DNA of 64,000 bases, from assembly GCA_965222155.1 (NCBI GenBank), contig CBDCTH010000012.1, forward strand, positions 608,001 to 672,000, given 5' to 3'. Below are positions 1 to 64,000 of the stretch, one piece after another. The notes beneath the pieces were generated by a model. That model was not told the DNA's origin. It did not search any database and saw only the letters and a list, made by a program, of their open reading frames with translations. A program made the translations under genes and the position numbers. Numbering within the stretch: position 1 is the stretch's first letter; the number at the start of each line of letters is the position of its first letter. Source of the stretch: Gammaproteobacteria bacterium (GTDB lineage Bacteria; Pseudomonadota; Gammaproteobacteria; Eutrophobiales; Eutrophobiaceae).

Positions 1-205
1 ACAGCGCATCAGGAGAGTAATGCCGTCAAACAGGGATGGAGATGTTACGACCTCGATTTTGATAGCAAAAAGGGGGGTTTAAGGAGAAATAACAGGCGTA
101 TATGGCACATAAACTGAACTGGAACAAATAGTTAGGCAGGTCCGACCCTATCCTGGTATCCTGGCATAGTCCTGCCGGGAACGATGATAGGTTATAAGAA
201 CTCAT

Positions 206-298
206 TGGCGGAGGTGGATGGGAATCGAACCCACCACTCGCGTGTCGCAAGTCACTGGTTTTGAAGACCAGGGAAGTCACCAGACTTCATTCACCTCC
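206..298 (-). tRNA. selC: tRNA-Sec (anticodon UCA)
   Basis: Reverse complement GGAGGTGAATG...CTGGT-CTTCAAA-ACCAG...GGTTCGATTCCCATCCACCTCCGCCA: UCA anticodon, long variable arm, CCA end, directly downstream of selB. Confidence 0.97.
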
Positions 299-326
299 AA
301 TTCACCCGGGAGATATATTTTAGGTG

Positions 327-2279
327 CTACTGGCCGGATGACCTGTATCCGGGGTTCAGTTTGCGCTTGTCGCCGATGCGGATGGTCACGCGCGTGCTGT
401 CCAGGTATTCCAGTAACGGTATAGCAAACTTTCTTGAAGTATCCACGAGTTTTCGCATCTCCGCCACGGTAAATGCAGTGGAGTGGGGGTAGGCCCGTTC
501 CAGGTTGCGCACCATCTCGTCGATGCACTGGCGGTGGAAAACCAGCACGCGGTTCAGGCCTTTGCTATATATCGGTACGAGTTCACCAGTTTCCGTCAGG
601 AACTGGTACAGGCGTTTCCTGTGCGGATTGCCTTGCAGTATTTTATTGAGTTCCGGCGGTTTCAAGCCGCCTGATTTAAACACACCGGCGATATCTTCGG
701 CGATCTTTTTCTGTTTTGCATCCAGTGTATTCAATGGGTCGAAATCCTTGAGCCGTATGACGTCATTGTCCACCTGGACAAAACCGTGCTCACTCAGGTG
801 TTCAATCAGTGACCTGAAAACCATGTCGTCAATGCTCCCTTCCAGGCGTGAGCGGAGCTGTGCCAGGGGTTGTCCTTTCCGGATCGGGTTTGCCCCATGA
901 AATCGCTCGATCTCGGACAACACCTGTCCGCATAAGGCATCGAATATCGTCCTTGATAACAACCACTTCGCACCTACACTGACAACCTTTGTTTCATCCA
1001 GAGTGTGAGTCAACTCATCCCTTGCCAGATTCACGGACCTGGACAGGTCCATCATCTCTATTCCCCGTGTCCCTCTTGCCTGGATCAACTCATGTATGAC
1101 GTCTGCCGTGTTCCCGCTTGCCAGCCTGGATAAGCGCGCCACGGCGTGTTGGTCCGAGCGCCGGTGTTTTGTCGGGTTGTTGTCCAGGATGCGCCCGCCG
1201 CCGATAGTCATCACGGGAGACATGCTGCGGACGATAAAACGTTCTCCCACCGGCGCGACAACGTCGCACGCGCAATCAAGCTGGGCAGCAAACGCCGATC
1301 CCGGTTCCACCTGCCCGCCCCCCAAGATACGCAACACCGCTGATACTTCGCAGGTTCCGAACAGGACGCGAATCTTCTCACCGTACCTGGGTAACGGCCC
1401 GGTCCGCTTAAGTAACTGCAACTCCACATCCAGAAGCCGCGCGGGGTTCAGGTATCCCGGAGAAGCCAGAACATCGCCTCTGGCTATCCGGGTTCTGTCA
1501 ACGTTGCGCAGGTTTACCGCGACCCGCTGTCCCGGATACGCGATCTCTTCAGCCTTGTTGTGGACTTGTATTTGACGAATATGGGCCTGGCGGCCGTGCG
1601 GCATGAGCGCGACCTCCTGGCCGTTTGACAGCGTGCCGTTCCTCAAGGTGCCGGTTGCGACGGTGCCGAAACCGGGCATGGTAAACACCCGGTCCAGCGG
1701 CAGGTAACAGTGTCCGATATCTTTTCTCCCGGCGGGATTGAGCAACTGCTTTTCCAGCAGCATCATCAAATTGTTGATGCTGTCCCCATCGCTTATGGAC
1801 GTCTCGGTGATTTGCGCGCCTTCCATGAATGTGCCTGCCGTGAAGTCCCTTATTTCGTCCCTGACCCGGTCACAGTCGGCGCGAGTGACCAGGTCGGACT
1901 TGGTAATCACCACCAGGCCCTTTTCAAGGCCCAGGAGACCCGAGATGTTGAAATGTTCCTGCGTTTGCGGTTTGATCCCCTCATTCGCCGCCACCGTGAG
2001 CAACAGGTAATCTATTCCGGTCGCGCCGGATATCATCATGCGGATGAAATCCTCATGACCGGGGACGTCTATGAAATCGATGACACCGCCTTCCGACTCA
2101 AGGTAGGCGAATCCAGGCACGATCGACAACCCTCTTTCCTTTTCCTCCTTGAGGCGGTCTGTTTCCATGCCGGTAAGGGCCCTGACCAGGCTGGTTTTGC
2201 CGTGATCAACGTGCCCCAGTACACCTATCGTAAGATGTGCGGGTCTATCCGTTGTTTTGTTGGGCCTGGAACCGGCCAT
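327..2279 (-). CDS. selB: Selenocysteine-specific translation elongation factor SelB
   Basis: GHVDHGKT, DVPGHE and TKSD GTPase motifs; C-terminal SRKFAIPLLEYLD winged-helix motif; adjacent to tRNA-Sec. Confidence 0.97.
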   Translation of the reverse strand: MAGSRPNKTTDRPAHLTIGVLGHVDHGKTSLVRALTGMETDRLKEEKERGLSIVPGFAYLESEGGVIDFIDVPGHEDFIRMMISGATGIDYLLLTVAANEGIKPQTQEHFNISGLLGLEKGLVVITKSDLVTRADCDRVRDEIRDFTAGTFMEGAQITETSISDGDSINNLMMLLEKQLLNPAGRKDIGHCYLPLDRVFTMPGFGTVATGTLRNGTLSNGQEVALMPHGRQAHIRQIQVHNKAEEIAYPGQRVAVNLRNVDRTRIARGDVLASPGYLNPARLLDVELQLLKRTGPLPRYGEKIRVLFGTCEVSAVLRILGGGQVEPGSAFAAQLDCACDVVAPVGERFIVRSMSPVMTIGGGRILDNNPTKHRRSDQHAVARLSRLASGNTADVIHELIQARGTRGIEMMDLSRSVNLARDELTHTLDETKVVSVGAKWLLSRTIFDALCGQVLSEIERFHGANPIRKGQPLAQLRSRLEGSIDDMVFRSLIEHLSEHGFVQVDNDVIRLKDFDPLNTLDAKQKKIAEDIAGVFKSGGLKPPELNKILQGNPHRKRLYQFLTETGELVPIYSKGLNRVLVFHRQCIDEMVRNLERAYPHSTAFTVAEMRKLVDTSRKFAIPLLEYLDSTRVTIRIGDKRKLNPGYRSSGQ

Positions 2280-2294
2280 AGCCCGGGGACAGGT

Positions 2295-2657
2295 TCAGGC
2301 CCGGCCTGTGGCCGGGTCTGCAGTCACTATCTCACCGACCATGAGTTCCGGGTCTGCTTCGGTATATTTCGGCCAGTCCTCAGCAAGCTGCCTGCGCGCA
2401 TCTTCAACCGCGAACAGGCTTGTCATGGCGTCCACTTCCTCCCTCCTGTTGAAATACAGGGTGCAGATACAGTGATACGGCGCATTGCCGTCTTTACCGT
2501 CTGAGGTAATATGCTGGTCGACCTCGATCTTCAGTGGTGAAATACCGCGATACTCACGCAGGAGGCGGATGCCCAGGGGCAAATGCACGTCGTAGTAATG
2601 CTGCCAGTCAAACGTCGAACCGGGTTTGTTCGGGTAAACAATTCTCACACTGTACAT
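2295..2657 (-). CDS. EthD family protein
   Basis: MYSVRIVYP...FDWQHYYDVHLPL and the C-terminal DWPKYT pattern fit EthD. Start moved to ATG 2657 because the upstream ORF extension lies in a repeat. Confidence 0.8.
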   Translation of the reverse strand: MYSVRIVYPNKPGSTFDWQHYYDVHLPLGIRLLREYRGISPLKIEVDQHITSDGKDGNAPYHCICTLYFNRREEVDAMTSLFAVEDARRQLAEDWPKYTEADPELMVGEIVTADPATGRA

Positions 2658-2681
2658 GGTTGTTTTCCTGGTTATTTTATT

Positions 2682-2881
2682 GCCACAGAGGACACAGAGA
2701 TCACAGAGTTTGATCCCTGCTGATCCTGCCCAACTCGCCATTCCCGCGCAAGCCGGAATCCAATGAAGCAAGGTACCGCTTTCACTGGCAGGTTACTGAC
2801 TGGATTCCCGCTTGCACGGAAATGGCAGGGGGGACGCCGAAATGAAGATATGAACCTCATATACTCTGTGCCCTCTGTGGC
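2682..2881. repeat. Nested palindromic repeat (outer GCCACAGAG/CTCTGTGGC arms, inner REP-like ATTCCCGC..GGAATCCA/TGGATTCCCGC pair)
   Basis: Inverted arms gccacagaggacacagag and ctctgtgccctctgtggc, with TATT on both sides. A related arm occurs near 46709-46732. Confidence 0.65.
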
Positions 2882-4089
2882 TATTGGGTTGCCTCGCGCA
2901 TGGCTTCCAGGCAGGCGTCGACGGTGTAATGAAAATTCCTCAATGCCAGTTCCTCGTCCTGGAAATGGAAGTATTCCTTGGCGCCGGATTTCAATACCTG
3001 TTGCACCTTCTCATGGGTGACGGTGTCTTCCATCAGGGTATCGCGCAGACCGACCTTGTTGTATTCCTGGCAGAACAACTCCCCGGCATTACGCGGTGGA
3101 ACAGTATTTACCCCGATCTCCCAGATGGTGCGATCGACGGCAAGCGGCCATACGTTGTACATCCAATAGCTGTCCCGCATCAGGCCCATAATCACGTTGG
3201 GAAAGATGAAATACAGGTTCATAGCGCCTTTCAGGTGATATTTTTTCGTATCGGTTCGGCGCGGCTCCGTAAAGGCAAACGCATCGTAGGCGCCAATCCC
3301 GTATTTCAGGCTCACCTGACCCGTCGGGGTAGGATTAAACACTGGAGGAGGTTCCGTGCCCACGAGCCCATGGGGACCCAGGACTTCCAATATACTGTGG
3401 CGTAATAACATACCGGCGGCAGAAGTGGACCGAGCCAGACTGTTTTTGTGCAGGAATGGCACGTGCCAGCCTTCCAGTTGTGCGTCCAGCAACACCTTCC
3501 AGTTGACTTTTTCATCCACGCTGTACCATTCGCGCCGGGTCAATTCAGCGAACGGGTAATCCTTGAGGGATGTGGTGACCGGCTCCAGGTAGTCTTCCAG
3601 TGATTGCTCATCCATGGGCTTGAGGCGGATGAAGATGAAGCCGTTCCATACGTCCGCCTGGATTTCCGTCATATCCAGGTTGGCATCCGGGCCGGTGAAA
3701 AAGTTTTCCTTGTCGGTCATGTTGATCAGCTTGCCCCGGGTATCGAAGGCCCAGCCGTGGAACGGACAGACGAAGGCGCCCCGGCACTTGCCACGCTTTT
3801 GCCAGACCACCTGGTTGGCGCGGTGTGAACACATGTTGTGGAAGGAGCGGATGACGTTGTCACGCCCGCGCACCACCAGTACCGAGGTATAGCACACCTC
3901 GATATCCCTGACGAAGTAATCACCCGCTTCGGGGATCAGTTCAACCCGTCCTACGTTCAGCCAGGAGCGGCGGAATACCGCCTCCCGCTCCGCCTTGAAT
4001 ACGTCAGGGTCGATACATGGCTGGATGGGGAGCGGATCCGTTCCCAGCTCGGGGTATTTTACCGTATGTGTTTTATGGGTCAGTTCCAC
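2881..4089 (-). CDS. Rieske aromatic ring-hydroxylating oxygenase alpha subunit
   Basis: Rieske CSH...CPFHGW motif and mononuclear iron motif EGWHVPFLH. Confidence 0.92.
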   Translation of the reverse strand: MELTHKTHTVKYPELGTDPLPIQPCIDPDVFKAEREAVFRRSWLNVGRVELIPEAGDYFVRDIEVCYTSVLVVRGRDNVIRSFHNMCSHRANQVVWQKRGKCRGAFVCPFHGWAFDTRGKLINMTDKENFFTGPDANLDMTEIQADVWNGFIFIRLKPMDEQSLEDYLEPVTTSLKDYPFAELTRREWYSVDEKVNWKVLLDAQLEGWHVPFLHKNSLARSTSAAGMLLRHSILEVLGPHGLVGTEPPPVFNPTPTGQVSLKYGIGAYDAFAFTEPRRTDTKKYHLKGAMNLYFIFPNVIMGLMRDSYWMYNVWPLAVDRTIWEIGVNTVPPRNAGELFCQEYNKVGLRDTLMEDTVTHEKVQQVLKSGAKEYFHFQDEELALRNFHYTVDACLEAMREATQ

Positions 4090-4124
4090 GGGCAGTCACT
4101 TCGTTCAATGACTGGAGTACATGC

Positions 4125-4475
4125 TCATGGACACGGTGAAGGGACCGAAGTCGCTTCACCGGGAACGAAACGGCGCATGTCCAGACCGAAAGGGTGATCC
4201 GGCCGCTTGTACAATTCCACAGCAACCCATACCTCGGCCAGCGACAGGGTCATATTCAGCAGGCGTTGCTCGGGTTCAGGCATCTGATCCAGGGGAAAAC
4301 CGTTCAGGTGGCCAAGCGCCTCTTCGATACGTGCCAGCATGGCGGAATAAAACGCCTGGATTTCTTCCATGGAAGAGGCGAGACGTTTTTGCAGGCGTTC
4401 GGTTTCGCCGAACAGCGCCCAATCGGCAAAAGGTTCCAGGTCAGTGAAACCGGAGGGTAACAGGCAATCATTCAC
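4125..4475 (-). CDS. Conserved hypothetical protein associated with Rieske oxygenase clusters
   Basis: LPSGFTDLEPFADWAL..ETERLQKRLASSMEEIQAFY resembles small proteins seen beside Rieske genes; co-oriented in the operon. Confidence 0.7.
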   Translation of the reverse strand: MNDCLLPSGFTDLEPFADWALFGETERLQKRLASSMEEIQAFYSAMLARIEEALGHLNGFPLDQMPEPEQRLLNMTLSLAEVWVAVELYKRPDHPFGLDMRRFVPGEATSVPSPCP

Positions 4476-4570
4476 ACCGATATTATTCTATGAAATTGTG
4501 GTCCTCCTGATTATACTGTCTGCAAATTCTCTTGGGAAGCTTGGGCCACTAATGAGGAACTGATAGAACC

Positions 4571-6877
4571 ATGATCCCGGCATGCATCACCAAGGTAGAC
4601 ATTGCGCAAGCCATGCGGCGCATCAAGCGTAATGGAGTTCCTCTGGGAAGACAGGGCCGGAATTACTGCTTGGTGGCAAATGGTGGACATTTGCCTCCGA
4701 AGTACACGATTTCCCTAGCGCATGAGATCGCCACGGGCGAGGCATTGAATTCGAACCGGTTCTCCGGGGGTGCGGAGTCCAATAACTTCCTCCGGCGCTG
4801 CGGCTTCAAGGTTGTCGAGTGCGTTTGCGGCGGTAGCGATCAGGTTGCCAGCCGCGCCGCATCCGTATCTGTATCCGGTTCGTCAGAAAGGGCAAGAACT
4901 ACATCAACGCGTCACTCCGAGCGGTGTCCGGAATGCAAGCAACGGGTTCGTGAACTTCTGGAGCGCATCTACGGGAGGTGCCTGCCGAACCCCGGATTTG
5001 GCTGGCGAACCGACCTCGCCCCTTATGCGAAAACCTCGATTGGTACTGCCCTGCAGGACGTGGCCACAATGCTGCAGACGTATCGGGGGTTCGGTATCAG
5101 TGACTTTGTACGAAACAAAACGCTGGCGGGCTGCGATTTCTGGGTCCCCGACCCCGACTTCATCGTCGAGTTCGACGAGAGTCAGCATTTCACGAGTGCG
5201 CGGAAGCTCGCGCTTTCCGTGTACGCGGACGATAAGCCCCTAGGGTTCTCCGCGAAGCGCTGGATCACACTATGCGAGAAGCACAATGCGAAGGACAATG
5301 ACCCCCCCTTCCGCGACGAGCAACGCGCCTGGTACGATACGTTGCGAGACCTCGTTCCGTCAATCAAGGGTTTGCGTCCGACAGTGAGGCTCTATGCTCG
5401 TGACCGGGTCTGGTGCTCACTCGACCCGGACAGCGAGGAGGATCAAAAACGTTTCTCAGACCTGATGCATCAGGGGCGTCCTCCGTCCGGTCAAACAACT
5501 GCAGCCATCCGCTCCTCCGCTGATCGGCCAACATCAATCCTTCGAGTGGCGATGGTGTTTCCTCCAGTGGAACAGAGGTCGAAGAACGGTGTTCCACCCA
5601 GTGGAGCGGAGGCTCACAGACCAAAGGTGCCTTCGAGGAAACAATTCGCTGACGAATCCGTCGATTTTGTACTGTTTCCCGAAGGGTATATACGCGCGTC
5701 CGACGTCAAACGCAAAAGGTTATTGCAGAAGCTCGCTTCCGATTTAGACGCGCCGTTATTGGTAGGTGCAACCGACAACAGTGTTGACCCGGACAGTTGC
5801 CGCAACTGGCAGGTTCTTCTTCGCTTTGAACCCGGTGGCTCCTGTCCGTGCCGCGTATATGTAAAACACTCTACTGCGGAAGCGGTTGCCTTTGGGATGC
5901 CGGAATGGGAACCGCATGTCAGGCTCCCAACCTTTGAATTGGGTGGCGTAAGAGCTGGGGCAACAATTTGTCACGACCACTACCTGGGATTGCTTCCACG
6001 CTTTCTTGGCAAGAACGGAGCGCGGGTATGGGTGAATCCAAGTTTTGACAATGTAGTGGATATCAAGTGGTCATCGGTTCTACGGTTAAGGGCGGTGGAG
6101 AACCGTTTCTTCGCACTATGCACATTACACTGCGACGTGACGAAGAGGAAGAGGAAGAGGCCGAGAACTCACCCTTTCGCGTTCTCTCCTGACGGCAGCG
6201 AACTATCGGCTAGACAGGCGGGTTCTGAAGACGTACAACCTTTGTCAGAATGCCACAAGCCCGGCATCTACATCATCGAACTCGATATGGCGGCGGTGGA
6301 CGAACCGCTCGACTGGTCGAAGCTCCCAAACGCTGAAAAACAGAAGTGCACCCGGAAGGAAAGCGAAGATAGCAAACTCGTACGCGTCAAATTGAAGGGC
6401 AGACGGCCGACCGTGTTCGGATGCTCGGGCTGGAAGAGTGGCGATACCGGCTCGTGCGTCGAGACCGATCACGGTCCGGTCTACGTGGGGGTGGTACCGG
6501 GAGAGCGGATTCTGGATGCGGCCGAGTGCTTTAATGTGCTCTATCAAGCGAGAAAGATGAAATGTACGCCAATCATCTGGAATCACTGGGAGCAGCTTCC
6601 GGCCGATTCGGCGAAGCTGGCAACGCTCATGATGGGAAGGGCGATTGAGTGCTGCGCGCCAATCGTCATTTCTGACCGAGGTGGGATATGTGAGTTGGTC
6701 GAGTTATCGAATAAAAACAAGATCCCCGCTCGGAGAAAGATGGAGGAGTCTGGGGAAGCGATAGCGGATATCAGATATGCATGGGGATTGAAATCTGCGT
6801 TCAATATGGTGGAGGAAAATATTCGCCCCGGAAACAAGAAGCGAGAAGCATTGAAGCGCTATCGGAGCCTTGGCTAG
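4571..6877 (+). CDS. Multidomain protein: restriction-associated N-terminal head domain + putative nuclease + carbon-nitrogen hydrolase (nitrilase) domain
   Basis: N-terminal PPKYTISLA..FSGGAESNNFLRRCGF; central DFWVP..IVEFDESQHF; nitrilase triad LFPEG / YVKHS / ICHD plus RAVEN. Confidence 0.75.
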   Translation: MIPACITKVDIAQAMRRIKRNGVPLGRQGRNYCLVANGGHLPPKYTISLAHEIATGEALNSNRFSGGAESNNFLRRCGFKVVECVCGGSDQVASRAASVSVSGSSERARTTSTRHSERCPECKQRVRELLERIYGRCLPNPGFGWRTDLAPYAKTSIGTALQDVATMLQTYRGFGISDFVRNKTLAGCDFWVPDPDFIVEFDESQHFTSARKLALSVYADDKPLGFSAKRWITLCEKHNAKDNDPPFRDEQRAWYDTLRDLVPSIKGLRPTVRLYARDRVWCSLDPDSEEDQKRFSDLMHQGRPPSGQTTAAIRSSADRPTSILRVAMVFPPVEQRSKNGVPPSGAEAHRPKVPSRKQFADESVDFVLFPEGYIRASDVKRKRLLQKLASDLDAPLLVGATDNSVDPDSCRNWQVLLRFEPGGSCPCRVYVKHSTAEAVAFGMPEWEPHVRLPTFELGGVRAGATICHDHYLGLLPRFLGKNGARVWVNPSFDNVVDIKWSSVLRLRAVENRFFALCTLHCDVTKRKRKRPRTHPFAFSPDGSELSARQAGSEDVQPLSECHKPGIYIIELDMAAVDEPLDWSKLPNAEKQKCTRKESEDSKLVRVKLKGRRPTVFGCSGWKSGDTGSCVETDHGPVYVGVVPGERILDAAECFNVLYQARKMKCTPIIWNHWEQLPADSAKLATLMMGRAIECCAPIVISDRGGICELVELSNKNKIPARRKMEESGEAIADIRYAWGLKSAFNMVEENIRPGNKKREALKRYRSLG

Positions 6878-7007
6878 TGTGGGTTTCTATCGTGATATAT
6901 TTGACTCTTTTGAGAAGGAACGTTCGCCCTGCAAACTATTATGATCATTGAACGTCCCGGAGGTTTTGGGTTGACATGTCCCGGTTAGGCGGGGGACTGA
7001 TTGAACA

Positions 7008-7598
7008 ATGAGGAAAGTATTTTTCAGTTTTGATTGGGATGACGTTTTGCGCGTCCATCAAGTCCGTAACAGTTTGGCTACAAAAGGTAACTATAAGACA
7101 GCCGGCCTTCCAGACGTTGCGGAGATAGAGAAGACCAGGAAACAATCGAATAAAGAAATCCGAAAATGGATAGATGAGCAATTGACAGGGACGTCTGTCA
7201 CCTGTGTTCTTATCGGTAACAGGACAAATAAAAGCAAGTGGGTCAAGTACGAGATAGAAAAGAGTATTAAAAAAAGGAATGGACTTTTAGGAGTTCTTAT
7301 TCACGAGTTAAAGGACATAAATAGTTGTATGGATGGAATAGCAGAGCACCCTTTTAAAGGTTACAATCAGACTGATTGCGCCGCGTTAGTTAAAAACGCC
7401 CTGCTTGGAAGAGGCGCGGGATGGGGTCTTTCAAAGCTTCTATTCCCTCAACTTTCTATTGGGTTAGCTGTTTTTGGAACTGCTCTTGCTATGCTGGGGC
7501 CAAAAGACGATTACAGAATTTATGATTGGGTTGAAGATAATGGGGATGCTAACTTGGGGAACTGGATAGAAGAAGCTGCGAAGCAAGTGGGCAGCTAA
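7008..7598 (+). CDS. TIR domain protein (MTH538/DUF1863, ThsB-like)
   Basis: RKVFFSF, TSVTCVLIG, WVKYEIEKS (catalytic Glu), NGLLGVLIH and C-terminal YDWV..NLGNWIEEAA. Confidence 0.88.
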   Translation: MRKVFFSFDWDDVLRVHQVRNSLATKGNYKTAGLPDVAEIEKTRKQSNKEIRKWIDEQLTGTSVTCVLIGNRTNKSKWVKYEIEKSIKKRNGLLGVLIHELKDINSCMDGIAEHPFKGYNQTDCAALVKNALLGRGAGWGLSKLLFPQLSIGLAVFGTALAMLGPKDDYRIYDWVEDNGDANLGNWIEEAAKQVGS

Positions 7599-7652
7599 GG
7601 AACGTTGTGTTAAAAGGACGGACTACCGCTGACAGCATAAGGGACCACATCT

Positions 7653-8301
7653 ATGCAAAACCTGTACATATTTGTAGATGAAAGCGGAAACTTTGATTTC
7701 TCCGAAAAAGGGACACGTTTTTTAACTCTGACTTGCATAATAACAGAGCGCCCCCTTTGGATTTTACAAGGAGCTGCACGAGGCAAGATATGATTTAATT
7801 GAGTATGGCATTCCTGTTGAAGCTTTTCACTGTGCAGGGGACAACAAACATATCAGGGCCAGAATTTTTCAACTTATCCAGAATTATCAAATAAAATTTG
7901 GAATCAACAGCCTGATTGTTGAGAAGAACAAGATTGGGCTTTCGCTTCAGAAACCGGAAACGTTCTACACAAAGTTGCTGGGGTATCTTATAGGGCATGT
8001 CTTCAATGACTACCCGTGTAGACAAGCCAGTAAAATTGTTATTGTCACAGATACCATCCCGATACAAAGGAAGCGTAAGGCAACAGAAAAATCAATAAAG
8101 GTGACCCTGGCGCAAATGTTGCCCAAAGATACGAGGCTCACAATTTTACACCATACAGCCAAGGCTCATTATGGACTACAGGTTGCAGACTATTGCAGTT
8201 GGAGTATTTTCAGAAAATAGGAGTATGGAGATGAAGAAAGCTACAAATTAATCAAACCAGCTATACAAAGCGAATTTGAAGTCTTCCTTGCCGGAATGTG
8301 A
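7653..8301 (+). pseudogene. DUF3800 family protein, disrupted by a frameshift in the C-run near 7751-7755 and an in-frame TAG at 8218-8220
   Basis: Starts MQNLYIFVDESGNFDF and continues in a shifted frame through FHCAGD to GLQVADYCSWSIFRK*EYGDEESYKLIK. DESG and LQxAD are DUF3800 hallmarks. Confidence 0.82.
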
Positions 8302-8324
8302 GATGGTGTTAAGAAACGAAGGGA

Positions 8325-8394
8325 ACGACCTCCCCGACTACTCCATTTCTGGAGAGGTCCCCTTGGGCTCTTATCATCGGGGAGGAACCTTTGT
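8325..8394 (+). ncRNA. Putative DUF3800-associated structured RNA
   Basis: Outer stem CCTCCCCGA (8329-8337)/TCGGGGAGG (8377-8385) encloses a CTCCA-TTTC-TGGAG hairpin and a second short stem, directly 3' of the DUF3800 gene. Confidence 0.6.
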
Positions 8395-8534
8395 ATTAAT
8401 TATAGGATAAAAAAGTAAAAAATACTATAAAAAAACGACATAAAAATATCAGGGAAGGGAAACCGGTATGTCTGCATCTAATCAGGGATTTCTCCATAAT
8501 ACTATCCGTATTTTCTGTGAAGGAATAAAAAAAC

Positions 8535-10631
8535 ATGGGCTATCAAATCGGCATTGACGTGGGCGGCACCTTCACCGACCTGCTGGTCTGCGATGAGGGC
8601 GGGCGGACCCGCATTTGCAAGTCGCCTACTACGCCGGCGGACCCCAGCCTGGGTGTGTTTACCGCCCTCGAACAGGCCGCGCGGGACACCGGTTTCGAAC
8701 TCCGTGATTTTCTTGCCGATGTGGACGCCATTGTCCACGGCACCACGATCACCACCAATGCGGTGCTTACCCATACCGGCGCCAACACCGGTTTCATCAC
8801 CACCCGGGGGTTCCGCGACCTGCTGGCCCTGCGCCGGGGCATGAAGACGGGAGAACGTTACGACCTGGAACTGGCGCCGCCGCCTACCCTGGTCGAACGG
8901 GCGTTGACCCTGACGGTGACCGAACGGGTCGACGCCAAGGGCAGAATCCTCACTCCCCTGGTGGAAGATGATGTGCGCGCGGCAGCGGAAGTACTGCGTA
9001 GCGCCGGGGTCGAAGCCGTCGCGGTCTCCTATCTCTGGTCGTTTCTCAACCCGGAGCATGAATTGCGCACCCGGGAAATCCTGCAGGAAATATTGCCCGG
9101 GGTGTACATCTCATTGTCCTGTGAGGTATTGCCGCAGATACGGGTGTACGAACGCAACAGTACCACTGCCCTGAATTCCTGCACGGGACCGCCACTGGCA
9201 CGTTACCTGGATAACCTGGAAGTACGCCTGGGCGAAAACGGTTTCCGTGGCGTGTTGAACATCATGCAGTCCAATGGCGGCTGTATGTCTCCGAAGGTCA
9301 CCAGCCGGTTTGCCGTCAATACCTTGCTGTCCGGCCCCGCCGGTGGTCCCGGTGCCGGAATGCATTACGGGCGCACCCACGGTTATAAAAATATCATCAG
9401 CGTGGATATGGGCGGCACCAGTTTCGACGTTGCCCTGGTGCAGGATGAACGTGCGGCTGTCACGTCGGAAAACGAAGTGGCGGGCTTCCACGTGGCGGTG
9501 CCCATGCTGGACATCCACACTGTCGGCGCCGGGGGTGGATCGATTGCCGGCGTCGATGACGGCGGGATGTTGCACGTCGGGCCGGCCAGCGCCGGCGCCG
9601 ATCCCGGTCCTGCCTGTTACGGCCGCGGCGGAACCGAGCCGACGGTAACGGACGCGGACCTGGTGCTGGGTTACCTGGCTGCCGATTACTTCCACGGCGG
9701 CGCCCTGAAGCTGGACCGTGCCGCAGCCGTTGCAGCCATCGAAAGCAGGATTGCCGGGCCGTTGGGTTTGTCCGTTACGGATGCCGCCTATGGGATCTAC
9801 CGGGTGGCGAATTCGATCATGAGCAATGCCGTCACGGTGGTGACGGTGCAACGCGGTCTGGACCCGCGCGAGTTTGCCATGATCGTCGCCGGTGGCGCCG
9901 GACCGATACACGCGGTGCCCATCGCCAGGGAACTGGGTATCCACACTTTGCTGGTGCCCAGGGAATCCTCCGTATTCTGCGCGGCCGGCATGCTGCTGTC
10001 CGACCTGAAGCATACCTATATACGCACCTGCGCCATGGTCGGTTCCCTGGTGGATTTCAGGATCATCAATGAAGCAATACATAACATGCGGGATATGGCG
10101 CTTGCAACATTCAGGGAAGAGCAGGTCGACGGCGCTGATGTGACCCTGGATTTCTCGGCTGACCTGCGTTACGTCGGCCAGTTCAATGAGGTCGAGGTGC
10201 CCGGTTTCAGCGGCGGCACGGCGGATAGTACGGCGTGGGAGCAACTGGTAGACCAATTCCACCGGCTCCACGACGAGCGCTACGGCTACAGCCTGCCCCA
10301 TGCGGAAGTGGAGCTCATCAACCTGCGCCTGAGCGCCACAGGCGCCACGAAAAAACCGGTGACGCAGAAACACGAACTCGGCGGCCCTGCGGCCGATCAC
10401 GCCCGCAAGGGAGAACGCCCCGCCTGGTTCGACAACAGGATGGTGACCGTACCCGTCTACGACGGTCTTGCCTTGCAGCCGGGTAACCGGCTACCGGGCC
10501 CGGCCATCGTCGAACAACCGACAACAACCATCGTATTACCGGGTGACACCGGACTCAGTTGCGATCAGTGGGGAAATTACCTCCTGGAAAAAGCGGATAT
10601 TTGGGGTCAGAGTAAAAATACAGTGAATTAA
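8535..10631 (+). CDS. Hydantoinase/oxoprolinase family protein, subunit A
   Basis: GIDVGGTFTD, HGTTITTNA, SGPAGG, DMGGTSFD, GAGGGSIA and GPASAGADPGPACYGRGG motifs. Confidence 0.95.
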   Translation: MGYQIGIDVGGTFTDLLVCDEGGRTRICKSPTTPADPSLGVFTALEQAARDTGFELRDFLADVDAIVHGTTITTNAVLTHTGANTGFITTRGFRDLLALRRGMKTGERYDLELAPPPTLVERALTLTVTERVDAKGRILTPLVEDDVRAAAEVLRSAGVEAVAVSYLWSFLNPEHELRTREILQEILPGVYISLSCEVLPQIRVYERNSTTALNSCTGPPLARYLDNLEVRLGENGFRGVLNIMQSNGGCMSPKVTSRFAVNTLLSGPAGGPGAGMHYGRTHGYKNIISVDMGGTSFDVALVQDERAAVTSENEVAGFHVAVPMLDIHTVGAGGGSIAGVDDGGMLHVGPASAGADPGPACYGRGGTEPTVTDADLVLGYLAADYFHGGALKLDRAAAVAAIESRIAGPLGLSVTDAAYGIYRVANSIMSNAVTVVTVQRGLDPREFAMIVAGGAGPIHAVPIARELGIHTLLVPRESSVFCAAGMLLSDLKHTYIRTCAMVGSLVDFRIINEAIHNMRDMALATFREEQVDGADVTLDFSADLRYVGQFNEVEVPGFSGGTADSTAWEQLVDQFHRLHDERYGYSLPHAEVELINLRLSATGATKKPVTQKHELGGPAADHARKGERPAWFDNRMVTVPVYDGLALQPGNRLPGPAIVEQPTTTIVLPGDTGLSCDQWGNYLLEKADIWGQSKNTVN

Positions 10632-10684
10632 GTGTGTGCTGCTGGTTTATGATTGAGTATTTTTACTCTGACCCCCAAATATCC
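10595..10684. repeat. REP-like hairpin element (GGATATTTGGGGTCAGAGTAAAAA...TTTTTACTCTGACCCCAAATATCC), copy 1
   Basis: Inverted arms of about 25 bp. Overlaps the 3' end of the hydantoinase A gene. Five copies in the window. Confidence 0.85.
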
Positions 10685-10731
10685 TATCTACTGGATTCCG
10701 GCTTGCGCCGGAATGACGCTATAATTCAAGC

Positions 10732-12483
10732 ATGAGTCAAATCGACCCTGTTGACGTTGCCATCATCAGCGCGCGGCTGTCTTCCATCTGCAAGGAGATG
10801 GGCGAGACCATGTTGCGCACTTCACGCTCGCCGATATTTTCGGAAGCGCGGGATTTCACCACCGCAATCTTCGATCACAATGCGGAACTGGTGGCGCAAA
10901 CCATTTATATCCCCGACATTGCCGCTTCCACCCCGTTTACCGCCCGCGCCATCGCAGAACGTTTTGCCGGGGATATCCACGAGGGCGACCTGTTTGTCTT
11001 GAACGACCCTTACCGCGGCAACAACCACCCGCCGGACCTGAACGTCATGAAACCGGTATTCCATGACGGGCAGTTGCATTACTGGGTGCTGTCCAAGGGT
11101 CACCATGCCGACATGGGCGGCGGCGGCGTAGTGGGCTACAATCCCCAGGCCCGGGATGCCTGGGAGGACGCCCTGCGCATCCCCTGCCTGCGTCTTGCCG
11201 ATAAAGGCGTGCTGCGCGAAGACGTTCTGGATTTTATCCTGTTGAACGTGCGCGCCAGGGACCTGGTGGAGGGAGACATCCAGTGCCAGATCGGCGCGGT
11301 CAACCTGGGCGAGAGGAGGCTGGCAGCATTGCTTGACCGGTACGGCGCCGCTACCCTGTCCGCCGCCACGGCGGAGATACTGGACGCTACTGAGCGCCGG
11401 GTACGCGCCGACATCGCCGCTATCCCGGACGGTGAATATTATGCGGAGCGGGCGATCGACCACGACGGTGTCGAGCTGGACAAGAGCCCCGTGGTAAGAC
11501 TCACCCTGAAGATCAAAGGTGCTAACGTCACCTTCGATTATACCGGCAGCGACCCGCAAGCCGTCGGTTACATCAACAGTACCCTGCCGAACACCAACGC
11601 AATGAGTCACCTGGCCCTGTTCGCGACCGGCGCCATCAGCAACGACATTGATTTCAACGATGGTGCGGTGCGACCCCTGCACGTCATTGCCCCTGCGGGG
11701 ACGATAGTGAACGCAACGGAGCCCGCGCCGACCTCGTGCTGTACCCTGTGCGTCGGCGAGGCCATGATCGAGGCAACCTGGCTGGCCCTGGCGCAGGTGA
11801 TACCGGACCAGGTCCCGGCGCTGTGGGGGCGCTGGTGCGCGCCGGCCACCATGGGGATTCACCCCGGCACCGGCCGCTTCTTTGCGGATATCCACTTCAT
11901 GAGCAAGGGTGGCGGCGGCGCGGTGCTCGGTTATGACGGCTGGGACCATGTTGGTACGCCGGTTACTCTGGGCGGCCTGCGCGCGCCTGACCCGGAACTG
12001 CATGAACTGGTAACGCCGTATAAATTAATCGAATATGAAATCGAACCGGACAGCGCCGGCCCCGGCCAATGGCGCGGCGGTTTCGGCGTGCGTTATACCT
12101 TTACCATTGAAGGCGACAACATCGCCTGCGCCAATTTCGGCAGCGGCGCCCGGGATTTCACCGCGCCCCTGGGTATCCGGGACGGACAAGGCACAACCCC
12201 GCACCGGATGACACTGGAACACGCCGACGGCAGCCAGGACGAGATAGACGGCAATCGCATGTACACCCTGAAACAGGGAGATACCATGACCATCGTCTCC
12301 AGCGGCGGCGGATTCGGCAACCCCTGGCAGCGTAACCCGGAAGCGGTACTGCGCGACGTGCGCAACGGCCTGGTTTCCATGGCTGCGGCCCGGGAGAAAT
12401 ACGCGGTCGCCATCCGTCACGACGGTACCACCCTGGGCTACAGCATTGCGCAGGATGAAACCGCGCAACTGCGGGCTGCATAG
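10732..12483 (+). CDS. Hydantoinase B/oxoprolinase family protein
   Basis: RTSRSPIFSEARDF, NDPYRGNNHPPD, HHADMGG, DSAGPGQWRGG and GGGFGNP motifs. Confidence 0.95.
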   Translation: MSQIDPVDVAIISARLSSICKEMGETMLRTSRSPIFSEARDFTTAIFDHNAELVAQTIYIPDIAASTPFTARAIAERFAGDIHEGDLFVLNDPYRGNNHPPDLNVMKPVFHDGQLHYWVLSKGHHADMGGGGVVGYNPQARDAWEDALRIPCLRLADKGVLREDVLDFILLNVRARDLVEGDIQCQIGAVNLGERRLAALLDRYGAATLSAATAEILDATERRVRADIAAIPDGEYYAERAIDHDGVELDKSPVVRLTLKIKGANVTFDYTGSDPQAVGYINSTLPNTNAMSHLALFATGAISNDIDFNDGAVRPLHVIAPAGTIVNATEPAPTSCCTLCVGEAMIEATWLALAQVIPDQVPALWGRWCAPATMGIHPGTGRFFADIHFMSKGGGGAVLGYDGWDHVGTPVTLGGLRAPDPELHELVTPYKLIEYEIEPDSAGPGQWRGGFGVRYTFTIEGDNIACANFGSGARDFTAPLGIRDGQGTTPHRMTLEHADGSQDEIDGNRMYTLKQGDTMTIVSSGGGFGNPWQRNPEAVLRDVRNGLVSMAAAREKYAVAIRHDGTTLGYSIAQDETAQLRAA

Positions 12484-12637
12484 GCATCATCTCAGAGGCC
12501 GGGTGTCATGTTGTTACTGCGACCGACCTCGATGGTGCGCTGACCGGCCGGATTGAATTTCCTGTCCCTGATCAAAATTTCGTGTGTAATATAACTGTTG
12601 TAATCACCTGGAAGGAATCTCTATTTATTCGGTCAGA

Positions 12638-12646
12638 TGATATAAT
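12638..12646 (+). promoter_or_regulatory. Putative extended -10 promoter of the transposase
   Basis: TGaTATAAT about 40 nt upstream of the transposase ATG. Confidence 0.4.
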
Positions 12647-12685
12647 AGCGGTGACTTATTTCAACTTTTTCCTCAAGGTGGTTTC

Positions 12686-13726
12686 ATGAAGACACAAGAC
12701 ATATTCGGTTCGTTGTTTGACTTGCAAGACACCCGCTTGAATAAACTGAAGGATCCCCTGGTGCGGTTGGGTGAGGTAGTGGACTGGGAGGCGTTTCGTC
12801 CGCTATTGGTGCGTATTCGACCCACGACCCGCAAGCGCAATGCGGGCGCCCCGCGTCGGGATGAGGTGCTGCTGTTCAAGGGGTTGGTGATACAGCATTT
12901 GTACGGGTTGAGTGATGAGCAGTTGGAATATCAGCTTGAAGATCGGCGCAGTTTTCAGCGGTTTATGGGGTTGGATAACTATCATCGGGCGCCGGCTGCG
13001 AAGACCTTCTGGGCGTTTCGTGAGAAGTTGGTGGAGCTGAAATTGATGGAGGAACTATTTGCACGGTTTGCCGAGCAGTTAGCAGACTTGGGGTATCGGG
13101 CGCGCAAGGGGCAGTTGGTGGACGCGTCCCTGGTGCCGGTGCCGGTGCAGCGCAACACGCGCGAGGAGAATGCGGCGATAAAGGCGGGGGAGACGCCTGC
13201 GGGCTGGGACGATGAGGCAGCCAAATCCAAGCGGCGGCAGAAGGACGTGGAGGCACGTTGGACGAAGCAGCGGGGCAGGAGTCATTACGGGTACAAGAAT
13301 CACGTGAACGTGGACAACAAGCACAAGCTGATACGCACGTATGCGGTGAGCGCGGCGACTGTGCATGATTCCCAACTGCTCGATGAGTTGTTGGATGAGC
13401 ACAACAGCAGCAAGGCGATATGGGCGGACCGCGCCTACCGTTCCAGGGAGCAGGAGGAACGCTTGCAGGCCCAGCGCTACCGCAGCCACATTCAGCGCAA
13501 GGGGCGCCGCAACAAGCCGTTGACGGCGTGGGCGCAGCAGGGCAACCGCACGCGGGCCAAGGTGCGGGTGCGGGTGGAACACGTGTTCGGGGCGCAGTGT
13601 GCGACCCGGGCCAAGCTGATACACTGTATCGGGCTGGCGCGCAGTGAGTTGGCCATAGGGATGCTGAACCTGGTGTATAACATGCGACGATTGTGTTACC
13701 TGGAAGGGGTCAGCGCGCCCGCATGA
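12686..13726 (+). CDS. IS5 family transposase
   Basis: YGLSDEQLE..DRRSFQRF, VDAS, YGYKNH, VHDS, WADRAY and RVRVEHVFG DDE motifs. Confidence 0.95.
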   Translation: MKTQDIFGSLFDLQDTRLNKLKDPLVRLGEVVDWEAFRPLLVRIRPTTRKRNAGAPRRDEVLLFKGLVIQHLYGLSDEQLEYQLEDRRSFQRFMGLDNYHRAPAAKTFWAFREKLVELKLMEELFARFAEQLADLGYRARKGQLVDASLVPVPVQRNTREENAAIKAGETPAGWDDEAAKSKRRQKDVEARWTKQRGRSHYGYKNHVNVDNKHKLIRTYAVSAATVHDSQLLDELLDEHNSSKAIWADRAYRSREQEERLQAQRYRSHIQRKGRRNKPLTAWAQQGNRTRAKVRVRVEHVFGAQCATRAKLIHCIGLARSELAIGMLNLVYNMRRLCYLEGVSAPA

Positions 13727-13914
13727 CGGGGAACAGGCATAAAAGGGTGTTAAACAGACACCTGAAGGGGTCAAACAGCCCGTTTGGTGGGTAGACAGAG
13801 GCCCATCAGCGCATGTATGGCATAGCTTTATATACAAACATAGTCCGCTTGCCTGCTCACGTAGGCAATGTGCCAGAAAACGTCAATAAATAGAAGTTCC
13901 CTGGAGATAAATTA

Positions 13915-15096
13915 ATGAAATGGCCGGCAAAACGGATAACTGAATCCTCAACCAAGTCTTTCGGCATGTATGAAAAGGCGATACCGCTAATGGAACAGGG
14001 TATCGATGTCATCCATCTTGAAGTCGGCATGCCCAGTTTCGATACGCCTGCACATATCAAGGAAGCCGCCAAACAGGCCCTTGATAATGGGCAGGTTCAT
14101 TACAGCGACTTCCGCGGGGTACAGAAGTTCCGGGAGGCTCTGGCAGGGAAGGTAGCGGAGCGAAATCACATTGCCGTTGATGCTGAAGAGATCCTTGTTT
14201 GCAGCGGTCTGACCCATGCGGCCTATGCGATCTGTATGGCGGCGATAGACGCCGGAGATGAAGTCATTGTGCTGGAACCCTTTTACCCGCAACACGTAAA
14301 TAAGATTGAATTGCCCGGTGGCAAGGTGGTACCCGTACCGCTCGATAAGGCAAACGGCTTCCGCATAGATGCCGAAGCCATAGAAAGAGCTATTACGCCC
14401 AACACCAGGATGATAGCCCTGGTCAATCCGGCAAACCCGACCGGCAGGGTGTTCACGTACAGGGAACTCGAAGCCCTGGCGAACGTTGCGAAAAAGCATG
14501 ACCTGCTGGTCATGTCGGACGAGGTATATGAACAGATCACTTACGACGGCAACAGGCACATCAGTATCGCTTCCCTGCCCGGCATGAAGGAGCGCACCTT
14601 CACCATGTTTGCTTTTACCAAGGCCTATGCCATGGACGGGTGGCGTATGGGGTATATCGCGGCAGACAGGAAATTCATGTCGGCCATCCTGAAAATCACC
14701 ATGAACGACATTGCCCATCTCAACACGTTCATACAGGAAGGGGGGTATGCCGCCATCAAAGGCTCACAGAATTGCGTGCGGGAGATGGTAATTGAAGACA
14801 AGCAACGCGGTGATCTCGTTGTCAGGAGAATGAACGCCATGCCCGGTGTCAGTTGTAAAGCGCCGGAAGGGACCATCTACGCTTTCCCCGATGTCTCTGC
14901 CACCGGATTGCCGTCACAGCAGATCGCCGATGAAATCCTCGAACAGGCGCATGTCGTCGTGGAGGCCGGTACGTTTTACGGCGCCAACGGTGAAGGACAC
15001 CTGCGGGTCTGTTTCGGCGCCGAGCCTATTGAGCGCATAGAAGAGGCGATGAACAGGCTGGAAAAATACTTTGTGAAGCTTGATGAAAGCGTGTGA
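13915..15096 (+). CDS. PLP-dependent aminotransferase class I/II
   Basis: NPANPTG, SDEVYE and FTKAYAMDGWRMGY (PLP lysine) motifs. Confidence 0.95.
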   Translation: MKWPAKRITESSTKSFGMYEKAIPLMEQGIDVIHLEVGMPSFDTPAHIKEAAKQALDNGQVHYSDFRGVQKFREALAGKVAERNHIAVDAEEILVCSGLTHAAYAICMAAIDAGDEVIVLEPFYPQHVNKIELPGGKVVPVPLDKANGFRIDAEAIERAITPNTRMIALVNPANPTGRVFTYRELEALANVAKKHDLLVMSDEVYEQITYDGNRHISIASLPGMKERTFTMFAFTKAYAMDGWRMGYIAADRKFMSAILKITMNDIAHLNTFIQEGGYAAIKGSQNCVREMVIEDKQRGDLVVRRMNAMPGVSCKAPEGTIYAFPDVSATGLPSQQIADEILEQAHVVVEAGTFYGANGEGHLRVCFGAEPIERIEEAMNRLEKYFVKLDESV

Positions 15097-15113
15097 TCAG
15101 CCTATTGATTATT

Positions 15114-15172
15114 GGATATTTGGGGTCAGACACCTGCCAAACTGACTGTATTTTTACTCTGACCCCAAATAT
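15114..15172. repeat. REP-like hairpin element, copy 2 (internally deleted)
   Basis: ggatatttggggtcaga...tttttactctgaccccaaatat. Confidence 0.75.
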
Positions 15173-15177
15173 GCGGG

Positions 15178-16803
15178 CTAGATAAACGGCAACACTTCCC
15201 TGAGGTTTGCCAGGGTCAGTTGTTCGCGCTGGTCCTCGTCCAGGTAGGGGATGCCGATGCCGTATTCTTCCCAGCGTGCGCGGATTTTCTGCTCCAGTTC
15301 CGGTTCGAGCTTGCCTACCGGCGGGAAACTCTGCCCGTTCCAGTCTTCGTTTTTGCTCAGTTCCCAGTTGCGGGTGGCATCGACCAGGACCCGGGTCCAC
15401 TTGCCGGTGCGGAAGCGCGGCATGTCCACGACGTCATGGGAAACGGAGGGATCCAGCGGTGAACCGAATGTCGGGCCGACCATCATTACCTGGTCCATCC
15501 CTGCATTCACCCGGAAAGCGATAGCCCATTCCAACGCCAGGGGATCGCGGATATCGATATCTTCTTCCACCACCAGTACGTGTTTGAAAAACCACTGGGC
15601 CGCGCTGGTCCCCCATAGGGCCATGGCCACCTGTTGTGCGTGGCCGCGGTATTGCTTGCGGATTTGTACTACGATGTGTGTGCCGGTCGAGACATGGGGG
15701 CACCAGACATCGGTGACGCCGACCACCCCGGCGACTTCCAGCATATTCCAGAAGATGGCCGACCAGCTATAGGAGCAGAGGATGGAATCCTCCGACGGGA
15801 AGCCGGGCCGGCAGCCCTCCAGGGTGCCGCGCATGATGGGATCGTCCCGGTGGGTAATGCAGGTCACCTCCAGGGTGGGCTTGGGTGACGGCGTGCCGCC
15901 GGCGTAACCGGGATACTCGCCGAACGGGCCTTCCATACGGTAACTCCCGGGGTCCGGGTCCAGGTAACCTTCGACAACAACCTCGGCGCCTGCCGGTACA
16001 ACCAGGTCCACGGTCTCGCATTTGACCAACTCGATGGGTTTACCCAGGATGGCGCCCATCATATCCCATTCGCAGACATGGCGTGGAAACGGACTGCCGG
16101 CACAGAACGGCACTACATCGTGGGCGCCGTAGGTGATGGCGACGGGCATTTTTTCCTCGTTCTGCCGGTAACCGGTGAGGTGTCCGCCACCGCCCTGGGT
16201 TGGCAACATTACCTTGGCAATGTGGTTCCTGTCGACGACCTGCCCGCGATAAAGGCCGATATTCTCCCTGCCGGTGTTACGGTCTTTAGTCACGACTCCG
16301 CAAAAGGTGTCCAGGTATCGCCCCCCGTCCAGTTCCTGCCAGATGGGCGCCGGGAATTGATTCAGATCAATGGTGTTGCCGGTCAGGATGTTCTGCTTGA
16401 CCGGTGAGTGATCGACAATAACCGGTTCCACGGGGTTGGTGTAGGTGCCTTTCAGGTGGCGGACAATATCTTTATCAGTGGTTCCCGGCGGCAGTTCCAG
16501 CAAAGCACACAGTTGCCGTTTATTGCCCATGCCACAGGTAACAAAACGGGTGGAGAGGGTATCCTGGTAATCCCTGATGTTTTCAAACAGCAGGGCGGGT
16601 CCAGACAGACCCAGGTTGACGCGGGTAATGGCGCCCAGTTCCAGGTCGGAATCCACCTGACATTGAATTTGTCTGAGTTGATCCGCTTCATGCAACTGCC
16701 GCAACCAGGATCGCAGGCTGACTTCACCATCCGCCAAAGGGCCCAGGCCTGCGTCAAGATTGTCTGTATCCGGCATCAGCATCGCCGGGCCAGGTGTTGC
16801 CAT
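15178..16803 (-). CDS. UbiD family (prFMN-dependent) decarboxylase
   Basis: PALLFENI, DGGRY, NIGLYR, EGPFGEYPGY and VVEEDIDIRD motifs. Confidence 0.93.
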   Translation of the reverse strand: MATPGPAMLMPDTDNLDAGLGPLADGEVSLRSWLRQLHEADQLRQIQCQVDSDLELGAITRVNLGLSGPALLFENIRDYQDTLSTRFVTCGMGNKRQLCALLELPPGTTDKDIVRHLKGTYTNPVEPVIVDHSPVKQNILTGNTIDLNQFPAPIWQELDGGRYLDTFCGVVTKDRNTGRENIGLYRGQVVDRNHIAKVMLPTQGGGGHLTGYRQNEEKMPVAITYGAHDVVPFCAGSPFPRHVCEWDMMGAILGKPIELVKCETVDLVVPAGAEVVVEGYLDPDPGSYRMEGPFGEYPGYAGGTPSPKPTLEVTCITHRDDPIMRGTLEGCRPGFPSEDSILCSYSWSAIFWNMLEVAGVVGVTDVWCPHVSTGTHIVVQIRKQYRGHAQQVAMALWGTSAAQWFFKHVLVVEEDIDIRDPLALEWAIAFRVNAGMDQVMMVGPTFGSPLDPSVSHDVVDMPRFRTGKWTRVLVDATRNWELSKNEDWNGQSFPPVGKLEPELEQKIRARWEEYGIGIPYLDEDQREQLTLANLREVLPFI

Positions 16804-16985
16804 GGTTTCTCTCCAGGTGTTTTGGTAACCGTCTTGTATCTCGAGAATGTGGACAATAGCGGGACAGATTTTAAATCTGTCCCGTTACTTTCCGGTTACC
16901 CGAAAGAAAGGTTTTGACCCCTGATATGACATGTTTATCATACCAGCATGTTGGCTTATTTGTTACCTGATGCGGGGGAGGCAGT

Positions 16986-18020
16986 ATGAAAGCGTTGATC
17001 TATGAACAACATGGCGGACCGGAGGTGTTGCAGTACCGGGATGTGCCCGACCCCGAACCTGGCCCGCGGGACGTTGTTATCAAGGTCGCGGCAACGACAA
17101 TAAACCACCTGGACGTGGCACAGCGCAACGGCTGGTTCACCATCCCCGGGTTCAGCCTGCCGCATATTTCCGGTATGGACGTTGTCGGTACGGTGATCGA
17201 GTCAGGGCCCGGGGTTACGCGGGTGAAACCGGGCGAACGGGTGCTGGTCAACCCTTCCATGTCCGAAGTCCCCGAGGGCTCGAAGCTGGCGGGTATGGAC
17301 GACCTGTACGGCATTCTCGGCGTCATAGGCGGCAGCGTCGCCGGTGGTTACGCGGAAAAATGCCTGGCGCCGGAGACCCACCTGTACCCTGTTCCCGATC
17401 ACATGTCATGGCGCCGTGCCGTCGTCTTCCCCACCTGCTGGATGACCGCGCATCACGCCCTGTTCGAGATAGGCCGGCTCAGGGCCGGCGAGACGGTGAT
17501 GATCCACGCCGCGGGCAGCGGCGTGTCCGTTGCCGCCATTCAATGGGCCAGGCAGGCGGGAGCCACGGTCCTGGCTACTGCCGGCAGTGGAATAAAATGT
17601 TCAAAAGCGTTTGAACTGGGTGCCGAAGACACCTGTAATAACCGCACATTGGACGTGGCGGCCTGGGCGCGGGATATGACAGGCGGCGCCGGTGTTGACC
17701 TGGTGTTCGACCATGTCGGCGAGGCTTTGTGGGAAGCCTCACTGACGGCGCTCAAGCCACGCGGTCGCCTGGTAACCTGCGGCGGCACTTCGGGAAATTC
17801 GCCGGTTATCCCGAACCTCGGCTACCTGTATAACATGGGCCTGAAGATCCTGGGGTCCGATCCCTTTCGCTATAAGGAATTCGGTCCGGCCTGGGATCAA
17901 TATTGTGCAGGCGACTTCCAGGCGGTCGTGGACAGCGTATTCCCCCTGGCCGAAGGCGGGAAGGCGCAGGAGAAAATGCTCAGCGGCGCATTCATCGGCA
18001 AGATCCTGCTGGAGCCGTGA
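16986..18020 (+). CDS. MDR-family zinc-binding dehydrogenase / quinone oxidoreductase
   Basis: HGGPEVL, INHLD, GGYAE, HAAGSGV and GKILL motifs. Confidence 0.9.
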   Translation: MKALIYEQHGGPEVLQYRDVPDPEPGPRDVVIKVAATTINHLDVAQRNGWFTIPGFSLPHISGMDVVGTVIESGPGVTRVKPGERVLVNPSMSEVPEGSKLAGMDDLYGILGVIGGSVAGGYAEKCLAPETHLYPVPDHMSWRRAVVFPTCWMTAHHALFEIGRLRAGETVMIHAAGSGVSVAAIQWARQAGATVLATAGSGIKCSKAFELGAEDTCNNRTLDVAAWARDMTGGAGVDLVFDHVGEALWEASLTALKPRGRLVTCGGTSGNSPVIPNLGYLYNMGLKILGSDPFRYKEFGPAWDQYCAGDFQAVVDSVFPLAEGGKAQEKMLSGAFIGKILLEP

Positions 18021-18146
18021 GTGCGTTTGAGGTTTTCTGACAGTAAAATATGCAGAACCGTCGGTGCTATGTTAATGGACTGGATTCCGGCTTTCGCCGG
18101 AATGGTATAACTTCGATTTCGTGAGGCGCCTGCGGGGTTTAATCCC

Positions 18147-18635
18147 TTATTCGCTGTTTCCCCAGACCTCGCAGGCCTTCTCGTAGACCCCCTGGTCGTA
18201 TGAGAATTCCACTATATTGCTTTCAGGGTCGCGCAGAAAACAGATGTAGCCGATGCGTTTGGGCATTTGCTGCGGACCGAGGATCAGGCAGTCGGCCTGT
18301 TTCGCCCTGGCGGCTATCTCATCAACGGTTTGTTTATCCGGCACCTCGATACCGATGTGGTTGAACGGTCCCAGCGGCGGGTGCTCTACGGGGGCAAACG
18401 GGTCGTGGCCGGGGAAGAACTGGCCCAGCACCAGGATGAAAGGGCTGTCGCTGCGGGTCTTGTCACCGAGCCAGGCCGAGTATCCGTCCTCGTCCTCTTC
18501 ACGGTCCAGCAGGCTGAGGTGCGTGAACTCCTCATACCACGCAATCACCTTATCAATATCCTTCACGTGCAACGCCAGGTGCGTCCACGTGGGCCGCTCC
18601 GGACGAAGTTCATGTTGTGGTTGTTCGGGGTTCAT
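18147..18635 (-). CDS. VOC (glyoxalase) family protein
   Basis: THLALHVKD, NHIGIEV and RDPESNIVEFS motifs. Confidence 0.88.
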   Translation of the reverse strand: MNPEQPQHELRPERPTWTHLALHVKDIDKVIAWYEEFTHLSLLDREEDEDGYSAWLGDKTRSDSPFILVLGQFFPGHDPFAPVEHPPLGPFNHIGIEVPDKQTVDEIAARAKQADCLILGPQQMPKRIGYICFLRDPESNIVEFSYDQGVYEKACEVWGNSE

Positions 18636-18650
18636 TGACCGGTATCCGGA

Positions 18651-20957
18651 TCAGTTCCAACTGTACCTGACCGAACCGATGACCTCCCGCGGCGGGATAT
18701 ACTCGTTGCTCGTCGTCCACAGGCCGTACGGATTGGTGAAGACGTTATTGATCCCGTTCTTGTCGAAAACATTGGTTACGCTCAGGTTGAAACTGATAGG
18801 CATATTGCCCACATCATAGGCAAAATACAGGTTGACCAGGTCGTAGCTGGGCACGGTGTCCACCCGCGGATGATTGAAGATGCGGGCCTGGAAGTCGCCC
18901 CGATGGACATACTCCACCCGCGAACTCAATTCGGAACCGTCGGAGAAGGTGTGGGTGTTCGTCAGGGCGACACGCGCAGTGAGATCCACCAGTTTCGGCG
19001 GCTTGTTGCCGTTGAGATTGTTGGCGTTGTTCATCCTGATCCGTTCCTCAACGGCGCCCGGGGTAAAAAGACCCAGTTGGAAAGGTACCAGTGCGGCCTG
19101 GAAATCCTCAACGTCGAGCGCGAAAACGTCCGACTTCACCTTGCCGTCCTGCCAGGCCAGCATGCCGTCGAGTTGCCAGCCATCTGCGACCAGCCAGTTC
19201 AGTTCGGACTCTATACCGTACTCCTCCGATTTGGGGATGGTCCAGGTGCCCCCGGCGAACGGCGTCGGGTCCTCGTAGGTGTACTGCATGTGCTCGTGGT
19301 CGTAATAGAAGGCCGTGACATTCAGACGCACGCGCCCGTCGAGAAAGGTATTACGGGTGCCCAGTTCGTATGCCGTCACCTCCTCGGGCTCGAATTGGCT
19401 GGGTTTGAATGTCCCGGGACTACCGGAACCACCGTTCTTCCAGCCGGTGGATACCAGGCCATAGACCAGATTGTCCTCGGTGAGGTGCACGTCTATCCCT
19501 GCCTTCCAGGTCACTTCCGAGTCGTTCGTTGTCCGGCGACCATCACCAAAAATGCCGAAGAACTGGGACGTTTCATCGAGCTGGTCCTCGTCCTGGTAAC
19601 GCACTCCCGCGGTCACGGCGAACATATCGTTCAGCCGGTACGTAGCCTGCCCGTAGAAGGCGTAATCCTCACGGGTCACGGTACGAACTTCGGTAAAATT
19701 CAGATGGGACTGGAACGGTGGCAGGGTTTGAGCAGTCAATTGGGAACGAGGCAGGGACGCCGGTGATGCCGAGAACGGCCCCGGACCCGTGGCTTCCAGG
19801 AAGTCGTTGAAGTTCTCGTGGTGCAGGTAATAGCCGCCAATAACCCAATCGAGTTGCTCACTACTGTAGCTGATGCTGATCTCCTGGCTGACGGCATCGG
19901 AATCATTGTCCCAGAACGGCAATATGTCCCAGTTGTTAAATGCCCACCCGGTATTATTGATCAAAGTGAGATCTTCATTCAAGCGGTCGCCGTCCACCGA
20001 CTGCTCCTTCCTGAGCACCTGCCAGCCGGTAAGCGACTTGACCGTTACCCCCAGAGGGGTCGCCCACTCCATGATCAGCGATGCGCTGTAGTTCTCCATT
20101 GCGAAGATGCCGGGGTAGTCTTGGGACAGTTCACGCAGGTCGCGGTTGGGGTCGTTCACGTTCTTCTGCGCCGCCGCATGGTGGTCGGCGTCGTGTATGA
20201 ACACCTGTGCGTGGGCCGAGAAGTCTTCCGACGGTTGCCACAGCACCGCCAGTTTGCCGGTGAAGGAGTCGGCATCATCCAGGTCGTAACCGTCCAGTTC
20301 ACCGCCCTCAATCTCCGAGAACCCATCGCGTTCGTACTTCTGAACTGCGGCCCGGAACGCCCAGGTGTCGGAAAGCGGCACGTTTATCGAGGCGCGTCCG
20401 CGGATATTGTCATAAGTTCCGTAGCTGAGCTCTACAGAGCCTTCCAGATTGTCGAAATGGGGCTTCCTGGTCACGATGTTGATGGAGCCGCCGGTGGTGC
20501 CCTGGCCGAACTCCGTGCCCTGCGGGCCGCGCAAGACCTCGACCCGCTCCAGGTCACCGAGGTCCAGGCCCATGGCCAGCGGGTTGGCAAGATAGATGCC
20601 GTCGATATAGGTCAGCACGCTGGGCTGCGTCGTGAGGTTCTGGGCCGTTTCCCAGCCGATGCCGCGAATGGTCACGACACGGCCGGCGCCGTCGTTTTTC
20701 GCAACAACGAGCCCGGGCACGTAGCCGTTGAAGTTGTCCAGCCTTACGACATTGGATTTATCGAAGTCCTCGCCGGACAATACCGATACTGCAATGGGCG
20801 CATCCTGGAGTGACACCTCGTGTTTGCGCGCAGTCACCACGACCTCTTCCAGGACTGATTGCGCCAGGGCAGGTAGCGGTGCAATCATGGTTGAAGTGAC
20901 AGCCCCGGCGACGAAAAGCTTTACCAACTGATACACGTTTTTCTCGAACTTGATCAT
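18651..20957 (-). CDS. TonB-dependent receptor
   Basis: Signal peptide, TonB box LEEVVVTARK, plug motif RVEVLRGPQGT and a beta-barrel-type C-terminus. Confidence 0.95.
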   Translation of the reverse strand: MIKFEKNVYQLVKLFVAGAVTSTMIAPLPALAQSVLEEVVVTARKHEVSLQDAPIAVSVLSGEDFDKSNVVRLDNFNGYVPGLVVAKNDGAGRVVTIRGIGWETAQNLTTQPSVLTYIDGIYLANPLAMGLDLGDLERVEVLRGPQGTEFGQGTTGGSINIVTRKPHFDNLEGSVELSYGTYDNIRGRASINVPLSDTWAFRAAVQKYERDGFSEIEGGELDGYDLDDADSFTGKLAVLWQPSEDFSAHAQVFIHDADHHAAAQKNVNDPNRDLRELSQDYPGIFAMENYSASLIMEWATPLGVTVKSLTGWQVLRKEQSVDGDRLNEDLTLINNTGWAFNNWDILPFWDNDSDAVSQEISISYSSEQLDWVIGGYYLHHENFNDFLEATGPGPFSASPASLPRSQLTAQTLPPFQSHLNFTEVRTVTREDYAFYGQATYRLNDMFAVTAGVRYQDEDQLDETSQFFGIFGDGRRTTNDSEVTWKAGIDVHLTEDNLVYGLVSTGWKNGGSGSPGTFKPSQFEPEEVTAYELGTRNTFLDGRVRLNVTAFYYDHEHMQYTYEDPTPFAGGTWTIPKSEEYGIESELNWLVADGWQLDGMLAWQDGKVKSDVFALDVEDFQAALVPFQLGLFTPGAVEERIRMNNANNLNGNKPPKLVDLTARVALTNTHTFSDGSELSSRVEYVHRGDFQARIFNHPRVDTVPSYDLVNLYFAYDVGNMPISFNLSVTNVFDKNGINNVFTNPYGLWTTSNEYIPPREVIGSVRYSWN

Positions 20958-21054
20958 TACCAACCCCCATATTGTGAACAGTTGTATTTTTGTTTAATTT
21001 TGTGACAAAAACTACAATGAGACTTGCACAAATGCGCCTTTTTATTTGACAAAA

Positions 21055-22503
21055 TCACGGATTTTTGCGCTCGCTGAGTACGGTATGGAACGGAAGCAGC
21101 CGGGTTATCAGTATGGCGCCCAGCACCAGGCCGACACAAATAGCGATAATCGCAATATCATAGTTGCCGGTCACATCGAATACCAGGTCCATCAGGAACG
21201 GGGTCAGGCCCTGGGTCAGGACGATCACGCCATACATACTCCCGGATATGGCGCCATAGTGCCTGGTGCCGAAATAGCGGGACAGGAAATAGGGCAATAC
21301 ACCGTATTCCGTACCGAGACCAAGCCCCATCAACATGCCTGATAACAGCAACAACGGATAACTGGACGTTGATTCCAACAGGATGAGACCGGCCAGCGCC
21401 AGCAGGTAAAACGGCGCGGCGATCCACGGCCTCGGTATGCGATCAAGCATATAACCCATGCCGATCTGCCACCCGGCGGTGACCAGGGAAAACGTCGCCA
21501 GTACGGTGGTTGCCTGCCCGGCCGGCACGCCCCGGTCCAGCAACATCGGCACCACGTGGGCGAAAATCGCGGTCATACACCCGGCGCCCAGAGCTATTGC
21601 GGCCAGGATGATCCAGAAAGTATGGGTCTTCAAGGCTTCCGTCAGGGTGAACCCGGATATCACACCGGCGGGTGTGATGGACGCGCCGGATTTTTGGCTC
21701 TGGCGGGCGCCTGCGACCGATAGCATAGCCGTAGCTCTGGTTGAGGGAGCACGTGTCCGCCAGAGCCAAAAAGACCAGCGAGGGCGCATCCGCCGGTGTG
21801 ATATCCGGGTTTGTCCCGCCGTCTTTTCAAGGTGTTCCGTTGCGCTTCGGGAAATGCCTCGCGGTGGGTCCCTGAGCAACAGGTACAACACCGGAAAACC
21901 GATCAGGATAATGGCCGCGCCGATACCCTGGAATCCGGCCCGCCAGCCATAGCTGCTGATCAACGCATAGACGAACAGCGGCGACAGGGCCGCGCCGATG
22001 CCGTTGCCCAGCCCGCCCGCAATACCCAGGAACAGGCCGCGTCGCTGATCAAACCAGCCCGCGATCACCTTGGTAAACATCACGGAACTGGGAATGGCGG
22101 CGGTAATACCGATTAAAGCATAGGCTGAATAAAACTGAATACGGCTGGCTTCGGCCAGGGAGACCGAAGCAACGGATGCGGCGAATAACACGTTACCCGT
22201 CAGGATTACCGGCCTGGCGCCGTAACGGTCAATCAGCCGGCCGACGATGGGATAGCCTATCGCTCCCGCGATTGCGATGATAAGCAGGACAAAAGACACG
22301 CCGGCGCGGGGCCAACCGAATTCAGTCGCAATGGGGATCAAAAACAGACCGAAGACCGTATACACCATGGGCGTCACGCTGACCCCGTTACCTACGGTAC
22401 AGGCAACGACCACACCCGCCGGGCGGGTGAACAGCGGGATGTTTAATAATTTCGACATCGTCATATCAATCGATAAGTAGAATGGCGTCTGGATAAGCAT
22501 CAT
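21055..22503 (-). CDS. MFS transporter carrying an in-frame 54-aa repeat-derived insertion
   Basis: GRLIDRYGAR motif A, WFDQRRG, YFGTRHYGAI and multiple hydrophobic segments. Confidence 0.9.
   Translation of the reverse strand: MMLIQTPFYLSIDMTMSKLLNIPLFTRPAGVVVACTVGNGVSVTPMVYTVFGLFLIPIATEFGWPRAGVSFVLLIIAIAGAIGYPIVGRLIDRYGARPVILTGNVLFAASVASVSLAEASRIQFYSAYALIGITAAIPSSVMFTKVIAGWFDQRRGLFLGIAGGLGNGIGAALSPLFVYALISSYGWRAGFQGIGAAIILIGFPVLYLLLRDPPRGISRSATEHLEKTAGQTRISHRRMRPRWSFWLWRTRAPSTRATAMLSVAGARQSQKSGASITPAGVISGFTLTEALKTHTFWIILAAIALGAGCMTAIFAHVVPMLLDRGVPAGQATTVLATFSLVTAGWQIGMGYMLDRIPRPWIAAPFYLLALAGLILLESTSSYPLLLLSGMLMGLGLGTEYGVLPYFLSRYFGTRHYGAISGSMYGVIVLTQGLTPFLMDLVFDVTGNYDIAIIAICVGLVLGAILITRLLPFHTVLSERKNP
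21650..21811. mobile_element. 162-bp MITE-like element (family A) inside the MFS gene
   Basis: Perfect 22-bp terminal inverted repeats AACCCGGATATCACACCGGCGG; internal core shared with the intergenic copies. Confidence 0.88.
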
Positions 22504-22802
22504 GCCCCAGTTAGCAATTACTTTCCAGGTTCAGCAGGTGCTCCCGCTAAAACGAGGTCAATACAGTTTAAGACAAGGGGGACAGGAAGATAGGGGGGGA
22601 CAGATTTAAATCTGTCCCCTGAGAGTCTGACCATGTTTCCCTGGGAGGGAGGGCGTCTCGCCCTCCACGAGGGCAGGATGCCCTCGACCCCGGGAGTTAG
22701 CGGGAACTGCTGCAGGTTCAGCCTGTTAGCGGGAGTTACCGGCTGAAAGCATGTGCAGGGTAGTTGCAAAGTCTCTGGGCGCATCAGTGCAAGACAGCTT
22801 AA

Positions 22803-22886
22803 ATATTTGGGGTCAGAGTAAAAATACTCAACAATAAACCAGCGCTATCTACGTTGTGGCTGTATTTTTACTCTGACCCCCAAAAT
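22803..22886. repeat. REP-like hairpin element, copy 3
   Basis: atatttggggtcagagtaaaaata...tatttttactctgacccccaaa. Confidence 0.8.
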
Positions 22887-22916
22887 TTTTTATCATCATG
22901 CAGTCTTATACAGGTA

Positions 22917-23948
22917 ATGAAAGTAGCTATCTTCTACGATAATCCGGCCCTGCGTGACTACTGGTATGCCGTGGCAACGGAACAGGAAATCAACGGGCAG
23001 CCCGTTGCCCGGACCCTGCTCGGCGAGAACATCGTCATCTACCGGGATCCCACCGGTAACGTTGTCGCGGCACCTGACAGGTGCCCGCATCGCCAGGCGC
23101 CCCTTTCTGCAGGGAGTGTGGAAAAGGGGGTGCTGGCTTGCTGTTATCACGGCTGGTCATTCGGCAGCGGGGGAAAGTGTGTCTCCGTCCCGTCTGTTGC
23201 GCCTGACTTTCCGATCCCGGACAATGCCCACCTGGCCTGTTTCAATACCAGCATCAAATACGGCCTGGTCTGGGTCTGCCCGGGCGACTCTCCAAAGGAG
23301 TTGCCGGCCATCATCCAGGAACAGGACGAGTCTTTCCGGCGCATCAACAACCCGGTTGACCTGTGGCGGGTCTGCGCCATGCGCATGACGGACAACTTTC
23401 TCGACATCGCGCACTTCCCCTGGGTCCACACCGGCACCTTCGGCAACAACCAACGGCGTTCCGTCCCGGAGATTGAGTTGGAAATGCTGGAAGGTGGTTA
23501 CTATGGCTATGAATATAAGGTCGTAGCGGACAACCCGCCCAACGCCAACCTCAGCTCAGGCCGTAGCAGCGAGGTGGTCAGCCGGCAGATGAGCACCGGT
23601 TTTCACCTGCCGTTTACCGTGCGCAGCACCATCTCCTATGACTCGGGGTTGCATCACATCATGCTGCTGTTGACCACGCCGATTGACGACGTCACGTCTT
23701 ATTTTACTTTCGTCGTATGGCGTAACGACGATTTCAGCGTATCCGCAGAAGACGTCATTACATTCGACCGCATGATAGGCGAAGAGGATAAACAGATGCT
23801 TGAGAAAATCCCCGGCGTCCTGCCTTTTTCACCCCTGGCGCTGGCCAATTCCCAGTCGGACAAACCCTCTGCCGCATGGCGTCACCAGTTCACTCGTATG
23901 TTGGGAGTGCCTGTCGAAAAACGCCAGGGCCCGCACAACACATCATAA
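22917..23948 (+). CDS. Rieske oxygenase, VanA/demethylase-like
   Basis: DRCPHR..CCYHGW Rieske motif, DNFLDIAHFPWVH and C-terminal EEDK...SDK. Confidence 0.9.
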   Translation: MKVAIFYDNPALRDYWYAVATEQEINGQPVARTLLGENIVIYRDPTGNVVAAPDRCPHRQAPLSAGSVEKGVLACCYHGWSFGSGGKCVSVPSVAPDFPIPDNAHLACFNTSIKYGLVWVCPGDSPKELPAIIQEQDESFRRINNPVDLWRVCAMRMTDNFLDIAHFPWVHTGTFGNNQRRSVPEIELEMLEGGYYGYEYKVVADNPPNANLSSGRSSEVVSRQMSTGFHLPFTVRSTISYDSGLHHIMLLLTTPIDDVTSYFTFVVWRNDDFSVSAEDVITFDRMIGEEDKQMLEKIPGVLPFSPLALANSQSDKPSAAWRHQFTRMLGVPVEKRQGPHNTS

Positions 23949-23983
23949 CCAGCCTCAGGATTTCACTATTTCAGTACCAAGCT

Positions 23984-24189
23984 CAGGGCAACCGCATACT
24001 TTTGGATTCTGTTGCAGAAGACAGGAAACCAACCGGAAAACACCGCCCGTCATGCTGGCGAATGCCAGCATCCAGTCAAACAACAGCGCAGGCTCAGGGT
24101 AATGAAGGGTTATTCACTGGATTCTGGCCTGCGCCAGAATGACGGAATCGGGCAAAAACATCTGAATTCAAAAGTATGCGTTTGCCCTG
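23984..24189 (+). mobile_element. 206-bp MITE with ISAs1-like ends, copy 1
   Basis: TIRs CAGGGCAACCGCATACTTT / AAAGTATGCGTTTGCCCTG; 10-bp duplication GTACCAAGCT on both sides. Confidence 0.9.
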
Positions 24190-24261
24190 GTACCAAGCTA
24201 AAATACAAGTTGAAAATATGGCACCAAGAGCTATATTTATGCTGAATAACAAGGAACGTCG

Positions 24262-24636
24262 ATGCGTGTATTTAAAATCAGGTAGTTCAGTAAATGGGCC
24301 GCGAAGGAGAGAGTAACGGACAATGTTCTGCGGCACGTGGTTGCTGAAATGGAGCGTAGTCTGGTGGGAGTAAATCTTGGCGGTCAGATCTTTAAAAAAC
24401 GCGTGGCATTGAGTGGTCGGGGCAAAAGCAGTGGGGCGCGTACCCTCGTGGCTTACCGGATAGGAAGCACAGCCTTCTTTATTTACGGTTTTGCCAGGAA
24501 CGTAAAGGACAACATCAGGGCTGATGAACTGAAAGCTCTGAAAGCCTCTGCTGATATATTGTTGGGTTACAACAACGAAGAATTGAGTCGGGCGATAAAA
24601 GCGGGTGAATTAATCAAGGTTATAAGCGATGAATAA
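24262..24636 (+). pseudogene. RelE/ParE-family toxin with premature TAG at codon 8
   Basis: MRVFKIR*FSKWAAKE...NLGGQIFKKRVA..GRGKSSGART..FFIYGFARN; TAG at 24283-24285. Confidence 0.8.
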
Positions 24637-24811
24637 TAAATCCATCCTGGAAGTTGTGCATGAGAGCGCCAAAGGTCTGTACGAAATCGGGCTGATAGAT
24701 GAACAAAAGATGCGCGAGTTTGACGCCTTGTGCCTGCCGCAGAAAACGGTGTCTGATGTCAAGGAGGTTAAGCGCCTCCGGCCGCAAAGCAAAACCAGTC
24801 AGCCGGTGTGA
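24629..24811 (+). pseudogene. HTH antitoxin, C-terminally truncated
   Basis: SILEVVHESAKGLYEIGLID..MREFDALCL...SQPV then stop; the HTH that normally follows SQPV is missing. Confidence 0.72.
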
Positions 24812-26178
24812 ACATCCGGGATGCCGGAACGTTTGATGATTGCCTCCCCTGCGGCTTGCGCGGCTGCGTAGAGTTCGTCTTCGTCAATCAGGGTGTGCCG
24901 GTAGTTTTCCACCACTCGCACCCCGTCCACCCAGACGCTGTGCACGCTCCTGCCGTCCGCGCACCAGACCAGTTGTTGCAGGACGTTCAGCAAGGGACGC
25001 CACTCCGGTCTATCCGTGTCGTGCAGGACGAAGTCCGCCTTCTTGCCTGCTGCAATCGAGCCGATCTCATCCTGTAGTCGCAGTGCCCTGGCACCGTTTT
25101 GCGTGGCCATGTCGAGCGCCTGACCGGCGGGAAAGATTTTGTTGTCTTGGCGGGCATCCTTGAACAGCGCCGCGGCCAGGGCCATTTTCTGCATCAGGTC
25201 GGAACCGTAACCGTCGGTTCCCAGCGAGATATTCATGCCTGCCTGCGCCATTTCAGGGGCACGGCCCAGCGCGCTGATACCGAAGGCGCCCTTCAGCGCA
25301 GCAAACGGACAGATAATGGCGTTGGTCCGTGTTTCGGCCAGCAATGTCTCCTCGTTGTCGTCAATATGAACCAGGTGAGTCAGGCACAGGTTATTGCCAA
25401 GCACGCCTATTTCCGCCAGGTGTTCAACGGGCCGCCGTCCCAGATTTTCGAGGTACCAGGCCGGGTCTGTCCGGTAAGGACTCATATGCGCTGACACACC
25501 GAGGTTATTTGCATCGGCAATGGACTTCGCAGCCTTCCACACTTCATCGGAATTGGTTGAATGCCCGATCAAAATGGGCCAGGCTGCTATTTTTTGACCG
25601 GAGTTCGCGGGGAAACGCACCACCTCTTCCTCCAGCAGGCGAACAGCCTTTTCGGTCAATTCCGCTTCATTGTCATCCGGGCCGAATGCGCGCCCTTGGA
25701 CCCAGGCTCCGACACGGGCGCGTATCCCGGCCTGGTCCAGACCCTCAACCACCTCATCCAGGTAGCGGATCGTTCCGGCCTCAAGAAAACAGGTAGTCCC
25801 CGCGCGCAGCATCTCGACGGCTGCGAGCCGGGCCGAGAGCCGTTCGTCAGCAGGCGTATGGGCCAGGTAACGGGGGATCACCCAGCGCCGTAGGGTGTCG
25901 CCAAAACCATCGCTGATGTCGTCTGGTACATAGCCCCGGGTCAACGGGTCGCCGGTGATGTGGATATGTGCATCGATAAACCCGGGCGTGATGACGAAGC
26001 GCCTGCCATCGATCACACTGGTTGCATTAACTTTGTTCTCAAGCTCGGACCGTTTGCCGACCGCGGCGATCCGGTCGCCCCGGATCGCAACAGCGCCATC
26101 CTTGATAATCCGCCGCGCCTCATCCTGGGTGACGATGAGCGCGCCCTTAATAAGCGTATCGACGTGTTCCACAGTCAT
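24799..26178 (-). CDS. Amidohydrolase family (SsnA/MtaD-like deaminase)
   Basis: PGFIDAHIH, AGTT, SLGTDG and GKKADFV motifs. Confidence 0.92.
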   Translation of the reverse strand: MTVEHVDTLIKGALIVTQDEARRIIKDGAVAIRGDRIAAVGKRSELENKVNATSVIDGRRFVITPGFIDAHIHITGDPLTRGYVPDDISDGFGDTLRRWVIPRYLAHTPADERLSARLAAVEMLRAGTTCFLEAGTIRYLDEVVEGLDQAGIRARVGAWVQGRAFGPDDNEAELTEKAVRLLEEEVVRFPANSGQKIAAWPILIGHSTNSDEVWKAAKSIADANNLGVSAHMSPYRTDPAWYLENLGRRPVEHLAEIGVLGNNLCLTHLVHIDDNEETLLAETRTNAIICPFAALKGAFGISALGRAPEMAQAGMNISLGTDGYGSDLMQKMALAAALFKDARQDNKIFPAGQALDMATQNGARALRLQDEIGSIAAGKKADFVLHDTDRPEWRPLLNVLQQLVWCADGRSVHSVWVDGVRVVENYRHTLIDEDELYAAAQAAGEAIIKRSGIPDVHTG

Positions 26179-27134
26179 ACAATCCTGTCCTCAACCTGCC
26201 GCCGCCGGTATTCCCGGGGAGACATGCCGTATTCTTTTCGAAATGCCCGGCTGAAATGCGCGGACCCGTTAAAACCCCAGCGGAAACAGATTTCTGAAAT
26301 CGACAAATTGGCATGCAGGGTACTGGCCAGGTCCGCCCGGCAGCGTTCGAGCCGGCGCGTACGCAGGTAGTGGACGAAACTGTTTCCCGCTTCAGTGAAC
26401 AGGCGCTGCATATAGCGGGTGGACACTCCCTCTGCCTGTGCGACCATGCCGATTGTCAGGTCCGGTTCGCTCAGGACGGTTTCTATCCTCTGGCAGATCC
26501 GCTGCAGGTGATAGGCCCTGGCGCCGGAAACCCCACCGAGACTGAATACCGACTTCTCATCACCCAGACCCGTGATAAGAAATTCTGTGAGTGCCGTTTC
26601 CACCGGGCGCAGTTGCTCAGGGGAAACCTCTTCGATCACTTCAGCTAAAGATTGCAGCATCCCGGAGAAGACGTGATTGATCCCGGACCGCGCCGGCAGG
26701 TGGCCGAGCTTCAAAGACAGGGGCGCAAACACCCTCGGGCTGAGTATCAGGCGTTGCGCTTTGACGAACAGTTGACGAAAATCCAGGGTAAAACGCAGGA
26801 CAGCCTCTACATAAGTGGGTCCGTAGACGATATCGCCCGGGACGAGGTCCAAGCGCTGATTGTCATAACTGAGTGACGCCTCACCTTCAAGCAGCAGGGT
26901 TAACCAGATCGCCGCGTCCTGCTTGAGATAGCGGCCGGAGATTTCATGGGGTTGGGCGTCAAGCAGGGCAAATTCCATTCCCAGGGGCGAGGTGATGCAG
27001 AAAATCTCACCGCGAAAACCCGCTGTTTCCGGCAGTTCACCGACCGGCAGACATAAGCGGTGCATGGCGTCGCACCACGCCCGGCCCTGCTCTTGCTCCG
27101 AAAACGCTGCGGTCGTGAATTTCCAGGACTTCAT
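26175..27134 (-). CDS. AraC family transcriptional regulator (FeaR-like)
   Basis: C-terminal SISEICFRWGFNGSAHFSRAFRKEYGMSPREYR. Confidence 0.93.
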   Translation of the reverse strand: MKSWKFTTAAFSEQEQGRAWCDAMHRLCLPVGELPETAGFRGEIFCITSPLGMEFALLDAQPHEISGRYLKQDAAIWLTLLLEGEASLSYDNQRLDLVPGDIVYGPTYVEAVLRFTLDFRQLFVKAQRLILSPRVFAPLSLKLGHLPARSGINHVFSGMLQSLAEVIEEVSPEQLRPVETALTEFLITGLGDEKSVFSLGGVSGARAYHLQRICQRIETVLSEPDLTIGMVAQAEGVSTRYMQRLFTEAGNSFVHYLRTRRLERCRADLASTLHANLSISEICFRWGFNGSAHFSRAFRKEYGMSPREYRRRQVEDRIV

Positions 27135-27412
27135 AAATGTCTGTTATCAATGCCGAAACGGTAAATATAATCATGCGCCGACAATTTGTCCAAGAGATAG
27201 TTTGAAAGATCTGTCCCGGACGCGCTTGGTACCACCCCTGTTCCCTACGTGACATACGCCCGTGAATGGGTTACACTGGCGCTTCTTTTTGTTAGTATAA
27301 GAAAAAAGTACGCGCGTCGTTTTAACAGGATGCAGGGGCGCGCATGAATCGCTATCCGCCGGATGTGGCCGTAGTTTCAGGTGCCGGGCCGGTCGGCAGA
27401 AGACGGGATGTG

Positions 27413-30400
27413 ATGCAAAATTCAAAGAACAAAAACTGGCAGGGACCACCTGCCCAAGGGCTTTATGACCCTGCCATGGAACATGATTCCTGCGGCGTGG
27501 GTTTCGTGGTGGACATCAAAGGGCGCAAGTCCCACAAGATAGTCGAAAATGCCCTGACCATACTGAAAAACCTGCTGCATCGCGGCGCCTGTGGCTGTGA
27601 GGAAAATACGGGTGACGGCGTCGGTCTGCTGATTCAAAAGCCCCATAAGTTTTTTCTGCGCGAATGTAAAAAGTCAGGTTTCACCTTGCCCGCTGCAGAA
27701 AATTATGGCGCCGGGCTGGTATTCCTGCCGCGGGATCCTGCCCAGTCTGAGGAGTGCAGGCAGGTCTTTGAACGTATCATTGCTGAAGAAGGCCAGACCG
27801 TGCTGGGCTGGCGCGACGTACCTACCGATGATTCCCTGCTGGGTCCTACTGCCCTGGAGGGCGAGCCGACCTTCAGGCAGATATTCATCGGGCGCGCTGA
27901 ATCCGTCCCCGACGCGGCGGCCTTTGAAAGAAAACTGTACGTGATACGCAAGCGGGTGGAACATGCCATCTGGAATTCGGAGTTGGAGCAGCAGGACCTG
28001 TTCTATATCCCGTCCCTGTCCCATCGCACCTTCGTCTACAAAGGCATGTTGACCGGTTCCCAGTTTGAGCCCATGTTTCCGGACATCACCGACCCGGACA
28101 TCGAATCCGCCCTGGCCCTGGTGCACCAGCGCTTTTCCACCAATACCTTTCCATCCTGGCGTCTGGCCCACCCGTTCCGCTACCTGTGCCACAACGGTGA
28201 GATCAATACCGTGCGCGGCAACACCAACTGGATGCACGCCCGGGAGGCGCTGTGTGATTCAGGATTGTTCGGATCGGACCTGGAGAAAATTTTTCCGGTC
28301 GTCATCGAAGGCGGCAGCGACTCCGCCGTGTTCGACAACGTCATGGAATTTCTGCACATGACCGGGCGGCCCCTGGCCCATGCCATGCTGATGATGATCC
28401 CGGAGGCCTGGAGCGGCCATGAGACCATGGACGAGGAGCGCAAGGCATTTTACGAATATCACGCCTGTTTGATGGAGCCCTGGGACGGGCCGGCTTCCAT
28501 CGCGTTTACCGACGGTGAGGTCATCGGCGCGGTACTGGACCGGAACGGCCTGCGTCCGTCCCGCTATTATGTCACCCATGACGACATGGTGATCATGGCC
28601 TCCGAGGTGGGGGTGCTGGACGTTGCACCGGAAAATGTCAAGCTCAAGGAACGGCTCCATCCCGGACGTATCTTCCTGGTGGATACCCGGGAGGGCCGTA
28701 TCATTGACGATAGTGAGTTAAAGCAGCGCTATATCGATGAGCAACCTTATGGACAGTGGCTGAAGGAAAACCTGATCCCCCTGGAAAACCTGCCCAACCC
28801 GAAAAACATCCACGGCACCGACCCCGATACCCTGTTGCAACGCCAGCAGGTGTTCGGTTATACCCATGAAGAATTACGCGTCCTGGTTGCGCCCATGGCG
28901 AGCAAGGGGGAAGAGCCCATCGGTTCGATGGGAACGGATGCAGCCCTGGCCGTGCTGTCAAACCGGCCGCGCCTGTTATATGATTATTTCAAGCAGTTAT
29001 TCGCTCAGGTCACCAATCCGCCCCTGGATGGTATCCGCGAGGAACTGGTCACCCAGGTCTCCGCGACCATAGGGCCGGAAGCCAACCTGCTGAACCCGGG
29101 TCCTGAGAGTTGCAAGCGCATTCGCATCCCCTCACCTGTGCTGACCAATGCCGAACTGGCCCGAATCCGCGATATGAATCTGCCCGGGTTCAGGACCAGA
29201 ACCATCCCCATCCTGTACCCGGTCGCCGCGGGCGGGCAGGGGTTGGACCAGGCCCTGAGGGAGGTTTGCCATCAGGTAGACCAGGCCATTGAAGAGGGCT
29301 ACAGCTATATTATCCTGTCGGATCGGGGCGTTGATGCTGAACTGGCGCCCATCCCGGCGCTACTGGCCGGCGCCGGTGTTCACCACCACCTGGTCCGTAA
29401 CGGCAACCGTACCCGGGTGGGTTTGGTGCTGGAATCAGGCGAACCCCGGGAAGTCCATCATTTCGCGGTCCTGGTCGGTTACGGGATCGAAGCGATCAAC
29501 CCCTACCTGGTCTTCGAGAGTATCGGCGGCCTGATTGGCGAGGGCTTTGTGCCGGAGATGCAGTTCGACAAGGCGGTGGCCCTGTTCATCAAAGCCGTCA
29601 ACAAGGGGCTGGTCAAGACCATGTCCAAGATGGGCATCTCCACGGTGCAGTCTTACCGCGGCGCCCAGATTTTCGAGGCCATCGGCTTGGACAAGGATTT
29701 TGTGGATCATTATTTTACCTGGACCGCATCGCGCATCGGCGGGATAGGGCTGGACGTGGTCGCCGTAGAAAACAGTCTGCGCCACCACAACGGGTTTCCG
29801 GCCAGGCTGGTCAAACAGCCGGACCTGGAATGGGGCGGTGAATACCAATGGCGCCGGGACGGTGAATACCACCTGTTCAACCCGGAAACCGTGTTCAAAT
29901 TACAGCATTCCACGCGTACCGGGCAATACGGCATCTTCAGGGAATACACCAGGCGGGTTGATGATCAAAGCCACAACATGGCCACCCTGCGGGGATTGAT
30001 GCAGTTCAAGCCGACAGCCGAGTCCATACCTCTTGAGGAAGTGGAACCCGCAGAGAACATCATGAAACGCTTCTCCACCGGCGCCATGTCCTACGGTTCC
30101 ATCAGCAAGGAAGCCCACGAGACGCTGGCTATCGCCATGAACCGTATCGGCGGCAAGTCCAATACCGGCGAGGGAGGTGAAGACTCCGCTCGTTACACGC
30201 CGGACGAGAATGGCGACTTTCGGCGTAGCGCCATTAAGCAGGTGGCCTCCGGCCGCTTCGGCGTGACCAGTGAATACCTGGTGAATGCCGATGACCTGCA
30301 GATCAAGATGGCGCAGGGGGCAAAACCGGGCGAAGGTGGGCAATTGCCGGGACCCAAGGTCTACCCGTGGATCGCCGAGGTTCGGCATTCCACCCCCTGG

Positions 30401-31993
30401 GTAGGCTTGATCTCGCCGCCGCCGCACCATGACATCTATTCTATCGAAGACCTGGCCCAACTGATCCACGATCTCAAGAATTCCAACCCGGAAGCGCGCG
30501 TACACGTGAAACTGGTGGCGGAAGTGGGCGTGGGTACGGTCGCCGCGGGGGTATCCAAAGCCCATTCCGACGTGGTCCTGATCTCGGGCTATGACGGCGG
30601 CACTGGCGCCTCCCCCGTCAGTTCCCTGAAACATGCCGGGTTGCCCTGGGAGCTGGGTCTGGCCGAGACGCAACAGGTGCTGGTGCAGAACAAGCTGCGC
30701 GACCGTATCGTGGTGCAGACGGATGGCCAGTTGAAAACCGGGCGCGACGTGGTTATCGCGGCGTTGCTGGGCGCGGAGGAATTCGGTTTCTCCACGGCCC
30801 CCCTGGTCGTCAGTGGTTGCATCATGATGCGCGTATGCCACCTGAATACCTGTCCCGTAGGGGTGGCGACACAGGACAAGCGCCTGCGTGAGAAATTCAC
30901 CGGCAAGCCCGAGTTCGTCGAAAACTTTTTCCGGTTTATCGCCGAGGAAATGCGGGAGATGATGGCGCAACTGGGTTTCAGGACAGTGGAACAGATGGTG
31001 GGCCGCAGTGACTGCCTGGATATGAACAAAGCGGTGGATCACTGGAAGGCAAATGGCCTGGACTTCTCCAATATCCTGTATAAACCGGAAATGGGTCCCG
31101 AGGTGGGTCTGTTTCAGTCGCGGGAGCAGGACCACGGCCTGGAACGGTCGCTGGACGTGACCACGCTGGTCCCATTGTGTAAACATACGCTGGAAACGCA
31201 GGAGCCGGTAGATATCATCCTGCCCATCAGGAATACGAATCGCACCACGGGCACTATCCTGGGTTACGAGATCACCAAACGCTATGGCGCCGCGGGTTTG
31301 CCCGCAGATACGATACGGGTACATTTCAACGGCTCTGCCGGAATGAGTTTCGGCGCTTTTGTCCCGAACGGCGTTACTCTCACCCTTGAAGGGGATGCCA
31401 ACGACTACCTGGGCAAAGGTTTGTCCGGTGGCAAGGTCATCGTCTACCCGCCGCGGGCCTCGACGTTCGTGCCGGAACAAAACATCCTTATCGGCAATGT
31501 CGCCCTGTATGGCGCAACCTCCGGTGAAGGCTATTTCAGGGGTATTGCCGGTGAACGTTTCTGTGTCAGGAACAGCGGCGTCCATGCGGTGGTGGAAGGT
31601 GTGGGTGACCACGGCTGTGAATACATGACCGGCGGCCGGGTGGTTATTATCGGCAAGACCGGCCGGAACTTTGCCGCGGGCATGTCCGGCGGTATCGCCT
31701 ACGTGCTGAATGAGGATAACGATTTTCACATTCGCTGTAACCGCCAGATGGTGCACCTGGAGGACGTAGAGGAGAAAGAAGACGTTGAAATGATCAAACG
31801 CCTGCTGACCCGGCACGTCCAGTATACCCAGAGCAGCGTGGGGCGGCGTATCCTGCAGAACTGGCGGGCTTACCAGAGTCGCTTTGTCAAGGTCATGCCC
31901 AGGGATTACAAGATCGTGCTGGAAGCCATCAGGAAAGGCCGGGAAAAAGGCTTGTCGATCGAGGCGGCCATCATGGAGGCGGCGCATGGGTAA
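27413..31993 (+). CDS. gltB: Glutamate synthase large subunit
   Basis: [41 protein letters not shown] and [13 protein letters not shown] motifs. Confidence 0.98.
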
Positions 31994-33434
31994 GATTACC
32001 GGATTTATGGAGTTCGAACGGGAAAAACAACCGTACCGCCCCGTTGCAGAAAGGCTGGCTGACTGGGGCCAGGTCATGGTGCCCTGGCCGGTTGAACCCT
32101 TGAAGGCCCAGGCATCCCGCTGCATGGACTGCGGCATACCGTTTTGTCACCAGGGTTGTCCCCTGGGTAACCTGATCCCGGACTGGAATGACCTGGTCTA
32201 CCGGGACCAGTGGCTGGAGGCTATCCAGCGCCTGCATGCCACCAATAATTTCCCGGAATTTACCGGTACTCTGTGTCCGGCGCCCTGTGAGGGATCCTGC
32301 GTATTGGGGATTAACGACGATCCGGTGACCATTAAGGCGGTGGAACTCTCCATCATCGACAAGGCCTGGGAAAATGGCTGGATCAAGCCGCAACCGGCGC
32401 CACAGAAAACCGCTAAGCGGGTGGCCGTCGTCGGTTCCGGACCGGCGGGCATGGCTGCCGCCCAGCAACTGGCGCGGGCCGGCCACGAAGTGACCGTGTA
32501 TGAACGCGCTGACCGGATAGGCGGCCTGTTACGCTATGGCATACCGGAATTCAAAATGGAGAAACGGGTACTGGACCGGCGCCTCGAACAAATGCGCCGG
32601 GAGGGCGTGATCTTCAGACCCGCCTGCAACGTCGGCATGGATATTGACGCGCGGGATTTGTGCGAGGAATACGACGCAGTTTTGTTGGCGGGTGGGGCGA
32701 CTGCCTCACGGGATCTGCCAGTTCCCGGCCGGGAACTGGACGGTATCCATCTGGCGATGGATTACCTGCCGTTACAAAACAAACGTTGTGAAGGTGACGA
32801 GATCCCGGCAGAGCAATTCATCAGCGCGCAAGGAAAACACGTTATTATCATCGGCGGGGGTGATACCGGCGCAGACTGCCTGGGTACGGCAAACCGCCAG
32901 GACGCCAAATCCGTTCACCAACTGGAGATCATGCCTAAACCCCCCAATTCCCGGGCATCGGACAACCCGTGGCCGGAGTGGCCGCGTATTTACCGGGTTG
33001 CCTCGGCCCATGAGGAAGGTGTTGAAAGGGTCTACGCAGTTTTAACCAAACGCTTCATCGGCAACGACAAGGGTCAGGTAAAGGAACTGGAACTGGTTGA
33101 AGTGGAAATGCAACATAATGAAGGCCGCCTGAATTTTGTTGAGATACCGGGGTCCAGCTATACACTGCCGTGTGACCTGGTATTGCTCGCCATGGGTTTC
33201 CTTGGACCGGAAAAAGCGGGCCTGTTGGAACAGTTGAACGTCGACCTGACGCAACGGGGCAACGTGAAAAGAGATCGGAACTGGATGACCAGCGTAGATG
33301 GCGTATTTACCGCCGGTGATATGCAGCGGGGACAATCCCTGATTGTCTGGGCCATCGCTGAGGGCCGCTCCGCCGCTCAGGGTATCGACCGGTACCTGAT
33401 GGGCTCATCCGACCTGCCTGCCCCACTCGAATAA
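31986..33434 (+). CDS. gltD: Glutamate synthase small subunit
   Basis: [25 protein letters not shown] and [14 protein letters not shown] motifs; overlaps the gltB stop. Confidence 0.98.
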
Positions 33435-33472
33435 GGTTTTCCAAAATAACGGTATCCGGGACAGGCCACAGC

Positions 33473-34402
33473 ATGTCCGATCTTTCTAAAACTGGAATCA
33501 GCGCCATGGTTCACATCAACAGCCGGGTACCGGAGCGGGCGATGACGGCAGAGATTCTCGGTACGGAGCGGAGCGGTCACGGTATCCGTATACGTGCAGA
33601 CGGTCTGATTGCGACCGTAGGCTACCTGGTGCTGGAAGCCGAACAAATCTGGATCAGGTCCCATCAGGATCAGGGTACGCTTGCCTATATCGTAGCTCAG
33701 GATTATGATTCCGGCATCACCTTGTTGAAACCGGCTCTCCCGCTGGAGGGCAACCATCTCACGCCGGGTTCCAGCAAGGAATTATCCCTGAACGAATCTT
33801 TGCACATATACCGTAGCGGTCATGAGGATGTGTTTCCATGTCGGCTGTTTGCCATGCAGGAATTTGCCGGGCGCTGGGAGTACTTACTGGATTATGCCCT
33901 GTTTACCTCACCCGGCTGTAATGACTGGGCCGGTGCGGCATTAGTGGACCGGTATGGACGGCTTTGCGGCGTGGGTTCGTTACTGATGGAACTTCCCAGT
34001 GATACCGATGAGGAACTGCTGGGTAATATGTTTATCCCCATGGACCTGGTAACACCTTTCCTGGACGAGATGTGTGAATACGGCCAGCGTCGCGTGCCGC
34101 CAAAACCCTGGCTGGGCGCATTGATACAGGAATATGAAGGTAAACTGGTGGTAACGGGCGTGTACCCGAACTGTCCCGCCGACCTGGCGGGGATCAAACC
34201 GGGCGATGTTGTGCTGTCCGTGGATGACGAACCTGCATACGATCTCTCCGGTATATATCGCAAGGTATGGAGCCTGGGCAGCGCCGGCGTAGAAGTTCCG
34301 CTGCTTGTCTCTTCAGCGGGAAGTTTGCGCCATTGCAGGCTGGAATCAATTGATCGTTCCGTATTCTATCGGGCAGTTGCTACGGCAGGACAGGTAAACT
34401 GA
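33473..34402 (+). CDS. S1C (HtrA-like) trypsin-fold protein with PDZ domain; canonical catalytic motifs altered
   Basis: RSGHG, IATVGYLV, WAGAALVD..GRLCGV, PWLG and PADLAGIKPGDV. Confidence 0.82.
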   Translation: MSDLSKTGISAMVHINSRVPERAMTAEILGTERSGHGIRIRADGLIATVGYLVLEAEQIWIRSHQDQGTLAYIVAQDYDSGITLLKPALPLEGNHLTPGSSKELSLNESLHIYRSGHEDVFPCRLFAMQEFAGRWEYLLDYALFTSPGCNDWAGAALVDRYGRLCGVGSLLMELPSDTDEELLGNMFIPMDLVTPFLDEMCEYGQRRVPPKPWLGALIQEYEGKLVVTGVYPNCPADLAGIKPGDVVLSVDDEPAYDLSGIYRKVWSLGSAGVEVPLLVSSAGSLRHCRLESIDRSVFYRAVATAGQVN

Positions 34403-34510
34403 GATACTGTTGGAGGCAAATCCTTCTGGTAATAACAATTTACTATAGTATACTTAGCCAGTTTGATATACTAATTAGGCGCAATTTAGAAAAACAGTGA
34501 GGAGCAAGAC

Positions 34511-34735
34511 ATGCGACATCTTACATTAGTGGTATTTCTGACATTGATTATGGGCTTTGCCGGATGCGGTGATATGGCTGACACAGGGGGTGAGGCTGAT
34601 GCAGGTGACGGTGCTGTGGAGGAGATGACCATGGATGAAGGGGCTGCTGGAGAGGCTGCCATGGAGGAAGGTTCCGGCGATAGCGATACGCCACAGTGGC
34701 AAGTGCTGGAGCAGAACGTAGTACACTCCGAGTAG
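34511..34735 (+). CDS. Small acidic putative lipoprotein
   Basis: GAGGAG RBS, hydrophobic leader with FAGC lipobox, D/E/G-rich body and a downstream hairpin. Confidence 0.65.
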   Translation: MRHLTLVVFLTLIMGFAGCGDMADTGGEADAGDGAVEEMTMDEGAAGEAAMEEGSGDSDTPQWQVLEQNVVHSE

Positions 34736-34747
34736 TAGAGTTTTGTT

Positions 34748-34780
34748 GCGGGAGGGCGGTAATCTATACCACCCTCCCGT
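34748..34780 (+). terminator. GC-rich hairpin, probable terminator
   Basis: GCGGGAGGGCGGTA / TACCACCCTCCCGT stem just after the lipoprotein stop; the U-tract is weak. Confidence 0.5.
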
Positions 34781-34957
34781 ACAATAATCGCTTTATTTAT
34801 CCTTGAACCGGCCGGGCTCATGGGCAGTTGCCTGGGTGATGTTTAGCCCCTGCCTTTGGTAGACTGTTACAGGTAATCCTGTTCAATACCGGATTTCTCC
34901 TGATTTTGTCCAGGGAGCTTTCCTGTTAATCAATTCATCGCGTTGCAGGAGAAAACA

Positions 34958-35359
34958 GTGGCCAGTGAAATTCCTGAAACTCATAAAGACCTGCTGACAG
35001 GTCCTGTCTATGTACAACTGGCGTCACACATGCCTGACGGATCGATCCAGCTACATCCTGTCTGGTGTGGTTATGACGGTATTCATGTTCTTATCAATTC
35101 CGCAAAAGGACGTGTGAAAGACAAAAACATGCGCGCCAATCCAAATGTTACAGTACTTGCTGTCGACCCTGAAAATCCTTTTCGTTGGCTTGAAGTACGC
35201 GGGAAAGTCGTTGATATCAACGAAGAAGGTGCAGACGAGCATATCGACCAGTTATCGGAGTTATATTTGCAACAGAAACCTTACCCATTTCGGGAAGCCG
35301 GCGAGGTCCGGGTTATATACCGGATCGAACCGGAGCGCGTTATTGCCTTTTCCTCTTAG
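34958..35359 (+). CDS. PPOX-class (F420-dependent-type) oxidoreductase
   Basis: LASHMPDGS..PVW..GRVKDKNMRANPNV..DPENPFRWLEVRG..HIDQLS. Confidence 0.88.
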   Translation: MASEIPETHKDLLTGPVYVQLASHMPDGSIQLHPVWCGYDGIHVLINSAKGRVKDKNMRANPNVTVLAVDPENPFRWLEVRGKVVDINEEGADEHIDQLSELYLQQKPYPFREAGEVRVIYRIEPERVIAFSS

Positions 35360-35384
35360 CGCTCAATCAGTTCAATCAGGTTAA

Positions 35385-36197
35385 ATGCGAGATCACGTCA
35401 GCGCTTCAATTCGCTACACCGTTAATACTGGAGAGAAACCGGTCAGCCTGTCACGGACTCTGGGCGGCAGGATCGAATACAGGAACTGCACCTTTGCCGA
35501 GCACACGGTCAAAATCCACAACGGCCGCAATGAAGCCGATGCGTTCGTTTTTGACCAGCACGGTTTCGTGTTTGTAGACCATGCTACACGGGTGATGGAT
35601 TTTTATGAGAGGGACGAAGTGGAAACAGTCTACTATCCTGAGGCCGAAGCCCTGATCAGGCAAGTGACAGGGGCAACGCGGGTGCATATATTCGATCATA
35701 CCGTGCGCTCAGGAGACGTGGCCCGGCAGGAGATGGGTCTGCGCGAACCGCTGAAGCAGGTTCATAACGACTATACCGACCGATCCGGGCCGCAACGGGT
35801 GCGCGACCTGTTTCCCGAGGAGGCAGAAGATTTATTGCGACACAGGTTTATGATCGTGCAGGTCTGGCGCCCCATCGCGGCTGTGGTGGTCAGCGAACCC
35901 CTGGCGATCTGTGACGCCCGGAGCGTTGCCGAGACAGACCTGATTGCGACGGAGCGCCGGCATCCGAACCGCGTGGGTGAGACCTACACGCTTTCCTATA
36001 ATCCCGGCCATCGCTGGTACTACTTTCCGAAGATGCAACGCGACGAGGCTATCGTTTTCAAGGTCTATGATTCAGCAGTCGATGGCCGCGCACGTTTTAC
36101 GGCCCACAGCTCCTTCAATGACCCCCATACCCCGGAGGATGCGCCGCCCCGGGAAAGCATCGAACTCAGGGCATTGGTGTTTTTCACTGAAATATAA
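35385..36197 (+). CDS. CmcJ/NvfI family oxidoreductase
   Basis: FDHTVR, VHNDYT, QVWRPI, PLAICDA, HRWYYFP, TAHSSF and RESIELR motifs. Confidence 0.88.
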   Translation: MRDHVSASIRYTVNTGEKPVSLSRTLGGRIEYRNCTFAEHTVKIHNGRNEADAFVFDQHGFVFVDHATRVMDFYERDEVETVYYPEAEALIRQVTGATRVHIFDHTVRSGDVARQEMGLREPLKQVHNDYTDRSGPQRVRDLFPEEAEDLLRHRFMIVQVWRPIAAVVVSEPLAICDARSVAETDLIATERRHPNRVGETYTLSYNPGHRWYYFPKMQRDEAIVFKVYDSAVDGRARFTAHSSFNDPHTPEDAPPRESIELRALVFFTEI

Positions 36198-36293
36198 CGA
36201 AACTTTCAGAATGGGGACACAGAATGGGGACAGACCCCTGCTTACGACATGCAGGGGCATGCTTAAATCTGTCCCCTGTCTTGCTGTCTTGAA

Positions 36294-36593
36294 TCACAGT
36301 TTTGCCACCACCGTGGCGTCGTAATAATAAACCTCGGGAGGTTCAGCGAAACATTCGAATAATCCGGGCAGCGTCGCCTGCATGTACTCGCCGTTAAAAT
36401 GATCATCGTGCAGTGTCTTTGTTTCCCATTCTTCAAAGAGAAAATACCTGAGCGCGTCTGCCGGGTCGGGATAAAACGTATAGCGCACTATCCCCGGTTC
36501 GGTCCGGCCCACTTCGACTATTTTTTCCATGATGGATTTGGCCTGCTGCAGGCGCCCTTGTTTGATGGTGAAACTACCGGTTACCAGATACAT
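36294..36593 (-). CDS. Antibiotic biosynthesis monooxygenase (ABM) domain protein
   Basis: RTEPGIVRY..FLFEEWE..HDDH; GGAGG RBS upstream. Confidence 0.85.
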   Translation of the reverse strand: MYLVTGSFTIKQGRLQQAKSIMEKIVEVGRTEPGIVRYTFYPDPADALRYFLFEEWETKTLHDDHFNGEYMQATLPGLFECFAEPPEVYYYDATVVAKL

Positions 36594-36626
36594 GATTTTC
36601 AACCTCCACTTGAGTCATATAAACTA

Positions 36627-37022
36627 TAGCCCGCATATCTCACCAATTGATGCGATGATCGCGCCGGATTTTTTGCGCCAGCGGGTGCCGGAGCCTGCCC
36701 CGTACTTGATACGGGGACCGAAAGCATAGCCGTAGCTATGGTTGGGGGACAAATCGTCAGTCCTGACGATTTGCACGGCGACAGCCGCCCGCAGGGTTGC
36801 GCCCAGAGCCTGCCCCCCTGCTTACAACCGCAGGGGCAAGCTCTGTATGGAGTTGAGCAGGGGGATGGGCGCAATGAACACGTGCCCGCTAGCGCAAAAA
36901 AGACAAGCGAGGGCGCATCAAGCGCAGTCTGTAATGATGATATAATGAGCAGATTACCATAACTTGTTGTCAGCAAACATCTATCCGAAGGCAACAAGCG
37001 AATTGGTGAGATATGCGGGATA
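36627..37022. mobile_element. MITE-like element (family A), composite copy
   Basis: Ends TAGCCCGCATATCTCACCAATT / AATTGGTGAGATATGCGGGATA; core shared with the 21650, 38573, 43249 and 45925 copies. Confidence 0.82.
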
Positions 37023-37052
37023 GTACCAGATCAAAAAGGACAGATTTATTGA

Positions 37053-38570
37053 ATGAATATTGCCATTATCGGTGCCGGCATCAGCGCTATCGCAGCAGCC
37101 GGTATCCTGAACAGGGCCGGTCACAGGACGACCCTGTTTGAGAAATCCGGCCAGGCGGGGGGTGTCTGGGCGGTGGGTTATCCGGGAGTCAGCCTGCAAA
37201 ATACTGCGCACCAATATACGCTGAGTCAATTTCCCTGGCCGTTCAAACCTGCGCTCCATCCAACCGGCGCAGAAATATTGAAGTATCTGGACCTGGCAAT
37301 TGGGGGCCTGGGTCTGGACGTGCGCAAACACACCGAGGTTGTCGGAATGGTTGAAAATACCCGTGACTGGACACTGCAATACCGGGATGAAAGCGGTGTG
37401 CAGGAGCAGGTGTTCGACTATGTGGTATCGGCAATCGGCCAGTATACGGAGGGTAAGCACAAACCGGCATTCCCCGGTCAGGAGACATTCAGGGGCGGGA
37501 TCATCACTGAAAGGGACATTGAATCCCCGGACATGTTCAAGGACAAGCGTACGGTCGTAGTGGGTTTCGGTAAATCCGCTGTCGATATTGTTACCATGGC
37601 AAGTCCTGATTCCGGGCAGGTCTACCACGTGTTTCGCACCCCGCGCTGGATGATCCCGTTAACCTTATTCCGTATCCACTATACCCACGTGCTGTTTTGC
37701 CGTTTGAACACGTTCTTTATGCCCTGCTGGGCACATCCGACAAGGCTCGAACGATTTGTTCACCGGAGACTGGGTTTTCTGGTGGACTCGTTCTGGTTTA
37801 TCATCTCGCGCCTGGTCATCCTGCTCTGCAAGTTGCGCGCAGTATTCAGGGGCCGCGCCGCAAATAAGAGATTGAGTACGCTGATTCCGCGCCACAAATT
37901 CACCAGCGACCTGCGTTCCGCGGCTGCGCTGACTCCAAGGGACTATTTCCGCCTGGTGGCAGATGGGCGTATACAGCCCTGCCATGGGGAAGTATCCCAT
38001 TTCTCCGGGCAAGCCGTATACCTGAAGGACGGCCGTAACATTCCCTGTGACCAGGTGGTTCTGTGCGTCGGGTCGGAAAAACCCACATTCCCGTTCCTGC
38101 CGGATAAATACCGGCGCCTGCTGGAAAGCGAGAACGACGGCGTACAATTGTATCGCCACATACTGCACCCGGATATCCCGCGCTTTGCCTGCGTCGGTTA
38201 TAATCATGGTTTCATGCATGTGCCCGCGGCCGAGATCGGCATGATCTGGCTGTGCGCCTGCCTGAACGGAGATATCCGGTTGCCTTCTCGCGAGGAGATG
38301 ATGAAGTGTATTGACGCAACGCGGGACTGGAAGCGCAGGCATATCAACTTTGAGCCGTCACGCTCCTGCGCCGTCAATACCCGGTTTCAGCAGTACCTGG
38401 ACATCATGCTGCAGGAACTGGGCGTATCACCCTACAGAAAAATGCCAAACCTGTTTGCGGAGATATTTGCACAGTACGGCGCGCAGGATTATCGGCATGT
38501 TTTCGAGGAATACCTGGGTCAGGCCGGGAAACGGAATGCGCCATTACCATCACTACCAATCAACACTTAA
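37053..38570 (+). CDS. Flavin-containing monooxygenase
   Basis: IIGAGISA, GGVW and VVGFGKSA motifs. Confidence 0.9.
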   Translation: MNIAIIGAGISAIAAAGILNRAGHRTTLFEKSGQAGGVWAVGYPGVSLQNTAHQYTLSQFPWPFKPALHPTGAEILKYLDLAIGGLGLDVRKHTEVVGMVENTRDWTLQYRDESGVQEQVFDYVVSAIGQYTEGKHKPAFPGQETFRGGIITERDIESPDMFKDKRTVVVGFGKSAVDIVTMASPDSGQVYHVFRTPRWMIPLTLFRIHYTHVLFCRLNTFFMPCWAHPTRLERFVHRRLGFLVDSFWFIISRLVILLCKLRAVFRGRAANKRLSTLIPRHKFTSDLRSAAALTPRDYFRLVADGRIQPCHGEVSHFSGQAVYLKDGRNIPCDQVVLCVGSEKPTFPFLPDKYRRLLESENDGVQLYRHILHPDIPRFACVGYNHGFMHVPAAEIGMIWLCACLNGDIRLPSREEMMKCIDATRDWKRRHINFEPSRSCAVNTRFQQYLDIMLQELGVSPYRKMPNLFAEIFAQYGAQDYRHVFEEYLGQAGKRNAPLPSLPINT

Positions 38571-38572
38571 TG

Positions 38573-39003
38573 AACCCGGATTTTGCACCAGTGGATGCGC
38601 CCTCGCTTGTCTTTTTGGCGCTGACGGGCACGTGTTCATTGCGCCCATCCCCCTTGCTCAACTCCATACAGGGGCAGGCTCTGGGCGCAACCCTCCGGGC
38701 GGCTGTCGCCGTGCAAATCGTCAGTCCTGACGATTTGTCCCTCAACCAGACAAATCTGCCTGGAGCAGATTTGGACATCCGAAGGATGCCCGCAGGGTGC
38801 GCGCCATGGAGGGCGCACATCAACTACGGCTATGCTTTCGGTCCCCGTATCAAGTACGGGGCAGGCTCCGGCACCCGCTGACGGCAAAAATCTGCCAGGA
38901 GCGGATTTGGACGTCCGCAGGACGCCCGCAGGGTGTGCGCCATGGAAGGCGCACATCTAAAATCCTGCGCGATCATCGCAGCCACTGGTACAATATCCGG
39001 GTT
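38573..39003. mobile_element. MITE-like element (family A), composite copy with internal duplication
   Basis: Ends AACCCGGATTTTGCACCAGTGG / CCACTGGTACAATATCCGGGTT; contains two copies of AAATCTGCC..GGAGC.GATTTGGAC..CCCGCAGGGTG.GCGCCATGGA.GGCGCACAT. Confidence 0.82.
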
Positions 39004-39019
39004 AAGGAGGATAATTATC

Positions 39020-39739
39020 ATGCAAACCGCAATCGTTATGGGGGTAGGACCGGAACAGGGTCTTGGGGCACAGTTATGCAGACGGTTTGCCGGTTTTGGC
39101 CTGCATGTCGTTGTAGCGGGCCGGACCCGGACGAAACTGGATAAGGTTGTTTCCTTGATTGAGGCGGACGGCAACAGGGCAAGCGCTTATGTCGCTGATG
39201 CCACGAACGAGGCGGAAGTGGCCAGCCTGTTCGACGATGCCTCTCATACCGGCCCCCTGTCCGTCGGTATCTATAATGCAGGCAATAATACGCCGGGCAG
39301 GATTATTGATATGGAGGCGGCCTATTTTGAAAACAGCTGGAAAATCGGCTGTTTCGGCGGTTTCCTGTTCGCCCGTGAGGCGCTGAAAAGAATGCGCGGC
39401 TCCGGCGGAACATTGCTGTTTACCGGCGCCAGCGCATCGATGCGCGGGCGGGCCGGATTTGGCGCTTTCAACTCATCCAAGGCTGCATTACGCACCCTGG
39501 CGCAGGCGCTTGCAAAAGAATACGGCCCGGAAAATATTCACGTCGGCCATGTGGTCGTAGATGGCGCAATCAACGGTGAAAAAATCAAGACCAGGTGGCC
39601 GGAGTATGCAGAAAAACTTGGAGATGGAGGGATGATCAGTATCGACGGTATTGTTGACGCATTCGAGTATCTCTACAAGCAGCCCGCAACCGCCTGGACT
39701 TTTGAAGTGGACCTGCGTACGTCAATCGAGTCCTGGTAG
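39020..39739 (+). CDS. Short-chain dehydrogenase/reductase (SDR)
   Basis: GVGPEQGLG, YNAG, FTGASAS, FNSSK and HVVVDG motifs; AAGGAGG RBS. Confidence 0.9.
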   Translation: MQTAIVMGVGPEQGLGAQLCRRFAGFGLHVVVAGRTRTKLDKVVSLIEADGNRASAYVADATNEAEVASLFDDASHTGPLSVGIYNAGNNTPGRIIDMEAAYFENSWKIGCFGGFLFAREALKRMRGSGGTLLFTGASASMRGRAGFGAFNSSKAALRTLAQALAKEYGPENIHVGHVVVDGAINGEKIKTRWPEYAEKLGDGGMISIDGIVDAFEYLYKQPATAWTFEVDLRTSIESW

Positions 39740-39782
39740 CAGGGAACACCCTGTGTTATCTATGGCAATCCGTTCCTTTTTT

Positions 39783-40274
39783 CTATTCGTTCAATCGCAC
39801 GTAAGCATCGGTGTCCTTCAGTGCGGCGTTATCTTTTATGTAATCCCAGGCCAGTTTACCGGCATCCCGCAGGGCAAGGTTAGCGCCGGAATCCAGTAAG
39901 GTAAGAATAATGTCAGGGTTGTTGCTCTGGTCGGCTGCCGCATGCAACGGGGTGCTCTCCCTGGCATCTCTGGCATTCGGGTCTGCCCCGCCATCCAGCA
40001 GCGCAATAATGATGCCGGGATTGCTGTTGGACCAGGCCGCCCAGTGGAGCGGGGTGGCTCCCCACTCCTTATCCCGCGCATTCATATCCGCGCCGGCGTC
40101 CACCAGTGCAGTGATAACGTCCGGTTCGTCATTGAACGCAGCTGCAAAATGCAGCGGGGTGAATCCCCATTCATCCCGTGCATTTGCATCAGCACCGGAA
40201 TCAAGCTTTTTCTGAACCATCCTTAAAGTGGCTTTTTCAAAAAAAGTCATAGTGTTCCAGTTTGGGTCTGTCAA
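39783..40274 (-). CDS. Ankyrin repeat protein
   Basis: Three TPLH.AA...LLD.GAD.NARD repeats. Confidence 0.9.
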   Translation of the reverse strand: MTDPNWNTMTFFEKATLRMVQKKLDSGADANARDEWGFTPLHFAAAFNDEPDVITALVDAGADMNARDKEWGATPLHWAAWSNSNPGIIIALLDGGADPNARDARESTPLHAAADQSNNPDIILTLLDSGANLALRDAGKLAWDYIKDNAALKDTDAYVRLNE

Positions 40275-40414
40275 TTTAGTTCCCCGGTGGTTAATCCGAC
40301 CATTTTAGTCGCTAATTCAAACGCAGGTCAATATTCTTGTTACCAAAAAAATAATAAATATATATAAATAATAATTGTTTGCAAGCCTCCGGTCTCTTAA
40401 ACCTTGAACAGGTA

Positions 40415-40620
40415 CAGGGCAAACGCATACTTTTGAATTCAGATGTTTTTGCCCGATTCCGTCATTCTGGCGCAGGCCAGAATCCAGTGAATAACCCTTC
40501 ATTACCCTGAGCCTGCGCTGTTGTTTGACTGGATGCTGGCATTCGCCAGCATGACGGGCGGTGTTGTCCGGTTGGTTTCCTGTCTTCTGCAACAGAATCC
40601 AAAAGTATGCGGTTGCCCTG
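40415..40620 (-). mobile_element. 206-bp MITE with ISAs1-like ends, copy 2
   Basis: Near-identical inverted copy of 23984-24189 with its own 10-bp duplication TGAACAGGTA. Confidence 0.9.
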
Positions 40621-40733
40621 TGAACAGGTAAAACTAGCGGGAACTGCTGAGTTTCAGCTTTTTCCCTTGTTTTTGCCGGGATGACAGCTTATTGTTTAGT
40701 AGTTGCCAACTATGTTATGGAAGTGTTTTATCA

Positions 40734-41810
40734 ATGACTGAAAGATTGATTAACGATCGTTTATTACGAGCGTTACGGCGCCAACCTGTTGATATGACGC
40801 CGGTATGGATCATGCGCCAGGCCGGACGCTACCTGCCTGAATATCGCGCCACCCGGAAGCGTGCGGGTGATTTCATGACCCTGTGCAAGACTCCTGAGCT
40901 TGCCTGTGAGGTTACGTTGCAACCCCTGCAACGTTTCGATCTGGATGCGGCAATCCTGTTTTCGGACATTCTGACCATACCCGACGCCATGGGCCTGGGG
41001 CTGCGCGTAGTGGAGAACGTGGGGCCGCAGTTTGCCCGGCCGCTTCGGTCCGGAGAGGATATCCGTAAATTACGCGTGCCGGATGTTGAAACCGACCTGC
41101 GTTATGTCATGGATGCCGTAAGGCTGATCAAACGGGAACTGCACGGCAAGGTCCCCCTGATAGGCTTTGCCGGCAGTCCCTGGACGATTGCCACATATAT
41201 GATTGAAGGGGGGTCAAGCAAGAATTTCAGCCTGGCCAAGCGCATGCTATATGGACAACCGGACCTGATGCACCGGCTGTTGGGTGTATTGAGTCGCTCC
41301 ATCATCGACTACCTGAACGGCCAGATTGCGGCAGGTGTCGATACAGTTATGATTTTTGACACCTGGGGGGGCATATTATCCCGGGCTGCTTACCGGGAGT
41401 TCTCGTTAGACTATATGCAACGGATTGTCCAGGGCATCAAGACTGAAAACCGGGGTAACACCGTGCCCGTCATTTTATTTACCAAAGGTGGCGGGCTTTG
41501 GATCGAGGATATTGCCGGGTCCGGTTGTGACGCCATAGGAGTGGACTGGAGCGTGGACATCGGCGTTGCACGCAGAAGAGCAGGGGGCAAGGTCGCGTTG
41601 CAGGGCAACCTGGATACGGCAGTGTTGTACTCCTCACCGGCGGCGATACGCAGGCAAGTGACCGAGGTGCTGGCTGCTTACGGGGAAGCCGACGGTCATG
41701 TGTTCAACCTGGGGCACGGCATTCATCCTGATATCGACCCGGATAAGGTGGCTGTGCTGGTAGACACGGTGCATGAACTCAGCCGCCCATACCATTCAAA
41801 CCGGTGCTGA
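40734..41810 (+). CDS. hemE: Uroporphyrinogen decarboxylase
   Basis: [31 protein letters not shown] and FNLGHGI motifs. Confidence 0.98.
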
Positions 41811-41816
41811 TATTGG

Positions 41817-41904
41817 GGATATTTGGGGTCAGTGTAAAAACGCTAAACGGATTTTACTGATACCTGAGATTCCAAAATGAGTTTTTACACTGACCCCAAA
41901 TATC
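41817..41904. repeat. REP-like hairpin element, copy 4
   Basis: ggatatttggggtcagtgtaaaaa...tttttacactgaccccaaatatc, with a compensatory T/A change in both arms. Confidence 0.8.
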
Positions 41905-42094
41905 AATGCTCATCGTCGCAGGCACCCGCTGGCGGCACCAATCTGCCAGTGCATAAGGGGACGGATTTGAAATCCGTCCCCGGAGAGCTACGCTGTGCCC
42001 CAGGAAAGGCGCACATCAAAAATCCTGCGCGTTCATTGCGCCCATCGTCGTGCAAATCGTCTTTCCTGACGATTTGTCATCGCATCCATGAGAT

Positions 42095-43024
42095 ATGCAG
42101 GCTAGGGTAAATTCAAAGCAACGCGTCGTGCTGATCGCCAAGGGTTTCTGTATCGGCACGGCAGATATCATTCCCGGGGTGAGTGGCGGCACTATGGCGT
42201 TTATCCTGGGGATTTACGGCGAATTCATTGCAGCAATCAAATCCTTTGACCTTGCCGCGTTGACGGCGCTGCTCAGGCTGGATTTCAGGCAGGCAGCGGC
42301 AAGACCGCATTTCGGCTTTATTTTGCCGCTGCTGTTGGGCATTGTTACCGCCCTGCTGTTTTTTACCCGGGTCGTACAATTACCGCAATTGTTGCTGGAT
42401 TATCCCGAACAGATCTTCGGTTTGTTCTTCGGCCTGATTGGCGGCTCCATCCTGGTCTTGCTGAGGGACCTGGATGGATTAGCTCGCAGGGAAGTTGCCG
42501 CGCTAATAGCAGGAGCGGTTTGCGGTTTCCTGGTGTTCAATATGGTTCCCGTGCAGACTCCGGATGCCGGCTGGTTCATATTTATTGCCGGCACACTGTC
42601 CATCTGCGCAATGATGCTGCCGGGCATTTCCGGATCGTTCGTGTTGCTGATCCTGAATAAATATGCCTACATATTCGCGGCAATCGGTTATCTCAAATTA
42701 TCCGTATTGCTCCCGTTCGCCGGCGGCGCATTGGCCGGCCTGGTCTTTTTCAGCCGTCTGCTGTCATACATACTGGAGCGGTATTACCGCGTTACCGTGG
42801 TTTTCATCACCGGTTTGCTGCTTGCGTCATTAACGGTCATCTGGCCGTTCCAGGAACGTGTCTATGAAACCGTTGGCGGAAATCCGATACTGGTGGACAC
42901 GCATCCCGTTTTCCCCCAGGAGTTTTCGCAGCCGGTACTGATTTCACTCAGCCTCTGTATTACCGGTATCATTGTTGTTCTGCTGCTCAGCAATCTCCAT
43001 AAACCGGAAGCGCGGGGTGGCTGA
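42095..43024 (+). CDS. DUF368 family membrane protein
   Basis: ADIIPGVSGGTMAFILGIY and AMMLPGISGSFVLLIL motifs. Confidence 0.92.
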   Translation: MQARVNSKQRVVLIAKGFCIGTADIIPGVSGGTMAFILGIYGEFIAAIKSFDLAALTALLRLDFRQAAARPHFGFILPLLLGIVTALLFFTRVVQLPQLLLDYPEQIFGLFFGLIGGSILVLLRDLDGLARREVAALIAGAVCGFLVFNMVPVQTPDAGWFIFIAGTLSICAMMLPGISGSFVLLILNKYAYIFAAIGYLKLSVLLPFAGGALAGLVFFSRLLSYILERYYRVTVVFITGLLLASLTVIWPFQERVYETVGGNPILVDTHPVFPQEFSQPVLISLSLCITGIIVVLLLSNLHKPEARGG

Positions 43025-43098
43025 ACGAAGCGGTCACAAATCTGCCGGAGCAGATTTGAGTGTATAAGGGGACGGATTTGAAATCCGTCCCCGGAGAG

Positions 43099-43212
43099 AA
43101 GAACCTGCTCAATGAAGAACCGCCGCTGGTAAACGTGGACGGCGCCTACGATTACTACACACACGACCCGCGCGGGCGCATCTACTATGCCCGTTACCAG
43201 CTGCGATTCTAG
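43099..43212 (+). pseudogene. Orphan C-terminal remnant of a TonB-dependent receptor
   Basis: Translates KNLLNEEPPLVNVDGAYDYYTHDPRGRIYYARYQLRF*; no upstream gene body; bounded by repeats. Confidence 0.65.
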
Positions 43213-43248
43213 CCCTCAATGACCGGCGAATTAGTGAGAAGTGCGGGC

Positions 43249-43590
43249 TAGCCCGCATATCTCACCAATCCGCTTGGAGGTAGACTGAAACTTGTGTGCT
43301 ATCAAATAGTTACCTGGTTAATTCGGGTCATGGCATCATCACACACTGCGCTTGATGCGTTCATTGTGTCCGTCCTTGGACGCAACCCTGTGGGCGGCTG
43401 TCGCCGTGCAAATCGGCTGTCCTGCCGATTTGTCTCGCTTGTCTTTTGGCTGCCAGTGGGCACATGCTTCCTCAACCATAGCTACGGCTATGCTTTCGGT
43501 CCCCGTATCAAGTACGGGGCAGGCTCCGGCGCCCACTGGCAGCCAAAATCCTGTGCGATCATCGCATCAATTGGTGAGATATCCGGGCTA
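43249..43590. mobile_element. MITE-like element (family A)
   Basis: Ends TAGCCCGCATATCTCACCAAT / ATTGGTGAGATATCCGGGCTA; the right end overlaps the lnt stop. Confidence 0.82.
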
Positions 43591-45126
43591 GAGATGCCTC
43601 CTCTTCGGCTGACTGAACAGCAGGATACAAAGCAATAACACCAGTGACAGAATCACGATCGGCTTATCGCCGGCCAGGACGTATGGCGTACTCCCCGCGA
43701 ACAAGGGAACTTTAGCGGCAACGGCATCCGGCTCGAATTGACGTGTCTTGCCGATGATGTTCCCTTTTTCATCGATGATAGCGCTGATGCCGGTGTTGGT
43801 CGCGCGCAGCAGGTAGCGGCCTGTTTCGATGGCCCGCATCTGCGCCATCTGCAGGTGTTGATGGGGTGAGGCAGAAGCGCCGAACCAAGCGTCATTACTG
43901 ACGTTAACCAGTACATCGGCTCCAGGCAGGGCCCGGATGACCTCAGCGCCGAATACGGCTTCATAACAGATGGAAAGCCCCAGGGAGAGGCCGTCGGCTT
44001 GAAACAGCGGCGGGCTGTCCGTGGCGCCGGGGGTAAAATCTGCTATAGGTATCCGCAGGACGCCAAGCGGCCACTCCAGTAACGACTTGAGCGGCAGGTA
44101 CTCACCGAACGGGACAAGGTGGCGTTTATTGTAGACCTGTTGTTTGCCGCCCAGTAATACCAGGCTGTTGAAGTGTGCACCGGTGTCCAGGTTCCTGGTG
44201 GGCAGCCCGATCAGCATGATGGAGCCGTTGTGGCTCGCCGCTCTTTCGAGCTTTCCGATATATTCGCGGACGGTGTGTAAGTAGCCTGGAATAGCCGTTT
44301 CCGGCCAGATAATTAAATCATGACCCCAAAAGGGTTGCGTGATTTCCAGGTAGCGCTCCAGGGATGTGTCTTGATATTCCGGCAACCATTTTACTTCCTG
44401 TGGGATGGCGCCTTGAACCAGGGCCACGTCAATTTCCGAATTACTGTTATCAGTCCATTGGTATTGCCTTAACTGCCAGCCGGCAGCGATAACCAACAGC
44501 AGGATAACAGCCAAAAATATTCTCAACTCCTTCACGATAAGGAGCACACAACCCCCGGCCAGAAAGGCGATGATAAAACTGATGCCGAATACCCCGATGA
44601 GACTCCCATAGCCGGACAGCAGACCGGACGTTTGCGTGTATCCCAGCGTTAACCAGGGGAATCCGGTGAACAACCAGGAACGAACCCATTCTCCCAGGGT
44701 CCATAGCGACGGCATAACGACCAGGAAAAAATAAAAATCAGAGCGTACCGAACGGCAGTTTCCCAGGAATCCGGTCAGGGCCGGAAACAGGGACAGGTAG
44801 GCGACGAGTAAAAAAGTCAGCAGGTAAGCCCCGGCCAGGTTAATCCCGGAAAAAAGATTGATACTGATATGCAACCAGCTGACTCCGACGCCGAACAGGC
44901 CCAGACCGAATAAATAGCCGTTAATAAAGGCTTGCCTGCCGTTGTTGGTGCGCCAGGTCTGGAACAGAAACGCCAGCGTGATAAACGGGATGGCGGATAA
45001 ATTGTACGGTGCAAATGAAAAGGCGGTGGCGCCACCTGCTGCAAGGCACAAAAATCCATTAATGGCCGAACTCGCGGATACCTTACGCCGGCGAGGTTCC
45101 AGGTTGTGAAACAGACGTTTTTTCAA
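43588..45126 (-). CDS. lnt: Apolipoprotein N-acyltransferase
   Basis: TGFPW, WPETA, KRHLVPFGEY, ICYE, SNDAWF and RATNTGIS motifs. Confidence 0.97.
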   Translation of the reverse strand: MKKRLFHNLEPRRRKVSASSAINGFLCLAAGGATAFSFAPYNLSAIPFITLAFLFQTWRTNNGRQAFINGYLFGLGLFGVGVSWLHISINLFSGINLAGAYLLTFLLVAYLSLFPALTGFLGNCRSVRSDFYFFLVVMPSLWTLGEWVRSWLFTGFPWLTLGYTQTSGLLSGYGSLIGVFGISFIIAFLAGGCVLLIVKELRIFLAVILLLVIAAGWQLRQYQWTDNSNSEIDVALVQGAIPQEVKWLPEYQDTSLERYLEITQPFWGHDLIIWPETAIPGYLHTVREYIGKLERAASHNGSIMLIGLPTRNLDTGAHFNSLVLLGGKQQVYNKRHLVPFGEYLPLKSLLEWPLGVLRIPIADFTPGATDSPPLFQADGLSLGLSICYEAVFGAEVIRALPGADVLVNVSNDAWFGASASPHQHLQMAQMRAIETGRYLLRATNTGISAIIDEKGNIIGKTRQFEPDAVAAKVPLFAGSTPYVLAGDKPIVILSLVLLLCILLFSQPKRRHL

Positions 45127-45934
45127 AACGTATCAAATGTATTCTTCTTTTGTCGGCCCGGAGAACTTTTACATTATAATCGGCAAGCTCAATTATCTCT
45201 CCGCGTTTCGGCAGGTAACCGAATTCATTGATTACCAGACCCCCTATCGTATCATAATCATCATGGCTTAACTGTGCGTCGAAATAGTCGTTGAAGTCAT
45301 CGATGGGTGTGAATGCCTGTACCGTATAACGGTTTCTTCCATGTTGTTTAATGAAGGCTTCCTCGTTGAGATCGTGTTCATCTTCGATCTCACCGACGAT
45401 TTCTTCCATAATATCTTCAATAGTTACCAGACCGGCGATACCGTATTCATCGACTACGATGGCCATATGGTTACGGTTGGTGCGAAAGTCTCTCAGCAAA
45501 ACGTTGAGGTGTTTGCTCTCAGGCACGAATACTACGGGACGCATCAGGTTTTTAACTGCAAACTGCTCCGGTTCATCATCGACAAAACAGGACAACAAGT
45601 CTTTTGCCAGCAGGATGCCCAGTACGTCATTCTGGTCGTCACTGACCACCGGGAAACGTGAATGGCCCGATTCGATCACCGTTTTCATAATATCTTCCGG
45701 CTCGGCCGAGGTCCGTATGACGACCATTTGCACCCGGGGGACCATTATGTCGCCTACCTGCATTTCCGCCACATGCAGGGCGCCCTCAAGCATCATCAAT
45801 ACATCGGGATCGAGGATATTTCTCGCTTCGGATTCCCGCAGGACTTCAATTAATGCCGGCAGATCCCGGGGGGTATTTGAAAAGGTGGTATTGAGTAGCT
45901 TCCACCAGGCTTTCTTGTTGTGACTAGCCTGCAT
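45083..45934 (-). CDS. corC: Mg/Co transport-associated CBS protein CorC
   Basis: DIMVPR, SGHSRFPV, HMAIVVDEYG..GLVTIEDI.EEIVGEIEDEHD; expected synteny. Confidence 0.95.
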   Translation of the reverse strand: MQASHNKKAWWKLLNTTFSNTPRDLPALIEVLRESEARNILDPDVLMMLEGALHVAEMQVGDIMVPRVQMVVIRTSAEPEDIMKTVIESGHSRFPVVSDDQNDVLGILLAKDLLSCFVDDEPEQFAVKNLMRPVVFVPESKHLNVLLRDFRTNRNHMAIVVDEYGIAGLVTIEDIMEEIVGEIEDEHDLNEEAFIKQHGRNRYTVQAFTPIDDFNDYFDAQLSHDDYDTIGGLVINEFGYLPKRGEIIELADYNVKVLRADKRRIHLIRFEKTSVSQPGTSPA

Positions 45935-46152
45935 ATCTCATTACCAATGGGTGCGAAGACAAATCGTCAGGACAGACGATTTGCACGGCGACAGCCGTCC
46001 GTAGGGATGCGCCCAGAGCCTGCCCCCCTGCTTACAACCGCAGGGGCAAGCTCTGTATGGAGTTGAGCAGGGGGATGGGCGCAATGAACATGTGCCTGTC
46101 AGCGGCAAAAAGACAAGCGAGGGCGTATTCATTAGTGAGATATGCAGGCTTA
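45925..46152. mobile_element. MITE-like element (family A)
   Basis: Ends TAGCCTGCATATCTCA / TGAGATATGCAGGCTTA; about 170 bp nearly identical to 36749-36919. Confidence 0.82.
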
Positions 46153-46199
46153 ACGGAGGTTTGTCTTTACTCATTGATTCTCGGCGTGTGTGTTTGGCA

Positions 46200-46667
46200 T
46201 CACCGTGATTCCCCGGGGCTTATTGCAATCTCCGGTAAATAAGGATCGGGGAAACCCAGTTCTTGCAATAATGCGGTTTCTTTTGTTTCCATGATTTCCG
46301 CGTCCTTTTCATTCATATGATCATAGCCCATTAAATGCAAAATGCCATGAATAATAATATGCGCCCAATGCGCGTTCAGGGATTTGGCCTGCTTTACGGC
46401 CTCCCGTCTGAGGACGGGAGCACAAATGACTATGTCTCCAAGCAAGGGCGCGCCAGCATCGTGCAGGGGAAATGAAAGAACGTTGGTTGGCTCGTCGATA
46501 TTGCGCCACCTGTTATTGAGCGAGCGCATTTCATCTTCATCGGTAATGCGGATGGTGACTTCCCCCTCCTTTCCGTCCAATGCCGAACCGGCCCAATATA
46601 TGAGTTCATTTTCAGTCGGAACAGAAGTTTCTGCCGAGATGAACTGTACGGTGACATCAATACCCAT
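46200..46667 (-). CDS. ybeY: rRNA maturation endoribonuclease YbeY
   Basis: PTNVLSFP, LGDIVIC and HGILHLMGYDH motifs. Confidence 0.97.
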   Translation of the reverse strand: MGIDVTVQFISAETSVPTENELIYWAGSALDGKEGEVTIRITDEDEMRSLNNRWRNIDEPTNVLSFPLHDAGAPLLGDIVICAPVLRREAVKQAKSLNAHWAHIIIHGILHLMGYDHMNEKDAEIMETKETALLQELGFPDPYLPEIAISPGESR

Positions 46668-46783
46668 AATTCAGCCTCTGTCGTTCATTGTAGCTGAACC
46701 TGAAAGCAACAGAGAGCACAGAGGACACAGAGAAAGTGTTTTTAATCTGCGTTTATCTGCGTCATCTGCGGATGAAAAATGGT

Positions 46784-47770
46784 TCATGTCCTGTCGTTAT
46801 TTTCCCGTCGTTCATACGCATTCAATATACGCGCCACCAGGGGATGGCGCACCACATCCCTTGATTTGAAAAAGGTAAAACTGATCCCTGCCTCAGCATC
46901 GAGGATATCAATCACGTGACGCAGGCCCGATTGTTTCCCCTGAGGCAAATCAATCTGGGTAATGTCACCCGTAATAATGGCCGTTGAATTGAAGCCGATA
47001 CGGGTCAGGAACATCTTCATCTGCTCAATGGTGGTATTTTGCGCTTCATCCAGAATAATAAATGCTTCGTTGAGCGTTCTGCCGCGCATGAAGGCAAGGG
47101 GCGCTATTTCAATAACGTTTTTCTCAATAAATTTCATCACCTGTTCAAAGCCGAGCATTTCATACAGGGCATCGTACAGGGGACGCAGGTACGGATCGAC
47201 TTTCTGCACCAGATCGCCGGGCAGGTAGCCCAGTTTCTCCCCGGCTTCCACTGCCGGTCGCACCAGGACCAAGCGCCTGACCCGGTTCTGCTCCAGGGCA
47301 ACCACCGCGCTGGCGACGGCCAGGTAGGTTTTGCCTGTCCCGGCCGGTCCAATACCGAAACTGACGGCATGTTCCCGGATATTGTTCAGGTATAACCGCT
47401 GATTGGGACTGCGGCCCTTGATGATGCCGCGTTTGGTTTTGATGATGACTTCATCTTCCATCCGCTCGTCGAAGGAATCATCAATGGCCTTATCCTGCAG
47501 CCAGAGATGGATTTTTTCCGGCGACAATATATCCGCGGTCGTTGATTCATACAGTTCGGTCAACAGCCGGCTGGTTATGTTGACAATTTTAGCTGTACCG
47601 ATAATTCGAAACGAATTGCCGCGGTTGTTTATCTCAACGCCAAGACGTTTTTCAATCTGGCGCAAGTGGGAATCCAGAGAGCCACACAAATTGGCCAATC
47701 TCTCATTATCAGCCGGTTCAAGGATGACTTCTGCGGAGACGGGATGGGTCTTGTCCGTGGAAATACTCAA
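46784..47770 (-). CDS. ybeZ: PhoH family ATPase (YbeZ)
   Basis: GPAGTGKTYLA, RPAVEAGE, APLAFMRGRTL, DEAQN and DVVRHPLV motifs. Confidence 0.95.
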   Translation of the reverse strand: MSISTDKTHPVSAEVILEPADNERLANLCGSLDSHLRQIEKRLGVEINNRGNSFRIIGTAKIVNITSRLLTELYESTTADILSPEKIHLWLQDKAIDDSFDERMEDEVIIKTKRGIIKGRSPNQRLYLNNIREHAVSFGIGPAGTGKTYLAVASAVVALEQNRVRRLVLVRPAVEAGEKLGYLPGDLVQKVDPYLRPLYDALYEMLGFEQVMKFIEKNVIEIAPLAFMRGRTLNEAFIILDEAQNTTIEQMKMFLTRIGFNSTAIITGDITQIDLPQGKQSGLRHVIDILDAEAGISFTFFKSRDVVRHPLVARILNAYERRENNDRT

Positions 47771-47773
47771 GTA

Positions 47774-49135
47774 TCAGATTGTCGCGGCCGGTTGTCGGGG
47801 TAACTCGCGTGCGGCCGGTAATTCCCCGCGTAATGAATTAGGGAGTGCCCGGGTTATTTTAATGCCTACCATCTCACCGATGAGTTCGACCGCGCCGGGA
47901 AAATTCACCACACGGTTATTTTCAGTTCGACCAGCCAGTTCCCGCGGGTTTTTACGGGATGTTCCCTCTACCAGGACTGTTTGAACCGAACCTGTCATGC
48001 TCCGGCTTATGTTCTGTGCCTGTTGATTTATCCTGGCCTGGAGAAGTTGCAAGCGCTGCTTTTTCTGCTCCGGCTGAATCTCATCCGGGTAGCTTGCCGC
48101 CGGCGTACCTGGTCGTTTGCTGTAGATAAAACTGAAAGACTGGTCAAAGCCGATTTCCGCAATCAGGTCCAGGGTAGCCTGGAAATCAGAGTCGGTCTCA
48201 CCGGGGAAACCGACGATGAAATCGGAGGATATACTGATATCCGGCCTGATTTTTCGCAACGTCCTTATTTTCGACTTGTATTCAAGCACGGTATGTCCGC
48301 GTTTCATCAGGGCAAGTATGCGATCCGAACCGCTCTGTACCGGCAAATGCAGGTGGTTGACAAGTTCCGGCACGCGGGCATAAACGTCTATCAAACGGTC
48401 GGAAAATTCAACCGGATGCGATGTCGTGTAACGGATGCGCCGGATGCCGTCGATTGCCGCGATATACTCTATCAGGTCTGCCAGGTCGGCAATGCCGTGA
48501 TCATAGGTAGCGCCGCGATAAGCATTCACATTTTGTCCAAGCAGGGTGACCTCCCTGACCCCCTGTCCGACCAACTCGACTACTTCCGCTATGACGTCAT
48601 CCACAGGCCGGGAAATTTCTTCCCCGCGAGTGTAGGGCACCACGCAGAAAGTACAATATTTACTGCAGCCTTCCATGATGGAAACATACGCGACAGGACC
48701 ATCCGCCCGGGGGTCAGGCAACTGGTCGAACTTTTCAATCTCAGGGAAGGATATATCGACCACTGGCTTGCCGGTATGCTGAGCCGCATCGTACAACCCG
48801 GGGAGCCGGTGCAAGGTCTGCGGACCGAATACGATGTCGACATAAGGCGCTCTCTCGTAAATCGCTGAGCCTTCCTGGCTGGCGACGCAACCTCCCACGG
48901 CTATCATGAAATCGGGCTTGTCCTGTTTCCGCCGACGCCAGCGCCCCAGTTCCGAAAACAGTTTTTCCTGGGCCTTCTCACGGATGGAACAGGTATTGAA
49001 GATAATCAGGTCGGCCTCTTCCGGCCTGCTCGTCTCTTCCATGCCATGCGAAACGTTTAATACGTCTCGCATCTTATCCGAGTCGTATTCGTTCATCTGG
49101 CAGCCGAACGTCTTGATAAACAGTTTCTTACCCAT
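47774..49135 (-). CDS. miaB: tRNA-2-methylthio-N6-dimethylallyladenosine synthase MiaB
   Basis: [20 protein letters not shown], radical SAM motif CSKYCTFC and a TRAM domain. Confidence 0.98.
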
Positions 49136-49317
49136 TTTCCATCCAGGTTGTAAGGAATAGCTAAATTACACGTTCTTTCCTGCTTTTTCCAGTGTTCCGG
49201 CGTCGTACTTGTGGTTTTCGTCGAAGAGAGCCTGCGCCGGTCCGATCTGGTGATGGATCAACTTCCATGAATCATTCTCCAGGATTATTCGCAATAGAAA
49301 ATGGAAACAGGCGAAAT

Positions 49318-49394
49318 TGGTGGCTATGGGTGGACTTGAACCACCGACATCAGCATTATGAATGCTGCGCTCTAACCAACTGAGCTACATAGCC
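49318..49394 (-). tRNA. tRNA-Met (CAT), probably elongator
   Basis: Reverse complement GGCTATGTAGCTCAGTTGGTTAGAGCGCAGCATTCATAATGCTG..GGTTCAAGTCCACCCATAGCCACCA. Confidence 0.95.
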
Positions 49395-49554
49395 ATGGGT
49401 TTGAAAATAGATAGGATTCTGGTAATTGTCCCGGTTTTTGTCAAGGCATATTAAACCTCACCGGCCTTGTCCCAAGGATGTCCTGAAAATATACATTCCC
49501 TGTGCGTACGATATGTTACCCTTATTTGATACGGGCAATCACGGAGTTTTTACA

Positions 49555-49977
49555 ATGAATACAAACCTGAGCTGGGCAGGTGGGGCCGCTTTTATCGGCG
49601 AGTCGGAAAACGGCCGGACAATCGTCATTGACGGACCGCCCGAAGGAGGAGGCAAAAACCTGGGACCGCGTCCCATGGAGACCTTGCTGTTGGGGATGGG
49701 GGCTTGCACGGCTTACGATGTGCTGTCCATGCTGAAAAAATCTCGCCGCCTAATCAGCGATTGTAAAATTGAAATCTCTTCAAAGCGGGCGGGTGATCAC
49801 CCCAAGGTATTCACGGAGATAAGCGTTCATTTCATCATTACCGGAGACAATCTCAAGGATACGCAGGTTGAGAGGGCAATCAACCTGTCTGCGGAAAAAT
49901 ACTGTTCCGCGTCAATCATGCTGGGCAAGACAGCAAAGATAACGCATACCTATCAAATCAAACAAGCAGAAGCCTGA
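49555..49977 (+). CDS. OsmC family protein (YhfA-like)
   Basis: GPRPME.LL.GMGACTAYDV and AINLSAEKYCSAS motifs. Confidence 0.93.
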   Translation: MNTNLSWAGGAAFIGESENGRTIVIDGPPEGGGKNLGPRPMETLLLGMGACTAYDVLSMLKKSRRLISDCKIEISSKRAGDHPKVFTEISVHFIITGDNLKDTQVERAINLSAEKYCSASIMLGKTAKITHTYQIKQAEA

Positions 49978-49982
49978 TAGTT

Positions 49983-50071
49983 GGATATTTGGGCTCAGAG
50001 TAAAAATTCTCAGCTATAAACCAGTACCACCTGCCAACCTGAACGCATTTTTACTCTGACCCTAAATATCC
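49983..50071. repeat. REP-like hairpin element, copy 5
   Basis: ggatatttgggctcagagtaaaaa...tttttactctgaccctaaatatcc. Confidence 0.8.
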
Positions 50072-50106
50072 TGGATTCCGGGTCAAGCCCGGAATGGCGC
50101 GGCGTT

Positions 50107-50367
50107 TCAGATTTTCCTGGGGTTGTCCGCCCGGCTGATCGTGAAACTGATAATTTCGTTGTCCTCATCAATGCACAGGATATTATGGCCGGTCCTGGCG
50201 CAGTAGGCTTCGAAATCAATCACTGAATGGGGGTCGGTTGCCTCCACGAACAGGATTTGCCCCGGTTGCATCCTATTCAAGGCCAGTTTTGTCTTCAGGA
50301 CAGGCAACGGGCAGTTCAATCCCTTGGCATCCAGGTATTGATCAAACCTGATTTCTGCATCCGCCAT
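50107..50367 (-). CDS. tusA: Sulfurtransferase TusA family protein
   Basis: LDAKGLNCPLPVLK..ATDP.SVIDF motif. Confidence 0.9.
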   Translation of the reverse strand: MADAEIRFDQYLDAKGLNCPLPVLKTKLALNRMQPGQILFVEATDPHSVIDFEAYCARTGHNILCIDEDNEIISFTISRADNPRKI

Positions 50368-50371
50368 TAGT

Positions 50372-51430
50372 CTAACCTGAGCGCCGCTGTCGTATCGCTT
50401 CAGCAAGTGATTCCAGCACCGGTTCGGTCATCTCCCAGGACAGGCAGGCATCGGTCACACTCAGGCCGTATTCCAGTGATGCCGCATCCTTCAGGGCTTG
50501 TTTCCCTGCTTTCAGGTTGCTTTCGATCATCACGCCGCAAATACGCTTTGAGCCGTCGGCCAGTTGCCGGCAAACGTCTTCCGCAACAACGACCTGGCGC
50601 GTGTGATCCTTATTACTGTTGCCGTGGCTGAAATCCACCATGACCCGTTCGGCCACATCTGCCGCGCGCAATTTTTTGCTTGCGGCCTTTATCGCCGCCG
50701 CAGAGAAATTAGGGCCGCTGGAAGCGCCGCGTAATATAAGGTGACAACAATCATTCCCGGTTGTCGCCACGATCGCAGAGATACCCTGTTTGGTGACCGA
50801 CAAAAAATGGTGCGGGCTTTGTGCGGCGCCGATGGCGTCTATGGCGATTTGTATGTTGCCGTCAGTCCCGTTCTTGAAGCCCACGGGCATGGATAAACCG
50901 GATGCCAGCTCACGGTGGACCTGGCTTTCCGTGGTACGGGCGCCGATTGCGCCCCAGGACACCAGGTCCGCAATAAATTGCGGCGTGATGGTATCCAGAA
51001 ATTCAGATCCGGCCGGCAAACCGATATTGCCCAGGTCTACCAGCAGTTTGCGGGCAATGTGTAAACCGACATTGATCTTGAAACTGTTATCCAGGTACGG
51101 GTCGTTGATTAAGCCTTTCCATCCCACCTTTGTACGCGGTTTCTCAAAATAGACCCGCATGATGATAACCAGGTCATCCTGCAAGCGGTCAGCAGCCTTG
51201 ACCAGGCGGCCGGCATAGTCAAGCGCGGCGTCGGGGTCATGAATCGAACAAGGTCCGACGATTACCAGTAACCGATCATCTTCACCCTTGACGATATTAC
51301 CGGCTGCCAGCCGGGTTTTTGCTATCAGGTTTGACACCTCCTCACTGATCGGCAGTTCTTCCGTCAGGATGGCAGGCGATGTCAAAGGGCGCAGTTCGGC
51401 AATTCTTAAATCATCTGTCAGTTGAAACAT
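50372..51430 (-). CDS. aroG: DAHP synthase, class I-alpha (paralog 1)
   Basis: GPCSIHD, YFEKPRT, GARTTESQVHRELASG and DFSHGNS motifs. Confidence 0.93.
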   Translation of the reverse strand: MFQLTDDLRIAELRPLTSPAILTEELPISEEVSNLIAKTRLAAGNIVKGEDDRLLVIVGPCSIHDPDAALDYAGRLVKAADRLQDDLVIIMRVYFEKPRTKVGWKGLINDPYLDNSFKINVGLHIARKLLVDLGNIGLPAGSEFLDTITPQFIADLVSWGAIGARTTESQVHRELASGLSMPVGFKNGTDGNIQIAIDAIGAAQSPHHFLSVTKQGISAIVATTGNDCCHLILRGASSGPNFSAAAIKAASKKLRAADVAERVMVDFSHGNSNKDHTRQVVVAEDVCRQLADGSKRICGVMIESNLKAGKQALKDAASLEYGLSVTDACLSWEMTEPVLESLAEAIRQRRSG

Positions 51431-51518
51431 TTCGCTAGTTTAATGTGATAACGCAGCCAATCCCCACTGCTTGACGCGCACATGTTGAAATCCAGGGACT
51501 GCACCGGGATGCTGTCTA

Positions 51519-52817
51519 TTATACCCCAAAACTGTCTCTGTTGATGCTGGCATACCAGCTGCGGGCATAGGCGGCCTCCCTGGCGCGATATTCCATGGGG
51601 GCCTTGAGCGGACTTAACCCGCCTGCCCGTTCTATCAATTTTATCCTGTCGTCTTCGTATCGGTACATGGCATTGACGGAGATACCGTAATCCGGCGCGA
51701 CCAGGCTGTAACAGGTATTGTGATAAAACATGGCGCCGGGTTCGCGCTCGCGTAACAGTGAAATGATCGCAAGACTGCAAGCCTTGGCCTGGCTGTTGGC
51801 GGAGGAAGCTGATTTTGGCATGTTGCCGGCGAGGCAACTGTCGCCCAGGACGTGGACGTCGGGGGCAAGGGTGGACGTAAACGTCTTGTGATCAACCGGA
51901 CACCAGCCGGTTTCATCTGTCAGTCCATGGTCGACGGCCAGCCGGCCGGCCTGCTGGAACGGGATAACATTGGCCACGTCAACCTTGAATTCACCTGCCT
52001 CGGCGTGCAGGGACATGTGTTTCGGGTCAATGCGGGTGACTAGGCCGCCGGCGGATATCGGCACGCGTTCAATCATCCCGGGGTATAGCGAATGCCATGC
52101 TTCCTCAAATAAATCCTGCTTGGAAAAATGTTCATTAGCATCCAGAATCAACAGTTTGGCGCGCGGGTTGGCCCGTTTCAGGTAATGCGCCACCAGGCTG
52201 GCTCGTTCATAAGGACCGGGCGGACAACGGAACGGTGTACCGGGGACAACAATGGCAAAGACGCCGCCGGCACGCATCCCGACCAACTGTTTCTTCAACA
52301 ATGTAAGCTGCTCTCCACCGCGCCAGGCATGGGGCATGGTTGAACCGGCCGTTTCATCATAGCCGGTGAAAATGTGGTTCCAGAGAAAACTGATCCCCGG
52401 GGAGATCACCAGCCGCTGGTAGGGCAGGGTAGTCCCGTCCGCAAGTGTGACAGTCCGTTTTTCAGGATGAATTGCAGTTGCCCTGGCGTGGATGATGTTG
52501 ACCCCATAATCCTTTTTCAGGCCGGTGTAGTCCAGGGTAATCGACGCCGCGTCCCGGATACCACCCAGAACGGCGTTGCCGAACGGGCAGGTGTTATACC
52601 GCATCCCGGCCTCGACCAGTGTGACATTGACGTCCGGGTCAAAGTAACGGATATATTTTGCGCAGGTGGCCCCACCGTAACCTCCGCCTATGATAACGAC
52701 CTTTGGCGCTCCATTACCGGCCGGTTTCGAACAGGCCGGAATGACCGATCCAGCAAACGTCGTCAAGGCGCCCGTTTTGAGTACGTCAGAGAGGAAATGG
52801 CGGCGTGTTTGTGGCAT
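51519..52817 (-). CDS. fccB: Flavocytochrome c sulfide dehydrogenase, flavoprotein subunit
   Basis: Tat signal TRRHFL, GGGYGG, FRCPPGPYERAS, MPKSAS.ANSQ and NTCYS motifs. Confidence 0.92.
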   Translation of the reverse strand: MPQTRRHFLSDVLKTGALTTFAGSVIPACSKPAGNGAPKVVIIGGGYGGATCAKYIRYFDPDVNVTLVEAGMRYNTCPFGNAVLGGIRDAASITLDYTGLKKDYGVNIIHARATAIHPEKRTVTLADGTTLPYQRLVISPGISFLWNHIFTGYDETAGSTMPHAWRGGEQLTLLKKQLVGMRAGGVFAIVVPGTPFRCPPGPYERASLVAHYLKRANPRAKLLILDANEHFSKQDLFEEAWHSLYPGMIERVPISAGGLVTRIDPKHMSLHAEAGEFKVDVANVIPFQQAGRLAVDHGLTDETGWCPVDHKTFTSTLAPDVHVLGDSCLAGNMPKSASSANSQAKACSLAIISLLREREPGAMFYHNTCYSLVAPDYGISVNAMYRYEDDRIKLIERAGGLSPLKAPMEYRAREAAYARSWYASINRDSFGV

Positions 52818-52818
52818 G

Positions 52819-53154
52819 TTACTTTGCCGGTTGATAAAACATGCCGCTGATCCCGTCGATTTCTTCGTCGGTCAGCGCCTTGCTGATACGCTTCATGATC
52901 GTTCCCTGCTCCTGGTCTGATTTATAAGAGGTCAACAGTTGTTTTATCCGGGTAGCGGTCAGGCCATCAAGTTTCGGTATCGACACTGCGGCGCGGCTGT
53001 CGTCGCTATGGCAAGTTTTGCAGGTTGCGGCAATTAACCGGAAATAGGTCTTATCCGGAGCTTCCCCCGCGCGCACCGGATTACAGGTAATAAGGAACTG
53101 AAGCAGCGCAACAGCGATATACGGAAATTTATAAAGATTGCGAGGATTTTCCAT
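52819..53154 (-). CDS. fccA: Monoheme cytochrome c subunit of sulfide dehydrogenase
   Basis: CKTCH heme motif, IPKL.G and GTIMKRISK; adjacent to fccB. Confidence 0.85.
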   Translation of the reverse strand: MENPRNLYKFPYIAVALLQFLITCNPVRAGEAPDKTYFRLIAATCKTCHSDDSRAAVSIPKLDGLTATRIKQLLTSYKSDQEQGTIMKRISKALTDEEIDGISGMFYQPAK

Positions 53155-53243
53155 AACAGGAAGAATAAAGCGATTAGCCCGGTAAAACAAATCCTGAACC
53201 GTCATTCCGGCTTTATGGGCCAAGTAGCCAGTAAGATATAAAA

Positions 53244-53735
53244 CTAGAATAAGACGTTGATGGTTTCCATCTCACCTTCGGTATCGATCAGTTCAACTTT
53301 TTTCCGCGAGATTTTAAAATCATTCACCCCGAATTTTTGCAGGTGGTAGAGCATGTTGCCCGCCCAGGTTTTTTGTGTGTTCAGACGATATTCATGCATG
53401 GTGAATTGTGTATGAACAACATAGCTGTTTTTCTCCTCGTCGATATGATCGAGCATAATATTGGCGCTGCTGTGGGCTGTCCGTGATGCCGGGTTTTGCG
53501 CGTGGAGCAGGGGGTGGGCATAACGTCGGCACCTCAGCTCCATACCAATCTTGTTTTCATAAACGATGGACAAAGATTGTCCGGGTGATTCATCAGAATT
53601 GTCCAGCGGTACCCAGTATTCAGCATCATCAGAGAACAGATCCAGCCAGTCGTTCCAACGCTTTTCATCAATACAACGCTGTTCCTTGTAAATGAACTGT
53701 TGAACGAGAAAGGTATCGTTAATCATCGACTCCAT
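53244..53735 (-). CDS. Ring-hydroxylating dioxygenase beta subunit
   Basis: E..CIDEKRWNDWLDLF.DDAEYWVP, RTAH and KISRKKV motifs. Confidence 0.9.
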   Translation of the reverse strand: MESMINDTFLVQQFIYKEQRCIDEKRWNDWLDLFSDDAEYWVPLDNSDESPGQSLSIVYENKIGMELRCRRYAHPLLHAQNPASRTAHSSANIMLDHIDEEKNSYVVHTQFTMHEYRLNTQKTWAGNMLYHLQKFGVNDFKISRKKVELIDTEGEMETINVLF

Positions 53736-53736
53736 G

Positions 53737-55044
53737 CTACACCTCTGCCGTCATCAATTTCTGCCACATTTCATACTGACTGACAAAAGCACGTTCACTA
53801 TCACCTTCACAGTGTATGCCGTTTTCATCTTCGGTAACCGGACGGGCCAGTCCTCTATGCATGCTGACCGGGGCGCCTACATCGCCTTCCAGTCCGTTTT
53901 GTGCCCGAATCATGACTTCATGGTCATCAACGCTGACGAGCGTCGCCGGTGAATCCAGCATCTGTGCATATTCCATGGAGCGTTGCAAGAGCGCGTCAGG
54001 AGCGCCGACCAGGCGAAACACCCAGGATTCGACCACAGTTTTATTTGGTGCAACGGGTTTAAATACACGTATTTTTTGTATCAGGCACTTTACATGCAGG
54101 TTGGGATAGATGCAGGTGTTATGACGTTGCAGCGACAGGATATCTTTAGTTCGTTCTTCACCGTAGGCTTTTTCCAAAGCTTCGGCATAACCGGGTATCT
54201 CGTCATATTGCGAATGGATGCTGACCTTACCGCCGTTATAACTGTGGCCATTGGCAAGTACGGTACAGCCAAAATCACGTATCCATTCTGCTGATTGCCA
54301 AAATGAGCGGGCCATTTCCACCAGTTGCGATGCCGGCTGGTTGGTTTCTTTCAGGTCATTGGAAAATTTGCTGGCGGTCTGTCCAATGGATGGATGGGTT
54401 CCACCTACATGCATACCGTCCACCAGGTTCTCAACCAGCATCTTCCAGTTGCAGTGATTAATCCACTTAAATGGACGTCCCACTACTTCCAGTCGTCCTT
54501 CAGGTGAACGATCCACCAGGTTATCAATGCTGGCCCTGGTGTCACTCAACCAGCTTCGCAGGTCCATCGGCGGTTGCTTCAAAGCGGCGAATATAAATCC
54601 TTGGTAACTCTCAACATGGGGCACGGATACCATCCGGGCGACTTTTTCACAAGCACCGAAACCAGAATTTTCATAGGCATCTTCCAGTGGAATAGCGGCG
54701 ACACTGCCATCCAGATTGAAGCTGTAGTTATGAAAGTTGCACAGGAAGCGATCAATTTTTCCTGCTGCGTTATTCACCAACCTGGAGCCTTTGTGTGGGC
54801 AGCGGTTGTGAAAAGCTCGCAGCTGGTTGGCAGAATCTTTCACCAGTATTACAGGCTTGACGCCAATATCTGTTGCAATATAAGCGCCCGGCTCGCTTAG
54901 CTGACTTTCGTGTCCGACATAGACCCAGGTTGCACCGAAAATTTTCTCCATTTCCAGATTGAATATGCCCTGGTCGGTATATACGCGTCCATCCACTTCA
55001 GCGCTACCAACCAGGGAATTGAGATCAATGCTTGATTTGTTCAC
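53737..55044 (-). CDS. Ring-hydroxylating dioxygenase alpha subunit
   Basis: NRCPHKG..CNFHNY and NWKMLVENLVDGMH..TH motifs. Confidence 0.92.
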   Translation of the reverse strand: MNKSSIDLNSLVGSAEVDGRVYTDQGIFNLEMEKIFGATWVYVGHESQLSEPGAYIATDIGVKPVILVKDSANQLRAFHNRCPHKGSRLVNNAAGKIDRFLCNFHNYSFNLDGSVAAIPLEDAYENSGFGACEKVARMVSVPHVESYQGFIFAALKQPPMDLRSWLSDTRASIDNLVDRSPEGRLEVVGRPFKWINHCNWKMLVENLVDGMHVGGTHPSIGQTASKFSNDLKETNQPASQLVEMARSFWQSAEWIRDFGCTVLANGHSYNGGKVSIHSQYDEIPGYAEALEKAYGEERTKDILSLQRHNTCIYPNLHVKCLIQKIRVFKPVAPNKTVVESWVFRLVGAPDALLQRSMEYAQMLDSPATLVSVDDHEVMIRAQNGLEGDVGAPVSMHRGLARPVTEDENGIHCEGDSERAFVSQYEMWQKLMTAEV

Positions 55045-56642
55045 TGGCCACTCCTTTTTACGGTCAGTCTATCCAACAGCGGGCCCGATATGCAAATCAC
55101 ACTGGGTTTTGGCAACGCGTCGCCGCCCTCGGGCCAGTGGCTGATTAATGCGTCAACGGCATCGGAATCCTCGCCCGGATGCTGCACCGACAGAAACAGG
55201 CTGCGCCCATCCGGGCTGAAGCTGGGGCCGGTCAGTTCGGCCCCCGGAGGTGCGGAGGCCACTTGCAGGGGTCTCCCCGCATGTTTGCCCGACATGGGAA
55301 TATAAAAAAGACCGTTGTTTTTAAATGACCGGTAGGGAGGCCTGTTGATCTCGTAAGATGCGATGTCCGTACACACCCAGAGGTTGCCTTTCGGGTCAAA
55401 GACCAGGTTGTCCGGACAGGCAAACCCGCTGGCGTGACCGCCCGCCAGGAAAGTGGCTGCGACAAACTCGAACGCGGACGGATCATTCTCTTTTTCTTCC
55501 AGCTTGAGGATGGAACCGTAGGGACGGGACGGACTCTTGGTCAAAGTAATAAAGACGGCGCCGGAGTGCGGGTCTCTCTCTATGTCTTCGGGGCGGTCCT
55601 GGGGCGTGCCGCCGACCAGTTTTGCCGCTTCGCGGGTACGAACAAGTAATTCTGTTTGGGTTTTGAACATGTCTTTTAACCGCTTATCCCCGGCCACGTC
55701 CAGGGGCAGCCAGCGGCCTTTATCCGTCGCGGCCACGTACAAGGTTCCGCGTTCCAATGAGCCGGGTTCATCGGCAATAAATTTGTAGATACACTCATCG
55801 GTTTTGTCGTCCCCCATGTAGACCACCGGCCGGCCGTCTTTTGCTTCGGTCACTGTCGCGCCTTCATGGGCAAACCGGCCCAGGGCCGTGAGTTTTTTCG
55901 CCGCGCCGCTGAAGGGGTCGACTTCAACCACCCAGCCGTAGTGTTCGGGAGGATGATCCAGGTAACGTTCCCAACCGATAAGACTGCCTTTCTCATGCTT
56001 GCGTTTACCGGAAGCGAAGCTGACGTCGCCATAAAAAAAATGGAAGTTTTCCTCGCAGGTAAGCACGGTCTGCCAGGGCGTGACGCCGCCGGCGCAATTA
56101 CCCAGGGTGCCGACGGCCGCGCGCGCTCCTTGAATCGGCTGCTCTGAAATAATCGGTATCCGTGTCTTGCCATTGATGCGCCGGTTGTAGTGATCATCCT
56201 GAACCAGGCGCCAGCGCCCGCCTGTTTTGTTAATCCTGATGATACTGCCGCCCACCTCCAGGACTTCCCGTTCAATATCATCCCCGGATTTCTCCATCGG
56301 GTCGCGGGGTGAAGCAAAATAAGCTGACAGGATCTCTTCATGGTTCACCCATAACAGGCCGTCGTATTGATTGCCGTCAATGGGGAAGAACGCGGTATAG
56401 TCATTGTTAAACCCGAAGCGCTCGCCGGCGCGGTTGATCGGGTCCATCCATGACACCAGGATTTCATAGTCAAGACCATCGGCCAGGACCACCTCATCGG
56501 CAGTGCCAGGTGAAATGGGGCGAAAGTCCGTGCTGGCAGAGTCCACCCCGGCAGCAAGCAAGGGTGTCACCGGGTACGTCAGCGCGCCGGCGCCTGCCGT
56601 TCTACCCATGAACCTGAGAAATTCGCGCCGGGACCAGGACAT
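55041..56642 (-). CDS. phoX: Alkaline phosphatase PhoX family
   Basis: Tat signal SRREFL, NCAGG.TPW.T.LTCEEN, GRFAHE, DRPED, PDNL and SVQHPGE motifs. Confidence 0.93.
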   Translation of the reverse strand: MSWSRREFLRFMGRTAGAGALTYPVTPLLAAGVDSASTDFRPISPGTADEVVLADGLDYEILVSWMDPINRAGERFGFNNDYTAFFPIDGNQYDGLLWVNHEEILSAYFASPRDPMEKSGDDIEREVLEVGGSIIRINKTGGRWRLVQDDHYNRRINGKTRIPIISEQPIQGARAAVGTLGNCAGGVTPWQTVLTCEENFHFFYGDVSFASGKRKHEKGSLIGWERYLDHPPEHYGWVVEVDPFSGAAKKLTALGRFAHEGATVTEAKDGRPVVYMGDDKTDECIYKFIADEPGSLERGTLYVAATDKGRWLPLDVAGDKRLKDMFKTQTELLVRTREAAKLVGGTPQDRPEDIERDPHSGAVFITLTKSPSRPYGSILKLEEKENDPSAFEFVAATFLAGGHASGFACPDNLVFDPKGNLWVCTDIASYEINRPPYRSFKNNGLFYIPMSGKHAGRPLQVASAPPGAELTGPSFSPDGRSLFLSVQHPGEDSDAVDALISHWPEGGDALPKPSVICISGPLLDRLTVKRSGQ

Positions 56643-56664
56643 TGTCGGGCTGCCAGGGGGCCTT

Positions 56665-57717
56665 TCAGCGGGACCGGCGCGCTTTGGAGGCTTCGGCCAG
56701 GGAACGTATCAGGTCTTCGGTGTCGTCCCAGCCCAGGCAGGCATCGGTGATGCTCTGCCCGTAGGTCAGCGCTTGTCCCGGGACGACATTCTGCCTACCT
56801 TCCTCCAGGTGGCTTTCAATCATTACACCGAATATCCGATCCTCGCCGTCAGAGATTTGCCGGCATACGTCGGCGCCGACTACCAACTGCTTTTTGTGTT
56901 CTTTCTCACTGTTTGCATGACTGAAATCAACCATGATGCGGGCCGGGAGACCTGCGGCGGACAGCTCGGAGGCAGTGGCGTCAATACTTGCGCGGTCAAA
57001 ATTAGGTTGTTTGCCTCCGCGTAAAATGACGTGGCAGGCATCGTTGCCGGTGGTGGTATAAATGGCTGAATTCCCTTCCTTGCGCAGGGATAAAAAGTGG
57101 TGGGGGTTGCTTGCCGCGCGGATGGCGTCAACGGCGATTTTCACTGACCCGTCCGTTCCGTTTTTAAACCCGACCGGACAGGATAAGCCCGAAGCCAGTT
57201 CCCGGTGTACCTGGCTTTCCGTGGTGCGCGCGCCGATGGCGCCCCAGCTCACCAGGTCAGTGACGTACTGGGGAATGATAATGTCGAGAAATTCAGTACC
57301 GGCAGGGATACCCATTTCGTTCAAGTCGAGTAATAACCCGCGGGCGAGTCGAACTCCTTTATTGATATGAAAACTGTTATCCAGGTCGGGGTCATTAATC
57401 AGTCCTTTCCAGCCCACGGTCGTCCTGGGTTTCTCAAAATACACCCGCATTATGATAAGCAGTTCGTTCCTGTAACTTTCGACCAGCGCCTTGAGTCGAC
57501 CTGCATATTCCTTTGCCGCGTCCACGTCATGAATTGAACAGGGCCCCGCTACCACCAGTAAGCGGCTGTCATCCCGGTTCAGCAGTCCTGTGATTGCCTG
57601 CCTGGTCAGGAAGGTTGTTTCAGCCGCGGTCGCGCTAATGGGGATCTCCTCACAAATCTCCCTGGGTGGCGTAACGGCCTTAATGGAAGCAATCCGTAAA
57701 TCGTCTGTTTCGTACAT
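56665..57717 (-). CDS. aroG: DAHP synthase, class I-alpha (paralog 2)
   Basis: GPCSIHD, YFEKPRTTVGWKG, DFSHANS and YGQSITDACLGW motifs. Confidence 0.93.
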   Translation of the reverse strand: MYETDDLRIASIKAVTPPREICEEIPISATAAETTFLTRQAITGLLNRDDSRLLVVAGPCSIHDVDAAKEYAGRLKALVESYRNELLIIMRVYFEKPRTTVGWKGLINDPDLDNSFHINKGVRLARGLLLDLNEMGIPAGTEFLDIIIPQYVTDLVSWGAIGARTTESQVHRELASGLSCPVGFKNGTDGSVKIAVDAIRAASNPHHFLSLRKEGNSAIYTTTGNDACHVILRGGKQPNFDRASIDATASELSAAGLPARIMVDFSHANSEKEHKKQLVVGADVCRQISDGEDRIFGVMIESHLEEGRQNVVPGQALTYGQSITDACLGWDDTEDLIRSLAEASKARRSR

Positions 57718-57740
57718 GCGATGCAATATCCGGTTTCAGG

Positions 57741-58082
57741 TTATCCCGGCGGCCAGGTGAACGACCGGCCGGCAAGAATGTGCAAATGAAGATGAAATAC
57801 ACTTTGACCCACGCCGGCGCCGTTGTTCACGACCAGGCGAAAAGCCTCTCCGATGTCCTGCTCCAACGCTATCTTATTGGCGCTTAACAGCAGGTGGCCC
57901 AGCAGGGACTGATCATCATCTACGGCATCGATCAGCCTGGCAATGGGTTGTTTCGGGATGACCAGAATATGCACGGGGGCCTGCGGGTTGACGTCCCTGA
58001 ACGCCAGGCATTTGTTATCCTCATAAACAATGTCAGCTGGTATTTCCCGTCTGATAATTTTTGCAAAAATTGTCTCTGTCAT
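57741..58082 (-). CDS. hinT: Histidine triad (HIT) nucleotide-binding protein
   Basis: TIFAKII.REIPA, PQAPVH.L and QSVFHLHLH motifs. Confidence 0.93.
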   Translation of the reverse strand: MTETIFAKIIRREIPADIVYEDNKCLAFRDVNPQAPVHILVIPKQPIARLIDAVDDDQSLLGHLLLSANKIALEQDIGEAFRLVVNNGAGVGQSVFHLHLHILAGRSFTWPPG

Positions 58083-58284
58083 GGTGGTTATTATTCCGAT
58101 TATGGCCCGCCCATTCCTGCGCAAGCAGGAATCCAGTCAGAAAAATTATTCCTTGCTTTCCGAATTCCGGCATTCGACAGAATGATCAAAGAAGATAAGC
58201 GCTTTGGCCACTTACAAAAAAGAGTGCGTATAATAGCAAGGACAGTCCCAAGTAAAAAGCGCTTTGACAGAGAGGTTCTGTTCT

Positions 58285-58737
58285 ATGGAACATTGCGAGC
58301 ATCATCAGGTGAAAACAGGCACTGCCGCAACGGCCGCGACAATAACGCTGCATTGTCTGGCAGGTTGCTCTATCGGTGAGTTCACCGGCCTGGCTATCGG
58401 CGTGCAGCTTGGTTTATCGGTAACCGTTACAGTAATATTAGCGACGCTATTGGCGTTTATCACGGGATTTGCATTGACGTTGTACCCCCTTGTATACCAG
58501 AGATCAATGACATTGGCGCTGGCGTTCAAGACCGTCTGGCTCGGTGAGGTGATCTCGATCGGCGTGATGGAAATCGCCATGAACACCACGGATTACCTTG
58601 TCGGCGGTATGTCCGCTGCCTCAATGATCGACGCGATATTCTGGGTTGGCTTCGCTGCGGCCCTGCTGGCCGGATATATCTGTGCCTACCCCGTAAATTA
58701 TTACATGGTGAAACGTAATATGCCGCGTTGTCATTAG
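58285..58737 (+). CDS. DUF4396 family membrane protein
   Basis: TLHCLAGCSIGE, SI.VMEIAMN and FW..AYPVNY motifs. Confidence 0.85.
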   Translation: MEHCEHHQVKTGTAATAATITLHCLAGCSIGEFTGLAIGVQLGLSVTVTVILATLLAFITGFALTLYPLVYQRSMTLALAFKTVWLGEVISIGVMEIAMNTTDYLVGGMSAASMIDAIFWVGFAAALLAGYICAYPVNYYMVKRNMPRCH

Positions 58738-59114
58738 TGTATTAGATAGACACCCCGAATTCTTTCATAAGCTGCCTTAATGCGTGCTCGTTCTTTACGT
58801 GACAAGGCTACTACTTTATAGACTACTAAATTATTAACATGCATAGCTTTGCTGGCAGTTTCAATCCTGTGTTTATTTTTCTTGAGCTTATACGCCTTCC
58901 TGGTACATTGAGAACGGATCGAACCAACAGCGAATCGCTTTTCAGCAGATGACAAATTGAATTTTGCTGAGACAGATACATCATCAATATACCGGGAATA
59001 ATTTATATTACGTTCAAGAAAAGCATCCACAATATCCGGTTCAACATCCCACAATACAGGATTTGCAAGGTAGCCACTGGATAATGGGTCTACTGTGGTA
59101 TAATGCTTGTACAT
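58734..59114 (-). pseudogene. Reverse transcriptase fragment (retron-like palm/thumb region)
   Basis: SSGYLAN, YSRYIDDVSVS, K.KHRI and HVNNLVV..V.LSRKER.RIKAA; N-terminal RT motifs are missing. Confidence 0.7.
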
Positions 59115-59223
59115 CGTACATCCTGAATTTATCCGATCCTATTCTGGATCACAGGTTTAAATATCATTTACTATTTATTGACTTCATATTACATTTGAAA
59201 ATAATGGTACGTTAACTCAAACC

Positions 59224-62124
59224 ATGTTAAATGAGTTGATTACACGGAAGAAAAATCAATGGCTCAGGTCTGATAGCTGTCCCCTCACCGCCCTCTCATC
59301 CTATATCAGGAATCAAGGTCACCTGCGAGAGACCCAGGTGGAAGCGATTGAAACCTATTTGTATCTGAAAATTGAAGGAATCAATAAACCACTGTGGGAG
59401 CTGTTTTCTGAAAACTTCTTCACTGATGATATCGACCTCAACAGGTTGAACATCAACCAGGAAACCAGGAAGTTTCTGCAGAAAAACACGGCTGCTATGG
59501 CTTTGTTCGGTTTATCCATTCAAAAACAGCCGGATGGAAAATCATTATTGCCGGAACTTGAAAAGCTGATCATTGATAACCCATCTGCATTGGATTACGA
59601 GAGAATTATCAAGGATATTTTTTATCAAGTCACCTACTCCGACTACCTGATGAGTCTACCGATGGGCGCCGGCAAAACATTTTTGATGGCAGCCATTATT
59701 TACCTGGATTTATATTTTGCCCAAAATGAGCCGGATAATACAGCGTTTGCTCATAATTTCCTGGTGTTGATTCCATCGGGTCTGAAATCCTCGATTGTCC
59801 CAAGTTTGAGGACCATAGAAAACTTTAACCCTGAATGGGTTATTCCGAACCCCGCCGCCGGTGAAATCAAGCGACAGCTTTCATTTGAAATTCTGGATGA
59901 ACAAAAGTCCGCGAAAAGCAGCAATAGAGTCAGGAATCCCAACGTCCAAAAAGTCAGCCAGTGTTTCCCCAACCCCTTTGCAACCGTATTTGTAGTCAAT
60001 GCCGAGAAGGTGATCCTGGACCGGCTTGATATAACTGCGCGGCAAACTCAGGACTGGATTGGGAAAAGTGAAGATGAACGGGACCGGTTGGCTAATGAAC
60101 TGCGCAACCGGATTGGAAAAATACCCCACCTGTCCATACTGATTGACGAAGTCCACCATGCCGCCACAGATGATATTAAACTGCGCCAGGTGGTCAACAA
60201 ATGGCAGCAGGGCGGCAATATCATCACCGTCCTGGGTTTCTCAGGCACGCCTTTTTTGAGTAAGCCGGACCGGGTTTCCATTAATGAAACAACCAACGTC
60301 AAATTTTCCAGGATTACGAACACCGTTTATTATTATCCGCTTATCAAGGCGATTAACTCGTTCCTGAAAAAGCCACAGGTGAAGATAGCGCAAGGAATGC
60401 AGGACAGGCTGGAAATTATTCGTCAAGGGATAGCCGACTTCCGACAAAAATTTGGCAGGAAACGTTACGCCAATGGCAGCATCGCCAAACTGGCAATCTA
60501 TTGCAGCAATATAGAAACACTGGAGGATCAGGTTTATCCTTTCCTGGTCGGCGAGCTGAAAATTTCGGCTGATGAAATCCTGAAGTTTCACCGGGGTAAT
60601 AAGGGATATCCGCAACCACCGGGTTCCGAACTGGCTTTTAGATCACTGGACCTTCCTGCGCCATACGCTTCCGGGAAACGCTATATCCTGTTGGTCCAAA
60701 TAGGCAAGGAAGGGTGGGATTGTCGCAGCCTGACGGGGATCATTTTATCCCAGCAGGGAGATTGCAAAAGGAATATGGTCTTGCAAACCAGTTGTCGCTG
60801 TCTGCGTCAGGTTGACGTCGAAGCGACAGACAAGGAAGATGCATTGATCTGGCTCAACGACAGCAATGCAAAAACCCTTAACGGTCAGTTAAAACAGCAA
60901 CAACAAACGTCTATTCAGGAAATCAACCAGCTGGATAACGGCACTGGCGATCAGCGAGTACAACGACACTCCAGGATAGAACAATTGGAACTACCTGCGT
61001 TGGATTTTTATCAACTCAAAGTGCATTACCAGACGATTGTTGAGGCCGAAATACAAACGCAGAAAAAATTACAGGACGTTTATGAAGACCTGGAAAGCTA
61101 CCAGGCTTCTGTCTCAATCATTACTACTGATTTTGAAGATATGGAAGGCGGGAAATTGCATATCAGGGAATCCGGCGCGACGCAACCGGCCGGTTTTAAA
61201 CAATGGTTGAACGGTATTGCAAAAACCAGTTTCCACACGATTTCAACTACTCGACTGTATGAGCTTGAAGAACAGTTACAAGCCATTTTTGACGGGATAA
61301 CAATACAGGGACAGAGAAGCAGCTATTGGAATGAACTATACGACCGGGAAGCAATTGAGAGCCGTATTCGTTTGGCGTTCAGCCCCAGGCGTGAACTACA
61401 AACCCGTGACGAGATCATTCCTGAAAAAGCAGAATTGCTGCTGGTGAATAAACTGACGCCAGTAAACATCCATGACAAGCTATACCCGAATGAAGACGAT
61501 ACGAAGAAGATACTGCAATTTGACGAAAACCCGCCGGAAGCAAGAACGGAAGAAGACAGACGGGAAATACAACAGGCTATTGAAAGTCTCAGGAAATTGA
61601 ATATGGATACCAGCCACCTTGAGCAACAGTTGAACGAAAAACACTCAACGGCAGTAGAACAGAGCGACAAGAGTTTTCATTATCTGCCATACAATTTTAT
61701 CCAGAGCGGCTTCGAACTGGAACTGCTCCGGCAAGTATTATCGCTGGATCAATTTCAACAATCCCCGCTGGAGATTTATTACAATGGTGAGCGCGGGTTA
61801 ACCGGATTTGTAATCCATTGTTTTCGGAAAAAGGGACAAAGCTGGCAAAATGTCGGACGCTACACCACTGATTTTTTAATCATCCAGCGTAACGAAAATA
61901 AAAAGGAAATTCGCAAAGTGTTAATGATAGAAACCAAGGGCAGCGGTTATGCTGGTGACCCTGAATTCCAGGGCAGAAAATCGTTTGTCGAAAGCCAGTT
62001 CCTGCGACAGAATAACCGGCAATTCGGCTACGATAAATTTGATTTCCTGTATCTTCAGGACAATGTTGGAATAGACAAAAATATTGCCCAATTAAGTCAA
62101 AAAGTAACCGGTTTTTTTGGTTAA
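59224..62124 (+). CDS. Type III restriction endonuclease subunit Res (SF2 helicase + nuclease)
   Basis: LPMGAGKT, IDEVHH, GFSGTP, KEGWD, QTSCRCLR and C-terminal TDFLI..IETKG. Confidence 0.9.
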   Translation: MLNELITRKKNQWLRSDSCPLTALSSYIRNQGHLRETQVEAIETYLYLKIEGINKPLWELFSENFFTDDIDLNRLNINQETRKFLQKNTAAMALFGLSIQKQPDGKSLLPELEKLIIDNPSALDYERIIKDIFYQVTYSDYLMSLPMGAGKTFLMAAIIYLDLYFAQNEPDNTAFAHNFLVLIPSGLKSSIVPSLRTIENFNPEWVIPNPAAGEIKRQLSFEILDEQKSAKSSNRVRNPNVQKVSQCFPNPFATVFVVNAEKVILDRLDITARQTQDWIGKSEDERDRLANELRNRIGKIPHLSILIDEVHHAATDDIKLRQVVNKWQQGGNIITVLGFSGTPFLSKPDRVSINETTNVKFSRITNTVYYYPLIKAINSFLKKPQVKIAQGMQDRLEIIRQGIADFRQKFGRKRYANGSIAKLAIYCSNIETLEDQVYPFLVGELKISADEILKFHRGNKGYPQPPGSELAFRSLDLPAPYASGKRYILLVQIGKEGWDCRSLTGIILSQQGDCKRNMVLQTSCRCLRQVDVEATDKEDALIWLNDSNAKTLNGQLKQQQQTSIQEINQLDNGTGDQRVQRHSRIEQLELPALDFYQLKVHYQTIVEAEIQTQKKLQDVYEDLESYQASVSIITTDFEDMEGGKLHIRESGATQPAGFKQWLNGIAKTSFHTISTTRLYELEEQLQAIFDGITIQGQRSSYWNELYDREAIESRIRLAFSPRRELQTRDEIIPEKAELLLVNKLTPVNIHDKLYPNEDDTKKILQFDENPPEARTEEDRREIQQAIESLRKLNMDTSHLEQQLNEKHSTAVEQSDKSFHYLPYNFIQSGFELELLRQVLSLDQFQQSPLEIYYNGERGLTGFVIHCFRKKGQSWQNVGRYTTDFLIIQRNENKKEIRKVLMIETKGSGYAGDPEFQGRKSFVESQFLRQNNRQFGYDKFDFLYLQDNVGIDKNIAQLSQKVTGFFG

Positions 62125-62128
62125 TGTC

Positions 62129-64000
62129 ATGCCGATTAAATATATTCCCTACATACCCGACCCGATAAAGGGGCAGGCTCTCCTCAATAATATCCCGCGC
62201 AGTCAACGTCTGTTGCGCTATCGTGACAACGACCGGGTGGTTGAAAAAATACAGCGCGGTATGCCTTACTATGAAGTGGAAACGGTTGAGCAGGTGGGTA
62301 AAACTGACAAGGATTGGAATAACCTGCTGTTGCGCGGGGAGTGTCTGTCCGCCTGTGCTTACCTGAAGGAAACAGGCATCAAGGTGGACCTGGTATATAT
62401 CGACCCGCCCTTTGCCAGCGGCGCCAACTACGCCAAGAAGGTATATATTCGCCGCAACCCGCGCCTAGCGGAAAAAGTCGCCCAGGCAGAACAGGAAATG
62501 GAGATGGAAGAGCTACATGCGTTTGAGGAAACCATGTATAGCGATATATGGCAAAAGGAAGATTACCTTAACTGGATGTATGAAAACCTGATGGCGATTA
62601 AATCCGTAATGTCTGACACTGCCAGCATTTATGTGCACCTGGACTGGCATATTGGGCATTATGTGAAAATTTTGATGGATGAGGTGTTTGGGGAGGAGAA
62701 TTTTATAAATGAAATAGTTTGGATATATTCTGGAAGAGAAATGGATATTTCAAAATGGAATCCGAAGCATGATTGTTTATATTTTTATTCAAACGGAGAA
62801 AAAGTTACGTTTAATACAAACGACGTAAGGGATGCCTATACGGAGGCAACAGAAAATAAATATAGATACGAAGACGATAAAGGAAGGTTTCAGATTAGAG
62901 GTAAAGCAATCAAAGGTAGCCCAGTAGACAGGGCTGATGGTTTGTCTATTGAGTACGAAAAGAAGTATCCAGGGATGACATATCGCCAATATAGCAAAGG
63001 AGGCTCAGCACCAAGAGACTGGTGGAGCATTTCAATGGTTAATAAAGCTGCGAATGAAAGAGTAGATTACGCCACCCAAAAACCCGAAGCCCTGCTGAAA
63101 CGCATTATCAAAGCCAGCAGCGATGAGGATATGATCGTAGCTGATTTCTTCGGCGGTAGCGGCGTCACCGCCAAAGTAGCCCACGACCTGAATAGAAAAT
63201 TCATCCACTGCGACGTCGGCGTCAACAGTCTGCAAATCACCCGAGACCGTTTGCAAGAAGCCAATGCCGGTTTTCAGGTAATGGATATAAAAGACGGCGT
63301 CAGCCTGTTTCGTAACCCGCAACAAACCATGGACAAACTGGCAAAATTAATTCCCGGACTGCAACAACAGGTTCAAGGCATCGGCAATTTCTGGTTCGGC
63401 GCAATCCAGGACAGCAAGCTGGGCAGCATTCCCGTTTATGTGCCGAATTTAATCGACAGCAGCGAAAAAGTGCTGGACGTGCCGATTATCAACCGCATTA
63501 TCAACGAAGAGTTGCAAAAACTGGAATTGACCCCCGCAAAGGCAATCGCCTACTTTGTCGATATTGATGATCGTAAGGAACTGGAGCAATTCATTCGTGA
63601 AAACAATCCTGTTGTTACCGAAATAGAACTGCGCGATCTGAAAACATTACTTGCTCATACTGTCAGCAACGATGAATTCAGCTTCAAGGTTAGCAAAGAG
63701 AAAAACCAATTTGTTACCCGTATCACTGAATTTCACAGCGACCGTCTGCAACAAAAGATAACCGAGTTCAATGACAAAAGACAGTTGAAAACGGCGAACA
63801 GGAATGAGATAAAACCTGTCCTGCTCAGTGATGAGGGGCTGGAGTTGATCGAATGGCTAGCGGTTGATTGCAAAAACACTGTCGGAGCGTGGCACAGCAG
63901 CAGCGAAATTAAAATAGACAAGTTGGGTTATACAAGCATTGATGGCAAGAAAACAAAAAAGTTCTGGGACGGCACTATCATTTCAAAACAAAAACCACTA
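62129..64000 (+). CDS. DNA adenine methyltransferase, type III Mod-like (runs off the window end)
   Basis: Translated by hand from ATG 62129: MPIKYIPY..VYIDPPF..IYVHLDWH..YATQKPEALLKRII..ADFFGGSG (beta-class motif order). Confidence 0.9.
   Translation, partial: MPIKYIPYIPDPIKGQALLNNIPRSQRLLRYRDNDRVVEKIQRGMPYYEVETVEQVGKTDKDWNNLLLRGECLSACAYLKETGIKVDLVYIDPPFASGANYAKKVYIRRNPRLAEKVAQAEQEMEMEELHAFEETMYSDIWQKEDYLNWMYENLMAIKSVMSDTASIYVHLDWHIGHYVKILMDEVFGEENFINEIVWIYSGREMDISKWNPKHDCLYFYSNGEKVTFNTNDVRDAYTEATENKYRYEDDKGRFQIRGKAIKGSPVDRADGLSIEYEKKYPGMTYRQYSKGGSAPRDWWSISMVNKAANERVDYATQKPEALLKRIIKASSDEDMIVADFFGGSGVTAKVAHDLNRKFIHCDVGVNSLQITRDRLQEANAGFQVMDIKDGVSLFRNPQQTMDKLAKLIPGLQQQVQGIGNFWFGAIQDSKLGSIPVYVPNLIDSSEKVLDVPIINRIINEELQKLELTPAKAIAYFVDIDDRKELEQFIRENNPVVTEIELRDLKTLLAHTVSNDEFSFKVSKEKNQFVTRITEFHSDRLQQKITEFNDKRQLKTANRNEIKPVLLSDEGLELIEWLAVDCKNTVGAWHSSSEIKIDKLGYTSIDGKKTKKFWDGTIISKQKPL

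Follow-up and report, generated by a model that had tools for sequence, protein, structure and literature searches.

A bacterial protein family joining a ScoMcrA-type head, a predicted Vsr-like nuclease fold and a nitrilase is a candidate for genetic conflict

The 64,000-nucleotide stretch of DNA analyzed here (the window) encodes a 768-aa protein, P0001 (4571..6877, + strand, ATG start), in which a ScoMcrA-type head, a domain with a predicted Vsr-like nuclease fold and a nitrilase-superfamily domain are fused in a single chain. Judged by its homologues, the reading frame is a genuine gene rather than a chance frame. We tentatively favor the view that P0001 acts on its own in genetic conflict, as an enzyme with two catalytic modules and a horizontally scattered distribution, most likely directed against phages or mobile DNA. 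The initial annotation had proposed a head domain, a nuclease-like domain, a nitrilase and a degenerate nitrilase repeat; the first three assignments were supported, the nuclease-like one by a modest fold match, and the repeat was not. A script check located every motif it had quoted in the 768-aa translation: PPKY at residues 42-45, HSERCPEC at 115-122, VEFDESQHF at 199-207 and RDEQRAWYD at 248-256, followed in the C-terminal half by FPEG (369-372), YVKHS (430-434), ICHD (466-469), RAVEN (507-511) and RAIEC (690-694). In the databases, members of the family are labeled only "carbon-nitrogen hydrolase family protein".

Profile and predicted-structure comparisons indicate that the head (aa 1-85; 4571..4825, +), with its PPKY, FSGG and FL..GF motifs, is homologous to the N-terminal head domain of ScoMcrA. 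The domain match covers aa 4-85, and PF26345 (ScoMcrA_N) is precomputed for a cluster (P0002) that is 100% identical to the window protein. Profile comparison with residues 4-99 of 5zmm_A gave E 1.6e-6, and fold comparison with VIA matched the ScoMcrA N-terminal domain at Z 8.0, with an rmsd of 2.1 A and 28% identity over 64 aa, using a predicted model with pLDDT >90 in this region. The head had been likened to proteins of the ScoMcrA/McrB type; the ScoMcrA half of that comparison is borne out, and McrB was unmatched. Since Pfam searches for SBD, SRA and HNH found none in P0001, and the PDB profile match was limited to the head, we rejected P0001 as a type IV enzyme of the ScoMcrA/McrA kind. 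The role of the ScoMcrA head itself is described as unknown (PMC6224610), and the P0001 family would offer this domain a second context for study. The head is followed by a Ser-rich linker that is predicted to be disordered (aa 86-111; 4826..4903, +; pLDDT <50 at residues 95-111).

Structure prediction supports a Vsr-like restriction-endonuclease fold (PD-(D/E)xK) with a Cys cluster in aa ~112-304 (aa 112-304 at 4904..5482, +; pLDDT 96-98), with a modest fold match. When aa 118-304 were compared by VIA, the best nuclease was Vsr itself (1cw0; Z 6.6, with an rmsd of 3.8 A over 113 aa), in line with the earlier likening of the ExDExQH region to Vsr/DUF559-like nucleases. Further matches included I-Bth0305I (3R3P), NGO0050 (3HRL), Bax1, TnsA and RAP modules; Vsr, I-Bth0305I, NGO0050 and the RAP domains span Z 5.1-6.6, and every Z for this domain was below 8, the tool's caution line. 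Nucleases dominated the comparison, as at least 25 of the 50 rows listed for the N module were, by their titles, nucleases of Vsr-like fold. Foldseek with the N module gave no match at E<=0.001, the top one being 5zmm_B at E 0.029, and the sole Pfam hint for this domain was a weak match to DUF7255 on aa 195-240. Profile searches found no sequence-level match to Vsr/DUF559-type endonucleases, I-Bth0305I, NGO0050 or RAP.

Conservation marks out a candidate active site within this fold. In VEFDESQHF (aa 199-207; 5165..5191, +), a putative nuclease active-site motif, E200, D202 and H206 are each kept in 60/60 aligned sequences and E203 and Q205 in 59/60. A second invariant block, DNDPPFRDEQRAWYD (aa 242-256; 5294..5338, +), contains D242, R248, R252 and D256, each likewise present in 60/60. 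From the conservation of C119 and C122 (58 of 60 each), C235 (53) and C282 (58), we infer that the C119-x2-C122 pair (4925..4936, +) likely forms a four-Cys metal site with the other two; we take this cluster to recall the structural zinc of Vsr. In our proposal, the N-terminal module (head, Cys cluster and Vsr-like domain) would handle nucleic acid, binding and probably nicking or cutting DNA, with RNA a possible substrate; E200, D202 and H206, together with D242, R248, R252 and D256, would be the putative cutting residues.

Sequence and predicted structure both place aa 321-581 (5531..6313, +) in the nitrilase (carbon-nitrogen hydrolase) superfamily, with its alpha-beta-beta-alpha sandwich fold. 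PF00795 (CN_hydrolase) matched aa 381-555 with a score of 41.8 bits (cut-off 23.2; E 1e-10), and the model of this part (pLDDT 92.7) gave 213 PDB matches at E<=0.001 in Foldseek. In VIA, the 24 chains with Z>=8 were nitrilase-superfamily throughout, led by 2w1v (Nit2; Z 24.8 over 233 aa). The full E-K-C triad noted initially is retained across the aligned homologues: the catalytic Glu E371 of FPEG (5681..5683, +) and the catalytic Lys K432 of YVKHS (5864..5866, +) in 28/29 each, and the catalytic Cys C467 of ICHD (5969..5971, +) in 29/29. E437, considered as a possible second catalytic Glu, is kept in just 13/29. Curated NCBIfam equivalog models each scored far below cut-off against P0001.

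The remainder of the chain (aa 582-768; 6314..6874, +) forms a subdomain that packs on the nitrilase as one rigid unit in the predicted model (pTM 0.93), with W670, N671, R690, E711 and K717 invariant. The suggestion that this last ~190 aa is a degenerate second nitrilase found no support, as hhalign of aa 583-768 against aa 321-582 returned a probability of 0.2% and no repeat signal; we set it aside. A PDB profile search with the subdomain found no sequence match at E<=10. A language-model atlas offered weak leads for the subdomain, to CN_hydrolase fragment clusters only.

We propose that the C-terminal module, comprising the E371-K432-C467 triad and the packed subdomain, would provide a second, thiol-based activity, that of an amidase or nitrilase, which may be coupled to the nucleic-acid-handling module. 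Its target might be an essential metabolite that carries an amide, in line with the proposal for DRT1, or the group attacked might sit on the nucleic acid itself. A precedent for a nitrilase in defense, which the initial annotation also invoked, comes from DRT1: in that protein the nitrilase is the effector domain, phage defense is shown and the substrate is given as unknown, with ATP, GTP or NAD+ proposed by the authors (PMC13275509). P0001 is not itself a DRT1-type RT-nitrilase, as Pfam found no reverse transcriptase family in it and no DRT model of PADLOC was matched.

The fusion recurs often enough to dispel the concern that it is a one-off chimera, as hundreds of full-length homologues occur in several phyla. 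Our homologue search scored 8000 candidates and retained 918 proteins at E<=0.001; a second search gave 1422 hits. The 120 listed homologues share 60-100% identity with P0001 across 85-100% of the query, and PF26345 and PF00795 occur together in 113 of them, as well as in the identical cluster P0002. Among the 1422 hits, more distant full-length representatives (P0122, P0125-P0128 and P0137) are 35-58% identical. The N module is also joined to other C domains in 56 fusions, 47 of which share one C domain of ~290 aa. This alternative domain aligns weakly with the nitrilase (hhalign probability 27%, E 6.6e-4), with K and C in register, and in a PDB profile search the alignment of the alternative fusions matched only the ScoMcrA head. 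Because the N module recurs with a nitrilase-like alternative C domain, the alignments hint at a lasting pairing between this module and nitrilase-like domains.

Within this large family, the gene is rare, patchily distributed, accessory, without a fixed partner and often decaying. Of 401 genomes sampled from the phylum to which the window belongs, only the genome of the window itself had it (1/401); it occurred in 0/22 further genomes of the same genus and in 5/401 genomes sampled from the phylum of locus L001 (recorded as Acidobacteriota), and it is single-copy per carrier genome. Several copies are broken: G538 has two in-frame TAG stops, the L017 copy contains an inserted element (an Rfam scan of this locus for a group II intron gave no match) and the L013 copy is truncated and carries a stop, with L012 likely the same locus as L013. 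No neighbor of the fusion gene is conserved across homologue loci. Some neighbors belong to defense or mobility, including EcoRII and Dcm directly upstream (L011), a TrwC relaxase (L010), Schlafen/AlbA_2 (L001), a tyrosine integrase (L005) and a serine recombinase (L016); pooled over loci, AbiEi, IS66, HicB, PDC-S01 and a DDE transposase also lie near homologues. Many other contexts are housekeeping-like (AddB; GDSL lipase and FtsX; a TonB-dependent receptor; FG-GAP and Big_2 proteins; MTHFR; an aminotransferase). None of the 5027 PADLOC-DB v2.0.0 models matched P0001 at E<=1, tblastn against 72,556 plasmid and 50,697 phage records was negative, and an IMG/VR search was likewise without a match.

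In the window, the gene lies in a 4.06-kb accessory islet (4464..8526). In blastn comparisons with three same-genus genomes, homology stops at window position 4462/4463 and restarts at 8527-8535. The islet is flanked by a conserved 116-aa gene adjoining a Rieske oxygenase on one side and by hyuA on the other; the gap between the flanking orthologues is 520-680 nt in 4 of the 5 same-genus genomes that have both, and 4446 nt here. In addition to the fusion gene, the islet contains a ThsB-type TIR gene of 196 aa (7008..7598, +; Pfam ThsB_TIR 2.1e-21; PADLOC ThsB1 2e-50 and PDC-M50B 2.1e-46) and a DUF3800 gene split across two frames (7653..8220, +). The PF12686 matches to the latter lie in different frames (7665-7766, 17.8 bits; 7840-8217, 29 bits), and a C-run at 7751-7755 has one base fewer in related contigs. 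A ThsB-DUF3800 partnership was rejected, as the two are >1 Mb apart in two other genomes that have both, and DUF3800 is absent beside nine ThsB homologues.

Location in an islet beside an immune TIR gene makes P0001 a plausible anti-phage protein. In G806, the same intergenic site carries the gene for an unrelated 1174-aa repeat protein, and is thus a general insertion spot rather than a defense-only hotspot. The G+C content of P0001 (0.55-0.57) is near that of the flanking genome, unlike that of the ThsB-DUF3800 part (0.41-0.46). A search for terminal repeats at the islet found only short imperfect two-copy matches off the boundaries, which we treat as chance. The small upstream ORFs (4121-4447, +, and 4125-4475, -) had no Pfam or PADLOC match and no homologue beside other copies of the gene; the minus-strand ORF is conserved beside the Rieske gene in G806 and belongs to the flank.

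Given its neighbor, could P0001 act as effector in a non-canonical form of Thoeris, in which a ThsB signal bound by the C-terminal subdomain activates the nuclease or nitrilase? We give this hardly any credence. The arrangement itself is suggestive: within the islet, the next gene downstream, on the same strand and starting 130 nt after P0001, encodes a ThsB-family TIR protein, and the same three genes are apparently kept in related contigs from two runs. SIR2_2 (type I ThsA) was not found in the window's genome, and a 2025 Thoeris preprint reports 29 putative effector types, including DNases and hydrolases (10.64898/2025.12.03.692087). The main text of this preprint does not mention a nitrilase, however, and the SLOG or Macro domain that binds the Thoeris signal has no Pfam match in P0001; P0001 and thsB also differ in G+C. 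Moreover, the partnership is seen here only: tblastn found ThsB at 0/21 other homologue loci, and two gene-carrying genomes gave no match to the window ThsB query. Of the five carrier genomes of L001's phylum, three have ThsB_TIR at distances of 1.3 to 3.6 Mb from P0001-type genes and two lack it, and nine ThsB-homologue loci from the window's phylum, viewed with 1.5-kb flanks, contain no P0001-like sequence. Since ThsB is absent from 21/21 other loci, we do not regard P0001 as a Thoeris effector; this lack of co-occurrence largely refutes the non-canonical version.

The remaining alternatives concern what the two modules do and for whom. Some phages put 7-cyano- and 7-amido-7-deazaguanines or carbamoylmethyl-adenine in their DNA, and the nitrilase might act on such bases. 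In this purely speculative scenario, which we consider very unlikely, Cys467 would attack a nitrile or amide on a modified base, reading or erasing the mark and licensing cleavage, while the head and Vsr-like module would hold the nitrilase on DNA. An abortive-infection scheme seems unlikely, if less so: a Vsr-like domain that senses without cutting would switch on the nitrilase, which would destroy an essential amide-bearing metabolite (for example NAD+ or a nucleotide). The strict conservation of the triad and the flexible linker between head and Vsr-like domain fit such a scheme, as does DRT1, in which the nitrilase is the effector and ATP, GTP or NAD+ are the proposed substrates (PMC13275509); yet the metabolite target of the scheme is purely hypothetical, and the retention of the putative nuclease residues in 60/60 sequences, whichever C domain the N module is fused to, exceeds the needs of mere binding. 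We are similarly doubtful that P0001 serves the host in DNA repair or processing, for example by removing amide, carbamoyl or nitrile adducts or the cell's own base modifications. A gene with that function would hardly be expected in only 1/401, 0/22 and 5/401 genomes, nor would its copies be expected to be inactivated repeatedly, even though Vsr, the top nuclease-fold match, is a repair endonuclease, many homologue loci have housekeeping neighbors and P0001, unlike the ThsB-DUF3800 part, differs little in G+C from the flanking genome. Quite unlikely, too, is a selfish or addiction element, with a nuclease toxin or homing-type endonuclease carried on mobile DNA and a nitrilase that serves the element. 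The fold neighbors include a homing endonuclease (I-Bth0305I) and a transposase nuclease (TnsA), and some copies adjoin integrase, relaxase, recombinase or transposase genes; on the other hand, we saw no conserved antitoxin-like neighbor (nor are the small upstream ORFs conserved), carrier genomes have one copy of the gene each, the plasmid, phage and IMG/VR searches were without a match and the islet has no convincing terminal repeats.

Our preferred reading therefore remains that of a two-module conflict enzyme. As the initial annotation suspected, we found no described counterpart of this architecture in PADLOC or the literature. To our knowledge, characterized immune systems very rarely contain a nitrilase domain, DRT1-type RT-nitrilases being the only tested case. 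If P0001 is defensive, it would represent a second, unrelated setting for a nitrilase in immunity, fused to a restriction-like nuclease module. As a large conserved family, such fusions would then offer an independent handle on nitrilases in the conflict between bacteria and mobile DNA. If it is not defensive, the family would still be an unannotated two-enzyme family that may link nucleic-acid cleavage with amide chemistry. Should P0001 turn out to read modified bases, it would be the first nitrilase-superfamily enzyme to act on DNA and would provide a new restriction route against hypermodified phages.

P0001 shares features with several known systems and departs from each. ScoMcrA, the phosphorothioate-dependent type IV enzyme of Streptomyces coelicolor (PDB 5ZMM), resembles P0001 in that a small, flexibly tethered head precedes a nuclease or predicted nuclease; enzymes of the ScoMcrA/McrA kind have a modified-DNA reader (SBD or SRA) and an HNH domain, whereas in P0001 a predicted Vsr-like nuclease fold is followed by a nitrilase. 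In P0001, an E-x-D...H motif followed by a conserved Arg/Asp-rich helix recalls the Vsr and DUF559-type families, of which fusion to a head domain or to a nitrilase is not characteristic. For the nitrilase, the nearest solved structures belong to the Nit2, NitFhit and amidase branches (2w1v, Z 24.8; 1ems, Z 23.5; 5g3o, Z 23.5). Nit2 (2w1v) matches with a profile E of 2.7e-7, and the E-K-C triad is common to P0001 and these branches; identity to them is only 12-20%, and P0001 adds the conserved ~190-aa C-terminal subdomain and the N-terminal nuclease-like module. Finally, DRT1 (class 3 UG-Abi), like P0001, is a single chain that includes a nitrilase-superfamily domain whose catalytic site is intact, but pairs this domain with a reverse transcriptase, whereas P0001 pairs it with a nuclease-like module.

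The frame encoding the putative nuclease-nitrilase fusion protein (P0001) runs from 4571 to 6877 on the + strand, begins with ATG, and is open throughout its 768 codons. All motifs quoted in the initial annotation are present, both in the N-terminal half (PPKY, 42-45; HSERCPEC, 115-122; VEFDESQHF, 199-207; RDEQRAWYD, 248-256) and in the C-terminal half (FPEG, 369-372; YVKHS, 430-434; ICHD, 466-469; RAVEN, 507-511; RAIEC, 690-694). Its database matches mark the frame as a genuine gene. Of 8000 candidates scored in a word-indexed search, 918 proteins matched P0001 at E ≤ 0.001; among the 120 matches listed, identity was 60-100% at 85-100% query coverage, and 113 carried PF26345 and PF00795 together. 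When representatives clustered at 50% identity were searched exhaustively, 1422 matched at E ≤ 0.001; tightening the threshold to 1e-10 left 643, and to 1e-30, 229. As full-length relatives recur among these 1422, the fusion is not a one-off; the lowest are 35-58% identical to P0001 (P0122, P0125-P0128, and P0137). Where homologs are named at source, as in Nitrospira and Rhodospirillales, the sole name is "carbon-nitrogen hydrolase family protein"; two more recorded carriers are Acidobacteriota and Dadabacteria.

We folded P0001 as two parts, residues 1-320 and 321-768, with homolog alignments. The predicted model of the N-terminal part (mean pLDDT 89.6) contains two confident domains separated by a Ser-rich linker, predicted to be disordered, at residues 95-111. 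The head (residues 4-85) is a ScoMcrA_N domain (PF26345, precomputed on a cluster 100% identical to P0001). Its profile (60 homologs) matched residues 4-99 of the restriction endonuclease ScoMcrA (5zmm_A) with E 1.6e-6, and its model aligned with ScoMcrA at Z 8.0 in VIA-align (rmsd 2.1 Å, 64 residues, 28% identity) and at E 0.029 in Foldseek. The profile and fold matches bear out the proposed ScoMcrA-like head. In ScoMcrA itself, the head is described as a small, flexibly tethered domain whose function its authors do not know (PMC6224610).

For the central domain (residues ~112-304), PDB sequence and profile searches found no relative, and the only Pfam match was a weak one to DUF7255. Structure comparison pointed to a Vsr-like fold. 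Vsr endonuclease (1cw0) ranked first among the neighbors (Z 6.6, rmsd 3.8 Å, 113 residues), ahead of RAP modules, I-Bth0305I (a Vsr-like homing endonuclease), NGO0050 (endonuclease-like), Bax1, and TnsA; judged by titles, at least 25 of the 50 structural matches listed were restriction-endonuclease-fold nucleases. Because every nuclease-fold Z value lies below 8, the structure tool's caution line, a Vsr-like restriction-endonuclease fold is probable, not proven. Conservation adds weight to this reading: E200, D202, H206, R211, D242, R248, R252, D256, R259, D260, and R273 do not vary across the 60 aligned sequences, a set that takes in fusions of the N module (head plus Vsr-like domain) to other C-terminal domains. 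The 1cw0 match and these residues support, as probable, the earlier call of a Vsr-like nuclease here. C119, C122, C235, and C282, found in 53-58 of the 60 sequences, are read as a putative structural metal site, which we take to be like that of Vsr.

The C-terminal part was predicted to be one rigid unit (pLDDT 92.7, pTM 0.93). Pfam, Foldseek, and VIA all identified its first ~260 residues as a nitrilase-superfamily domain, with a Pfam score of 41.8 bits against a cut-off of 23.2, 213 Foldseek matches at E ≤ 0.001, and Z 24.8 to the Nit2 structure. The full E-K-C triad is present, as originally described, and conserved across aligned homologs (E371 and K432 in 28/29, C467 in 29/29). The last ~190 residues form a further subdomain with invariant W670, N671, R690, E711, and K717. 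By hhalign, the subdomain's profile does not resemble that of the nitrilase part (probability 0.2%), and a PDB search gave no sequence match; therefore, the suggestion that it is a degenerate nitrilase repeat is unsupported.

Each half also occurs alone: one 349-aa cluster consists of ScoMcrA_N plus DUF7255, and C-only proteins span 430-470 aa (P0131, P0150, P0154, and P0169). Many representatives of 520-770 aa match only residues 1-300 or 114-300 of P0001. Grouping 56 such fusions by their C-terminal part gave sets of 47, 5, 2, 1, and 1, and Pfam detected DUF7255 in 10/56 and no further family. These 56 were examined from a second, larger set of head/Vsr-like-module fusions (P0142-P0267, alignment A1). 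When profiles were compared, the unannotated C domain of the 47-member group (~290 aa) matched the nitrilase part weakly over 105 columns (probability 27%, E 6.6e-4). In this weak alignment, "PGG" lies opposite FPE, placing Gly at the position of the catalytic Glu, whereas Lys and Cys residues are retained opposite K432 and C467. This domain may be a nitrilase that has diverged far or been repurposed, which suggests, as a lead and not a finding, that the head/Vsr-like module may be habitually paired with nitrilase-like domains.

The gene lies in a 4.06-kb insertion: homology to three same-genus genomes ends at 4462/4463 and restarts at 8527-8535. The distance from the Rieske-oxygenase gene to hyuA is 4446 nt in the window and 520-680 nt in four of the five same-genus genomes that have both flanking orthologs. 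The insertion holds exactly three genes, all on the + strand: P0001; a ThsB-type TIR gene at 7008-7598 (Pfam 2.1e-21; PADLOC ThsB1 2e-50 and candidate PDC-M50B 2.1e-46); and, at 7653-8220, a DUF3800 gene whose reading frame is broken, so that 7665-7766 matches positions 1-32 of the profile and 7840-8217, in another frame, matches positions 28-149. The frame break falls at a run of five C residues (7751-7755). At this tract, related contigs from two public runs are one base shorter, so the split may reflect either a genuine frameshift or a homopolymer error in the assembly. The genome also has two identical, unbroken DUF3800 copies, on contigs C7 and C10. G+C content is flank-like in P0001 (0.55-0.57) and 0.41-0.46 in the ThsB-DUF3800 part, suggesting separate origins.

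The fifth same-genus genome (G806) has an unrelated 1174-aa ORF at this site (3316-6840, - strand, of locus L045, G806:C1:2599500-2608800). Read by eye, its product is rich in GGxGxD-type repeats and looks like an RTX-type calcium-binding protein. Therefore, the hyuA-Rieske intergenic site is a general, recurrent insertion spot with unrelated cargo. A 116-aa ORF at 4125-4475 (- strand), which has no Pfam family and is kept beside the Rieske-oxygenase gene in the same-genus genome (a 138-aa ORF in L045), belongs to the flank and not to the islet. A DDE transposase gene (DDE_Tnp_1 and DUF772; 12686-13726, + strand) lies 4 kb past the islet, right after the hydantoinase A/B genes.

Across genomes, P0001 has the distribution of an accessory gene that lacks a constant partner and is prone to decay. 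Its occurrence is sparse and uneven: it was found in 1/401 sampled genomes of the window's phylum (the window's own), 0/22 other genomes of the same genus, and 5/401 genomes of the phylum of homolog locus L001. Comparison of 21 homolog loci besides the window (L001, L002, L004-L018, and four Acidobacteriota genomes at 8 kb each side), with flanks of none to 8 kb, revealed no conserved neighbor, and Pfam on 58 + 41 neighboring ORFs gave at most two members for any family. Some neighbors are defense or mobility genes: EcoRII with Dcm immediately upstream (L011), a Schlafen/AlbA_2 protein (L001), a TrwC relaxase (L010), a tyrosine integrase (L005), and a serine recombinase (L016), as well as, at one or another of these loci, AbiEi, IS66, a nucleotidyltransferase, PDC-S01, a DDE transposase, and HicB. 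Other loci have housekeeping-like neighbors: AddB, lipase and FtsX, a TonB-dependent receptor, FG-GAP and Big_2 proteins, MTHFR, and an aminotransferase. The plasmid and phage collections searched contained no homolog.

Several copies are damaged. One carries two in-frame TAG stops (G538:C1:3358230-3360503; L027/L031). Another (L017, 2229-4579) is broken inside the FPE motif by a ~2.3-kb insert with a 266-aa ORF and, on the opposite strand, a 311-aa ORF whose product looks like an IS1595/ISXO2-type transposase. Since this insert has no Rfam match, it is not a recognized group II intron. A third copy (L013, 4884-6230) lacks the N module, and its C-terminal subdomain is interrupted by an in-frame stop; the match of L012 to P0001 covers the same part at equal identity.

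We asked if P0001 could be a Thoeris effector. In two public runs, the P0001 part and the ThsB-DUF3800 part are covered by contigs (~93-97% identical) that abut at 7013-7037; the same trio of genes therefore appears to be retained in near relatives. The ThsB gene is the sole ThsB_TIR match in its genome, and SIR2_2 is absent from that whole genome; so no recognizable type I partner was found there. At the other loci examined, the two do not lie together. By tblastn, the window's ThsB had no match in the 21 other homolog loci and none whatever in two carrier genomes. Among the five carriers in L001's phylum, three have ThsB_TIR, 1.3 to 3.6 Mb from the P0001 homolog, and two have none. Nine ThsB-homolog loci of the window's phylum, with 1.5-kb flanks each, contained nothing like P0001 or DUF3800. 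A 2025 preprint (10.64898/2025.12.03.692087) describes 29 putative Thoeris effector types, and its main text does not mention nitrilase or DUF3800. On present evidence, we rejected P0001 as the effector of the adjacent ThsB, and a Thoeris effector of any kind seems very improbable.

P0001 is a conserved single chain joining a ScoMcrA-type head, a probable Vsr-like domain with invariant acidic, His, and Arg residues, an intact nitrilase triad, and an extra conserved subdomain. We tentatively favor a role in conflict or defense, in which the N module would bind and cut nucleic acid, the nitrilase would add a second, thiol-based amidase or nitrilase activity, and the two would jointly oppose invading DNA. 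The boldest reading, in which the nitrilase's substrates are modified phage DNA bases that carry nitrile or amide groups, is a long shot. An abortive-infection variant, pairing a sensor with the nitrilase, is unlikely, and we are as doubtful of a host DNA-repair or DNA-processing role, against which the patchy distribution speaks. A selfish nuclease or toxin is slightly less probable still.

As the initial annotation supposed, we found no described system with this architecture: PADLOC v2 has no model for P0001, and the literature searched, with most subscription journals outside its reach, contained no nuclease-nitrilase system, no paper on PF26345 or DUF7255, and nitrilases in defense only as RT fusions. 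P0001 appears to combine known domains in a new single-chain architecture and is a candidate defense gene. The only comparable precedent is DRT1, in which a nitrilase is fused within a defense protein; there, the nitrilase is the effector, its substrate is not yet known to the authors, and oligomerization is needed (PMC13275509).
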